From positions 1 through 38,580 of the IMG/VR virus record IMGVR_UViG_3300045988_075530: a stretch of 38,580 bases of DNA, one strand, 5' to 3'. Positions 1 to 38,580 of this stretch are shown here, piece after piece. Position 1 is the stretch's first letter. Every line of letters starts with the position of its first letter. The position numbers and the translations under genes are program-made. The notes under the pieces were generated by a model. The model saw only the letters and a program-made list of their open reading frames with translations. It did not search any database and was not told where the DNA came from. Source of the stretch: a virus.

Positions 1-119
1 ACGAGCAAGGCAGAAGCCAAGAATTTGATGATAGGCAGATACGGACAGCCGGAGCTGATAAAAGGGGACATAGCAGTTTTAAAAACCAATGTTCCAACCA
101 ACATCATGTACAAAAAAGA
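1..119. repeat. Terminal overlap copy 1 (identical to 38462..38580)
   Basis: Direct base-by-base comparison of the two window ends. Confidence 0.95.
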
Positions 120-342
120 GGACATTCACACGGTTGCGATAGGACGGCGGCTAGAAAAAGGCAAAGAGGTAGTGTTTTACAGGCTCATGCGAGGTTCACA
201 CACCTACGACAGCCGGGAAATGAGTGAGCTAATCAAAGGCACGATACAGGAAGCGGAAGACTTAGGAATTGAAACGCTAACCCCAAGAGAATTGGAACAA
301 ATACTAGGAAAATGGAAGCCAAGAAAGGAAGAAGAAAAATGA
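1..342 (+). CDS. 3' part of the same junction-spanning NinB/Orf-like gene (first 119 nt duplicate the window end)
   Basis: Frame 1 is open from base 1 to TGA 340-342 and continues the 38237 ORF exactly. The ORF-track start at 25 (TTG) is internal. Confidence 0.6.
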   Translation, partial: TSKAEAKNLMIGRYGQPELIKGDIAVLKTNVPTNIMYKKEDIHTVAIGRRLEKGKEVVFYRLMRGSHTYDSREMSELIKGTIQEAEDLGIETLTPRELEQILGKWKPRKEEEK

Positions 343-1241
343 AAAAATTTGAATTAACAACAGAGCCTATTACAAACGAAGCTGGGAAAAAATTATTTAG
401 AATTAAGGCATTAATTGATTTTGGAGACGTGAAAGCCGGAGAGCTTGGCGGATACGTAGAGAAAGAGGGAAATGTATCCCAAGATGGCAATGCATGGGTT
501 TACGGCAATGCATGGGTTTTCGGCAATGCAAAGGTTTTCGGAAACGCATGGGTTTGCGGCGATGCAAAGGTTTGCGGCGATGCAAAGGTTTGCGGCGATG
601 CAAAGGTTTTCGGCAATGCACAGGTTTGCAGCAACGCATGGGTTTTCGGCAATGCACAGGTTTGCAGCAACGCACGGGTTTACGGCAATGCATGGGTTTT
701 CGGCAATGCACAGGTTTGCAGCAACGCAAAGGTTTGCGGCGATGCAGAGGTTTCCGGCAATACACAGGTTTCCGGCGATACACAGGTTTCCGACAACGCA
801 AAAGTTTACAACAATGCAGAGGTTACCGACAACGCAAAGGTTTATAACAATGCAAAGGTTACCGGAAACGCATGGGTTTGCGGCAACGCAGAGGTTTTCG
901 GCGATGCAAAGGTTTCCGGCAATGCACAGGTTTGCAGCAACGCATGGGTTTTTGGCAATGCAGAGGTTACCGGAAACGCAAAGGTTTCCGGCAATGCACA
1001 GGTGTCCGGTAATACAGATTACGCATTAGCACAGGGCTTCGGAACAAAATTCCGATGCACAACTTTTTATAGGGGCAAAAATAAAAAAATAATGGTTAAT
1101 TGCGGATGCTTCCATGGAAATTTAGAAAAATTTAGAAAACAGGTAAAAGAAACACGAAGTGGGAAAATAGCAAAAGAATACCTAATGATTGCCGATTTGA
1201 TGGAATATCATTTTGCAAGCGAGGATTCTAGGAATGAATAG
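339..1241 (+). CDS. Hexapeptide-repeat (predicted beta-helix/solenoid) protein with a small Cys/His C-terminal domain, function unknown
   Basis: ATG 339 overlaps the upstream stop (AATGA) and is preceded by aaggaag. There are 29 perfect-period G-N-A-x-V-x units followed by a roughly 70-aa tail containing VNCGCFHG. Confidence 0.85.
   Translation: MKKFELTTEPITNEAGKKLFRIKALIDFGDVKAGELGGYVEKEGNVSQDGNAWVYGNAWVFGNAKVFGNAWVCGDAKVCGDAKVCGDAKVFGNAQVCSNAWVFGNAQVCSNARVYGNAWVFGNAQVCSNAKVCGDAEVSGNTQVSGDTQVSDNAKVYNNAEVTDNAKVYNNAKVTGNAWVCGNAEVFGDAKVSGNAQVCSNAWVFGNAEVTGNAKVSGNAQVSGNTDYALAQGFGTKFRCTTFYRGKNKKIMVNCGCFHGNLEKFRKQVKETRSGKIAKEYLMIADLMEYHFASEDSRNE
486..1007 (+). repeat. 29 x 18-bp in-frame tandem repeat (consensus ggcaatgcaNNNgtttNc), with a degenerate 30th unit at 1008-1025
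   Basis: Counted unit by unit. Some neighbouring units are identical at DNA level (ggcgatgcaaaggtttgc). Confidence 0.95.
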
Positions 1242-1521
1242 CGTACTACAAACGAAAAAAGAGTGTTTTTTCTGCAAAACGACTAGAAATCTGCACAGAC
1301 ATCATGTCTTATATGGCAGTAGCAACAGAAAGCAAGCCGAAAAATATGGCTTTACAGTTTATTTGTGCTTGAATCATCATACCAACGGCGGAGAGGCAGT
1401 ACATCGCAATCCCAACGGACCGCTAGACAGGTACCTCAAGGAGCTGGCGCAGAAGTACTGGGAGGAGAACAACGGAACGAGGGAAGAATTTATCAAAACA
1501 TTTGGGAGGAATTACCTGTGA
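1234..1521 (+). CDS. Small HNH/zinc-finger protein, Ref-like (RecA-dependent nuclease family) candidate
   Basis: ATG 1234 overlaps the upstream stop. Motifs are CFFC...LHRHHVLYG...LCLNHH...VH and a C-terminal FIKTFGRNYL typical of short phage Ref-like proteins. Confidence 0.55.
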   Translation: MNSVLQTKKECFFCKTTRNLHRHHVLYGSSNRKQAEKYGFTVYLCLNHHTNGGEAVHRNPNGPLDRYLKELAQKYWEENNGTREEFIKTFGRNYL

Positions 1522-1859
1522 ACAAATTTAGAAATAAAAAGATTTTTACGAAAGATGGGAAGTTTGATAGCAAGAGAGAAATGCATCGTTATTTAGAATT
1601 GACGGCGATGCAAGAAGCAGGGGAAATTACAGGATTAGAGCGACAGGCTAGATACATCCTTATAGGTAGCCAGAAGCGAGAGGATGGCACTACAGAACGC
1701 CCTGTATCATACACAGCAGATTTCCGCTACACAGACAAGGAAGGGAAAATTGTTGTTGAGGATGTAAAATCCCCGCGCACAAGAAAAAATCCGGAATACA
1801 TCATCAAGAGAAAGCTGATGCTTGAACGGTATGGCATCACGATCAGGGAGGTGGCGTAA
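1518..1859 (+). CDS. DUF1064-type protein (putative Holliday-junction resolvase/nuclease of Firmicutes phages)
   Basis: GTG 1518 overlaps the upstream TGA. The sequence NKFRNKKIFTKDGKFDSKREMHRYLEL...YTADFRYTDKEGKIVVEDVKS matches the remembered DUF1064 pattern. The upstream part of the track ORF (from 1365) overlaps the previous gene. Confidence 0.7.
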   Translation: MNKFRNKKIFTKDGKFDSKREMHRYLELTAMQEAGEITGLERQARYILIGSQKREDGTTERPVSYTADFRYTDKEGKIVVEDVKSPRTRKNPEYIIKRKLMLERYGITIREVA

Positions 1860-2020
1860 TGAAAAAAACAGGAGACTCAGAAGCAAGAAAAGCGGCGAAA
1901 ATACTCAAGAAGTACTGCAACGAGCATAAATATTGCCGAAATTGCCTTTTTGCGGTAGGAAAGGAGGGCGCGGCTTGCCTGCTAGTAAATAAATTGCCGT
2001 TTGACTGGGTAAGATATTAA
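1859..2020 (+). CDS. Small Cys-containing hypothetical protein (53 aa)
   Basis: ATG overlaps the upstream TAA (TAATG). Translation is MKKTGDSEARKAAKILKKYCNEHKYCRNCLFAVGKEGAACLLVNKLPFDWVRY. It is below the ORF-track cutoff. Confidence 0.5.
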   Translation: MKKTGDSEARKAAKILKKYCNEHKYCRNCLFAVGKEGAACLLVNKLPFDWVRY

Positions 2021-2139
2021 AGCTGGACACCCTCCGGGGTTAAGGATAGATACACATTACAGAAACACGTTAACGGTTCCATGAGGAGCTATATGCCATT
2101 GATTCCTCCGGATTTATTCCGGAGGGGAAAGGAAAGAAA

Positions 2140-2337
2140 ATGAAAGTAGAAGAAAAAGTGGAATGGAAAGCAGCACAAAAACCCGTTGCTATTGTCGGCG
2201 CCGCGTTTATTACTGTTGACGGAGAATTAAAAGGGAAACCGTTAGCTATTGAAGTGAAAATGGATAGTGGGGAAACAGTTTTGTATGAGCGAATGATTGA
2301 CTATAACGATTTAGAGCAACTAAGAAAAGAGGGATAA
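2140..2337 (+). CDS. Hypothetical early protein (65 aa)
   Basis: ATG is preceded by ggaaaggaaag. It lies co-directionally in the early operon. Confidence 0.6.
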   Translation: MKVEEKVEWKAAQKPVAIVGAAFITVDGELKGKPLAIEVKMDSGETVLYERMIDYNDLEQLRKEG

Positions 2338-2339
2338 AA

Positions 2340-2648
2340 ATGCCATACGGGCTAAAAGATGAAGACTTTGATAAAATACAAAACAAAGTAGCGAAAAAAC
2401 TATATGAAATACCAAGCCTTGACCGAGCCACATTCTTGGTGGGATGCACAGAACAAGAGCTAAGGGAAGCAATGACCGAACTACGCAAAACACCTAAATC
2501 GAGGGGGAAAATTGAAGCCGTAGAAAGGGAATTGAGAAACAGAGGAAACAAAAACAAAAAAACAAAGTTTTTCCCAAGCGACTTGGCGGAAAAGAGATTT
2601 GTGAGGGAGTGGACGAAAGTGTGCGGAAGAATAAGGGGGAATGAATAA
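2340..2648 (+). CDS. Hypothetical early protein (102 aa), basic C-terminus
   Basis: Tightly packed, 2 nt after the previous stop. Confidence 0.6.
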   Translation: MPYGLKDEDFDKIQNKVAKKLYEIPSLDRATFLVGCTEQELREAMTELRKTPKSRGKIEAVERELRNRGNKNKKTKFFPSDLAEKRFVREWTKVCGRIRGNE

Positions 2649-2929
2649 TGACATTAGAAGAGGTGATTGGGATTTTAGAAAAGGATATACACACAGACCC
2701 ACCAAAAAGTGCAATTACGGCAAGAAAACATGATAAAGCCATATTGATGGCGCTCAAAGCATTGGAAAAGCAGATTTCCAAGAAACCTATTGAAAGATTC
2801 ACAGGCAATGAATATGTATGCGAGTGCCCGATTTGTCATGGCAGAACGTATACACCAAATGAAGTGGAGATTCAAAGTATTCAATATTGTTCTTGGTGCG
2901 GCCAGAAATTAGATTGGAGGCATAAATGA
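2648..2929 (+). CDS. Hypothetical zinc-ribbon protein (93 aa)
   Basis: ATG overlaps the upstream stop. It has CECPICHG ... CSWCG (two CxxC pairs). Confidence 0.6.
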   Translation: MTLEEVIGILEKDIHTDPPKSAITARKHDKAILMALKALEKQISKKPIERFTGNEYVCECPICHGRTYTPNEVEIQSIQYCSWCGQKLDWRHK

Positions 2930-3183
2930 GCGATAATACAATCGAACCGGATACATATATGGGTTTAGCACAACAATACATAAAAAATGAAATAAGTGAT
3001 GAGGAGTTTACGAAGCGGTGTAACCGACTGAAAAGGATACCAATGAAGACCTACGTAAGCATATCAGAAAAATTCATGCATGGTGAAATAAGCGAGGACG
3101 AATTTGTGGAGCAGTATAACTTATTGATTGAGCAGGAAGCTGAAAAGCACTGGGAACCGGTCGAACCACATGAGCATATATAA
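2926..3183 (+). CDS. Hypothetical acidic protein (85 aa) with an internal duplicated motif (EISDEEF / EISEDEF)
   Basis: ATGA overlap with the upstream gene. SD ggagg is present. Confidence 0.6.
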   Translation: MSDNTIEPDTYMGLAQQYIKNEISDEEFTKRCNRLKRIPMKTYVSISEKFMHGEISEDEFVEQYNLLIEQEAEKHWEPVEPHEHI

Positions 3184-3200
3184 AGGAGTGATAAGACTAT

Positions 3201-3398
3201 ATGAAACAGCTTAGCATCGAAGATATCAATCTTGATATAATTCCGATTAATGTACTGCAAGATGTTGATAAGCGAATAGCTGACTGGAGAGCAACCGGAG
3301 GCAAAGACTCCGATACATACATCCAGAATCAGTTGAGATATTTAAAACGAGTCGAGTTGATGGCAAACAACGCCGCGGATACGATCACATATTTTTAA
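3201..3398 (+). CDS. Hypothetical protein (65 aa)
   Basis: SD aaaggag lies 11 nt upstream of the ATG. Confidence 0.6.
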   Translation: MKQLSIEDINLDIIPINVLQDVDKRIADWRATGGKDSDTYIQNQLRYLKRVELMANNAADTITYF

Positions 3399-3496
3399 AC
3401 GGGAGGAAATAACAAATTTATTTGTAAAGCGAAAAAACGTATAGAAGCATGAAGGCAAGAAAAAAGAAATGAGTATATTTAAAAGGAGGAAGAAAG

Positions 3497-3814
3497 ATGT
3501 TAACTGCTGTATATGATACAAGGCGTTCTACCGACGCAATGGAAATTCAGAAGGATGCACAATATTTGAAAGAAGAAATGACTGGTTGTATATACAGGCA
3601 CTTTAAAGGAGGATTATATATCGTAACGGACGTTGTAGTAAATTCCGAGTCTCTTGAGATAGAAGTAATATACAAAGACTTTACACCTTCCCAGCTTGCA
3701 TGGAGTAGAAATTTAAAACAATTTTTTTCGGGAGTCAATACAACAAAGTACCCTGACGCGCTACAAAGAGTGAGGTTTAAAAAAGTTGGAAGAAACGGAG
3801 AGATAGAACGATGA
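3497..3814 (+). CDS. DUF1653-like protein
   Basis: SD aaaaggagg is present. The motif IYRHFKGGLYIVTDVVVNSESLEIEVIYKD matches the remembered DUF1653 core (YRHYKGGxY...HSET...V.Y). Confidence 0.65.
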   Translation: MLTAVYDTRRSTDAMEIQKDAQYLKEEMTGCIYRHFKGGLYIVTDVVVNSESLEIEVIYKDFTPSQLAWSRNLKQFFSGVNTTKYPDALQRVRFKKVGRNGEIER

Positions 3815-4113
3815 GTAACCCCAAACACGATTGGTACGGGCACGCAGTAAAACAGGTAAAAAAATACCCAGACAAGTTAATTGCAGAAAATACAGCTCAG
3901 TCAGCCCTGTGGATGTACGCTATCAACAAGGCGATAAAGCAGACAGAGGGCATGGACAACGGTGAGGACAGAATGAAAGCTGTACAGTTGGTGTATTTCG
4001 AGGATAGATACACGATAGCAGGGGCGGCGGATAAGCTCGGATATGCAGAAATGACTATACGCAGATGGCTTAGTGCTTTCGCCAATTTGGCTGGGAAATA
4101 TGCGGGATATTAG
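3811..4113 (+). CDS. Late-gene transcriptional activator candidate (RinA/ArpU/sigma-region-4-like HTH)
   Basis: It is the last gene before the packaging module. The C-terminal HTH is YTIAGAADKLGYAEMTIRRWLSAF. A strong terminator follows. Confidence 0.55.
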   Translation: MSNPKHDWYGHAVKQVKKYPDKLIAENTAQSALWMYAINKAIKQTEGMDNGEDRMKAVQLVYFEDRYTIAGAADKLGYAEMTIRRWLSAFANLAGKYAGY

Positions 4114-4142
4114 AGAGGGAGAATTATCTCCCTCTCTTTTTT
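4112..4142 (+). terminator. Rho-independent terminator ending the early operon
   Basis: An 11-bp perfect stem, agagagggaga / tctccctctct, with loop atta is followed by a T-run. Confidence 0.85.
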
Positions 4143-4460
4143 ATGTTTGTCTAACATGGCTTAAAAAATGTCGTACAATACACTTGTACGGACGAGTACT
4201 GGTAACTTTTTGTGAGAAATAACCTCCTCATCTTTTTGTGGTAAAAGTGTAAACTCTCACCCGCGTAAAAGAGAGTACGCAAGACGCCTATCCCACGGTG
4301 CCTTACGTTCCATACAGGTTGCGGGTCTACAAGTGTTTAGAGACCAGCCGCTTATTAGTCTTACCCCGGCGGCTGTTAAGGTGCAATTCCTTATACTTGT
4401 ATTTGAGTGTGTGTTCACTCAATGGGACAAAAATTTTTTTCATATTTTCTTTCCTTCCAT

Positions 4461-4492
4461 ATAACCCCGTAAACAATCCATTACGGGGTTAT
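4461..4492 (+). promoter_or_regulatory. 12-bp stem-loop immediately upstream of the terS SD (leader structure, no T-run)
   Basis: ataaccccgtaa acaatcca ttacggggttat. Confidence 0.6.
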
Positions 4493-4559
4493 GGTTGTAT
4501 TTAGGAGGTGACCCCAAAATGGGATAAGTAAATACCAGGAGTGGCTGACCCAAGAAGGG

Positions 4560-4970
4560 TTGCTAAAAATAGAGGGATGGGCGCGAGATGGATGCACAGA
4601 CAAAGAGATTGCGGCGAACATCGGCATCAACCCAGATACCTTGTATACATGGAAGAAAAAATTTCCAATTTTAGCCGATACCTTAAAAAAGGGAAAAGAT
4701 GTTGTGGATAGGCAGGTAGAAAAAAGCCTGTTACAACGGGCGTTAGGATACAGCTACGAGGAGACGAGCGAAAAGTACGAAGGCGGAGTAATGACGGAGC
4801 GAAAAGTAACAAAGAAGCACGTTGCGCCAGATACAACAGCACAAATATTTTGGCTAAAGAACAGGAAGCCAGAACAGTGGCGTGATAAGCCACAGTCAGA
4901 GAGTGCAAGCGACAAAGCACTGGCGAAAGCTATTGAGATTCTTGGGGGTGTCGATAGTGCCATTAACTAG
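4560..4970 (+). CDS. terS: Terminase small subunit (HTH type); true 5' end probably near 4519-4524 (see finding)
   Basis: IEGWARDGCTDKEIAANIGINPDTLYTWKKK is an HTH, and FWLKNRKPEQWRDK is a typical TerS C-terminal motif. It lies immediately upstream of terL. The frame is open back to 4512. Confidence 0.8.
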   Translation: MLKIEGWARDGCTDKEIAANIGINPDTLYTWKKKFPILADTLKKGKDVVDRQVEKSLLQRALGYSYEETSEKYEGGVMTERKVTKKHVAPDTTAQIFWLKNRKPEQWRDKPQSESASDKALAKAIEILGGVDSAIN

Positions 4971-6162
4971 CAAGCAAGCGGAATACTTACAAGGCTGTAA
5001 CCATCGTTGGAACGTAAAGACCGGGGCGACAGGCTCCGGGAAATCCTTTGTTGACTACGCAATCGTAATTCCTCAACGCCTGACGCACCTAAAAGGATTA
5101 GGTTTGGCTGTGATGTTGGGAAACACTAGAGGCACGCTACAACGTAACATACTTGACCCCATGCGAGAGATTTGGGGAGAAGAGCTAGTTGGCGAGATAC
5201 GCAGCGACAACACAGTGCAGTTATTTGGCAAAAAAGTATATGCATTAGGTGCTGACAACAAGAAGCACGTTGCAAGGATACAGGGAGCGACGATTGAGTA
5301 TGCATACGGCGATGAGGTAACGACGTGGAATCAAGAAGTATTTGAGATGTTAAAATCTCGTCTCAGAACGTCGCACAGTCATTTTGATGGGACGTGCAAC
5401 CCGGCGGGACCGAAACACTGGTTCAAAGGCTTTCTGGATTCCGATGCAGATATATTCCAGCAGGCGTACAACATACACGATGGCTGCCTACCTCCGGAGG
5501 TAGTGGACGAGCTAATAAAAGAGTACTCCGGGACACACAGGTATCAACGATACATACTAGGCAACTGGGCAGTAGCCGAAGGACTTGTGTACGATATGTT
5601 TTCTGAGGAAAGACATGTCTGTAAAGCAAAGACTAGCGGAGAGATAATTGTTAGCTCCGACTTTGGTATGCAGAACGCTACCGTCTTCCTAGTCTGGCAG
5701 AAACGAGTAGATACTGGCAACTGGCACTGCATAAAAGAGTACTACTACTCAGGCAGAGAAAACAACCGAATGAAACCGGTCAGCGAGCTAGTAAAAGGAC
5801 TAGAGGACACGCTAAACGGGCAGAAAGATGATTTGGTGATTGTTGACCCATCCGCCGCCGCTCTCATCGTGGAGTTACGCAGTAGAGGGCATAAGGTCAA
5901 AAAGGCGGATAACACTGTTAACGATGGGATAGCAGACGTTGAGACGATGTTGACACAAGACAAATTATCGTTTGACCCGTCTTGCACGCACACGATCGAG
6001 GAGTTTGGCATTTATGCATGGGACCCAATAGCGGCTGACAAAGGCAGGGATGCAGTCATAAAACAGTCAGACCACGCAATGGATGTTATCAGGTATTTTG
6101 TAAAAACATTAAAACTCGTCAAGCGCAGCCGAACAAGACAATACAAATCAATTCTGGGGTGA
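4957..6162 (+). CDS. terL: Terminase large subunit (PBSX/XtmB-like)
   Basis: Walker A is KTGATGSGKS. Size and position fit. GTG 4957 is preceded by gggggtg. The track start at 4882 would overlap terS by 89 nt. Confidence 0.93.
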   Translation: MPLTSKQAEYLQGCNHRWNVKTGATGSGKSFVDYAIVIPQRLTHLKGLGLAVMLGNTRGTLQRNILDPMREIWGEELVGEIRSDNTVQLFGKKVYALGADNKKHVARIQGATIEYAYGDEVTTWNQEVFEMLKSRLRTSHSHFDGTCNPAGPKHWFKGFLDSDADIFQQAYNIHDGCLPPEVVDELIKEYSGTHRYQRYILGNWAVAEGLVYDMFSEERHVCKAKTSGEIIVSSDFGMQNATVFLVWQKRVDTGNWHCIKEYYYSGRENNRMKPVSELVKGLEDTLNGQKDDLVIVDPSAAALIVELRSRGHKVKKADNTVNDGIADVETMLTQDKLSFDPSCTHTIEEFGIYAWDPIAADKGRDAVIKQSDHAMDVIRYFVKTLKLVKRSRTRQYKSILG

Positions 6163-6167
6163 TAATA

Positions 6168-7526
6168 ATGTATTTATCATATCAAGATTTCATTGCCGCA
6201 AAAGACAAAGGGCAATTTATAAATCAGTTTATAAAATTCCACGAGAGTACAGAAGCATACAAAGAGGCGTTAAAAGCGGACAAGTACGATGCACAGGAAA
6301 ACGAGACTATTTTACAGTTCCAGCGCGTCTATTACACTTTGTTGGGTCAGAAAAAGATAGATAATTTTTCGTCTAACGCACAGATATGCTCTAATTTCTT
6401 TCACAAATTAAATACACAGCGCTGTTCGTACAGCCTGGGAAACGGTGTCTTTTTTAATGACATGGGTGTCAAAGATAAACTAGGCAAACAATTCGACAGA
6501 CGGATTAAAGAGGCGGCTTACAACGCATTAATTCACGGTCAATCTTTCCTTTTTTGGAATGTAGACCACGTGCACGAATTTCCCCTTACGCAGTTCGCCC
6601 CGATGTGGGACGAGGACACAGGGGCGTTGATGGCGGGCATAAGATTCTGGCAACTGGACGAGCAGAAACCATTTAAGGTTGTGCTGTACGAAGTAGACGG
6701 CTACACAACCTACAGCGCAAAAAGCAAATTTGGAGAATTAAAAGAGACCGCTCCTAAACGAGCATACAGGCAAAGAGTTGAGGTTGCTAATAATTTGGAA
6801 CCCGAAATCATCGGGGAAGAAAATTATAGTTCCCTCCCTATTGTGCCGATGTTTGGCAACAAAAGGCATATAAGCACCTTGAGGGGGATGCAGTCAAAGA
6901 TTGATGCTTACGATGCGGTGCAAAGTGGTTTTGCCAATGATTTGGACGACTGTGCACAGATGTATTGGCTCATTTCCAATGCTGACGGTATGACAGATGA
7001 TGAGCTGGCGGAGTTTAGAGACCGGCTCAAGTTTCAGCATATCGCAAAGGCCGAGGAAGGGCAGGTACAGGCATACACACAAGAGCCGCCGTATACCGCC
7101 AGAAAAGAGTTTCTCACGCAGATGCGGTCAGAAATTTATGAGGACTTCGGGGCGCTGGATGTACACACCATAGCCGCCGGAGCAACAAACGACCATATCG
7201 ACGCGGCATACCAGCCACTAGACGACAATGCAGATGATTTTGAGTACTTCGTAGGCGATGCGATTGAGAAAATTCTGGAGCTTGCGGGGATTGATGACGA
7301 ACCGCAATTTAAGCGGAACAGAATCAGTAACGAGAAAGAGCGTACAGATATGATTCTTGAGGCAGCAAACTATCTGGACGAAGAAACCATCCTAAAAAAA
7401 TTACCGTTTGTCGCACCAGAGGAAGTGCCGGACATTTTGGCAAAGCTAGACGAAGAATCATATAACCGCTACACGGAGCCGATTGAACCCGATGCGCCGG
7501 AAGATATCCCGGAAGGGGATGAATAA
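6168..7526 (+). CDS. Portal protein (SPP1 gp6-like)
   Basis: It directly follows terL, is about 450 aa, and has a highly acidic C-terminus. ATG 6168 (alternative GTG 6159). Confidence 0.85.
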   Translation: MYLSYQDFIAAKDKGQFINQFIKFHESTEAYKEALKADKYDAQENETILQFQRVYYTLLGQKKIDNFSSNAQICSNFFHKLNTQRCSYSLGNGVFFNDMGVKDKLGKQFDRRIKEAAYNALIHGQSFLFWNVDHVHEFPLTQFAPMWDEDTGALMAGIRFWQLDEQKPFKVVLYEVDGYTTYSAKSKFGELKETAPKRAYRQRVEVANNLEPEIIGEENYSSLPIVPMFGNKRHISTLRGMQSKIDAYDAVQSGFANDLDDCAQMYWLISNADGMTDDELAEFRDRLKFQHIAKAEEGQVQAYTQEPPYTARKEFLTQMRSEIYEDFGALDVHTIAAGATNDHIDAAYQPLDDNADDFEYFVGDAIEKILELAGIDDEPQFKRNRISNEKERTDMILEAANYLDEETILKKLPFVAPEEVPDILAKLDEESYNRYTEPIEPDAPEDIPEGDE

Positions 7527-7528
7527 CC

Positions 7529-8521
7529 ATGTATCCATCCGACAAGTGGACAGAGCAGGAGTTACAAAAGTTAGAAAAGCGGTTAGCAGATGTATATAAA
7601 CAAGCCGGAAAGGAACTTGACGGCAAAGCGAGAAACTATTTTAAACAGTTTTCCCACCGGTACGCCAAAGAATATGCGGCATACCAGGCAGGGAAATACA
7701 CCAAGAAAGAATTTGAAGCATGGTTGATGAATCAGTATGGCAGAGGGCAGAGGTGGGAGGCGCTGCGCGAGGACATGGCGCGGAGGCTGGCGGAGTCAAA
7801 TGAGATTGCCGCGGCATACATCAACTATAAGACCCCTCTTGTGATTGCCCTTAATCATAACTTCGAGGCGTACATGATTAAATCTCTTGTGTCTGATAGA
7901 CAGATGAAAGAGATTGGAGATATTGCATTTAATCTAGTTGACGAGCACACAGTTAAACGGCTGACGGTCAAAAAGCAGAAGATTCTTCCACCACGTAGGG
8001 TGCTAAAAAGCAAGGATGTGCGATGGAACAAGAAGAAATTGCAAAATGCACTACTGCAAGGAATTTTACAGGGTGACAGCATAGGAAAGCTCGCAGGGCG
8101 ATTTCGGGACGTTACAGGCATGAATCATACTGCCGCAATTAGAAACGCCCGCACAGCGTTTACAGGGGCACAGAACGGGGGCAGGCAGGCGGCATATGAG
8201 GAAGCCTACCAGATGGGAATTGATGTAGTGAAACACTGGACAGCGACAAAGGATTTGAGGACACGAGACAGTCACAGAGCATTAGACGGTGAGGAAGTAC
8301 CGTTTAACATGGCGTACTCAAACGGTCTTATGTATCCAGGAGACCCAAGCGGAATCCCGGCGGAAGTTTATAACTGTCGATGCACGCAACGAACTGCACT
8401 GCCCACCGAACTGGCACAACCGCGAATGATACGCGTCAGAAACCCAGAGACAGGCAGAAACGAGGTTATAGAAGATATGACCTACTATGAATGGTTAGCA
8501 ACGCAAAGGGGGCGAATATGA
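7529..8521 (+). CDS. Head morphogenesis / minor capsid protein (SPP1 gp7, Mu F-like)
   Basis: Motif WTATKDLRTRDSHRALDGEEV...YPGDPSGIPAEVYNCRCT is characteristic of the Phage_Mu_F family. Confidence 0.9.
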   Translation: MYPSDKWTEQELQKLEKRLADVYKQAGKELDGKARNYFKQFSHRYAKEYAAYQAGKYTKKEFEAWLMNQYGRGQRWEALREDMARRLAESNEIAAAYINYKTPLVIALNHNFEAYMIKSLVSDRQMKEIGDIAFNLVDEHTVKRLTVKKQKILPPRRVLKSKDVRWNKKKLQNALLQGILQGDSIGKLAGRFRDVTGMNHTAAIRNARTAFTGAQNGGRQAAYEEAYQMGIDVVKHWTATKDLRTRDSHRALDGEEVPFNMAYSNGLMYPGDPSGIPAEVYNCRCTQRTALPTELAQPRMIRVRNPETGRNEVIEDMTYYEWLATQRGRI

Positions 8522-8928
8522 TGTCGGATATTGATGTTGTAAGCCACGTGGACGAAGTAATACTCAAGACCACCATATCACTTGCAAGGGCATTAGAACA
8601 GGCAGGAGCCGCCGCAGAGGGGCACGCAAAAGACCTTTGCCCGGTCGATACGGGTGCGTTGAGAAACAGTATTACGCATCAGACTGACCTAGAGAATCTC
8701 ACAGAGATAATAGGCAGTAACGAAGAATACGCCGCCTATGTAGAGTTGGGAACTGGCGTGTATTACAAGGGAGGACGAAAGACCCCATGGACTTATCAGG
8801 ACAATAAAGGACAGTGGCATATCACAAAAGGTCAGAGAGCGCAGCCGTATTTAAAACCGGCTGCGGCAAATTACGCAAAAGAATACACATCAATTATTGC
8901 GGATGAATTAAAAGGAGCGATGGAATAA
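8518..8928 (+). CDS. HK97 gp10-like neck (tail-to-head joining) protein, located in the head module
   Basis: ATGA overlap with the upstream gene. The motif AKDLCPVDTGALRNSITHQ matches the VDTGxLRxSI core of the HK97 gp10 family. Confidence 0.65.
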   Translation: MMSDIDVVSHVDEVILKTTISLARALEQAGAAAEGHAKDLCPVDTGALRNSITHQTDLENLTEIIGSNEEYAAYVELGTGVYYKGGRKTPWTYQDNKGQWHITKGQRAQPYLKPAAANYAKEYTSIIADELKGAME

Positions 8929-9428
8929 TGGACAGATTGTCTTTACTCGTCAAGGCAAAAGAAATGGCGGAGTATTTTACTGATAAAAAATTTAAATACT
9001 CGCAGAACGTGGCGAATAGCTGGGCAGGCGCAAAGAAGAAAAAGGTAAGTAATTGTGCATCGTATGTATGTTATTGCCTACAGCAATTAGGCATCCTCAA
9101 ACCGGGACAACTGTTTTATTGCAACAGGAACGGAAGAGTTGTCTATAAGGGTGCTGGAACAAAAGCGGCTATATCAAAACGATATAGATTGATAAAAGTA
9201 AATAAATTACCCCGGAATTATAAAAACAAATTAAAACCGGGAGACATTTGCTTTTACCGCCACCACACCAATATTTTCGCAGGAATAAACGAGAGCAATA
9301 AAATGGTGTGGTGGGACGCCGGAAAGGCTAGTACAAATACCAAAAAAGCAGGCGGAACATATAAAAAGATACACAGGATCATCAACGGAAATCAGAAGAT
9401 TTTATATGTGCTGAGATGGAAAGGATGA
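8928..9428 (+). CDS. NlpC/P60- or CHAP-like cysteine peptidoglycan peptidase candidate
   Basis: Candidate Cys is in VSNCASYVCYCL and candidate His in PGDICFYRHHTNIFAG, followed by WWDAG. The protein is very basic. The start is translationally coupled (TAATG). Confidence 0.55.
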   Translation: MDRLSLLVKAKEMAEYFTDKKFKYSQNVANSWAGAKKKKVSNCASYVCYCLQQLGILKPGQLFYCNRNGRVVYKGAGTKAAISKRYRLIKVNKLPRNYKNKLKPGDICFYRHHTNIFAGINESNKMVWWDAGKASTNTKKAGGTYKKIHRIINGNQKILYVLRWKG

Positions 9429-9432
9429 GAAA

Positions 9433-10383
9433 ATGACACAGAGGAAAATTATTGACGTGTCGGTATACAACGGCACAATCGACTGGAAGAAAGTAAAGAA
9501 ATACGGTTGTGATGGTGCAATCATTAAGATTATCCGCAAGGATTTAGGCAAAGACAAGAAGTTTGAGGCAAACTACAAAAAATGTGAGGAGTTAGGCATC
9601 CCATGGGGCGTGTATAACTACACATACGCTACTACAGTGGCAAAAGCCAAGTCGGACATGGAGCTTGTGTGCGACATCCTCGACAAGGCCAGCAAGAAAC
9701 ATTTTAAATACGGCATTTGGTTTGACATCGAGGATAAAGTGCAGGCAAGGCTAAGTAAAGTAAAGATTGCCGAGATTATCAATGCGGCACAGACTGTCGT
9801 TGAGTCAAGAGGGTATAAATTCGGCGTTTACACTGGTAAATCATACTTTGCGGAGCATATTGATAAAAACAAAGTTAACTGTAAAAACTGGTGGATTGCA
9901 CGTTATTACAAAGGCTATAACCGCATGGCGTTTAAGGCAACGCCGAACAAATCTTACAAGCCTGCAAGCGTGCCTGACCTCATGGCATGGCAGTATACCA
10001 GCTCTGGCGTGTTTCCGGCCAAGGTTTCAACCGGCAACGGCGGCAAGTTTGATTTAAATATTTTATATCATGACTTCCCGGCGGTGGAGCAGAAGGAAGA
10101 AACAACGAAAGAGGTTAAATACACTGGGAAATTCCCTAAATTGCCACCACGAGGCTATTACACATTTTTAGACGGTATCACAGTGCTAGAAGGCGCAAGA
10201 GGGGAAATTGAAAAATTACAGAAGTTTTTAAACTGGGCTATCGACTCGAAATTAGATACTGACGGCAAATATGGAGAAAAGACAGAAGATGCGGTAGACA
10301 TTTTTCAGTCGAAATGCAAATTAAAAATCGACGGCAAATTTGGAGCAAAATCCCTCAAAGCCGCAAAAACATTTAGAAAGTAA
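9433..10383 (+). CDS. GH25 muramidase with C-terminal PG_binding_1-like domain (endolysin-type)
   Basis: IIDVSVYNGTIDWKKVKKYGCDGAIIKI, GIWFDIED and AWQYTSSG are GH25 motifs. The C-terminal DGKYGEKTEDAVDIFQ...IDGKFGAKSLKAA is a peptidoglycan-binding repeat. Confidence 0.9.
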   Translation: MTQRKIIDVSVYNGTIDWKKVKKYGCDGAIIKIIRKDLGKDKKFEANYKKCEELGIPWGVYNYTYATTVAKAKSDMELVCDILDKASKKHFKYGIWFDIEDKVQARLSKVKIAEIINAAQTVVESRGYKFGVYTGKSYFAEHIDKNKVNCKNWWIARYYKGYNRMAFKATPNKSYKPASVPDLMAWQYTSSGVFPAKVSTGNGGKFDLNILYHDFPAVEQKEETTKEVKYTGKFPKLPPRGYYTFLDGITVLEGARGEIEKLQKFLNWAIDSKLDTDGKYGEKTEDAVDIFQSKCKLKIDGKFGAKSLKAAKTFRK

Positions 10384-10454
10384 TCGCGAAGTACTGCGAT
10401 TTACATATAAAGTCATTTAGGGAAAGAAATCCCTCGAAGAAAAGGAGTAATCAA

Positions 10455-11039
10455 ATGGCATTAACAAGAGCTTTTTTAAAGAGCATGACACTCACAGATG
10501 AACAAGTTTCCGCGATTATCGAGGAGCACTCTGCAACCGTTACAGGTTTAAAAGGCGAAATCACTAAATACAAAGAGGACGCAGAGAAAGTCCCAGACCT
10601 CCAGAAGAAATTGAAGGACTATGAAAAGGACGACTGGAAAGGCAAGTACGAGAAGGAACACGCAGATTTTGAAGGCTACAAAGCCGAACAGGACAAGAAG
10701 GCATCCTACAATGCAAAAGAAGCTGCATACAAAAAGATGCTCGAGGATTCCGGCGTGTCTAGTAAAGTAATTAGCCTTGCATTAAAAGCGTCAAAAGAAA
10801 CTATTGATAATTTAAAAATCGGAACTGACGGGAAACTTGAGAACGCAACAGAGGTAGAAAAAGGCATCAAAGAAGCGTATGCCGATTATATTACAACTGA
10901 AAAGACTCATGGCGCTAATGTATCAAATCCACCGGGAGGAGAACCGGGGAAAATGACCAAGAAAGAAATCATGGAAATTAAAGATGCAGGCGAACGTCAG
11001 AAAGCGATTGCGGAAAACCACGAACTTTTTGGATTTTGA
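10455..11039 (+). CDS. Scaffolding protein (GP20-like)
   Basis: It lies directly upstream of the capsid gene. It is charged and coiled-coil rich, with N-terminus MALTRAFLKSMTLTDEQVSAIIEEH. Confidence 0.8.
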   Translation: MALTRAFLKSMTLTDEQVSAIIEEHSATVTGLKGEITKYKEDAEKVPDLQKKLKDYEKDDWKGKYEKEHADFEGYKAEQDKKASYNAKEAAYKKMLEDSGVSSKVISLALKASKETIDNLKIGTDGKLENATEVEKGIKEAYADYITTEKTHGANVSNPPGGEPGKMTKKEIMEIKDAGERQKAIAENHELFGF

Positions 11040-11051
11040 AAGGAGTAACCA

Positions 11052-12008
11052 ATGGCAGGAGTAACCACTAGCACTGTATTAAATACAGATAGCGCTCTCA
11101 AAGCGAGAGAAATTGATTTTGTAACAAGATTTGACAAAAATTGGGATGCATTAAGAACTATCTTAGGAATCTTTAAACCTATCAGAAAAGAGCCGGGCAC
11201 TAGCTTAGTGACTTATGAAGCGCAGATGAAGGATGAAGCCTTACAGGGCGGCGCAAATGTGGGTGAGGGAGAGGCAATCCCTTTTACACAGTTTAAGGTC
11301 GTAGAAAGCAAAAGAGAAGATATTGTCGTAGAAAAATACGCTAAATCTTTATCTCTTGAATCTGTGTCAAAATGGGGCGCAACAGTCGCAATTGAAAAGA
11401 CAGATGATGCCTTTATGGTCGAGCTGCAGAACAAGGTTTTAAAAGACTTTTACACGTTTTTAAAAACAGGAACATTAAAAGGAACACAGAAAAAATGGCA
11501 GAAAGCGCTTGCAATCGCAAAAGGTGCTGTACTCAATAAATTCGCAGGGATGAACAGAAACGTAACCGAAGTCGTAGGATTTGCAAACGTAATGGATTTT
11601 TACGACTGGTTAGGGGACAAAGAGATTACCGTACAGACAATGTTTGGATTGCAGTATATCAAAGATTTCTTTGGCTTCTCTACACTGTTCCTCCTCCCTG
11701 ACGACTACATCCCGGCAAAAACCGTCATCGCAACACCAGTGGAAAATATTGATTTATATTATATTGATCCCGGCGACAGCGATTTCAAAAAGCTTGGACT
11801 TGACTACACGACATCTGGCGAAACAAATCTGATTGGATTCCACGCAGGCGGCAACTATACAAACGCCACAGGCGAAACATACGCCATCATGGGAATGAAG
11901 CTGTGGGCAGAATACCTTGACGGTGTTTGTGTAGTTACTGTTGGAGCCACAGAAACCATTCCGGAAGTATCAAGCGCCGTTTCGAAAGTAAGTTCGAACG
12001 GAAAATAA
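11052..12008 (+). CDS. Major capsid protein
   Basis: 318 aa, follows the scaffold gene, and has a strong SD (aaaggag). Confidence 0.8.
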   Translation: MAGVTTSTVLNTDSALKAREIDFVTRFDKNWDALRTILGIFKPIRKEPGTSLVTYEAQMKDEALQGGANVGEGEAIPFTQFKVVESKREDIVVEKYAKSLSLESVSKWGATVAIEKTDDAFMVELQNKVLKDFYTFLKTGTLKGTQKKWQKALAIAKGAVLNKFAGMNRNVTEVVGFANVMDFYDWLGDKEITVQTMFGLQYIKDFFGFSTLFLLPDDYIPAKTVIATPVENIDLYYIDPGDSDFKKLGLDYTTSGETNLIGFHAGGNYTNATGETYAIMGMKLWAEYLDGVCVVTVGATETIPEVSSAVSKVSSNGK

Positions 12009-12022
12009 AAGGGGTTGATTGA

Positions 12023-12502
12023 GTGCTTTACGAAATCATGAATCATATTCACAATTTCTTCCCGGTCAAGGGGGCGGCAATCACAGGCAAAATAACAATC
12101 GGGGAATGGCTTTTCGACACGCATACAGATGTAACGGCAGACACCGAAGACCTACGTTATTCTGGCACTGCGATTCGCCTCCCGCTACAGGACGGGCAAT
12201 ATTATTTAATTAGCGGCTCTATCTTTAATGACGGGGTTTATCAGTATCACAAGGGCGATACTGCCCCGTTACAAGAGGAGACGTTTGACGGCGTAGTGGT
12301 TCCGCTGGCTATCCCTAAACCGTTTTTATCACTAGTGGACGAAATCAGCGAGTGGCAGGCAAAAAATGGAAATTTAGGAGCGTATCAGTCAGAGTCATTT
12401 GGCGGCTATTCGTACAGCAGGGCAACAAATTCTAAAGGCGAGGCTTACACGTGGCAGGATGCCTTTAGAGCACGCCTGAACCCATGGAGGAAAATGGCAT
12501 GA
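12023..12502 (+). CDS. Head-tail connector/adaptor protein candidate
   Basis: First gene after the capsid gene. GTG 12023 lies 8 nt after aaaagggg. Confidence 0.5.
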   Translation: MLYEIMNHIHNFFPVKGAAITGKITIGEWLFDTHTDVTADTEDLRYSGTAIRLPLQDGQYYLISGSIFNDGVYQYHKGDTAPLQEETFDGVVVPLAIPKPFLSLVDEISEWQAKNGNLGAYQSESFGGYSYSRATNSKGEAYTWQDAFRARLNPWRKMA

Positions 12503-12846
12503 GTTTAATCAATGAATTTTTACAGGATTGCATACTCATGGATAAAAAGCGTACTTCTGACGGCGAGGGTGGATTTATCACCGAGTGGGTCGAGGGCGCT
12601 AAAATACAGGCGGCAATAGTCCGAGATACCTCTATGTCTGCCAGAGTGGCGGAAAAAGAGGGTGTAACAGCAACATATACAATCACTACAGCCAAAACAG
12701 TAAAGCTAGGCTATCATGATGTATTAAAAACAAAAGACGGAAAAATTTTTAGAGTTACATCAAATGCGGGAGAAAAAGAAACTCCTGCATCATCCAATTT
12801 GGATATAGCACAGGTCATGGCGGAAAAGTGGGAGTTAACGTCATGA
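12499..12846 (+). CDS. Head closure / head-tail adaptor (SPP1 gp16-like) candidate
   Basis: ATGA overlap with the upstream gene. The pattern KRTSDGEGGFITEWVEGAKIQAAIV resembles the D.yG...w...a.i signature. Confidence 0.55.
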   Translation: MSLINEFLQDCILMDKKRTSDGEGGFITEWVEGAKIQAAIVRDTSMSARVAEKEGVTATYTITTAKTVKLGYHDVLKTKDGKIFRVTSNAGEKETPASSNLDIAQVMAEKWELTS

Positions 12847-13208
12847 CCCCAACAGCGGCACTATATCAATTTTGGTCATCCTTCGGCATAACTGCATATC
12901 CGTCTAACAGAGTGCCGGAGGACACAACATTTCCTTTTATCACATACGAACCAATTACAGCCAACTGGTGGACGGGCACAGCCGCCGCCAGCACTGTAAA
13001 CGTATGGTACCACACAGAATCAGAGGCAATTCCGAACAAAAAGGCAAAAGAAATCAGCGACAGATTGCAAGGAGGAACCACGGTCAAGTGCGATGATGGA
13101 ATCATTTTTCTGTCGCAAGACCAGCCCTGGACTCCTTTAGTCGATGAGGCTGACTCGTCAATAGTACGCAGATACACAGTAATAACTATGCAATTTATAA
13201 CTATTTAA
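12843..13208 (+). CDS. Tail completion / neck protein candidate
   Basis: ATGA overlap with the upstream gene. It lies immediately upstream of the major tail gene. Confidence 0.5.
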   Translation: MTPTAALYQFWSSFGITAYPSNRVPEDTTFPFITYEPITANWWTGTAAASTVNVWYHTESEAIPNKKAKEISDRLQGGTTVKCDDGIIFLSQDQPWTPLVDEADSSIVRRYTVITMQFITI

Positions 13209-13220
13209 CGAGGTGAGCAA

Positions 13221-13796
13221 ATGAAGTATACGCAGGTACCTTCTGACCTTTTTAAAAAAATACAGATTAACGCCGGTATTATTGTATCAGCTTTTGAACC
13301 AGAAACGGGCGCCATAACAGCAACTAACATCCTCATGGCAACCAGCGGCGGTTGTAGCTTTAGCGCGGAGCCATCCTTTACGGATTTCGGGGAAGACATC
13401 GATAATATGCCTAAAAACACGATGGAACTCAAGGAAATCGAATCTATCGAAGTAAAATTATCAGGCACAGCCGTTACAATGGATACCGCACAGGCTAAAA
13501 GTTTTATGGCGGCGGCAGACGTAGCGGGAAACAAAGTAACACCAAGGGCAGATTTAAAGGCAGAAGATTTTAAGGATATTTGGTGGATTGGCGACTATTC
13601 GGACGAAAATTCCGGGGATTCCGCCGGATTTATCGCAATCAAAATTATGAACGCCCTCTCAACAGGTGGATTTAAGATTAAATCAGATGATAAATCTAAA
13701 GGAAATTTTGATTTCGAATACACAGGACATTACAGCATTAAGAACGCAGAGACAGTACCGTACGAAGTCTACATCAAAACAGGCGAAGCGGCGTAG
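13221..13796 (+). CDS. Major tail protein
   Basis: 191 aa, directly upstream of the chaperone pair and the tape measure gene. Confidence 0.75.
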   Translation: MKYTQVPSDLFKKIQINAGIIVSAFEPETGAITATNILMATSGGCSFSAEPSFTDFGEDIDNMPKNTMELKEIESIEVKLSGTAVTMDTAQAKSFMAAADVAGNKVTPRADLKAEDFKDIWWIGDYSDENSGDSAGFIAIKIMNALSTGGFKIKSDDKSKGNFDFEYTGHYSIKNAETVPYEVYIKTGEAA

Positions 13797-13806
13797 GAGG
13801 TAAAGC

Positions 13807-14205
13807 ATGAGATTATCAGATTTAACAGCAGAACAGGGTTTAGAAGCAATCGCAAATTCTCTCGAATGCATCGGCAACATTGCAGATGATGATGACGCGC
13901 TTAAGCTGTGTCAGGAACTTGTGCCGCGGGAAGGTGAGAAATACATCAAAGTCTTTGCTAGGGGCGCCAAAACAGCCCCTAGACTGTTAAAAACACACAA
14001 AGATGATGTAATCGGAATCTTAGCGGCGTTTGAATTACAGACAGTCGAGGAATACAAGAAAAAGCACAAATTAATGGATGTTATCAAGGGCATGGTCGAC
14101 CTCGTCAATGAGCCGGAGGTACGTCAGCTTTTTTTCTCAGTGCCAACAGGCGCAACAGAAGAACCCTCTGGCGATGCGCAGGAGAATACAGAGGAAGAAG
14201 CGTAA
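13807..14205 (+). CDS. Tail assembly chaperone (gpG-like)
   Basis: Position between the major tail and tape measure genes, an acidic C-terminus, and a slippery heptamer near the 3' end. Confidence 0.8.
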   Translation: MRLSDLTAEQGLEAIANSLECIGNIADDDDALKLCQELVPREGEKYIKVFARGAKTAPRLLKTHKDDVIGILAAFELQTVEEYKKKHKLMDVIKGMVDLVNEPEVRQLFFSVPTGATEEPSGDAQENTEEEA

Positions 14206-14453
14206 AGGGATTCTTACTGTATGTCAAGGCTAAGATTTTAGACGATACAGAGGAATTAATTTACAAACGATATATGGCCGATGGGCTGAAATATGTAACC
14301 GAAAGCATTTCGCAGGCGTTCGGTGGGAAATATCTCTATGTATCATTTTTTGATTTAATTAATAGCGATAAAAAGCAAACAGTAACAAAGACTGGCGAAG
14401 AAATAGCCGCGGACGTCATTAAAAAAGCCGGATTGGTGGTGACGAGTGATTGA
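13807..14453 (+). CDS. Tail assembly chaperone frameshift product (gpGT-like, -1 shift at 14130-14136; about 215 aa)
   Basis: The -1 frame is open from 14112 to TGA 14451-14453, ending 5 nt before the tape measure ATG. It has no start codon of its own. Confidence 0.7.
14130..14136 (+). promoter_or_regulatory. -1 programmed frameshift slippery heptamer T_TTT_TTC
   Basis: Zero-frame codons are ctt ttt ttc, which fits the X_XXY_YYZ pattern. Confidence 0.7.
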
Positions 14454-14458
14454 ATGTG

Positions 14459-16774
14459 ATGGAATTGTTTGTCACTCTGGCAATCAAAGACACCGCATAT
14501 AAGCAGGGGCTGAAAGACGCAGAAGGTAACGCCAGCTCGTCCACATCAAAAATTGGCGGGGCATTTAAAGCGGTCGGGAAAGTAGCTAAAACAGCTATGG
14601 TGGCCGGCTCTGCTGCCGCCGTTGCATTTACAAAAACATCAATAGATGCCGGAATGAATTTTGATACTGCAATGTCTCAGGTAGCAGCTACCATGGGAAC
14701 AACCGTAGACAAAATAGGGAACGTCAAAGCCAAGGCTGAGGAAATGGGGCGCACAACAAAGTACACCGCAACGGAAGCGGCGGAAGGAATGAATATCCTT
14801 GCTCAGGCTGGCTTGTCGGCGGATGAGCAGATTAGCGGTATCGGAACGGTACTTAACCTTGCCTCTGCCGGTGCTATGAGTCTGGAAGAATCGGCATCAT
14901 ATACTTCCGGAGCTGTAAAAGGCTTTGGTGACTCGATGAGTAACGCATCTTACTATGCCGATTTGATGGCAAAGGGTGCTACTCTTGCTAATACGGACGT
15001 AAGAGGCCTTGGAGAGGCTTTTTCCGGTTCTGCTGCCACAGCGAAAAACTACGGTCAAGCGGCGGACAGTGTCACGCTTTCCTTACTTCGCTTGGCAGAG
15101 CAGAACGTGACAGGCTCCGAGGCATCTACGGCATTAAATAGGGCAATGGCGGACTTATATACTCCGACTGATGATGCATCAAAAGCTTTAGATCAGTTAG
15201 GTGTATCCGCCTATAAGTCAAACGGCGAGGCAAAAGATTTTAACGACCTCGTAGACGAGCTTAATGGCTCTTTGCAGGGTATGACAGCGGAACAAAAAAA
15301 CAATGCTCTTGCAACGATTTTTACAACGCAAGGCTTACAGGCGTTTAATAAAATGACCGCATCGAGTGATGCGACTGTGCAAAAATTTTGGAAAGGAATA
15401 CAGGATTCTTCCGGCTCCGCAGCACAACAGGCGGCTACGCAGTTAGATAATTTGCAGGGCGACATAACCTTGCTATCTAGCGCCACAGAAGGCCTGCAAC
15501 TTGCTTTTTATAATACCTTTTCGGGTACTATCCGTGGTGCCATCAAAGGTATAACAAGCGAGGTTAGTGGATTAGCTGAGGCGATGGAATCTGGCGGCAT
15601 AAGCGGCGCCCTTTCCAAACTGGCGCAAGATGCGATTAATTTTAGCGGCCAGTTGCCGGGGCTGACAAAAATCGGCGGCGACCTCATAAACGGTTTAATT
15701 TCAAGCGTTACTCAAAATTCTGGCAGTATTACAACTGCTGTCAGCCAACTGTTAAATAATCTTGCCTCTACGATTTCCACAGGGCTAAATGTATTTACAT
15801 CGGTCGGAGTTAATTTGCTGACGACTATCGCTAACGGCATGACTCAGGGCATCCCGACCTTTTTGGGGCAGGCGTTGCCGATGCTGACACAATTTACAGA
15901 GTCATTGAGGAGCAACGCAGGCAAATTGATAAATGCAGGCCTGACACTTATCCAGAATATTGCTCAAGGGCTGATTAATTCTATTCCTGTATTGATTGCA
16001 TATGTACCTACAATCATAACGAATTTGGCTGGCATTATTAACGATAATGCGCCAAAAATCCTTGCAACAGGAGTAACAATCATAACAAATTTAGCGATTG
16101 GCTTAGTTCGTGCGATTCCGTTATTAATTGCTAATTTACCGAAGATTATCACAGCAATCGTAAGCGTATTTACAGCGTTTAACTGGTTTTCGCTTGGTAA
16201 AAACATTGTTACCGGCATAATAAAAGGGGTCAAAAATCTCCCTTCTCTTTTAAAGGGTGCCGCTAAAAATGCTGTAAACGGATTCAAGGGAGCATTTAAG
16301 GGAAATGGTATTTTATCGGCTGTAAAAGGAGCATTTACTAAGATACCATCGGCTGTTAAAAGTATCTTTACTAAGGCAGTATCCCTTGTAAAAAGCTTCC
16401 CTGGACGGTTTAAGAGCGCCTTAAAGTTTAGCTGGTCTCTTCCACACCTAAACCTACCGCACCTGAGTGTTTCCGGCGGAAAAGCTCCGTTCGGTATTGG
16501 GGGAAAGGGTTCCCTGCCATCATTCCACATTAGCTGGTATAAAAAAGCCATGGAAAGCCCATATGTATTTTCTGATGCCACCTTGTTTGGAGCAGGAGAA
16601 GCAGGAGACGAGATGCTGTACGGTCGTAGCAGACTGATGAACGATATCAAAGAGGCAACACAGGGAACGAAAAACGATGTAACTATTAATGTAACTGTAA
16701 ACGGTGCAGATAACCCGGAAGAATGGGGAAGAAGAATGGCAAGTGAGCTTAGAAGGCAGGTGAAAATGGCATAA
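14459..16774 (+). CDS. Tail tape measure protein
   Basis: About 770 aa and Ala/Gly/Leu rich. The core MNFDTAMSQVAATMG...MGRTTKYTATEAAEGMNILAQAGL is typical of TP901-type tape measure proteins. Confidence 0.92.
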   Translation: MELFVTLAIKDTAYKQGLKDAEGNASSSTSKIGGAFKAVGKVAKTAMVAGSAAAVAFTKTSIDAGMNFDTAMSQVAATMGTTVDKIGNVKAKAEEMGRTTKYTATEAAEGMNILAQAGLSADEQISGIGTVLNLASAGAMSLEESASYTSGAVKGFGDSMSNASYYADLMAKGATLANTDVRGLGEAFSGSAATAKNYGQAADSVTLSLLRLAEQNVTGSEASTALNRAMADLYTPTDDASKALDQLGVSAYKSNGEAKDFNDLVDELNGSLQGMTAEQKNNALATIFTTQGLQAFNKMTASSDATVQKFWKGIQDSSGSAAQQAATQLDNLQGDITLLSSATEGLQLAFYNTFSGTIRGAIKGITSEVSGLAEAMESGGISGALSKLAQDAINFSGQLPGLTKIGGDLINGLISSVTQNSGSITTAVSQLLNNLASTISTGLNVFTSVGVNLLTTIANGMTQGIPTFLGQALPMLTQFTESLRSNAGKLINAGLTLIQNIAQGLINSIPVLIAYVPTIITNLAGIINDNAPKILATGVTIITNLAIGLVRAIPLLIANLPKIITAIVSVFTAFNWFSLGKNIVTGIIKGVKNLPSLLKGAAKNAVNGFKGAFKGNGILSAVKGAFTKIPSAVKSIFTKAVSLVKSFPGRFKSALKFSWSLPHLNLPHLSVSGGKAPFGIGGKGSLPSFHISWYKKAMESPYVFSDATLFGAGEAGDEMLYGRSRLMNDIKEATQGTKNDVTINVTVNGADNPEEWGRRMASELRRQVKMA

Positions 16775-19700
16775 TGGCAAAGAAAAAGTCTGCTGCTCCC
16801 AGTGGTCTGTCTATATCGAGAGACAATCTGAAATTTACAATATCTTGGAAAATACCGGCGAAAAAATATGAGGATGGACAGTGGCTGTGGTATCGTCTAC
16901 ATACAAAAAACGCCGGTGCATCCAAATGGGATTGGACAAAGTGGAAGAAAATAGATGTGGGAAAATCAGCAACCAAAAAAACAGTAGCACTTGATGCAAA
17001 AAATTATTATCCTGTCTCATCAAAATTATTAAATGCGATAGAGTTTAAGGTAAAGGGCAAAACAAAAAGTGATAAAAAGCATACCTATACAGCCGCACAT
17101 TCCACAAAGACATTTACCATTTATGCACCAAATGCCCCTTCCGTTTCTTATTCTCTTGATGATACTGGCGCAAATAAAGGTGCCTTTACTTGGAGCACAT
17201 CATACGAGGCGAATGATGCGAGACATTTCGCAAAAACACAGGTACAGACCGCGTTAATGACAAACTATAAGGGCGCCATTGCGAACGCTCGCTTTGCCAA
17301 TTCGGCTTATACAGGGGCTTCTGGTACATGGGAAATAACAGAGGATGGTTCCCCAACACAGAGTATGACATTCTGCCGCATTGTAAGGGTAAAGTCGAGA
17401 GGATGTGCCGGAGATTCCGGTTGGGGTTATGCGTACCATTATTACAGCATCCCGGAACGTCCAAACATACAGAACACAGGGAGCAAAGAGATAGGTTCCT
17501 CTAGCCGGTATGTATGGGCAAACTGGGTGCAGGCATCGCCACAAGACCGCCCTGTGGATTCCATGGAGCTACAATATGCCATAGACACGCCGGAAAGCGG
17601 AGAGAGGTATACCGGCACCTCATGGAGCACAGGAGTAACCGTTGCATACCATGACTACACGGTATCGGCAGATTTTAATACAGACGACGGCATAGCGGAA
17701 GACCAGATTATGTGGACAAGGGTGCAAAGTACGCACGATAAAAAATATGCGTATTCTGAGCCACGAGTAGCGGCACGAGGAGCCCTAAAATCCCCGTCAT
17801 TTGATACGGTATCAGCGACAGGAACAACACTGACAATTAACAGCATTGAGCGCAACACGGAAGTGCCTGACGCTAAAACAGCCGTCTGGATGAAAATAGA
17901 CAATGAAGAAAAAGGTATTATTGCAATCACCGACAAAGAGGGGACGATCACGGTTACGTGTCCGGACGTTTCCGGCGGCGCTGAATACCAGATTGCCCTC
18001 AAGAATTTTACCGGAACTTCTACGCCTCAGAATGGAGCGCCTGGCATTACCTACAAACTTAGCCCCCTCATGCAGTCAGGGTGGATTTACTCAGAGACAA
18101 GAAAAATTGCGGTTCCGCCGAAAAATATAACTGCAATGGCGGTGGCATCTGATACCGTGGAACTAACATGGGATTGGTCGTGGAAAAATGCGGATGCGGC
18201 TACCGTTGCGTGGGCAGACCACGAGGACGCATGGATTAGTACGGAAGCCCCAACTACTTATGACGTGGAGGACAGGGAAACAACGTGGCACATCGGGTCC
18301 CTGGAATCGGCAAAAACATATTATTTCCGCGTAAGATTGCGAGATACGTCCGGGGACGAAGAAGTGCTATCTCCTTGGTCTGATACGGTTTCCGTATCAC
18401 TGAGCGAGACACCAACAACACCTACATTAGCAACAACAGAAAACTATCTTAGTATGGACGACACAGTTATTTGTAGTGTCGGCTATACCGGAAACAGCAA
18501 AGCGAGCATAAAAATAGCGGAAGCGGTTAACGATGAGCCAGTTAAAGGCAAAGATGGAAACGTCGTTGTTTTAATGATGTCTTCCGGCATGGAGACATTA
18601 TCGGAAACTATTGAAAACATTAATAAAATCTATACTGCAAGTGGCCTTTTGAGCAATCTATGGAATGTAGGAGAAATCCATTATTTAAAAGCAATGGTTA
18701 CAGCACAGGGAGGCAAGGAAGGGGCATGGTCAGATTCTGTGGCTGTTGAAATTGTTGCAAAACCTGCGATAAACAGCGTGACAACAAATCTTGTTTCGGA
18801 ATCAACTGCATATAATTCTGGCGATGTTACCACGGAAACGAGCGACCAGGCAGTACCAGAATCATCGGAAGGCACAACAAACTATTTAGAGCAGCTACCG
18901 CTAACAATAGTCCCTTCCTTCGGGAATTCTTCTGGCACAGCAAAAGTGACGATTGTCAGGGACGAGGACTATTATATTCTCCGCCCGGACGGATTAAAGG
19001 AACAACATTTTTCCAATGAAATTATTGCTAGTTTTACTGGTAGCGAAACAGACAGCTACGCTATTGACTTGAGCGACCTGATCGGGCAGATGGATGACGG
19101 TGCAAGGTACAGCATACAGATTGCATTTACAGATATTTATGACCATGTGGCAGAAAAAAAGATACCGTTTGTTGTGCGGTGGAAACACCAGCCGGAAGTA
19201 CCAACGGCCGCTGTAAATACGATTGCAGACAACAAAACAGCGAGCATTGTTGTTGCTAAACCAACTACATATGCCGATGGGGATACATTCGACTTGTACC
19301 GGATGAGCGTAGACAGAGCAGAATTGATTCTGGAAAATGGGGTTTATGGACAGAAATATGTTGACCCATACCCGGCGTTAAATGAGTACGGCGGCATACT
19401 GGTTGTAAATAAAACCGCCAACGGTGACTATATAACGTCAGATAGTTCGTTTGCATGGTTATATAGCGATTTTTCCATCGAATATAAAAAGGCAATCATT
19501 GATTTTGACGGTGAATCTATCGAAATCCAGTATAACATTGACTGTGATAATTCGTGGGATAAAGATTTTGAGAGGACGGTATACCTTGGGGGCTCTGTGC
19601 AAGGCGATTGGAACCCAGCAGTCACTCGTGATTTAAAAATTGATGCAGTAAGTATCTCACTAACAGAACCAACGATGATTGAGCAAATGAGGCGGCTCGC

Positions 19701-19899
19701 AACGTATCCCGGAATATGCCACGTTAGGACACCAGATGGTTCATCGTTTTCCTGCGATATACAGGTGTCGGAGAAAAAAGACCACGATAATAAAATGAGG
19801 ACAGATTTCTCATTAACGATAAAAAAAGTGGATTCGGAAGAACTGGATGCTGTGACGGAAGAACAGTGGAACGCAGAGCATCCTAATGAGGTGGCGTGA
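16774..19899 (+). CDS. Very large distal tail protein (evolved Dit-like) with FN3/Ig-like insertions
   Basis: ATG overlaps the tape measure stop (TAATG). An FN3-like segment reads PPKNITAMAVASDTVELTWDW...YYFRVRLRD. Confidence 0.6.
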   Translation: MAKKKSAAPSGLSISRDNLKFTISWKIPAKKYEDGQWLWYRLHTKNAGASKWDWTKWKKIDVGKSATKKTVALDAKNYYPVSSKLLNAIEFKVKGKTKSDKKHTYTAAHSTKTFTIYAPNAPSVSYSLDDTGANKGAFTWSTSYEANDARHFAKTQVQTALMTNYKGAIANARFANSAYTGASGTWEITEDGSPTQSMTFCRIVRVKSRGCAGDSGWGYAYHYYSIPERPNIQNTGSKEIGSSSRYVWANWVQASPQDRPVDSMELQYAIDTPESGERYTGTSWSTGVTVAYHDYTVSADFNTDDGIAEDQIMWTRVQSTHDKKYAYSEPRVAARGALKSPSFDTVSATGTTLTINSIERNTEVPDAKTAVWMKIDNEEKGIIAITDKEGTITVTCPDVSGGAEYQIALKNFTGTSTPQNGAPGITYKLSPLMQSGWIYSETRKIAVPPKNITAMAVASDTVELTWDWSWKNADAATVAWADHEDAWISTEAPTTYDVEDRETTWHIGSLESAKTYYFRVRLRDTSGDEEVLSPWSDTVSVSLSETPTTPTLATTENYLSMDDTVICSVGYTGNSKASIKIAEAVNDEPVKGKDGNVVVLMMSSGMETLSETIENINKIYTASGLLSNLWNVGEIHYLKAMVTAQGGKEGAWSDSVAVEIVAKPAINSVTTNLVSESTAYNSGDVTTETSDQAVPESSEGTTNYLEQLPLTIVPSFGNSSGTAKVTIVRDEDYYILRPDGLKEQHFSNEIIASFTGSETDSYAIDLSDLIGQMDDGARYSIQIAFTDIYDHVAEKKIPFVVRWKHQPEVPTAAVNTIADNKTASIVVAKPTTYADGDTFDLYRMSVDRAELILENGVYGQKYVDPYPALNEYGGILVVNKTANGDYITSDSSFAWLYSDFSIEYKKAIIDFDGESIEIQYNIDCDNSWDKDFERTVYLGGSVQGDWNPAVTRDLKIDAVSISLTEPTMIEQMRRLATYPGICHVRTPDGSSFSCDIQVSEKKDHDNKMRTDFSLTIKKVDSEELDAVTEEQWNAEHPNEVA

Positions 19900-20912
19900 T
19901 GGATTGGAGCAAAGGATTTTCAGCAAGATATATTTTAACAACAGTTGACCCTAAGACGTGGACAGACCGTCAAGAATTTGAATTTACTGAGGGCAGTATT
20001 GACCGGGACAGCACGTCAGATTTAAGGGAATCTGCCTCCGTCACAATGACAGAAAAGATAACAGACAATGAGTGTTGGGTCCGCATTTACCTACAAGCCA
20101 AACAGGGAGGGTCGGGAGCAAAAGTAGCGCTATTTACTGGCCTGACCGCCTTCCCAGAAAGAAAGCTTGATGGTGTGAGAGAAACTTACAATATTGACTG
20201 TTATTCCGTTCTCAAGCCGGCAGATGATGTAATCCTGCCGCGTGGCTATTATGCACCAGCCGGTAGCGGAGCAAAACAGATTAAAAATCTGCTTAATGAT
20301 TGCATCCCCGCCCCTGTGTATGTCGAAGGAACATCGCCGATAACTACAGATAATATCGTTGCGGAAGATGGGGAAACAAGGCTCACAATGGCGCTGCATA
20401 TTTTAGATGCTATTGGTTGGCGGATACGAATACTTGGCGATGGAAGCATTGTTATCTGCGCAAATGATAATAATAGCAGTCTTACAGTGGGGATTAACGC
20501 AAACGACATCATAGAGTGCGATGTAACAGACACATTTAATTGGTACGACACACCGAACTGTTTTATGGCAATACATGACGATTACGGCGCAGCCATCGCG
20601 CGGGACGACAGCCCGGACAGTTATTTATCAACCGTCAGCCGGGGCAGGGAAGTGTGGAAATCGGAAACAGGCGTTGAATTATCTTCCGGGGAAAACATAG
20701 CGGCTTATGCCGTTAGAAAACTAAAAGAATTGCAGAATCCTGCCAGAACGATACAGTATAGCCGGCGATTTTTCGAGGACGTTCTTTTAGGCGATGTGGT
20801 CTTTCTAAATTATCCGAGACATGGCCTTACTGGAAAATTCAGAATAATATCACAAACCTTGTCGCTTGAACACGGATGCCGGACAAAGGAAGAGGTAGAG
20901 AGCATTGAATGA
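19899..20912 (+). CDS. Baseplate hub / tail-associated (Tal N-terminal-like) protein
   Basis: It follows the Dit-like gene and its start overlaps the upstream stop. Confidence 0.55.
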   Translation: MDWSKGFSARYILTTVDPKTWTDRQEFEFTEGSIDRDSTSDLRESASVTMTEKITDNECWVRIYLQAKQGGSGAKVALFTGLTAFPERKLDGVRETYNIDCYSVLKPADDVILPRGYYAPAGSGAKQIKNLLNDCIPAPVYVEGTSPITTDNIVAEDGETRLTMALHILDAIGWRIRILGDGSIVICANDNNSSLTVGINANDIIECDVTDTFNWYDTPNCFMAIHDDYGAAIARDDSPDSYLSTVSRGREVWKSETGVELSSGENIAAYAVRKLKELQNPARTIQYSRRFFEDVLLGDVVFLNYPRHGLTGKFRIISQTLSLEHGCRTKEEVESIE

Positions 20913-22098
20913 TTTCATAAAAGAGATTGCCTCGGCAATGAAAGAAAGCAAAACAAAGCCTTACGACACGGTTGCAAAAGTCCTTCGCGTTGACGAAAAA
21001 ACGGCATATGTCCACATTGACGGTGGAGCAGATGAAACCCCCGCACAGATGGCGATTAATTGTAAGACAGGTGACACAGTAAAAATCCGTGTCAGCGGCG
21101 GAAAAGCATGGTTAACAGGAAACATTACAGCACCACCTACAGATGACTCTGTTGCAATTAAAGCGAATAAGACAGCTACTAAGGTAAAGAAATCCTACGA
21201 GAACTTTAAAGATGTTACTGAGGAAAACTTTAGCAGTCAGGAAGACAAGATAGTAGAGGCTGCTAAAGTTGCAACTAACTTCATGAAATATATCGAAGGA
21301 CTTGGATTAGTTGTCGGTGACATGCGAGGAAATACGCTTGGACAGAACGCGTTACTTGACGCAAATGGAATGTGTGTGCGCAACAATAACAGCGAAATTG
21401 TACGATTTGGAATTACAGATATTAAGGTAGTGAATGAAGATGGAGACCCTGTTTATAGTGGTACTGGTTCTGTTGTAAAGTCACAAAACAACATTGTTGT
21501 TTCGACACAGCAAACAAAAGATGCGAGTAATACTAATGCCGGTGGTAAGGCTGCACTTGAATTATATTATGATAGTGCAAAAGATAATATGGGTCTCTCG
21601 TTATCTGTAAAAAGCGGAACGTCCTATACTGATTTGTACGAAAGCATTGGAAATGGGATATATGCTGATAACTCTAATACAAAGATTGTGTCTTCAGACG
21701 TAATAAAGTTGGATGCAGGGAGAATATATTTATCTACTTATTTAGGGACTTGGAGACCATATTTTTGCGCTGGCGATTCGATCAGTGCAACTTTTGGTAC
21801 TGCTGGATATATTACGAGTTCCGGCAAGGATGTCATTTTTATAATTCCATTATCAAAACCAATAGTTGGGAACCCAACGGTAACAGTAACAAGTGTGGAA
21901 GGGCTTATGGTCCGACAAAATAATAAGTATTTGTATGGTGGCTCGTCAACAAAATATGTCAAACCTAGCAAATATACTGTACACTCAACGCTTAGTGGAG
22001 GCTGCATCCATGTATTTGCAACAATGTCAAATACTACAGATGTTATAAACAATAGTCCTTGCGGCATCTATGCTAATATTAAAATAACATTCTCATAG
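20905..22098 (+). CDS. Tail fibre / central fibre or receptor-binding protein candidate
   Basis: Position in the baseplate module. The only in-frame start near the upstream stop is TTG. Confidence 0.45.
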   Translation: MNDFIKEIASAMKESKTKPYDTVAKVLRVDEKTAYVHIDGGADETPAQMAINCKTGDTVKIRVSGGKAWLTGNITAPPTDDSVAIKANKTATKVKKSYENFKDVTEENFSSQEDKIVEAAKVATNFMKYIEGLGLVVGDMRGNTLGQNALLDANGMCVRNNNSEIVRFGITDIKVVNEDGDPVYSGTGSVVKSQNNIVVSTQQTKDASNTNAGGKAALELYYDSAKDNMGLSLSVKSGTSYTDLYESIGNGIYADNSNTKIVSSDVIKLDAGRIYLSTYLGTWRPYFCAGDSISATFGTAGYITSSGKDVIFIIPLSKPIVGNPTVTVTSVEGLMVRQNNKYLYGGSSTKYVKPSKYTVHSTLSGGCIHVFATMSNTTDVINNSPCGIYANIKITFS

Positions 22099-22109
22099 GA
22101 GGAATAAAA

Positions 22110-22379
22110 TTGGCTTTAAAAAAAGAAATTCGTCAAAGCGACGGCGTAGTTACTAATTATCACAGAATATTATATATTCAGTCTACAATCAACAGTCATG
22201 ATTCAATAGCTGTAGTATCTTATGTAGATGAGATTGGTAGAGCTATGGAAAGCAACGGTGACAGACCGTACAGAGCCGCTGTTACATATGAGAAAGAGTA
22301 TGAAGAGAATATGACTATTGAAGATGCTTATAAGTATCTCAAAACACTTCCAGATTACGAAGATGCAGAGGATATCTGA
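22110..22379 (+). CDS. Hypothetical structural-module protein (89 aa)
   Basis: TTG start 7 nt after aggagg. Confidence 0.5.
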   Translation: MALKKEIRQSDGVVTNYHRILYIQSTINSHDSIAVVSYVDEIGRAMESNGDRPYRAAVTYEKEYEENMTIEDAYKYLKTLPDYEDAEDI

Positions 22380-22407
22380 TACAATTTATGCATAAGGAGG
22401 CGAAAGC

Positions 22408-22647
22408 ATGATAGCTAGTGGAACAATAATTATTGATGGACAGACATACCGCAAAGGAGATGTTATACACGATTTAGGCAGCTGGGATTGCATAGATACG
22501 GACGGAAGTAAGCGGTATTACTGGGGGAAGTCTTCTGAAGTAGACAAATTACCTCATTATGTTGCAAGTGGTTCGACGGCGTTATGCGTAGACACGGGGG
22601 AATTATATGGCTTTTATGCACCTGATAGCAAGTGGTTTTTACTTTAG
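22408..22647 (+). CDS. Hypothetical structural-module protein (79 aa)
   Basis: SD aaggagg is present. Confidence 0.55.
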   Translation: MIASGTIIIDGQTYRKGDVIHDLGSWDCIDTDGSKRYYWGKSSEVDKLPHYVASGSTALCVDTGELYGFYAPDSKWFLL

Positions 22648-22660
22648 GGAGGTGTAGGAC

Positions 22661-23602
22661 ATGAGAAAAAGTGGCTTAACGGGAGATGAGGCGTATATAC
22701 TCTCAAAACATGGGAAAACAACAGAAGACCTTGGCCCGTTAAAAAAAGAAATTAGTTTGATAAAGGAAGACTTGGCATCTAAAGCCGATAAAACATCCCT
22801 TGCACAAACTGACAGAAAGCTCGATGCTCTCTGGAAACTCAATCAGGGTATCAGCTATGAATTTCAGACAGATGATACAGAAGCATATCAGAAAACTGTT
22901 CCGAGTGGTGCAAAGATGGTAAGCATTAAAAGTATTGGCGGTAAGACGATTGTCTGGAATCAGATGATTTCAGATGGTGTAGGAGAACTGATGGGCGCAC
23001 CTGTGAATGAGGTTGTATATTTAGACACCAAAAATCAAGAAACATCCTATCCAATTCCACAAGCCATTCTTAATCTTCCTGGTTACGGTTGGTCAGCTGG
23101 GGATGCGAGAAATGAAGTGAATTGGGAGAATAAAAAGTATATCCAGAGAGTTGGCAAATATACCATTGATGGTTCTGAAATCATTTTTAAAGAAAATAAG
23201 TACTGGGTAATGACAGTTACGGATTTTGAAAAACCTAGACCATCAACAAAAAACGCTATTTGTGTTAACTTTAAAGTGGCTAATATATATACTCAGAAAT
23301 GGGGAGGTATAATCTTTAGACAAGAAAGTAATGGATTTGTATTTACGGATTCAGAATCTAAATTTGCTAATGAAAATGAAGTTAAGGATTACTTTCAGCA
23401 AAACAATGAAACCATATATTACGAACTCAATGAGGAACGGATAACTGACATTTCCGACATCATAGACAATACCTTCCAAGAACCAATCGAAGTAGAAGTA
23501 GGCGGTACACTGACATTTAGAAACAGTCACGGTGATGATTACAGAATCCCTGTACCAAGCTCTGAGGAATATGTAATATCTTTAGCGGAGGTGGCAAAAT
23601 GA
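22661..23602 (+). CDS. Tail fibre / receptor-binding protein candidate with N-terminal coiled coil
   Basis: SD gggaggtg is present. The N-terminal heptad-like segment is LKKEISLIKEDLASKADKTSLAQTDRKLDALWKL. Confidence 0.45.
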   Translation: MRKSGLTGDEAYILSKHGKTTEDLGPLKKEISLIKEDLASKADKTSLAQTDRKLDALWKLNQGISYEFQTDDTEAYQKTVPSGAKMVSIKSIGGKTIVWNQMISDGVGELMGAPVNEVVYLDTKNQETSYPIPQAILNLPGYGWSAGDARNEVNWENKKYIQRVGKYTIDGSEIIFKENKYWVMTVTDFEKPRPSTKNAICVNFKVANIYTQKWGGIIFRQESNGFVFTDSESKFANENEVKDYFQQNNETIYYELNEERITDISDIIDNTFQEPIEVEVGGTLTFRNSHGDDYRIPVPSSEEYVISLAEVAK

Positions 23603-23751
23603 CTGAAGCGCAGAAAAAAATGATGGAGAAACTTAGTCTGGCTGAATCAGACTTTGAGAAAAAAGAAACGGTGGTAAGCAATGAAGAACGTATCAATGAC
23701 CTTGAGATTGCTGTCTGCGAACTGCTTGAAACACTTGGAAATGCTGAATAA
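23599..23751 (+). CDS. Small coiled-coil protein (50 aa)
   Basis: ATGA overlap with the upstream gene. Translation is MTEAQKKMMEKLSLAESDFEKKETVVSNEERINDLEIAVCELLETLGNAE. It is below the track cutoff. Confidence 0.5.
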   Translation: MTEAQKKMMEKLSLAESDFEKKETVVSNEERINDLEIAVCELLETLGNAE

Positions 23752-23767
23752 GAAAAGGAGAAATAAA

Positions 23768-23944
23768 ATGATGGCAAAAGTATATTTTAACAGATTGATT
23801 GTAGGAACTATTACATATGATGCAATTCCTGAGAAATATCAGGATAAAGTAAGAGAATATGGTATTGAGTATGTGAAAAAAGGAAAACTTCCTGTAGAAG
23901 AATATGAAATGCTATATAAAGAGGAATATCCAGAGGGTAAGTAA
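23768..23944 (+). CDS. XkdX-like small protein (58 aa)
   Basis: SD aaaaggag is present. VYFNRLIVGTITYDAIPEKYQDKV...EEYEMLY resembles the XkdX pattern found between fibre and lysis genes. Confidence 0.5.
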   Translation: MMAKVYFNRLIVGTITYDAIPEKYQDKVREYGIEYVKKGKLPVEEYEMLYKEEYPEGK

Positions 23945-24005
23945 TTAACTAAAAGAAGCTTTAATTAATTTATAAAAACAAAAGAAAAATAATTTTTAAG
24001 GAGGA

Positions 24006-24353
24006 ATGGAGATGGTAGATATTATGTTACCCTTAATAACTTGTATTTTTGTAGTTTTTGATTTGGTTAGCGGTGGAGTAGCTGCCTGCGCTAACCACGA
24101 GTGGAAATCCTCAGAAATGAGGAAAGGATTGTACCACAAATTTGGCTCTATCATGCTTGTAGTGCTTGCGTACCTTATTGATTACGCTCAGAAATATGTA
24201 GACCTAGGCTTCCAGGTACCTATTGCCGCAGGTGTGTGTGTATACATCATTTTAATGGAACTTGGTTCTATTGTGGAGAATATCGGCAAAATCAACCCGG
24301 ATTTATTGCCGGACAAGGTTAGAGCAATTTTAGGACTGGACAAAATGAAATAA
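24006..24353 (+). CDS. Holin (Phage_holin_4_1-like)
   Basis: SD aaggagg is present. There are three hydrophobic segments, and the motif VYIILMELGSIVENIGKINPDLLP is typical of the toxin-secretion/phage-lysis holin family. Confidence 0.8.
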   Translation: MEMVDIMLPLITCIFVVFDLVSGGVAACANHEWKSSEMRKGLYHKFGSIMLVVLAYLIDYAQKYVDLGFQVPIAAGVCVYIILMELGSIVENIGKINPDLLPDKVRAILGLDKMK

Positions 24354-24387
24354 ATTTACGTAATTTTTGCGTGTTTGAGGTGATACA

Positions 24388-24639
24388 GTGAACAGAAGTT
24401 TGATAAAAAAACTCTGGAAATTAGGCGATAAACAATTTATTGATTACGCCTTGTCGTGTGCCCGTTTAACCTTGCGGGAACGCGAAACTGTACAGTACTT
24501 GCTTTTTGACGGATTAACGCAGGAGCAAGCCGCCGAGAAAATGGATATAAGCACGAGAGGATTACAGGGGCTGTGGAGTTGCGCCGTCGAAAAAATTTTG
24601 TTAGTTCCCGGCACAATCCCGTACATAAACAGCCTTTAA
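24388..24639 (+). CDS. Sigma-70 region-4 / LuxR-type HTH-only small protein
   Basis: LTLRERETVQYLLFDGLTQEQAAEKMDISTRGLQ. GTG start after gaggtga. Confidence 0.55.
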   Translation: MNRSLIKKLWKLGDKQFIDYALSCARLTLRERETVQYLLFDGLTQEQAAEKMDISTRGLQGLWSCAVEKILLVPGTIPYINSL

Positions 24640-24670
24640 AAAACTAAAGATAACTAAAAATCATGTGAGA

Positions 24671-24710
24671 AATAAGCGCGTTGCCTTCGTGGTGACACGC
24701 TTATTTTTTT
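24671..24710 (+). terminator. Rho-independent terminator ending the late operon
   Basis: Stem aataagcg / cgcttatt is followed by a run of T. Confidence 0.75.
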
Positions 24711-24741
24711 GCGATAATAAAACTATAAGGAGGGCGGAGAG

Positions 24742-25119
24742 ATGTATCAATATTGGAATCCAAACCCAGCGGCGGCAAAAGTGGGAGATTGCACCGTGCG
24801 CGCTATCTCAAAGGCTATGGGGCAGACGTGGGAAGAAACATATATACAGCTTGCCCTGTACGGCTTAATGTTGTCGGATATGCCTTCGGCTAATGCGGTG
24901 TGGGGCGCATACCTCAAAGACAATGGATTTAGCCGTTATATAATCCCAGACGAATACATGACTTGTACCGTCTCAGAATTTGCAAACAACCACCCGGAAG
25001 GGGCTTATATATTAGCACTGTCGGGGCACGTTATAGCGGTAATTGACGGTAATTACTACGACACGTGGGACAGTGGAGCAATGACACCAATATATTACTG
25101 GAGGGAAGGAGGAAAATAA
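24742..25119 (+). CDS. Papain-fold (Cys-His-Asp) peptidase-like protein, cargo gene 1
   Basis: SD aaggaggg is present. Candidate Cys is in VGDCTVRAISKAMG, and candidate His/Asp in SGHVIAVIDGNYYDTWDSG. Confidence 0.45.
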   Translation: MYQYWNPNPAAAKVGDCTVRAISKAMGQTWEETYIQLALYGLMLSDMPSANAVWGAYLKDNGFSRYIIPDEYMTCTVSEFANNHPEGAYILALSGHVIAVIDGNYYDTWDSGAMTPIYYWREGGK

Positions 25120-25626
25120 ATGTTCGGTTATCCACAATATCCACAACAATATCCACAGTATCCGCAATATCCACAACCGGATTATCTTGACCAGCTCAAT
25201 CGACTAAAACAACAGCAGGCGCCGCCTCAACAAATGCAACAGCAATCTAATCCTGATGAGCGGATTTGGGTGCAAGGACAGGGCGCGGCGGAGGCGTATT
25301 TAGTAGCACCAAATTCTTTTGTCCGTTTGTGGGACAGCCAAGCACCGATTTTTTATGAAAAAAGAGCGGACCAGACGGGCAGACCGTTTTTAGAGGTGTT
25401 TGAATATAAGCGAAAAGGCACAGATTCGCCCACAGCGGAGCTTTCACAGTCTAGCCAACCAATTAACTACGAGGAACGCTTAAATGCCTTAGAAAGGCAA
25501 ATGGAGACGTTAAGAAGGAGGGTATTGAATGAATCTCAATCCAATGCAGATGATACAGCAGTTTCAACAGTTCAGACAGCAGTTTCAGGGGGACCCGAAG
25601 CAGGAAGTGCAAAACCTGCTAAATAG
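25120..25626 (+). CDS. Y/P/Q-repeat, Q-rich protein, cargo gene 2
   Basis: The ATG directly follows the previous TAA. The N-terminus is YPQYPQQYPQYPQYPQP, encoded by five tatccacaa-type repeats. A conserved-looking core reads ERIWVQGQGAAEAYLVAPNSFVRLWDSQAPIFYEKRAD. Confidence 0.7.
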   Translation: MFGYPQYPQQYPQYPQYPQPDYLDQLNRLKQQQAPPQQMQQQSNPDERIWVQGQGAAEAYLVAPNSFVRLWDSQAPIFYEKRADQTGRPFLEVFEYKRKGTDSPTAELSQSSQPINYEERLNALERQMETLRRRVLNESQSNADDTAVSTVQTAVSGGPEAGSAKPAK

Positions 25627-25708
25627 CGGACAAATGAGCCAGCAACAGTATAACCAGTTGCAGGGTATGGCAACACAGTTTCAAAACCTTTTAAAGGGTT
25701 TTAAATAA
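25529..25708 (+). CDS. Q-rich 59-aa protein, overlapping the 3' end of the previous ORF
   Basis: SD aaggaggg lies 7 nt before the ATG. Translation is MNLNPMQMIQQFQQFRQQFQGDPKQEVQNLLNSGQMSQQQYNQLQGMATQFQNLLKGFK. It is below the track cutoff. Confidence 0.5.
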   Translation: MNLNPMQMIQQFQQFRQQFQGDPKQEVQNLLNSGQMSQQQYNQLQGMATQFQNLLKGFK

Positions 25709-25726
25709 ATAAAAAGGAGTGATTTC

Positions 25727-26563
25727 ATGGGATTAACAACAGACGGAATGAGCCCGGCAGATTTGGCGGCAGTCACAGGCAACAATAACGGCGCATTTGG
25801 CGAGGGTAACGGTGCTTGGTGGATTATCATTCTTTTCCTTTTCATCTTCTGCGGATGGGGAAACGGAAATGGATGGAATAACGGCGGCGGAGGCGCGGTA
25901 GATAACTATGTATTAGCTTCAGACTTTGCAACCTTACAGCGCCAGATTGATAGCGGTATTTCCTCCCTTGAGCGCAAGGGTGATGCCATCAACAGTGGTA
26001 TTTGTGACGGATTTTATGCGATGAATACCTCTCTGCTCAACGGATTTGCAGGAACAAATAGCACAATCCAGCAGAACGGCTATGATACACGAAATGCAAT
26101 CCAGCAGGGACAGATTGCAGATATGCAGAGCTTCAACGCTTTGCAGGCACAGTTAGCACAGTGCTGCTGTGACAACAAGCAGGCTATTGCAGGCGTTAAC
26201 TACAATATGGCGATGAATACCAATGCAATCCAGCAGGAAGTTACAAACGGCTTCTGCCAGACAAATTTCAACAACGCAAACAACACAAGAGACATCATTG
26301 ACAACCAGAACAACAACGCTAGAGCCATCCTTGATGCCCTCACAGCACAGAGAATCGAAGCTAAGGACGCTAAGATTGCCGAGCAGAATCAGCAGTTATT
26401 TGCGGCACAGTTAGCGGCTTCTCAGGCGTCACAGAACGAAACCTTAAAGGCATACATGCAGGGTCAGTTTACTTATTACAACCCTAGACCAGTGCCAGCT
26501 TTTCCGGTTTCCGCGCCTTACCAGTACGGTAACTGCGGATGCAATACCGGTTGCGGATGCTAA
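25727..26563 (+). CDS. Single-pass membrane protein with Q/N-rich ectodomain, CCC motif and Cys-rich C-terminus, cargo gene
   Basis: SD aaaaggag is present. The TM segment is AWWIIILFLFIFCGW, flanked by G/N-rich runs. It has AQCCCDNKQ and ends GNCGCNTGCGC. Confidence 0.8.
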   Translation: MGLTTDGMSPADLAAVTGNNNGAFGEGNGAWWIIILFLFIFCGWGNGNGWNNGGGGAVDNYVLASDFATLQRQIDSGISSLERKGDAINSGICDGFYAMNTSLLNGFAGTNSTIQQNGYDTRNAIQQGQIADMQSFNALQAQLAQCCCDNKQAIAGVNYNMAMNTNAIQQEVTNGFCQTNFNNANNTRDIIDNQNNNARAILDALTAQRIEAKDAKIAEQNQQLFAAQLAASQASQNETLKAYMQGQFTYYNPRPVPAFPVSAPYQYGNCGCNTGCGC

Positions 26564-26627
26564 AATTTTATAATTAGCAGCTTCCTGCGTTGACGGGATT
26601 GTTCGGCTTGTGCCGATGATGCTTATA

Positions 26628-26660
26628 GCGGCGGGGCAATCGTTCCGCCGTTTATTATTA
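26628..26660 (+). terminator. Candidate intrinsic terminator/attenuator inside the cargo cassette
   Basis: Stem cggcgg / ccgccg is followed by tttattatt. Confidence 0.45.
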
Positions 26661-26676
26661 AAAAAGGAGTGATAAC

Positions 26677-27099
26677 GTGGCAGAATTTACTAATAGCAAT
26701 ATCGTAACCGTGGCAGCGGGGCAGAATTTACCGCTCACAGAGACAGCCGTAAAGTGCGGTAGCTGTATTACACACCGGGAGGGGGCAGGAATTGTGACCC
26801 TTAGAGGCCTTACAAACCAGTGCAGGGCGCGCTATAAGGTCAGCTTTGGGGCTAATATCGCCATACCCGCCGGTGGAACTGTGACACCTATTTCTATTGC
26901 CCTGGCAATCGCCGGAGAACCATTAAATAGTGCGACAGCAATCGTAACGCCTGCGGCTGTAGGCGAATATTTTAATGTATTTGCGGCGGCATTTATTGAC
27001 GTGCCACGCGGATGTTGCATAACAATCGCAGTCGAAAATACATCTACGCAGGCAATTAATATAGCCAATAGCAATTTAATCGCCGAGAGAGTAGCGTAA
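26677..27099 (+). CDS. All-beta, BclA C-terminal / C1q-TNF-like jelly-roll candidate (exosporium-protein-like), cargo gene
   Basis: GTG start after aaaaaggag. The composition is Ala/Ile/Val/Thr/Gly rich with an alternating pattern. RYKVSFGANIAI...ISIALAIAGEPL...CCITIAVENTS...INIANSNLIAERVA resembles BclA-CTD / BxpB-type spore surface proteins. Confidence 0.45.
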   Translation: MAEFTNSNIVTVAAGQNLPLTETAVKCGSCITHREGAGIVTLRGLTNQCRARYKVSFGANIAIPAGGTVTPISIALAIAGEPLNSATAIVTPAAVGEYFNVFAAAFIDVPRGCCITIAVENTSTQAINIANSNLIAERVA

Positions 27100-27112
27100 A
27101 GGAGGGCGAAAA

Positions 27113-27511
27113 ATGGAATCATTACACAAATTAAAAAAGATGATGTGCAGAGAACTGGACGAGATTTCGAACAAAGGCGATATGAGCGCCGGGGATTTGG
27201 AAGCAGTCCATAAACTGACGGATACAATTAAAAACATCGACAAAATTATGTACTTAGAGAGCGATGATGAGTACAGCCGTGGCGGCGACTGGAACGCATC
27301 GGGAAGATATAGCCGTGGGCGTTATCCCGACATGGACTACGGCGACTACAGCAACGCTCGTAGAGGTCAGCATTATGTGAGGGGTCATTACTCTTACAAC
27401 GATGCAAAAATGCAGGTAAAAGAGACTATTAAAGACATGATGCATGACGGCAATCTGTCTAGTGCAGAACAGGCGGCATTAGGCAGAGCATTAGCAGAAT
27501 TAGACCGATAA
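27113..27511 (+). CDS. Hypothetical protein with helical ends and a central Tyr/Arg/Gly/Asp low-complexity segment, cargo gene
   Basis: SD aaaggaggg is present. The central segment is YSRGGDWNASGRYSRGRYPDMDYGDYSNARRGQHYVRGHYSY. Confidence 0.7.
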   Translation: MESLHKLKKMMCRELDEISNKGDMSAGDLEAVHKLTDTIKNIDKIMYLESDDEYSRGGDWNASGRYSRGRYPDMDYGDYSNARRGQHYVRGHYSYNDAKMQVKETIKDMMHDGNLSSAEQAALGRALAELDR

Positions 27512-27528
27512 GAGAAAGGGGTGCCGCA

Positions 27529-27846
27529 ATGATTAATATGGACGAAATTAATGCCGAAATTGCGGCATTAGAGGCAGGAAAAACAACCTACGCCACTTGC
27601 GAACGGCTTTCGATTTTATACAATGTACGCAACAATTTAATGAGCAATCAACAACCAAACCAACTATCTTCCAACGCATCATACTACTCTTATAGTTCCG
27701 AGCCAGATTCTGAATTTAAAGAAATCGCCCGAAACGCAGACTTTGAGCACTTATTACGCGTGCTTGACGAACACATGAAAGCCATAGAAGCAATGTATCC
27801 GCGAGAATATCGGTCAGTTTTGCGAAAAATAAAAGAGGGCGCTTGA
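27529..27846 (+). CDS. Hypothetical protein (105 aa), cargo gene
   Basis: SD aaagggg is present. The central segment is S/Y/N/Q rich (QQPNQLSSNASYYSYSSEP). Confidence 0.65.
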   Translation: MINMDEINAEIAALEAGKTTYATCERLSILYNVRNNLMSNQQPNQLSSNASYYSYSSEPDSEFKEIARNADFEHLLRVLDEHMKAIEAMYPREYRSVLRKIKEGA

Positions 27847-27865
27847 AACGTCCTCTTTCTTCTTG
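27833..27865 (+). terminator. Weak terminator candidate after the cargo cassette
   Basis: Stem aagagg / cctctt is followed by a T-rich tract. The stop codon lies in the loop. Confidence 0.35.
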
Positions 27866-27902
27866 TATAATATAATTACTTCTCCTTTATTTCTATCATG
27901 TT

Positions 27903-27958
27903 TTGTTATACGGTAACTGACCTTAACCCGGTGGTTTCGGCTAGTTACTGTATAACAA
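27903..27958. other. Candidate attP core for the serine integrase (56-bp imperfect dyad)
   Basis: ttgttatacggtaact ... agttactgtataacaa gives 15/16 inverted arms around a 24-bp centre that is itself partly symmetric (aacc cggt ggtt). It lies 4 bp from the integrase stop and has no flanking T-run. Confidence 0.5.
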
Positions 27959-27961
27959 AAA

Positions 27962-29299
27962 CTAAAAAAATATAATATCCTCCACGTAAGTGTCGGGGGA
28001 TATTTTTATTTCTTTTACAATGCTTTTCCAAAACACCTGCTTGTCTTGTTCACCTAACTGCATATACATATCTTTCCAACCGTCAGGAAATCTGCTTTGT
28101 ATTTTTTTCTTAGTTTCTAGTTCTTCCGTTGCGGCGGTCTGGGATAGTTCTTTTAATTCCTTTGATATAGCCTCATATCTTTCGTCATAGTATTCTTCTG
28201 TTATCCTACCTTTTTCAAACATTTTATTAATTCTTCCCAACTCGCTGGATAATTTTTTCTTTCTCTTTTCCGCATCGTTTCCGCCTGCCTTCACACGACC
28301 TTCTACCCTTAATACATCTAACTGTATTTTTTCTTCGATGTGATTGAGCATATATGTTTCTAATTTTTTTTCTGATCGCGTGTAGGTCTTGTGCTTTTGT
28401 GCGACAGAGTGGGGGCAGTGATATACTTTGTACTTTTTTCCTTTTTTGCCTATTGCACACCCGGAAAGCCTGCAACCGCAAATCGGGCATTTCATCAAGC
28501 CGGAGAAAATGTAAATACGCCTCCTGCAATCTGTCCAAGTTTTTTGGCTGGATACTTCGTTGATTTTTTGCGCTTGCTCCTCTGTGATGTACGGTTCACA
28601 GTAGTTTTTTACTCCATACATTTCGCCGCGATAAGCTGGGCTAGACATAATCTTAACCAACCTCGTTCTGGTTCTTACAAAATCAGGGTATTTACTTAAA
28701 ATATAGTCGGCGGTTCCTGCTTTTGAGAATGTCTGGAAATAGTGCTCAAACATATCCTCAATTATTCCTCGCGTCTTTTCGTCTTTTACAATCTTTTTCC
28801 CTTCTATGCGATAACCTACCGGCACTTTTCCGCCAATATATTCCTTGTTGTTCCGTTTGAATTCCATAACAGACCGTATTTTCTCACTGTCCCTGTCTGC
28901 CTCCGCCTGCGCTACGGACAGCATAATATTTACTTTAAATATTCCCTGACTTGTCTCCGTCTCATAATCCTCCCAGATAGCCCTCCAAGGCACTTTACAC
29001 GCATCAAGGACACTTTGTACCTCATAATACCCTGCAACAGCTCTAAACCACCTGTCAAGGCGTGTGAAGAGTATTATATCAATCTCGTGTTTCTTGCAAT
29101 CCTCAAGTAACTGCAAAAGGGCAGGGCGTTTTGTGTATTTTTTACGTGCAGATATGCCGGCATCGTTATAAATACCAGCAACCGTATATCCTTGCTCTTC
29201 ACAATATTTTTCAAGCGCATCTATCTGCGAATCAACGGACAATCCACTGTTCTTCTGCTCTTGCGTGCTTACTCGCACGTATAAAGCGGCTCTTTTCAT
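27962..29299 (-). CDS. int: Large serine recombinase (integrase)
   Basis: The N-terminal resolvase domain is AALYVRVSTQEQ (catalytic Ser). It has a recombinase domain, a zinc ribbon (CPICGCRLSG...YHCPH) and a coiled-coil C-terminus. Confidence 0.95.
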   Translation of the reverse strand: MKRAALYVRVSTQEQKNSGLSVDSQIDALEKYCEEQGYTVAGIYNDAGISARKKYTKRPALLQLLEDCKKHEIDIILFTRLDRWFRAVAGYYEVQSVLDACKVPWRAIWEDYETETSQGIFKVNIMLSVAQAEADRDSEKIRSVMEFKRNNKEYIGGKVPVGYRIEGKKIVKDEKTRGIIEDMFEHYFQTFSKAGTADYILSKYPDFVRTRTRLVKIMSSPAYRGEMYGVKNYCEPYITEEQAQKINEVSSQKTWTDCRRRIYIFSGLMKCPICGCRLSGCAIGKKGKKYKVYHCPHSVAQKHKTYTRSEKKLETYMLNHIEEKIQLDVLRVEGRVKAGGNDAEKRKKKLSSELGRINKMFEKGRITEEYYDERYEAISKELKELSQTAATEELETKKKIQSRFPDGWKDMYMQLGEQDKQVFWKSIVKEIKISPDTYVEDIIFF

Positions 29300-29306
29300 T
29301 TATTTC

Positions 29307-29335
29307 CCTTCCTGCCTTCGTACCTCCGGGGCGGG
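29307..29335 (-). repeat. GC-rich leader element type B, copy immediately upstream of the integrase start codon
   Basis: The reverse complement is identical to 31505..31533 over 29 nt. Confidence 0.9.
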
Positions 29336-29344
29336 TGCTGCTAT

Positions 29345-30013
29345 CTACATACAACTAAGCCTGTCTATTAGCTTTTTTCTAAGCTTTTCGTATTTCTCGG
29401 TTATTTCTTCACTATCCGGAAAGTTAACCAAGCGAAAACAAGCATTTTCAAATTCGTTAACCAATGCTATGTTTTCGTATCTTTTTAATTCTATAGCTTT
29501 TTGCGGCAAATCGTCATAAAAAACTTTTAAATCGACACCTAGAGCGCCTGCGATTTTTGATAAGGTCTCTACCTTTGGCTTCTTTTTTCCGACTTCGTAC
29601 TGGTAAATCATGGCAGCTGAAACACCTAGACATTTAGCAAGTGCCGCCTGTGAAACTCCCTTTTGTAGGCGCACAGTTTTGATTTTTTCTCCTATCATTG
29701 ACAAAGTTACATCTTCTAATGCTTTTTCTATTGCATTTCGGCACTGTTCTTGGTTAAAATCTTCGACACCTTCATATTCTCGACTTGGTACGGTATCAGC
29801 GAAAGTGTAAAAGTATGGCTCGCCGCTTTTTGTGTAATTATATCCAAGATTTAAAGCGGCAGCAAGTTTGGCTACTGTATCTTTCTTCGGATTTAATTTC
29901 CCGTATTCATAGCGTTGAATGGTATATGTCGAAAGTCCGCTTTTTTTACCAAGCTCTTCTTGCGTTAACCCCTGCCTTTTTCGCGCTTGTCTTAATCTAT
30001 CTGAAAAACTCAT
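29345..30013 (-). CDS. Tandem XRE-type HTH protein (two HTH_3-like domains)
   Basis: HTH 1 is LRQARKRQGLTQEELGKKSGLSTYTIQRYEYG. HTH 2 is IKTVRLQKGVSQAALAKCLGVSAAMIYQYEVG. It lies upstream of and co-directional with int. Confidence 0.85.
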   Translation of the reverse strand: MSFSDRLRQARKRQGLTQEELGKKSGLSTYTIQRYEYGKLNPKKDTVAKLAAALNLGYNYTKSGEPYFYTFADTVPSREYEGVEDFNQEQCRNAIEKALEDVTLSMIGEKIKTVRLQKGVSQAALAKCLGVSAAMIYQYEVGKKKPKVETLSKIAGALGVDLKVFYDDLPQKAIELKRYENIALVNEFENACFRLVNFPDSEEITEKYEKLRKKLIDRLSCM

Positions 30014-30031
30014 AATTTTTTCACCTCTCTA

Positions 30032-30115
30032 TATCTCCTCTCTTGATTTAATCATATTGTACATGATAATGACTATTATGTCAAGAAAAAAATACACGAA
30101 AATATATTATTTTTT
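30032..30115. repeat. Left arm of an 84-bp inverted repeat (78/84 identical to 30415..30498); contains a leftward promoter and shared 5' UTR
   Basis: Aligned by hand. On the minus strand it reads TTGACA-17-TACAAT followed by taaatcaagagaggagata. Confidence 0.9.
30056..30084 (-). promoter_or_regulatory. Near-consensus sigma-A promoter (TTGACA-17-TACAAT) driving the tandem-HTH gene and int
   Basis: It is the reverse complement of the right-arm promoter. The spacer contains the palindrome cataatAGTCattatg. Confidence 0.7.
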
Positions 30116-30352
30116 ATATTCTACGATGTCGCACACCTGGCAGTCCAATTTCTCGCACAAATACATAATTGTATCTATATTCACGTTCCTGTCGTGCCGC
30201 AGCTTGTTGACCAGTGCCGGGGAAAGATTAAAACTTTCCTTATCTAATAGGTTAGAACGTTTTAGCCCTCTACGTTCTAGTGTGTCCCATAAATTACTAT
30301 ATGAGATGCTACCTTTATATATGTTACTTCTTTTTCTTGCTCGTGTTTCCAT
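30107..30352 (-). CDS. Small XRE/HTH_26-like regulator (81 aa) lying between the inverted promoter copies
   Basis: SYSNLWDTLERRGLKRSNLLDKESFNLSPALVNKLRHDRNVNIDTIMYLCEKLDCQVCDIVEY. SD aaaggaggc is present. Confidence 0.8.
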   Translation of the reverse strand: METRARKRSNIYKGSISYSNLWDTLERRGLKRSNLLDKESFNLSPALVNKLRHDRNVNIDTIMYLCEKLDCQVCDIVEYKK

Positions 30353-30414
30353 TTAAAAAGCCTCCTTTAATCGTTATAAATATATAGTACATTATTTTGA
30401 AATAAATATCAAGA

Positions 30415-30498
30415 AAAAAATAATATATTTTCGTGTATTTTTCTCTTGACATAATAGTCACTATCGTGTATAATGTGAGTAAATCAAGAGAGGAGATA
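30415..30498. repeat. Right arm of the 84-bp inverted repeat; contains a rightward promoter and shared 5' UTR
   Basis: Aligned by hand against the reverse complement of 30032..30115. Confidence 0.9.
30446..30474 (+). promoter_or_regulatory. Consensus sigma-A promoter (TTGACA-17-TATAAT) driving the 30506-32193 operon
   Basis: Exact consensus hexamers with a 17-nt spacer. Confidence 0.8.
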
Positions 30499-30505
30499 CA
30501 AAGAA

Positions 30506-30955
30506 ATGAAAAAATACAATTTATCAAACATTATGAAAAGAGCATGGGAGTTAGTTAAAAAGGCAGGTCTTTGCATCTCCGAAGGATTGAAATTAGCATG
30601 GAAGGAAGCAAAGAACATGGGAGAAACAATGGAGGAAAAGCTTATCCGCCTTGGCTATAAGGTGTGGGAGAAGGGCGATATGAAACGTATCTATATTAAT
30701 GACTTTCAGAAATATTTGGAAGTCGAAGAAACTAATACGCCAGCAGCAATGGGACGTGGAAGAATCATTAATGGCATCTGCACAGATGAATATAAAAGCT
30801 TTGCACAGCGTCAAGCATTAAACCTTGTTGACTGGGGATTTGGAGCTAAATTGTATTACGACTGTAAAAAAGAAGACTGGTTTTGTAAGAATCCAGGAGG
30901 AAGTTTAATTAAAAAAATCCTCTGGACAGTTGCCGATAAATTAGAAGTGTTATAA
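30506..30955 (+). CDS. Hypothetical protein (149 aa)
   Basis: First gene after the consensus promoter. SD agaggag is present. Confidence 0.7.
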   Translation: MKKYNLSNIMKRAWELVKKAGLCISEGLKLAWKEAKNMGETMEEKLIRLGYKVWEKGDMKRIYINDFQKYLEVEETNTPAAMGRGRIINGICTDEYKSFAQRQALNLVDWGFGAKLYYDCKKEDWFCKNPGGSLIKKILWTVADKLEVL

Positions 30956-30961
30956 TAAATA

Positions 30962-30995
30962 CCCGCCCGGCGGCGGAACCGCCGGAGAAAGAAGG
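30962..30995 (+). repeat. GC-rich intergenic leader element type A (hairpin ccggcgg/ccgccgg followed by agaaagaagg)
   Basis: acccgcccggcggcggaaccgccggagaaagaagg. A related copy lies at 31172. Confidence 0.8.
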
Positions 30996-31000
30996 AAAAT

Positions 31001-31162
31001 ATGACAGCAGAAGAAAGAAACAAGTACATAGAGTTTATGTACGATTATAAAAATGAATATAATTGTGAAAATTGCCCGGAAAATAGAGGGGATTTTCCGC
31101 ATGACAGATTACCTTGCGGACAACAAAATTGCTGGGTAACCTGCCACTGTAAGGAGATGTAA
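31001..31162 (+). CDS. Small Cys-rich protein (53 aa)
   Basis: Translation is MTAEERNKYIEFMYDYKNEYNCENCPENRGDFPHDRLPCGQQNCWVTCHCKEM. It is preceded by a type A element and is below the track cutoff. Confidence 0.55.
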   Translation: MTAEERNKYIEFMYDYKNEYNCENCPENRGDFPHDRLPCGQQNCWVTCHCKEM

Positions 31163-31171
31163 ATATTATTA

Positions 31172-31205
31172 CCGCCCGGCGGCGAATTCCGCCGGAGAAA
31201 GAAAG
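31172..31205 (+). repeat. GC-rich intergenic leader element type A, second copy
   Basis: ccgcccggcggcgaattccgccggagaaagaaag. Confidence 0.8.
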
Positions 31206-31221
31206 ACGAGGAGAAATTATC

Positions 31222-31497
31222 ATGTTAGGAATTTTAAGAAAAGAATTAGTAGGAAATATAGTATCATTTTATGAATTAGACGAAATTATGACAGAGTTCG
31301 GGTGCCCTTCCGAACTGGACTGGATAAACGATGAGGGCGCGTGGGATGATGTTTTAAAGGATAAAAATATCTTTTATAAAGTTCCTGATTCTGACGACCA
31401 TTTTGCAATTTCTTTTGAAATTGAAAGCGAGTACAATTCGGAGGAAGAAAGTGCAGATTGCACACTTGTTAATATCGTTAATATAGAGGTTCAGTAA
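31222..31497 (+). CDS. Small highly acidic protein (91 aa)
   Basis: By my count, 23 D/E against 5 K/R. Confidence 0.7.
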   Translation: MLGILRKELVGNIVSFYELDEIMTEFGCPSELDWINDEGAWDDVLKDKNIFYKVPDSDDHFAISFEIESEYNSEEESADCTLVNIVNIEVQ

Positions 31498-31504
31498 TTA
31501 AATT

Positions 31505-31533
31505 CCCGCCCCGGAGGTACGAAGGCAGGAAGG
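31505..31533 (+). repeat. GC-rich leader element type B (29 nt), identical to the integrase leader 29307..29335 on the opposite strand
   Basis: cccgccccggaggtacgaaggcaggaagg. Confidence 0.9.
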
Positions 31534-31541
31534 AAGAAAGC

Positions 31542-31934
31542 ATGAAAAAGTATAACATATATAAAGCTACACGAGAGATTAAGGATAGAGACATTTCAGA
31601 AATAGTGCAGGGGTGTACATTTTTTTGCGATGGTGTTTCTGAAGAATTAATAAAATCTTGTGATACACTAGAAGAAGCAAAAGAAGTCTTGGCGAAATAT
31701 AAGACAGATATTACAGCTTACGGCGGGTGTTATCTGGTTACAGAATACTATGTTCTGCCAGAAATCTATGACGAAGATGGCGAAATTGTAGAATCTGGAG
31801 ATATCGAAGAGATTACTAAAATGAAAATCGGTGTCGAAGATGAAGATTGGAATGTTGTAAAAACATTTGACAATCTAAAAGAGGCGGACAATTTTATACA
31901 TAGTGACGAAAGAGAATTGACGCTGATTTATTAG
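31542..31934 (+). CDS. Acidic protein (130 aa)
   Basis: By my count, 32 D/E against 15 K/R. It is preceded by the type B element. Confidence 0.7.
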   Translation: MKKYNIYKATREIKDRDISEIVQGCTFFCDGVSEELIKSCDTLEEAKEVLAKYKTDITAYGGCYLVTEYYVLPEIYDEDGEIVESGDIEEITKMKIGVEDEDWNVVKTFDNLKEADNFIHSDERELTLIY

Positions 31935-31953
31935 GATGAAAGGGGGAAATGGT

Positions 31954-32193
31954 ATGCAAAAATTCAATAAAAGGAGAAAACTAGATAGATTCTTAGCCAC
32001 TTTGCCTGAGGGCATGGTTTTTAAGTCAAATAATGAGTTTAGGATAAAAATGCCAAACGGATATATTAGTATTGGATATTATTACCATGATTATCATGCA
32101 TTTGGGGGACATCGTAATTCTGAATACAATACTATACAAGAAAACATAGATGCAGTAAAAGAACTTATTGACAAATACGGTAAAGGGGAGTAG
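31954..32193 (+). CDS. Hypothetical protein (79 aa)
   Basis: ATG 31954 lies 7 nt after aaaggggga. The track start at 31936 lacks an SD. Confidence 0.6.
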   Translation: MQKFNKRRKLDRFLATLPEGMVFKSNNEFRIKMPNGYISIGYYYHDYHAFGGHRNSEYNTIQENIDAVKELIDKYGKGE

Positions 32194-32290
32194 GATATAG
32201 ATAAGGTTTTTAATAGCTCCATTTTGGGATGTAAATGTTAGCTTAGTTTTGTACCTTAAAAACATTAATAGTTCCATTCTGGAAGGCAAA

Positions 32291-32316
32291 GCACTTGTTT
32301 CGACAGGTGCTTTTTT
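32291..32316 (+). terminator. Terminator of the rightward accessory operon
   Basis: Stem gcacttgt / acaggtgc is followed by tttttt. Confidence 0.65.
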
Positions 32317-32325
32317 ATTATCTTG

Positions 32326-32365
32326 AGGAAAAAAGAAAAGAGAGAAGAATTGATTCTTCTCTCTT
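32326..32365 (-). terminator. Terminator of the leftward DUF4352-like gene
   Basis: Stem gagagaagaa / ttcttctctc with loop ttga. The minus-strand reading is followed by a T-rich run. Confidence 0.7.
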
Positions 32366-32390
32366 GTTGGTTGTCCTATTAGTGGACTAA

Positions 32391-33029
32391 TTATTTTAAA
32401 TTAATAGTTATCTTCTTGTCTGTCCAGAACGAAGCACTATATTCTAAAATCACTTTCTTTGCATCTTTTGGTACTTCGTAGTATGCCGTAAAGCTTACGT
32501 TCTTTCCCGGAGACAAATTAGTGTTAACAAAATCACTGTTTCCTATGTATTGCTGTTCGCAAGCTGAATTGTCCGCATAGCATTCGCAATCAGATACAGA
32601 CACATATTTGTCGCCTTTTTCTGCAATATTTTCACAAGTAAAGTCTACAGCTACATATTCACATCCATCTTTTGGAGTAAAGTACTCTCCACCATCATAT
32701 CCAAATTCAGCCTTTTTAGCAGTTACTTTTAAACCGTCATTCTCAAAAGATTCTCCAACCTTTACGCTGTCTTTCTCTTTTGTTTCTTCCTTTTTAGCAG
32801 TTTCTTTTTTGGCCGCTGTTGTTGCGGTGGTACTCTTTGAAGAATCAGTGGAAGAACTGTCATCGTCACCACCACCCATTGCCATTCCTAAAACAGCCAG
32901 AACGATGATAATGATAACTACCCATTTCAACTTGCCGCCCTGTTTCTTCTGGCAATGAGGACACACTTTAGCTTTTGCGTCAATTTCTTCTTTGCAGTAC
33001 TTACAAACTTTAGTTTTTTCTTTGCTCAT
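32391..33029 (-). CDS. Zinc-ribbon / TM / DUF4352-like (Ig-like) membrane-anchored protein; moron
   Basis: ATG 33029 follows aaaaaaggag. It has CKYCKEEIDAKAKVCPHCQ, the TM segment WVVIIIIVLAVLGMAMG, an S/T/K/E linker and a beta-rich C-terminal domain. Confidence 0.8.
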   Translation of the reverse strand: MSKEKTKVCKYCKEEIDAKAKVCPHCQKKQGGKLKWVVIIIIVLAVLGMAMGGGDDDSSSTDSSKSTTATTAAKKETAKKEETKEKDSVKVGESFENDGLKVTAKKAEFGYDGGEYFTPKDGCEYVAVDFTCENIAEKGDKYVSVSDCECYADNSACEQQYIGNSDFVNTNLSPGKNVSFTAYYEVPKDAKKVILEYSASFWTDKKITINLK

Positions 33030-33074
33030 ATTTTCTGCTCCTTTTTTATTTATTATATTAATAATTTGGGTAAA

Positions 33075-33103
33075 ATTATACAGGATATTTATGATTTTAG
33101 CAA
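33075..33103 (-). promoter_or_regulatory. Sigma-A promoter (TTGCTA-17-TATAAT) for the DUF4352-like gene
   Basis: Read on the minus strand: cttgctaaaatcataaatatcctgtataat. Confidence 0.65.
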
Positions 33104-33152
33104 GCATAAATGTAAATTTTATATCATATAATTAAACAAAAACAGAAAATAC

Positions 33153-33181
33153 TTGATAATAGAGAACTAATGTTCTATAAT
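33153..33181 (+). promoter_or_regulatory. Sigma-A promoter (TTGATA-17-TATAAT) with a palindromic operator, pointing into the 3' end of the CI-like gene
   Basis: ttgataatagagaactaatgttctataat. The palindrome tagagaac-taat-gttctata overlaps the spacer and -10. Confidence 0.65.
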
Positions 33182-33198
33182 ATAGAGGGAGGGATACT

Positions 33199-33315
33199 AT
33201 GGAAGAAAGAAAAAAAGAAGAGATTCTAAAAGAAATTTTTACTCTCTTAGAACCTCTCCCTAAATTAAAATTAATAAAGATTTTAGTTTACGTCAAAGTA
33301 CTGTTTTACTCCTGA
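33199..33315 (+). CDS. Possible 38-aa peptide (MEERKKEEILKEIFTLLEPLPKLKLIKILVYVKVLFYS)
   Basis: SD gagggaggg lies 5 nt before the ATG. Its 3' end overlaps the CI-like gene convergently by 10 nt. Confidence 0.3.
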   Translation: MEERKKEEILKEIFTLLEPLPKLKLIKILVYVKVLFYS

Positions 33316-33665
33316 GTCGAAGCTAAAAAATCTATTAATTTGCTGACGGTCAACTTGTTTTCCTCATTAAGTTGACCGTATCTTTTCAAAAGGTTGGCTT
33401 CTTGCGTTGCTTTCAAAATGGCAGAGTTTTCAGTTTCGTCCTTGTCTTCCTCGTCCCAACCCGTAAGCGTTGCTGGGGCAATGCTTAAAGCGTCAGCAAT
33501 TTTTTTAATCATTTCGGCATCTACACGCTTGATACTTCCAGCTTCATACTTCTGCACAGTAGCCTCGGTTATTCCTATTTTCCCACCAAGTTCCCTGAGC
33601 GTCATTCTTTTCTTTTCCCTGTAAAACCTAATGTTATTTCCAACCTTTGTTGTAAAATCGCTCAT
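33306..33665 (-). CDS. CI-like XRE-family repressor
   Basis: IRFYREKKRMTLRELGGKIGITEATVQKYEAGS. It is divergent from the cro-like gene across an operator-containing region. Confidence 0.85.
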   Translation of the reverse strand: MSDFTTKVGNNIRFYREKKRMTLRELGGKIGITEATVQKYEAGSIKRVDAEMIKKIADALSIAPATLTGWDEEDKDETENSAILKATQEANLLKRYGQLNEENKLTVSKLIDFLASTQE

Positions 33666-33696
33666 TTCTTAATTCACCTCCTTTCGTATATATACT

Positions 33697-33779
33697 ATCA
33701 TATTATGAAAGAAAATCAATACAAAAATAAAAAAAACTTTCACAATATGCTTGACAACTTTCATAATATGATATATAAT
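33697..33779. promoter_or_regulatory. Lysis-lysogeny switch: divergent promoters with three TCATA-N-TATGA-type operators
   Basis: 33697-33711 (atcatattatgaaag) is the exact reverse complement of 33758-33772. A degenerate third site lies at 33737-33750. PR is TTGACA(33751)-17-TATAAT(33774). Confidence 0.75.
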
Positions 33780-33828
33780 CTATCATGTAAGGAAAAACAA
33801 AGCACCGAAAACCGAAAGGAGGCGCAAG

Positions 33829-34029
33829 ATGAATCTTTCCAAGTTAAGAGGAATGATTGCGGAAAAAGGGCAGACTTATAAAGGATGTGCTGCCGCAATT
33901 CATGTTAGCCCACAGACATTTACAAAAAAAATGCGCGGCGCGACAATATTCGACATTGAAGAGGCTAATAATTTAGGTGATTTTCTTGAAATGACAGGAA
34001 AGGAAAAAATAGATATTTTTTTATCCTAA
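33829..34029 (+). CDS. Cro-like small regulator
   Basis: First gene of the rightward operon, 66 aa, SD aaaggagg. Confidence 0.5.
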   Translation: MNLSKLRGMIAEKGQTYKGCAAAIHVSPQTFTKKMRGATIFDIEEANNLGDFLEMTGKEKIDIFLS

Positions 34030-34081
34030 AACTATCATGATAAGAAAGTGATTTATCATAATAAGAAAGGATGGTGACTAG

Positions 34082-34780
34082 ATGAAAAATATTCAAATCT
34101 TCGAAAACAATGAGTTCGGTTCAATTCGGACTCAGATAATTAATGACGAACCGTACTTCTGCTTAGCGGATGTTTGCCACGCATTGGACCTTGAACAACC
34201 TAGCAGAGTCAAATCAAGGTTAAAACCCGATGGGGTTACTACTGGTATGGTCATCGACAGCGTGGGCAGGAGACAAAATGCAAACTTTGTGAATGAACTC
34301 AACCTTTACAAAGTAATCTTCCAGAGCCGCAAAGAAAGTGCAGAACGCTTTACTGACTGGGTAGCCGGAGAAGTTCTTCCATCCATCAGAAAGACAGGAA
34401 GCTACCAGAAACAGTTATCCCCTCAGGAAATGATGCGTATTCAGTTAGGCATGATAGACGACCACGAAGACCGCATAAAGAACCTTGAGAGTAACATGGT
34501 AATTGACTATGGGCAACAGCAAACACTGCGACAGCACGTCAATAAAGCTGTTTTAAATGCATTAGGTGGCAAGGACACAGAAGCATATGCATATATCAGC
34601 AAAGTTGTATTCGCAGAGTGTAACAGGGATTTGCAAGACAGATTTAAAGTTAACAGCCGAAACAATATCCCTCGCAAACGCTATGAGGAAGCTATTGACT
34701 ATGTAGACAACTGGGAACCGAAAACAAACACAAAGTTAAGAATTGACGAATATAACCGTCAACAGAGATTCGAGGTGTAA
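34082..34780 (+). CDS. Antirepressor (Bro-N / ORF6N N-terminal domain with a KilAC/ORF6C-like C-terminus)
   Basis: IQIFENNEFGSIRTQIINDEPYFCLADVCHALDL is a typical Bro-N start. Confidence 0.85.
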   Translation: MKNIQIFENNEFGSIRTQIINDEPYFCLADVCHALDLEQPSRVKSRLKPDGVTTGMVIDSVGRRQNANFVNELNLYKVIFQSRKESAERFTDWVAGEVLPSIRKTGSYQKQLSPQEMMRIQLGMIDDHEDRIKNLESNMVIDYGQQQTLRQHVNKAVLNALGGKDTEAYAYISKVVFAECNRDLQDRFKVNSRNNIPRKRYEEAIDYVDNWEPKTNTKLRIDEYNRQQRFEV

Positions 34781-34782
34781 AG

Positions 34783-35016
34783 ATGGAAGTAGGAGATATA
34801 AGGGTGATGCTTGCAATAGCAAGAAAAGCACGTGGAATCACCCAGAAAGAACTGGCTGAAAGATGTGGACTAGCCGAAGTTACGATCAGGAAATACGAAG
34901 CAGGCGAACGTTTCCCAAAAGCGGAAAACTTGAAACGCATCACTAAGGAGCTGGGCGTGAAAATAGTTGTGATACCCGAAAAGGAGTTAGGAGGTAAAGA
35001 TGAAAGCCATATATAA
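34783..35016 (+). CDS. XRE-type HTH protein (77 aa)
   Basis: ARKARGITQKELAERCGLAEVTIRKYEAGER. Confidence 0.75.
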   Translation: MEVGDIRVMLAIARKARGITQKELAERCGLAEVTIRKYEAGERFPKAENLKRITKELGVKIVVIPEKELGGKDESHI

Positions 35017-35143
35017 TTTGCTGACCATCGTGTCAGTAGCATTGATTATCTGGATCTCGTCTAGTTGGGTTGGTGTGGTAACACATACCGCCGGAAAAGA
35101 TTATAGCAATTATAATTTTTTCGTGATGTTAGGGGGTGAATAA
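35000..35143 (+). CDS. Small membrane peptide candidate (47 aa)
   Basis: SD ggaggt is present. Translation is MKAIYNLLTIVSVALIIWISSSWVGVV... It is below the track cutoff. Confidence 0.4.
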   Translation: MKAIYNLLTIVSVALIIWISSSWVGVVTHTAGKDYSNYNFFVMLGGE

Positions 35144-35147
35144 AAAA

Positions 35148-35294
35148 ATGAATGAGCCTCCAAGAAAAGAGTATGTTATTAGATTACTCTACACCCTCTT
35201 AGGACGACAACAAGGTGTAGAGTATGACAAAGTATTCTACACTGATAAAGACGGTGTAGAGCATGAGGTAAAAAAGGAAGAGCCCTACCATTAA
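35148..35294 (+). CDS. Small hypothetical protein (48 aa)
   Basis: Translation is MNEPPRKEYVIRLLYTLLGRQQGVEYDKVFYTDKDGVEHEVKKEEPYH. It is below the track cutoff. Confidence 0.4.
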   Translation: MNEPPRKEYVIRLLYTLLGRQQGVEYDKVFYTDKDGVEHEVKKEEPYH

Positions 35295-35363
35295 GCTCTT
35301 ACGATAAATCATACAAGTAAATCATACAAAAGACTTGGCAATTTGTCAAGATGGGAGGTAGAC

Positions 35364-36158
35364 ATGGCATACATCGTTATTCAAGATTGGATGATAACAA
35401 ATTTGCAGTTAAAGGGGAATGAACTCCTCACATATGCCCTTATTTACGGCTTTTCGCAGGATGGCGAATCAGAATTTAAAGGGTCATTGAAATATATTTC
35501 CGAATTTCTTGGCGTGTCAAAAAGAACTGCACAAAGAAGCATTGAAAATCTTGTAGACCGAGGAATAGTTGAAAAGAGAGTAGAGGAGATTAGCGGCGTG
35601 AAATTTAACCGTTATATGGCTCATGAAAAAGCTGACACCCCTATAGACAAAATGACCACAGGGTATAGTCAAAATGACCACGGGGGTATAGTCAAAATGA
35701 CCATGGGGTATAGCCAAAATGACCATGGGGGTATAGTCAAAATGACCACCAATAATACTAATATATATAATACTAATAATAATACTAGTAATAATACTAA
35801 AGATAAAGGCGCGCCCGCAAAGAAAGAACCAGAACAGTACTTTGAGGACGAAGAGCTAAATGATAAGTTTTTGGAATTTCTTGCCATGCGTAAGAGGGTT
35901 AGAAAACCAGTCCAGACAGATAGAGGAATGAAAATGTTACTCACAAGTTTGCACAAATTATCTGGCGGTGATGTTGAACTGATGAAACAGATTATAGACC
36001 AGTCACTCGATAATGAGTGGAAAAAGTTTGTTGCGGTAAAAACAGGAAATGACAGGAAGAACAACATTAACAACCGACTATATGACGATATACAGCACTG
36101 GGCAGCGCAAAAAGAACAGGAGGGAGGCGGAATGTATGACGATTTCGGAGTTCTCTAA
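35364..36158 (+). CDS. Replication initiator / replisome organizer (N-terminal winged HTH) containing the origin iterons
   Basis: ATG 35364 follows gggaggt. It has LKYISEFLGVSKRTAQRSIENLVDRGIVEK. Internal iterons and an AT-rich tract encode the linker. Confidence 0.7.
   Translation: MAYIVIQDWMITNLQLKGNELLTYALIYGFSQDGESEFKGSLKYISEFLGVSKRTAQRSIENLVDRGIVEKRVEEISGVKFNRYMAHEKADTPIDKMTTGYSQNDHGGIVKMTMGYSQNDHGGIVKMTTNNTNIYNTNNNTSNNTKDKGAPAKKEPEQYFEDEELNDKFLEFLAMRKRVRKPVQTDRGMKMLLTSLHKLSGGDVELMKQIIDQSLDNEWKKFVAVKTGNDRKNNINNRLYDDIQHWAAQKEQEGGGMYDDFGVL
35642..35750 (+). repeat. Five direct 22-23-bp iterons (tatagtcaaaatgaccacggggg-type) followed by an AT-rich tract at 35751-35810: candidate ori
   Basis: Units start at 35642, 35664, 35687, 35709 and 35732. 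Confidence 0.8.
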
Positions 36159-36795
36159 AATTGTAGCCGCATTAAAGACCGTTTATACGTCTCCGGGATT
36201 TATTCCCAACGAGCCAGCGTTGGATATGTGGTACCGCCTGGTAGGTAAAAATAACGACTACCAGACAATAAGCGTAGCGGCACAGATGTACATGACAACC
36301 GGCAAGTTTCCACCGACACCAGCAGATATTTTGGAGTGTGCCAGCAAGCTCAAGGCAGAAAGCAGCTACCTGAGCGAGCAGGAAGCGTGGGCAACAGTTA
36401 CAAAGGCGTGCAGTAATGGGATTTACGGTTACAGAGAGGAGTTTAATAAACTGCCTCCTACGTTGCAAAAGGCGGTAGGAACGCCACAAACGCTCCATGA
36501 CTGGGCAGTAGTAGATTCAGCGGACTTTCAGACAGTCATACAGTCAAATTTTCTCAGAAGCTACAGAGCGGCGTTAGAAGCGCAAAAGGAGATAGACAAG
36601 TACCCGCCGAAGCTCCGAGAAATGATAAGAGCGGCGGGAACGATAGAGCGGAAAGAAACAGTACCAGAACTACCCACACTGGGAGAAATAGTTGGGCGGT
36701 TAGAGCAGGATAATAAAAATTATACCCCGGAACAGTGCGAGGGAGTGTTGGGGGATTGGATAGCAGAAAAGAAGGAGAGATTAGGTTATGAATAA
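36136..36795 (+). CDS. G39P-like helicase loader / replication accessory protein candidate
   Basis: ATG 36136 follows aggagggagg. FSKIVAALKTVYTS...MWYRLVGKNNDYQTISVAAQMYMTTGKFPPTPADIL resembles the SPP1 G39P N-terminal pattern. Confidence 0.5.
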   Translation: MTISEFSKIVAALKTVYTSPGFIPNEPALDMWYRLVGKNNDYQTISVAAQMYMTTGKFPPTPADILECASKLKAESSYLSEQEAWATVTKACSNGIYGYREEFNKLPPTLQKAVGTPQTLHDWAVVDSADFQTVIQSNFLRSYRAALEAQKEIDKYPPKLREMIRAAGTIERKETVPELPTLGEIVGRLEQDNKNYTPEQCEGVLGDWIAEKKERLGYE

Positions 36796-37069
36796 CACAA
36801 TGATTAGCGTAAACGGCTTTGCGAAAAGAGAGTATGAGGACGTCTTAGAGAAAAAAGGTGTGATTCCTGCAAGTGTTGTAATCACAGTCGAGGACAAGGC
36901 GATTGCAAGAACTATTTTAGAGCTATTTAAAGACAAGGTACAAAAAACAGGCGTTTTGCGGATGAAAGAAATTGAAGCTTTTGCCCGCGGCTACAACGAA
37001 TTGAGCAAAAGCATTGAAACGGCATGGGGAGAAGAAAGCGAGGAGAAACATGGCGGAGTGGTACGTTGA
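36788..37069 (+). CDS. Hypothetical protein (93 aa)
   Basis: Overlaps the previous stop, in an operon context. Confidence 0.55.
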   Translation: MNNTMISVNGFAKREYEDVLEKKGVIPASVVITVEDKAIARTILELFKDKVQKTGVLRMKEIEAFARGYNELSKSIETAWGEESEEKHGGVVR

Positions 37070-37202
37070 CCCAGTCAGGGAATACCTAAAAAGACAGCAC
37101 CTTGAGGCAGAATATGAGTACAGAACAGCACACAAAGCAATCAAACGAGGTGCGGCGAACTACAGCGAATACGAGAGATATGAGGAGGAATTAGAGCAAT
37201 GA
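37050..37202 (+). CDS. Small hypothetical protein (50 aa)
   Basis: ATG 37050 follows gaggag. Translation begins MAEWYVDPVREYLKRQHLEAEYEY... Confidence 0.45.
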   Translation: MAEWYVDPVREYLKRQHLEAEYEYRTAHKAIKRGAANYSEYERYEEELEQ

Positions 37203-37660
37203 CACTATACGAGATTGACAGTGCAATTATGGATTGCGTAGACGAGGAGACAGGAGAAATTATTGACCTTGAAAAACTTGAGGCTCTCAACATCGAGAGA
37301 GACAAAAAGGTGGAGGGAATCGCACTGGCAGTAAAGAATTATGCTGCAGAAGCAAAGGCAATCAAAGAGGAGGAAGAAAAGCTTGCGAAACGCCGTAGAA
37401 GTTGCGAGAACGCCGCACAGAGGTGCAAGGACTATCTGTCCCATGCTCTTGACGGTGAAAAGCTCAAAACGGCAAGAGTAAGCGTGTCATACAGAAACAG
37501 CGAGTCTGTGACCATTGACGACTTAGGCAGCCTGGCAGAGGAATACATCAGGATTCCAGAGCCACAGGCGGACAAGACAGCGATTAAAAAGGCGATTAAA
37601 GCCGGGAAAGAGGTCACAGGGGCACACATTGAGACTTCTAAAAGCGTGATTGTGAGGTAA
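37199..37660 (+). CDS. Siphovirus Gp157-like protein
   Basis: LYEIDSAIMDCVDEETGEI..LEKLEAL..ERDKKVEGIALAVKN is the typical N-terminus of this family. It lies directly upstream of ERF. Confidence 0.6.
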   Translation: MTLYEIDSAIMDCVDEETGEIIDLEKLEALNIERDKKVEGIALAVKNYAAEAKAIKEEEEKLAKRRRSCENAAQRCKDYLSHALDGEKLKTARVSVSYRNSESVTIDDLGSLAEEYIRIPEPQADKTAIKKAIKAGKEVTGAHIETSKSVIVR

Positions 37661-37665
37661 GAAAG

Positions 37666-38235
37666 ATGGGGAATATTCACAAAAAGTTGCAAAAAATTCA
37701 GGCAGAATTAAAGGTGCCCAAGAGTAAATACAGTGAGTATGGTGACTATAGCTACAGGAGCTTAGAGGACATCTACGAGGCAGTAAAGCCTTTATTGGAC
37801 AGGGAAGGCTTAATATTAGCTGTAAATGACGAAATTATTATGTTAGGCAACCGATTTTACATAAAGGCGACAGCAATTTTAAAAGACATAGAAAGTGAGG
37901 GCAGTTTTTGCACTACAGCATACGCCAGAGAGGAAGAAAGCAAAAAAAAGATGGACGCAGCACAAGTTACCGGGTCAGCATCGAGCTACGCGAGAAAATA
38001 CGCGTTAAATAGCTTGTTTCTTCTGGATGACTCGAAAGACGCGGATACAGACGAATACAAACGCAACGAGGTTATCACAGAGAAAGAAGCAAAACGGCTC
38101 TATGATTTGATGCAAAAAAAGGGAATGACGGAAGCCCAAATTAAAGAATGGGCAAGTCAAAGAGGCTTAAAATCATTGTATCAGACGACACAACAACAAT
38201 ATGCCGAAGCCATGAAGGAATTAGGACTAAAATAG
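37666..38235 (+). CDS. erf: ERF-family single-strand annealing protein
   Basis: KLQKIQAELKVPKSKYSEYGDYSYRSLEDIYEAVKPLL and AQVTGSASSYARKYALNSLFLLDD are ERF hallmarks. Confidence 0.8.
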   Translation: MGNIHKKLQKIQAELKVPKSKYSEYGDYSYRSLEDIYEAVKPLLDREGLILAVNDEIIMLGNRFYIKATAILKDIESEGSFCTTAYAREEESKKKMDAAQVTGSASSYARKYALNSLFLLDDSKDADTDEYKRNEVITEKEAKRLYDLMQKKGMTEAQIKEWASQRGLKSLYQTTQQQYAEAMKELGLK

Positions 38236-38236
38236 C

Positions 38237-38580
38237 ATGGATTTAACTGGAAAAATAAAAAACTTAGCAGTGGATTATTTTAGCAAAAAGATAACAGTTA
38301 CCCTGGAAATTAACGAGGCGGAGCGGTTTATAAAGGGCGTGGATGAACTGAAAAAGCTGGAAAAGCTGTCCGTAATAATTAAACCGTTCCGCAAGAAAAG
38401 GAGCTTGTCGGCAAACGCTTATTTCCACGTCCTAGTCACCAAAATAGCGGAAAAAGTCGGAACGAGCAAGGCAGAAGCCAAGAATTTGATGATAGGCAGA
38501 TACGGACAGCCGGAGCTGATAAAAGGGGACATAGCAGTTTTAAAAACCAATGTTCCAACCAACATCATGTACAAAAAAGA
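38237..38580 (+). CDS. 5' part of junction-spanning gene: NinB/Orf-like recombination-mediator-type protein (family also annotated as putative HNHc nuclease); 188 aa when joined to 120..342
   Basis: ATG at 38237 lies 1 nt after the ERF stop. The frame is open to the window end, and 38462 is a codon start equivalent to position 1. The motif KRSLSANAYFHVLVTKIAEKVG resembles the RSLxQN..W core of lambda NinB/Orf. Confidence 0.6.
   Translation, partial: MDLTGKIKNLAVDYFSKKITVTLEINEAERFIKGVDELKKLEKLSVIIKPFRKKRSLSANAYFHVLVTKIAEKVGTSKAEAKNLMIGRYGQPELIKGDIAVLKTNVPTNIMYKK
38462..38580. repeat. Terminal overlap copy 2 (identical to 1..119)
   Basis: Direct base-by-base comparison of the two window ends. 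Confidence 0.95.

What the first reader, a model, noticed from the sequence alone, without database searches (positions are those of the whole stretch)
24742..27846. Terminator-bounded cargo cassette at the prophage end encodes low-complexity, Cys-rich, spore-surface-like proteins with no recognisable phage role
Position:
- The late operon ends at a clear terminator (24671-24710).
- Seven or eight tightly packed + strand genes with strong SD sites then fill 24742-27846.
- They end about 55 bp before the attP-like dyad. After integration this block would therefore sit at the very edge of the prophage, the classical position of lysogenic-conversion genes.

Content (none of these resembles virion, lysis, replication or known defence proteins):
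- a papain-fold-like Cys-His-Asp protein
- a YPQ-repeat, Q-rich protein
- a 59-aa Q-rich protein
- a membrane-anchored Q/N-rich protein with CCC and CGCNTGCGC motifs
- a 140-aa all-beta protein reminiscent of the BclA C-terminal / BxpB (C1q-TNF-like) exosporium fold, with 5 Cys
- two small proteins with Tyr/Arg/Gly/Ser low-complexity cores

Interpretation:
- Tyr-, Cys-, Gln- and Gly-rich composition plus a BclA-CTD-like fold is what spore coat and exosporium layers of Bacilli and Clostridia are built from.
- A sigma-region-4-only protein gene lies immediately upstream (24388-24639).
- My hypothesis is a phage-borne module that decorates or remodels the host spore or cell surface.
- Alternatives are a self-assembling extracellular or amyloid-like matrix, or a novel exclusion system.
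Basis: partly seen in the sequence, partly recalled or inferred. Interest (0 to 1): 0.8.

Follow-up and report, generated by a model that had tools for sequence, protein, structure and literature searches.

The report
Widespread phage module with BclA-like protein
The seven "cargo" genes are real and, with a small regulator gene just upstream and a previously uncatalogued RNA switch inside, form a fixed eight-gene unit carried by thousands of gut Clostridia phages; its parts resemble the building blocks of a spore's outer coat, but it is not tied to spores or to lysogeny and its job is still unknown.

Summary
There are seven SD-preceded + strand ORFs (24742-27846) behind a terminator, ending 55 bp before a 28-nt dyad and a serine recombinase. 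None matches Pfam, NCBIfam or PADLOC. Five match PHROGs of unknown function.

New findings:
- The block is a fixed-order unit, P0-P7, seen in more than 100 loci. P0 is the sigma-region-4-like gene at 24388-24639.
- P1, P4 and P5 each have at least 7,800 protein clusters in public metagenomes.
- P5 is confidently a TNF/C1q jelly roll, closest to BclA-CTD, F-BclA and ExsFA (TM 0.73-0.78). P1 is only weakly papain-like, but has an invariant Cys-His-Asp.
- A covariation-supported three-hairpin terminator/antiterminator leader, absent from Rfam, sits in front of P5.
- The unit also lies inside head and structural operons. It also occurs in Butyrivibrio phage Ceridwen, which lacks an integrase, was seen only in the lytic cycle, and grows on a host I take to be non-sporulating.

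The spore-surface/lysogenic-conversion reading is therefore only partly supported.

Best guess (about 0.3): a self-regulated module that builds a membrane-anchored, cross-linked stalk-and-head protein assembly in the infected cell. Rivals are a virion fibre, an egress/fusion device, a spore coat modifier, or an effector released at lysis.

The parts
24006..24353 (+). Holin (Phage_holin_4_1). It is the last recognisable late gene. P0 follows it after only 34 nt, so P0 is probably on the same transcript.
   Evidence: Pfam PF05105 E 5e-19; sequence
24388..24639 (+). P0: 83-aa sigma-70 region-4 / GerE-like HTH protein. It is a constant partner of the module and its probable dedicated regulator.
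   Evidence: Sigma70_r4 E 2e-4, below the Pfam cutoff; GerE E 0.013. PHROG sigma factor families. A homologous 65-85-aa ORF lies 80-310 nt upstream of the module in nearly all loci, and inside the module in L031, L034 and L054.
24674..24710 (+). Intrinsic terminator after P0 (stem 24674-24702 plus T-run).
   Evidence: A terminator-like hairpin with T-run follows P0 in 45 of 47 distinct loci.
24710..24718 (+). TGCGATAAT, an extended -10-like element directly after the T-run. Candidate promoter for P1-P4; consensus-level only.
   Evidence: Sequence. Similar TATAAT/TACAAT-type hexamers, some preceded by TG, sit after the terminator in L037, L024, L015, L019, L006 and the L068 group.
24742..25119 (+). 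P1: 125-aa alpha+beta protein with invariant Asp16-Cys17, His96 and Asp107. Papain-like arrangement; peptidase or cross-linking enzyme.
   Evidence: phrog_3754 E 2e-29. Invariant columns. AF2 pLDDT 94.1, with Cys at the start of helix 17-26 and His/Asp on consecutive strands. Foldseek best hit Josephin-2, E 0.08, then Tae4, MCF and TssM. At least 7950 clusters.
25120..25626 (+). P2: Y/P/Q-rich N-terminus, a conserved ~50-aa beta-rich core (IWVQGEEGAKAYLVAPN..LWDS...IYLKSAD.SG.PS), a short coiled coil and a K/E-rich tail.
   Evidence: phrog_21718 E 5e-20; alignment A6; no PDB or Pfam match
25529..25708 (+). P3: 59-aa protein, 31% Gln, predicted helical.
   Evidence: phrog_22984 E 3e-20; alignment A13; composition
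25727..26563 (+). P4: conserved N-terminal peptide, Gly-flanked hydrophobic segment (residues 29-45), ~190-aa Q/N-rich helical region with invariant CCC and further conserved Cys, a P.PVPAY motif and a C-terminal GCGC.
   Evidence: phrog_16490 E 2e-41; alignment A5; hydropathy; at least 7995 clusters. It is always paired with P5, including the minimal P4-P5 loci.
26563..26664 (+). P5 leader RNA. H1 is a variable 8-bp hairpin. H2 is a conserved TCGGC/GCCGA hairpin. H3 is an 11-bp GC-rich terminator (26627-26652) plus U-run. H2 can pair alternatively with the 5' arm of H3 (antiterminator).
   Evidence: 93.6% of cells paired and 21/24 pairs with compensatory change, 0/500 shuffles, slid controls 40-53%. 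CM hits in 38 loci, always just 5' of P5. Truncated-transcript folding. No Rfam family. At least 120 IMG/VR contigs.
26677..27099 (+). P5: stand-alone 140-aa TNF/C1q-like jelly roll, closest to BclA-CTD and ExsFA. Conserved Cys49 and Cys113-Cys114. The most conserved protein of the unit.
   Evidence: phrog_20016 E 2e-61. At least 7829 clusters at 90% identity and 654 clusters at 50%. AF2 pLDDT 96.7. Foldseek PDB and BFVD.
27113..27511 (+). P6: helical N- and C-terminal parts around an R/G/S/Y/D-rich low-complexity core. A longer ~200-260-aa version occurs in distant loci.
27529..27846 (+). P7: two conserved helical segments (..KLA.LY.. and YGDS[ED]F......MDELM..L....P..Y..V..K.) joined by a variable S/Y/P/A-rich linker.
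   Evidence: Alignment A12; synteny
27832..27858 (+). Terminator-like hairpin closing the module.
27901..27960 (.). attP-like imperfect dyad (28-nt arms) next to the serine recombinase gene (27962-29299, - strand). Context, not part of the module.

Best explanation
P0-P7 is a self-contained, horizontally mobile accessory operon of Clostridia phages. I think it builds a membrane-anchored, cross-link-stabilised protein assembly inside the infected or induced cell. The assembly is exosporium-like in construction but not spore-specific.

Shown:
- Eight genes keep a fixed order in more than 100 phage loci whose other genes differ.
- P5 is a TNF/C1q jelly roll of the BclA-CTD/ExsFA type.
- P1 carries an invariant Cys-His-Asp on a papain-like scaffold. 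In distant versions P1 is absent and small SprT/M78-like HExxH proteins are present.
- P4 has one hydrophobic segment, a long helical Q/N-rich region and invariant Cys clusters.
- No product has an N-terminal hydrophobic segment of the signal-peptide type (by hydropathy and inspection only).
- A terminator follows P0. A conserved terminator/antiterminator leader precedes P5.

Inferred:
- P0, made from the end of the holin transcript, activates weak promoters lacking a -35 element in front of P1, and possibly in front of the leader.
- P1-P4 are made first. The RNA switch then gates P5-P7.
- P4 inserts by its hydrophobic segment with its helical part in the cytoplasm and forms a trimeric stalk. 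A P5 trimer docks on it, as BclA and F-Anchor peptides dock on ExsFA.
- The Q/Y/P-, Q- and R/G/S/Y-rich proteins P2, P3, P6 and P7 act as matrix or adaptors.
- P1, or the Zn-peptidase in its place, processes or cross-links them. Cys clusters add disulfides after release.
- The product is set free at lysis. It acts on particles, debris or, where the host sporulates, spores, to aid persistence or transmission.
For: - Fixed synteny across divergent phages.
- Very large family sizes.
- P5 fold.
- P1 triad and topology.
- HExxH proteins next to versions that lack P1.
- P4 features.
- P4-P5 is the minimal conserved pair.
- P0 linkage and the terminator after it.
- P5 leader structure and alternative pairing.
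- P5 is 58% identical between phages whose capsid proteins are not alignable. That argues for a self-contained or host-directed assembly, not one fitted to a particular virion.
- The unit is present in a phage seen only in the lytic cycle and inside late structural operons. So it must be useful during lytic growth.
- ExsFA binding of N-terminal peptides, and C1q-type heads on spore fibres, are established (PMC12357932, PMC13111695).
Against: - No expression, localisation or interaction data exist.
- P4 topology is guessed. Neither flank of the hydrophobic segment carries positive charges.
- P0 could equally be a repressor.
- The promoter calls are consensus matches only.
- P1 has no significant structural relative, so its chemistry is open.
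- The end purpose of the assembly is speculation.
Confidence: 0.3

Rival explanations
1. Virion accessory fibre or decoration. P4 is a trimeric coiled-coil shaft and P5 its TNF-like knob, as in the PRD1 P5 spike, the adenovirus fibre or fibritin-type whiskers. The other proteins are assembly chaperones, and the peptidase matures the fibre.
For: - TNF-like knobs of phage fibres and spikes are among the structural matches: phi812 central spike, cyanophage A4 and A-1(L), a fibritin-type whisker and a Klebsiella phage tail fibre.
- The unit lies inside head/tail gene blocks in L054, L040 and L036, next to a fibre-like 540-aa gene in L040.
- It is always co-oriented with the late genes.
- There are no signal peptides.
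Against: - P5 is the most conserved protein, while capsid, portal and tail genes are unrelated between carriers. Receptor-binding or capsid-fitted parts normally co-vary with host or virion.
- A 17-residue very hydrophobic segment is unusual for a soluble fibre.
- In most genomes the unit lies after the lysis genes behind a terminator, with its own regulator.
- No PHROG structural annotation.
Confidence: 0.17
2. Spore-surface remodelling in lysogens. The products are made in the mother cell and join or replace coat and exosporium layers. P0 acts like GerE.
For: - P5 is closest to the exosporium proteins BclA-CTD and ExsFA.
- The Cys-, Gln-, Tyr- and Gly-rich composition and lack of signal peptides fit coat proteins.
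- P0 weakly matches GerE-type HTH.
- Most carriers are temperate, with the unit at the prophage edge next to host DNA.
- Most bins are Oscillospiraceae or other Clostridia. Many members of these groups sporulate (my own knowledge).
- A recurrent CATA(A/G)C motif lies 5' of the leader. It is faintly sigma-E/K-like (own knowledge of the consensus).
Against: - The unit is intact in Ceridwen, whose host B. fibrisolvens does not form spores to my knowledge, with lytic growth only observed.
- Some carriers are binned to Faecalibacterium, not known to sporulate (own knowledge; bin assignments of ~40-kb phage contigs are unreliable).
- Placement inside late structural operons in several phages.
- The -10-like hexamers after the upstream terminator are sigma-A-like.
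- No chromosomal, non-phage homologues were seen among 46 genome loci.
- A survey of sporulation genes in gut phages mentions no coat or exosporium genes (PMC10294663).
Confidence: 0.13
3. Egress or membrane-remodelling device. P4 acts like a spanin or class-I fusion subunit (hydrophobic Gly-rich segment, long coiled coil, intermolecular Cys). It is capped by P5 and activated by peptidase cleavage, helping lysis or release.
For: - The unit directly follows holin/endolysin genes in most phages. It follows an 86-aa coiled-coil protein with a C-terminal hydrophobic segment in L040, XhlA-like by inspection only.
- P4 architecture.
- A weak, non-significant profile match of P4 to influenza HA2 fusion peptide plus coiled coil (E 0.14).
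Against: - The hosts are monoderm, so no second membrane needs fusing.
- There is no lipoprotein partner.
- The HA2 match is at chance level.
- Canonical holin plus endolysin are present anyway: GH25 at 9433-10383 in the window and NAGPA/Amidase_3 in relatives.
- Five further conserved proteins are left unexplained.
Confidence: 0.1
4. Cargo released by lysis, following Shiga-toxin logic. P5, a TNF/C1q-like ligand, and its partners are effectors or bacteriocin-like factors without signal peptides. They are expressed with the late genes and act on competitors or on the animal host after the cell bursts.
For: - Position at the end of the late operon next to the holin, with a small sigma-like regulator. 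This recalls clostridial toxin and bacteriocin loci (TcdR/UviA with holin-like export; own knowledge).
- No signal peptides.
- TNF/C1q fold.
- Very high conservation of P5.
Against: - No toxin, bacteriocin or immunity family matches.
- A low-complexity, Cys-rich, membrane-anchored set looks structural rather than enzymatic.
- Seven co-conserved genes are many for one effector.
Confidence: 0.08

Closest known systems
BclA C-terminal domain / ExsFA (BxpB) of the Bacillus exosporium, and the F-BclA tip of F-ENA spore fibres
   Same: P5 has the same TNF/C1q jelly-roll fold (TM 0.73-0.78, Foldseek E about 1e-6). Like ExsFA/BxpB it is a stand-alone domain of about 140-150 aa. It comes with Cys-rich, Gln-rich and R/S/Y-rich partners and has no signal peptide, as exosporium proteins do.
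   Different: - 10-14% identity; no Pfam, PDB-sequence or NCBIfam match.
- No collagen repeats.
- Seen here only on phage-sized or prophage-bearing contigs.
- Present in a phage whose host, to my knowledge, does not sporulate.
- Preceded by its own RNA attenuator.
Trimeric viral fibres with TNF-like knobs (PRD1 P5, adenovirus fibre, phage spike and fibre tips)
   Same: A coiled-coil-type shaft (P4) next to a TNF-like head (P5). Phage knob domains are among the structural hits.
   Different: Shaft and head are separate genes. The shaft carries a strongly hydrophobic segment and Cys clusters. The pair is conserved independently of virion type.
Phage morons / lysogenic-conversion cassettes between the lysis genes and att
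   Same: Position in this window and in most relatives. Flanking terminators. A candidate promoter of its own. No role in the core phage cycle recognisable.
   Different: - Eight co-conserved genes with a dedicated regulator and an internal RNA switch.
- Not restricted to the prophage edge or to temperate phages.
- Conserved more strongly than the core genes.
Spanins and class-I fusion proteins
   Same: P4 has an N-terminal hydrophobic segment, a long helical region and conserved Cys, and usually lies next to holin and endolysin genes.
   Different: No outer membrane in the hosts and no lipoprotein partner. The similarity to HA2 is not significant.
Terminator/antiterminator leaders (attenuators, riboswitch expression platforms, HK022 put-type elements)
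   Same: The P5 leader has an intrinsic terminator and a mutually exclusive upstream pairing, preceded by two hairpins.
   Different: It matches no Rfam 15 family. No ligand, leader peptide or binding protein is identified. It occurs only in this phage module.
Stand-alone sigma region-4 / GerE-type regulators and phage late activators (Xpf, RinA-type)
   Same: P0 is a 65-85-aa HTH protein with weak matches to Sigma70_r4, GerE and the 'positive control sigma-like factor' model.
   Different: It has no region 2, so it is not a sigma factor. It sits at the far end of the late operon rather than before the terminase. It travels with this module.

Membership tests
BclA-CTD / ExsFA (BxpB) exosporium proteins | TNF/C1q-like jelly-roll fold | tested here: met
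   AF2 pLDDT 96.7. Foldseek PDB top hits 9h38, 1wck, 3twi, 8d02, 7r1m and 9h3d, TM 0.70-0.78.
BclA-CTD / ExsFA (BxpB) exosporium proteins | Detectable sequence-family membership | tested here: not met
   No Pfam or NCBIfam hit at E<=1. phmmer and profile search of PDB sequences found nothing relevant. 10-14% identity in the structural alignments.
BclA-CTD / ExsFA (BxpB) exosporium proteins | Collagen-like GXX repeats and an N-terminal exosporium-targeting peptide (BclA-type) | tested here: not met
   P5 is 140 aa and all beta, with no repeats. Nearly all of the 150 best cluster representatives listed are 80-200 aa with a single matched stretch.
BclA-CTD / ExsFA (BxpB) exosporium proteins | Made during sporulation and located on the spore surface | not testable with these tools
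   No expression or proteome data. Indirect evidence against generality: the unit is intact in Ceridwen, whose host I take to be non-sporulating.
ENA spore appendages (S/L-ENA DUF3992, A-ENA, F-ENA) | Subunit homologous to DUF3992, the A-ENA helical hairpin or the F-ENA head-neck | tested here: not met
   No Pfam hits. Profile searches of PDB sequences with P3, P4 and P7 gave no ENA chain. Only the tip-type C1q/BclA head is shared (PMC12357932, PMC13111695).
Papain-like (clan CA / NlpC-P60 / transglutaminase-core) Cys enzymes | Cys at the N-terminus of a helix, with His and Asp/Asn on following strands, all conserved | tested here: met
   D16, C17, H96 and D107 are invariant in 26 and 41 sequences. 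Helix 17-26 and strands 96-101 and 104-107.
Papain-like (clan CA / NlpC-P60 / transglutaminase-core) Cys enzymes | Significant sequence or structure match to a defined family | tested here: inconclusive
   Best Foldseek hit Josephin-2, E 0.084, prob 0.80, TM 0.49; Tae4, MCF and TssM are weaker. No Pfam or PDB sequence hit.
Lysogenic-conversion moron | Lies between the lysis genes and att/integrase, flanked by terminators | tested here: met
   Window. L047-L051, with host genes (UvrB/UvrA and others) next to the unit in L047. Dulem virus 33.
Lysogenic-conversion moron | Restricted to temperate phages, and position-bound to the prophage edge | tested here: not met
   Ceridwen: no integrase in the stretch examined, no excisionase evidence reported, lytic cycle only observed. 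Inside head/tail operons in L054, L040 and L036.
Lysogenic-conversion moron | Expressed from its own promoter in the lysogen | not testable with these tools
   Only consensus-level -10-like elements.
Spanin (two-component) | Membrane-anchored coiled-coil subunit plus an outer-membrane lipoprotein partner, in a diderm host | tested here: not met
   P4 has the first feature. I saw no lipobox-type N-terminus among the module ORFs on inspection. The bins are Clostridia, which are monoderm (own knowledge).
Known anti-phage defence systems | Match to a PADLOC model | tested here: not met
   No hit for P1-P7 at E<=0.1.
Sigma-70 factors | Regions 2 and 4 both present | tested here: not met
   P0 is 83 aa. 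Only region 4 matches, and below the Pfam cutoff (21.1 vs 24.1 bits). The family is 65-85 aa long.
Terminator/antiterminator cis-regulatory leader | Conserved intrinsic terminator upstream of the regulated gene | tested here: met
   H3 is 94% paired, with 9/11 pairs showing compensatory change. A U-run follows. It always lies 5' of P5.
Terminator/antiterminator cis-regulatory leader | Mutually exclusive alternative pairing | tested here: inconclusive
   87.6% paired versus 38-58% for slid controls, but only 7 compensatory cells. Truncated transcripts fold into the alternative in 38/38 cases, mean -7.8 kcal/mol.
Rfam families | Covariance-model match | tested here: not met
   No hit on the leader at E<=1, and no gathering-level hit anywhere in the window.

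The most novel reading that the evidence does not exclude
Tailed phages of gut Clostridia carry a portable kit for building an exosporium-like, cross-linked protein coat. The coat would consist of a P4 stalk, a P5 BclA-like head, low-complexity matrix proteins and a maturation enzyme. It would be switched on by its own regulator and an RNA attenuator late in infection. It would encase or bundle progeny virions or the remains of the infected cell. That would be a bacteriophage counterpart of viral occlusion bodies or spore coats, protecting particles during transit between hosts.
Probability: 0.07. Interest if true: 0.9.

Novelty: categorically new. Interest (0 to 1): 0.66.

Why it matters
- P1, P4 and P5 each fall into at least 7,800 clusters at 90% identity. 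The unit is present in over a hundred examined phage loci from human, mouse, rabbit, lemur, yak and rumen samples. Yet it has no name, no Pfam family and no proposed role.
- It is conserved more strongly than the capsid genes of the phages that carry it. So it must do something important and general in phages of Oscillospiraceae and Lachnospiraceae, which are dominant and hard-to-study gut bacteria.
- It comes with two new regulatory parts that can be tested at once: a stand-alone region-4 protein, and a terminator/antiterminator RNA that is not in Rfam.
- One carrier, Ceridwen on Butyrivibrio fibrisolvens DSM 3071, is in culture. The question can therefore be addressed experimentally.
- If the products do form a BclA/ExsFA-like assembly outside spores, that would widen the known uses of this fold. 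It would also reveal a new kind of phage-made structure.

Tried and rejected
- Endolysin surrogate. No lysin lies next to the holin, so I suspected P1 or the block replaced it. Rejected: a GH25 + PG_binding_1 lysin lies at 9433-10383, and relatives have NAGPA/Amidase_3 or PGRP lysins upstream of the unit.
- Defence system. No PADLOC match.
- Sequence and profile searches led nowhere. This covers P1-P5 and P7 against PDB sequences, and Pfam and NCBIfam on window proteins and on 60 family members. Only the HExxH proteins of distant loci hit SprT/M78.
- The 2922-aa protein with 15 partial P5-like stretches (P0269) has FecR/Big_9 domains and gave no insight.
- A-ENA, F-ENA and S-ENA subunit homology for P3, P6 or P7: none found.
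- The HA2 resemblance of P4 has E 0.14 and is treated as chance.
- Sigma-E/K promoter reading of the CATA(A/G)C motif 5' of the leader, and of the region upstream of P1, was done by eye only and is inconclusive.
- Leader-peptide reading of the conserved ATG in the linker is rejected, because the triplet is also TTG, CTG or TTC.
- Technical limits:
  - Only two structure jobs were allowed, so P2, P4, P6, P7 and all complexes remain unmodelled.
  - MAG bin names such as Bacteroides, Prevotella, Collinsella, Akkermansia and Methanobrevibacter on ~40-kb contigs were not trusted as hosts.

Full report
**1. What is in the window**

The window is a complete ~38.6-kb temperate siphophage.
- Its genes include terminase, SPP1-type portal, MuF, scaffold, tape measure and tail genes, a Phage_holin_4_1 holin (24006-24353), a serine recombinase, repressors, an anti-repressor, replication genes and ERF.
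- It is 95% identical over the region of interest to MT837225, a human faecal phage contig.

Downstream of the holin lie, in order:
- an 83-aa sigma-region-4-like ORF, here called P0 (24388-24639);
- an intrinsic terminator (24674-24710);
- the seven ORFs of the finding, P1-P7 (24742-27846), all with strong SD sites;
- a terminator-like hairpin (27832-27858);
- a 28-nt-arm dyad (27901-27960);
- the recombinase gene.

**2. These are genes, and a very widespread set**

- Pfam, NCBIfam and PADLOC give nothing for P1-P7. P1-P5 match PHROG families of unknown function at E 1e-20 to 1e-61.
- P5, P1 and P4 each retrieve more than 7,800 clusters at 90% identity, the scoring cap. Almost all are unnamed or 'hypothetical', on 35-50-kb contigs or in longer prophage-bearing contigs.
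- P5 has 654 clusters at 50% identity. Almost all of the 150 listed are stand-alone proteins of about 140 aa.
- In 46 loci from species-representative genomes, all seven genes recur in the same order in about 35 loci. Most of these are Oscillospiraceae, Ruminococcus, Acutalibacteraceae or other Clostridia bins. P5 identity falls to about 50%.
- A reduced but recognisable version occurs in more distant phages. It has a P2-like, a P3-like, P4, P5 and a longer P6-like protein, followed by one or two small HExxH proteins that hit SprT/M78 models. It lacks P1.
- 80 further IMG/VR loci were fetched only by a 20-nt RNA pattern. They show the same order without exception.

**3. The unit has eight genes, not seven**

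A jackhmmer search seeded with the small HTH ORF next to the unit in L036 finds a 65-85-aa homologue in nearly every locus.
- It lies 80-310 nt upstream of the first module gene. This includes the window's twin L001, Ceridwen and the Dulem viruses.
- In three loci it lies inside the unit, after P1.
- P0 weakly matches Sigma70_r4, GerE and a 'positive control sigma-like factor' model, but has no region 2.
- In 45 of 47 distinct loci P0 is followed by a terminator-like hairpin and T-run. In several loci a TATAAT/TACAAT-type hexamer follows, sometimes preceded by TG. In the window this is TGCGATAAT at 24710-24718.
- In the window P0 starts 34 nt after the holin stop, so it is probably on the late transcript.

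**4. Folds**

- P5 was modelled with a diverse 46-sequence alignment and gives pLDDT 96.7, an all-beta sandwich.
  - Foldseek against the PDB puts F-BclA CTD, BclA CTD, BxpB and ExsFA first (TM 0.70-0.78). TNF-family ligands, C1q and several phage spike or fibre knobs follow.
  - Against BFVD the nearest are unannotated ~135-145-aa proteins of metagenomic phages labelled Sipho-, Myo- or Podoviridae, some labelled 'BclA protein'.
Family membership is at fold level only (10-14% identity).
- P1 gives pLDDT 94.1.
  - The invariant Cys17 opens a helix. The invariant His96 and Asp107 lie on successive strands.
  - The best structural neighbour is Josephin-2 at E 0.08, TM 0.49.
  - I therefore call it papain-like in arrangement, not a member of a defined family.
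- P4 has a conserved N-terminal peptide and one Gly-flanked hydrophobic segment. It then has ~190 residues of Q/N-rich helix-type sequence with an invariant CCC and other conserved Cys, a P.PVPAY motif and usually a C-terminal GCGC.
- P2, P3, P6 and P7 have conserved cores joined to low-complexity stretches. They match nothing.
- By hydropathy and inspection, none of the products has a signal-peptide-like N-terminus.

**5. A conserved RNA switch inside the unit**

The P4-P5 spacer is conserved at the nucleotide level across loci whose proteins have diverged to 55% identity.
- It folds into three hairpins. H1 varies in sequence. H2 is TCGGC/GCCGA. H3 is an 11-bp GC-rich stem followed by a U-run. 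The P5 SD follows.
- On a 35-sequence model-based alignment, 93.6% of cells pair and 21 of 24 pairs show compensatory changes (149 cells). No shuffle out of 500 reaches this. Slid controls give 40-53%.
- A covariance model finds the element on the + strand in 38 loci, always just 5' of P5.
  - It stays with P5 where another gene is inserted after P4 (L036).
  - It stays with P5 where P4 is missing (L041).
- The loop and 3' arm of H2 can pair with the 5' arm of H3. These cells are 87.6% paired, against 38-58% for slid controls, but covariation is weak.
- Transcripts truncated before the 3' arm of H3 adopt this alternative in 38 of 38 cases, by 7.8 kcal/mol on average.
- This is the anatomy of a terminator/antiterminator attenuator. 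Rfam 15 has no matching family. What flips it is unknown.

**6. Where the unit sits, and in which phages**

- In the window and in most relatives it lies between the lysis genes and the integrase. In L047 it abuts host genes, including UvrB and UvrA.
- In Dulem virus 35 it lies between the MuF-like gene and the scaffold and major capsid genes, still with the P0-terminator syntax.
- In L040 and L036 it lies between the head-tail connector and later head-tail and tail genes.
- In L029, L030 and L044 it ends the late block, facing divergently transcribed nucleotide-metabolism and replication-type genes (ORFs identified by eye).
- Butyrivibrio phage Ceridwen has P1-P5, an extra ORF, then P6 and P7, all intact, after its endolysin.
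  - No integrase lies in the stretch examined, and no excisionase evidence was reported.
  - It was seen only in the lytic cycle (PMC7372960).
  - Its host is, to my knowledge, a non-spore-former.
- The capsid protein of L040 is not alignable with that of the window, while P5 is 58% identical.

So the unit moves as a block. It is kept in phages with different virions and lifestyles, and it is not tied to the prophage edge.

**7. Interpretation**

It does not explain Ceridwen, the placement inside late operons, or the sigma-A-like -10 elements. It is also untestable here at the level of expression. I rate it partly supported and give it about 0.13.

I rejected the idea that the block replaces an endolysin. 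A GH25 lysin is encoded at 9433-10383, and relatives have ordinary lysins.

My best-supported model (about 0.3) is a self-regulated accessory operon that builds a membrane-anchored stalk (P4) and head (P5) assembly in the cytoplasm of the infected or induced cell.
- It would include low-complexity matrix or adaptor proteins and a maturation or cross-linking enzyme.
- It would be released at lysis.
- The shown steps are the synteny, the folds, the sequence features and the regulatory anatomy.
- The inferred steps are timing, topology, interactions, chemistry and purpose.

The rivals are:
- a virion fibre or decoration (0.17);
- the spore reading (0.13);
- a spanin- or fusion-like egress device (0.10);
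- a lysis-released effector (0.08).

The remaining probability is 'something else'.

**8. Comparison with known systems, and novelty**

- The nearest known proteins are BclA-CTD, ExsFA and F-BclA (fold only).
- The nearest known logic is a moron. This fails on distribution and position.
- Other partial analogies are trimeric viral fibres, spanins, and attenuator leaders. All fail at least one defining feature (see the membership table).
- Recent work shows C1q/BclA-type heads tipping several kinds of spore fibres and ExsFA binding N-terminal peptides (PMC12357932, PMC13111695). That gives a precedent for how P5 might dock, but no subunit homology was found.
- I found no description of this eight-gene unit, of its P0 family as a module regulator, or of the leader RNA. 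A survey of sporulation genes in gut phages does not mention coat or exosporium genes (PMC10294663).
- I therefore rate it as lying outside known kinds of system. Its function is not established.

**9. Verdict**

- The finding is upgraded from 'cargo at the prophage end of one phage' to 'a very widespread, autonomously regulated phage module with a BclA-like core and a new RNA attenuator'.
- Interest is 0.66. The mechanism is uncertain, but the object is real, abundant, unexplained, and testable in a cultured phage-host pair.

Noticed in passing
window 26563-26664 (+): Conserved three-hairpin terminator/antiterminator leader in front of P5. It has strong covariation support, is absent from Rfam 15, and is present in at least 120 IMG/VR contigs. 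It is reported as part of the module, but is a find in its own right.
   Followed up: yes
window 8928-9428 and 9433-10383 (+): The phage's endolysin (Glyco_hydro_25 + PG_binding_1) and a weak CHAP-like ORF are not next to the holin. They sit between the MuF/HK97-gp10-like genes and the scaffold gene. Dulem virus 35 (L054) carries the P0-P6 unit in the same slot, so this looks like an insertion hot spot for accessory cassettes.
   Followed up: partly
window 27843-27871 (+): Near-consensus sigma-70-type promoter (TTGAAA-17-TATAAT, 11/12). It overlaps the P7 terminator and points at the attP dyad. After integration it would read out of the prophage into host DNA.
   Followed up: no
window 25529-25626: P3 starts 98 nt inside the 3' end of P2, in another frame. 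In most relatives the two genes do not overlap, and P2 lacks the window's C-terminal extension.
   Followed up: partly
window 312-1241 (+): 309-aa protein with YdcK beta-solenoid / bactofilin-like repeats in the early region. Its function in the phage is unknown.
   Followed up: no
window 32391-33107 (-): Zinc-ribbon + DUF4352 protein encoded on the lysogeny-side strand. It is a more conventional candidate for a lysogen-expressed surface or exclusion protein than the module.
   Followed up: no
L025 ~1370-1446, L032 ~1960-2035, L033 ~5250-5324: A tiny Cys-rich ORF (e.g. ..GSCGCGGTGNCPCCPNRKK) lies directly upstream of P1 in some relatives. A different small ORF occupies this place in L012, L021 and L023.
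   Followed up: no
L036 2333-3373; L053 7410-7961 (-); L044 4690-5844: Selfish elements have landed inside or beside the unit without disrupting its genes. These are HNH-like endonuclease genes between P4 and the leader (L036) or between P3 and P4 (Dulem virus 33), and a group-II-intron-type reverse transcriptase ORF next to the L044 copy. The L036 and L044 ORFs were identified by eye only.
   Followed up: no
L007 ~7790-8000; L015/L016 ~7800-8000: In a subgroup (16 of 72 IMG/VR loci as well), an extra ~65-aa ORF lies between the leader RNA and P5. This moves the leader to about 280-313 nt upstream of P5.
   Followed up: partly
window 25727-26563 (P4 profile positions 40-139): The P4 profile gives a weak, non-significant match (E 0.14-0.3) to influenza haemagglutinin HA2 residues 6-108 (fusion peptide plus coiled coil). 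Recorded as a lead only.
   Followed up: partly
L029 and L044 (138-140-kb contigs): The reduced form of the unit occurs on very long contigs, next to ORFs that by eye look like anaerobic ribonucleotide reductase, dUTPase and RuvC-type genes. Whether these contigs are large phages or prophages in chromosomes was not resolved. The bin names (Methanobrevibacter, Bacilli) are doubtful.
   Followed up: no

Follow-up and report, generated by a model that had tools for sequence, protein, structure and literature searches.

Mirrored promoter-leader arms around a small HTH_26 gene: a putative two-way expression node in gut phages

The window analysed here, a temperate siphovirus-like genome of 38,580 nt (IMG/VR record IMGVR_UViG_3300045988_075530), carries a near-consensus promoter and its leader in two inverted copies that flank a gene for a small HTH_26 protein. 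The copies face outwards, one towards a large serine integrase and the other into an operon of small accessory genes. We consider it probable that this arrangement, conserved as it is, forms a self-regulated node for expression in two directions, whose promoter activity, operator binding, sign of repression and timing are predicted by comparing sequences among relatives.

A repeat search placed the arms at 30015-30115 and 30415-30515, each 101 nt long, 299 nt apart and 90% complementary; our own alignment of the full arms gave 91/101 identical positions, with exact runs reaching 28 nt. An earlier, sequence-only reading of this DNA had described arms of 84 bp (30032-30115 and 30415-30498) with 78/84 positions identical, a figure that our alignment reproduced, although the true repeat is longer. 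No other inverted repeat between 28 and 33 kb comes close to it in length: the runner-up measures 35 nt (71%), and among those at ≥90% the next has 29 nt. The structure is also present in GenBank entry MT837225, a 96% identical relative, in around 100 IMG/VR contigs and in prophage contigs from the chimpanzee gut. The inverted repeat is neither a chance occurrence nor an artefact, and because it is conserved in relatives the duplication is not a recent rearrangement.

Along its direction of firing, each arm comprises the block AAAAAATAATATATTTTCGTGTATTTTT, a TTGACA hexamer, a 17-nt spacer, a -10 hexamer and the leader TAAATCAAGAGAGGAGATA with an SD. In the cargo-side arm, P_C (30415..30515, plus strand), the predicted elements are a distal dyad (30423-30438), the -35 (30446-30451), a proximal dyad (30456-30471) and the -10 (30469-30474), followed by leader and SD; the repeat passes the SD and reaches the start codon (ATG, 30506) of the first cargo gene, ORF149. 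The integrase-side arm, P_I (30015..30115, minus strand), has its distal dyad at 30107..30092, the -35 at 30084..30079, a proximal dyad with three mismatches at 30074..30059 and the -10, TACAAT, at 30061..30056, again followed by leader and SD. Here a GTG replaces the ATG of ORF149 and opens a four-codon ORF, the TGA of which overlaps the ATG (30013) of a tandem-HTH gene. The right-arm promoter (TTGACA-17-TATAAT, 30446-30474) matches the consensus at 12/12 positions and the left-arm promoter (TTGACA-17-TACAAT, 30084..30056) at 11/12, and both have the near-consensus hexamers and 16–18 nt spacer of sigma-70/sigma-A promoters. The 19-nt leader does not differ between the arms. Outward-facing, near-consensus promoters with a common leader had been proposed from the sequence alone, and that description stands.

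The 299-bp segment between the arms holds the 81-aa HTH_26 gene (30107..30352, minus strand; Cro/C1-type, Pfam PF13443, E=2e-9), the last codons of which lie inside the left arm. The sole solved structural relative of the protein is PDB 3TYR. The gene had been described as the only occupant of the segment, which overlooked a promoter of its own: P_hth (30384..30412, minus strand) is a weaker predicted leftward promoter, TTGATA-17-TACTAT, matching the consensus at 9/12 positions and lying back-to-back with P_C. With 74% identity to the arm promoter it is a third, diverged copy, and it is near-invariant among 104 relatives.

Leftward of P_I, the integrase-side operon begins in the window with the tandem-HTH gene (29345..30013, minus strand), which encodes a 222-aa, RstR/XRE-like protein with two HTH_3 domains and is a facultative cassette among relatives. 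A 29-nt G+C-rich int leader (29307..29335, minus strand) directly upstream of the int RBS is invariant in 78/78 relatives with int, and the operon ends in the 445-aa large serine integrase (27962..29299, minus strand; Resolvase and Zn_ribbon_recom domains, phrog_95 integrase). No terminator-like site was predicted between P_I and int. That the left copy leads to the integrase, as had been read from the window alone, is supported by relatives: in L054 and L055 the arm leader leads straight into int, ~50 nt further on, and in L005, L013 and L022 a mere stub of the tandem-HTH gene precedes it. An Rfam scan of 27.5–34.5 kb gave nothing at or near the arms, every match being below the gathering score and elsewhere, and both arm leaders and the 29-nt int leader folded no better than shuffled RNA (z from -1.1 to +1.3).

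Rightward of P_C, the cargo operon (30506..32193, plus strand) comprises ORFs of 149, 53, 91, 130 and 85 aa, has no known domain and is combinatorially variable among relatives; a predicted terminator-like hairpin and T run (32288..32313, plus strand) closes it. Searches of the cargo proteins against Pfam, PHROG, NCBIfam and PADLOC returned no match and no recognised anti-defence or defence gene. ORF149 has 573 database homologues, few with a Pfam match and then only to Phage_Gp111, and none of those listed bears a functional name. Its confident AlphaFold model (pLDDT 88.8) matches only uncharacterised viral proteins, and no PDB fold was matched at E ≤0.001. This operon is followed on its right by a DUF4352 gene, cI (33306-33665) and cro (33829-34029), with cI, cro and replication genes occupying 33.3–36 kb.

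An exact promoter-core pattern scan of IMG/VR yielded 70 contigs and a protein-guided scan added others; after removal of duplicates, the set comprised 107 distinct related gut-phage loci, each with the arm, 81-aa HTH_26 gene, arm cassette. The question raised earlier, whether related phages keep the duplicated promoter, is therefore answered in the affirmative. Arm spacing is constant at 298–299 nt, and both arms were found wherever both flanks were available. The HTH protein encoded in the chimpanzee-gut prophage contigs is 88% identical to that of the window.

Across 63 alleles of the HTH gene, mean dS was 0.41 and mean dN 0.004 relative to the window (dN/dS ~0.01), and diversity at four-fold sites was 0.22. 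Diversity in the C arm was 0.03 for the distal dyad, 0.003 for the -35 and 0.02 for the -10, and in the I arm 0.05–0.11 across the same three elements, values for which conservation from -35 to -10 is inflated in one arm per locus by the 70 loci found with the exact promoter-core pattern. Overall, the arms are 2–10x less diverse than four-fold sites, and the only neutral-like stretch is the 5 nt past the -10, with a diversity of 0.37–0.44. Judged by these substitution patterns, the HTH gene and the arms are under purifying selection. Arms within one genome are no more similar than arms from different genomes (0.885 vs 0.889); concerted evolution was absent inside the close family and seen only in the more distant chimpanzee lineage. 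There, the arms of prophage L084 have joint derived changes, being 95% identical to each other vs ~86% to the window arms.

The candidate operator is a 16-bp dyad, ATACA-N6-TGTAT, which clusters beside all HTH_26 homologues with ≥61% identity. At ≤1 mismatch it lies just upstream of homologues of 61–88% identity, and often just past their stop codons, in five copies at L074 (four upstream, one just past the stop codon), four at L168 (around the gene), four each at L169 and L084, and one at L081 (in the promoter spacer). The homologues of 57–68% identity belong to Enterocloster-like prophage regions without the long inverted repeat. In loci outside the derivation of the motif (L171, L173, L175/176, L177 and L178), the 1,920 nt that border the gene had 13 matches with ≤1 mismatch and the remaining 13,285 nt had 0, a comparison in which L175 and L176 resemble L074 upstream and are not fully independent of the motif-defining loci. 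L177, whose HTH protein is 57% identical, has no dyad at ≤1 mismatch and a two-mismatch site in the same register. A separate scan of genome contigs for HTH relatives found only ones of 33–34% identity, and the dyad is absent beside two such homologues. The register is constant across the homologue loci: TGTAT runs into the first bases of the -10, as in L074 (TTGACAATTAGTACACAAAGATGTATAAT), and a second dyad often lies ~34 nt upstream, as for the site past the stop codon in L168 (TTGACATATGATACACAAAGATGTATAAT).

Each arm of the window has two dyad-like sites of this type, one near -52 and the other across the spacer and -10. The distal site, ATATATTTTCGTGTAT, has one mismatch in both arms, while the proximal site has two mismatches in the right arm (AGTCACTATCGTGTAT) and three in the left (AGTCATTATCATGTAC), of 10 specified bases. 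A common T-to-C variant in the family turns the distal site into a perfect one in 39 I arms, and chimpanzee prophage L084, whose HTH protein has ten residue differences, one of them in the recognition-helix region, has perfect proximal dyads in both arms. Across the family loci, the cassette has 4.1 dyads per kb vs 0.2 per kb elsewhere. The count over the whole window is not significantly enriched on its own (31 vs 21.5 expected at ≤2 mismatches; 3 vs 1.4 expected at ≤1 mismatch), and no covariation between HTH variants and arm variants was found inside the close family.

Since the dyad co-localises with HTH_26 genes across families, the 81-aa protein most likely binds these sites and represses P_I, P_C and P_hth. 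The sequence-only reading had named the 81-aa HTH protein and the tandem-HTH protein as possible regulators with Aca-like autoregulation. The first is the best candidate on the strength of dyad co-location, and fits that logic. The second is an interchangeable cassette present in about a third of loci and therefore not the general regulator. The operator suggested with them, a cataat-N4-attatg palindrome in the spacer, was given up: tried as ATAAT-N4-ATTAT, the full dyad is complete in the left arm only and has one base polymorphic in the family, and it is ATACA-N6-TGTAT that tracks HTH_26.

Our preferred model begins with the inverted duplication of one sigma-A-type promoter, its short leader and SD around a small HTH_26 repressor gene, an event that would originally also have taken in the first ~37 codons of a gene. 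P_I would transcribe the local cassette, here the tandem-HTH gene, and then the serine integrase; P_C would transcribe the set of small accessory genes; and the weaker P_hth would drive the repressor gene and read through towards P_I. The operators would be the two ATACA-N6-TGTAT-like dyads of each arm, one centred near -52 and the other with its TGTAT over the first bases of the -10. On phage entry, with repressor absent, both consensus promoters would fire, yielding cargo proteins, integrase and, in this genome, the tandem-HTH protein. Building up from P_hth, the 81-aa protein would bind the dyads on the two sides. Between P_C and P_hth lies the right arm's distal site, which would be common to these two promoters. 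Both operons would thus be throttled, and the repressor gene along with them. The node is proposed to work independently of CI/Cro. In a second role, the identical promoter-leaders would act as 5′ junctions for the exchange of cassettes, between phages and between the two sides.

The alternative that survives best, though we think it unlikely, is a pair of constitutive, 'moron-type' promoters, unregulated and expressed in the lysogen, with the A/T block acting as an UP element and the HTH_26 protein controlling nothing but its own expression or a different target. Consensus promoters such as these require no activator, the proximal dyad of the window is weak, and the distal site could be a plain A/T-rich UP element. 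Constitutive int would be tolerable, as prophage excision takes more than a serine integrase. In MT837225 the HTH gene has lost 84 nt in frame, and with them the helix-turn-helix, and two database variants of the gene have smaller deletions; loss of the regulator is therefore possible, at least for a time, and such a deletion in a 96% identical relative keeps the constitutive reading alive. Against it, conservation upstream of the -35 is base-specific (TTTTCGTGTAT) and not merely A/T-rich, promoters next to distant HTH_26 homologues have this dyad in the same register, and throughout the 107 loci the regulator gene and the two arms come as one physical unit.

Control of the arms by another repressor, either the tandem-HTH protein autoregulating P_I or the phage's CI/Cro pair, is less probable still. 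The I arm of the window has an ATCAT-N7-ATGAT dyad centred on the -10 that is missing from the C arm, and this haplotype travels with the 222-aa tandem-HTH cassette, but the association may be plain physical linkage. The tandem-HTH gene occurs in only ~34/107 loci (clusters 17 and 21), whereas both arms are always there. As for CI/Cro, the CI-type operator CTTTCATAATATGATA has five copies, at 33696, 33737, 33758, 34033 and 34054, and gave no match in the arms at up to three mismatches, in agreement with the earlier proposal that the node is separate from the CI/Cro switch.

We give a similarly low probability to the view that the repeat is a recombination scaffold only, persisting as a homologous junction for swaps with no selection for identical regulation. 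Gene content outside the arms is combinatorial and flanks diverge at the outer arm ends, with mosaic breakpoints there and within the leader. Besides the tandem-HTH gene followed by int, integrase-side layouts include a 102-aa gene, a 127-aa gene and a zinc-ribbon protein ahead of int, and several further combinations. Five cassette families (N36-b, o160, o40, o205 and o56) were found on either side. The 29-nt int leader has itself been copied to the other side, a second, perfect inverted copy (31505..31533, plus strand) standing ahead of ORF130 in the window and in only ~10 relatives. Repeat length varies from 60 to 211 nt among relatives. In L049 and L056 it reaches 206–211 nt at 96–98% identity and spans the first ~37 codons of two paralogous genes, which have the module MKKYNLSNIMKRAWELVKKAGLCISEGLKLAWKEAK in common and then diverge; the 101-nt repeat of the window would accordingly be the conserved core of an older duplication of promoter, leader and gene start. 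From this comparison of flanks, the arms appear to double as common 5′ junctions for cassette exchange. A junction role is compatible with the self-regulated node and does not exclude it, but as the sole explanation it leaves unaccounted for the base-level purifying selection on the -35, -10 and dyads relative to synonymous sites. A transposon-like element was also considered and rejected: the repeat has no fixed outer ends (60–211 nt), no transposase is encoded, and HTH homologues of ≤68% identity lack the repeat.

An invertible switch, in which arm-arm recombination flips the 299-bp HTH segment, had been raised in the sequence-only reading on the strength of the inverted repeats; it is very improbable, since for all that 101-nt repeats, identical over stretches of up to 28 nt, flank the segment near a serine recombinase gene, 73/73 loci have int on one and the same side of the HTH gene, flipping would rewire neither outward promoter, and the only recombinase, the large serine integrase, already has its own attP at 27901-27960. 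A metagenome scan for the inverted-junction pattern, run without a denominator, gave one match, which proved to be a normal-orientation locus whose int side happens to bear an N36 gene with the same N-terminal module. Inversion was not seen in the assemblies, with minority orientations conceivable at the level of reads.

The architecture can be set against several known systems. Temperate phages are mosaic, and conserved junction or 'linker' sequences bound their exchangeable modules; unlike such linkers, the junction here is a predicted promoter-operator-leader unit present twice, inverted, in one genome. Inverted repeats around a short segment near a recombinase gene are familiar from invertible DNA (Hin/Gin/Cin, and fim-type promoter inversion). 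The node differs in having its promoters within the repeats and not between them, in repeats that are not short recombinase sites, and in the single orientation seen.

In the lambda immunity region (PL/OL - cI - OR/PR, with int in the leftward unit), cI is likewise flanked by outward promoters with related operators. Lambda repeats 17-bp operators, whereas the node repeats whole promoter-leader units, 101 to 211 nt long and near-identical, and the lytic genes are not under its control but under a separate CI/Cro switch with different operators at 33.7 kb.

Anti-CRISPR operons under Aca control (Aca1, Aca2 and others) have a small HTH gene next to the strong promoter of small, fast-evolving genes, with dyads that overlap the promoter, and negative feedback limits an otherwise excessive early burst (PMC6765145, PMC9410906). 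The node resembles these operons in that its HTH gene adjoins strong promoters of small, fast-evolving accessory genes and its candidate operator dyads would overlap the promoter, and the proposed circuit would likewise be a negative feedback; the linkage of an HTH gene to the promoter it would regulate was found in all 107 loci. In contrast to Aca operons, the regulator is not the last gene of an operon but has its own promoter between two mirror-image targets, one target operon ends in the integrase, and the cargo matches no known anti-defence or defence family. In archaeal viruses, a conserved early regulatory sequence precedes anti-defence genes (PMC11065993). There too one strong promoter is reused before variable accessory genes and can serve as a search handle, but in another domain of life and with another promoter type, and the node has exactly two copies in fixed mirror geometry around a regulator. 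A literature search for inverted duplication of an identical promoter around a phage regulator found nothing relevant. What sets the node apart from the Aca, lambda and archaeal-virus systems is the mirroring of a whole promoter-operator-leader unit around the regulator, with one arm ending in the integrase.

The broadest interpretation is tentative: a large family of gut Clostridia phages may have in the arm-HTH-arm unit an expression platform of its own, dedicated, self-limiting and bidirectional. Its invariant promoter-operator-leader would also be the place where interchangeable cassettes for establishment or anti-defence dock on either side, and their early burst would be coupled to integrase expression. 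If the node works as proposed, it would constitute a second immunity-like circuit independent of CI/Cro, in which the integrase and a variable accessory set are coupled to one small repressor. The node also offers a clear case from nature of cassettes being shuffled at a regulatory sequence that doubles as a recombination junction. The promoter-dyad signature together with the HTH_26 repressor would then be a search handle for accessory genes of unknown function, and ATACA-N6-TGTAT dyads at a consensus promoter, next to an HTH_26 gene, could be used to locate accessory or anti-defence cassettes in uncultured gut phages.

Immediately 3′ of int, the gene for the large serine integrase (27962..29299, minus strand), lies an imperfect 60-bp palindrome (window 27901-27960) that is an intact attP. 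In L084, a chimpanzee-gut prophage, collinearity with the window extends as far as the palindrome centre (...AACCACC; about 6846-6900), beyond which the prophage runs on into a host sigma-70 gene located after dnaG. The position of this junction places attB within the region-2 codons of the sigma-70 gene, which is truncated on integration; the C-terminal end of the interrupted ORF in L084 reads ...KFSTYATWW|LWLVTV*.

The RBS of int is directly preceded by a G+C-rich 29-nt leader (29307-29335), which is repeated, perfectly and in inverted orientation, directly before the RBS of the cargo-operon gene ORF130 (31505-31533). The copy at int is invariant in 78/78 relatives and that at ORF130 is present in only about 10; no significant RNA fold was found for the int leader. 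In the left arm of the node, the ancestral start codon is a GTG, beginning a four-codon ORF (GTG AAA AAA TTA TGA; 30013-30027). The TGA of this ORF shares bases with the start codon, ATG, of the tandem-HTH gene, an arrangement that may couple translation of the two.

The dyad ATACA-N6-TGTAT, the candidate operator of the 81-aa HTH_26 protein, also occurs in perfect form within the int ORF (28312-28327), where it is kept in 62 relatives, and a related palindrome, ATACA-N4-TGTAT, lies within the HTH ORF (30161-30174), where it coincides with the stretch encoding the invariant DTIMYL motif. Coding constraint may have produced either of these intra-ORF sites as a side effect. Of the CI-type operator (CTTTCATAATATGATA), three copies lie between cI and cro (33696-33773). 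Two more, with 2-3 mismatches, immediately precede the gene at 34082 (34033-34069), and a single weak one is found close to the DUF4352 gene (33122-33137).

Cassette genes on either side of the node can share a 36-aa N-terminal module, MKKYNLSNIMKRAWELVKKAGLCISEGLKLAWKEAK, found at window 30506-30616 and twice in L049, one of two relatives with repeats of 206-211 nt (9608-9818 and 10118-10328). At least three unrelated C-terminal parts are joined to this module. Its sole matches, both weak, are to the beginnings of Pfam Phage_Gp111 and phrog_28198.

In-frame deletions in the 81-aa HTH_26 gene are found in close relatives: one of 84 nt in L001 (GenBank MT837225; 5195-5461) removes the helix-turn-helix, and smaller ones are seen in proteins P0006 and P0007. 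A related locus, L177 (503-911), carries an HTH_26 allele that is 57% identical, followed by the integrase-side arm of the window's family and preceded by a different promoter. As judged from this sequence arrangement, the L177 locus suggests that the regulator allele is itself replaceable.
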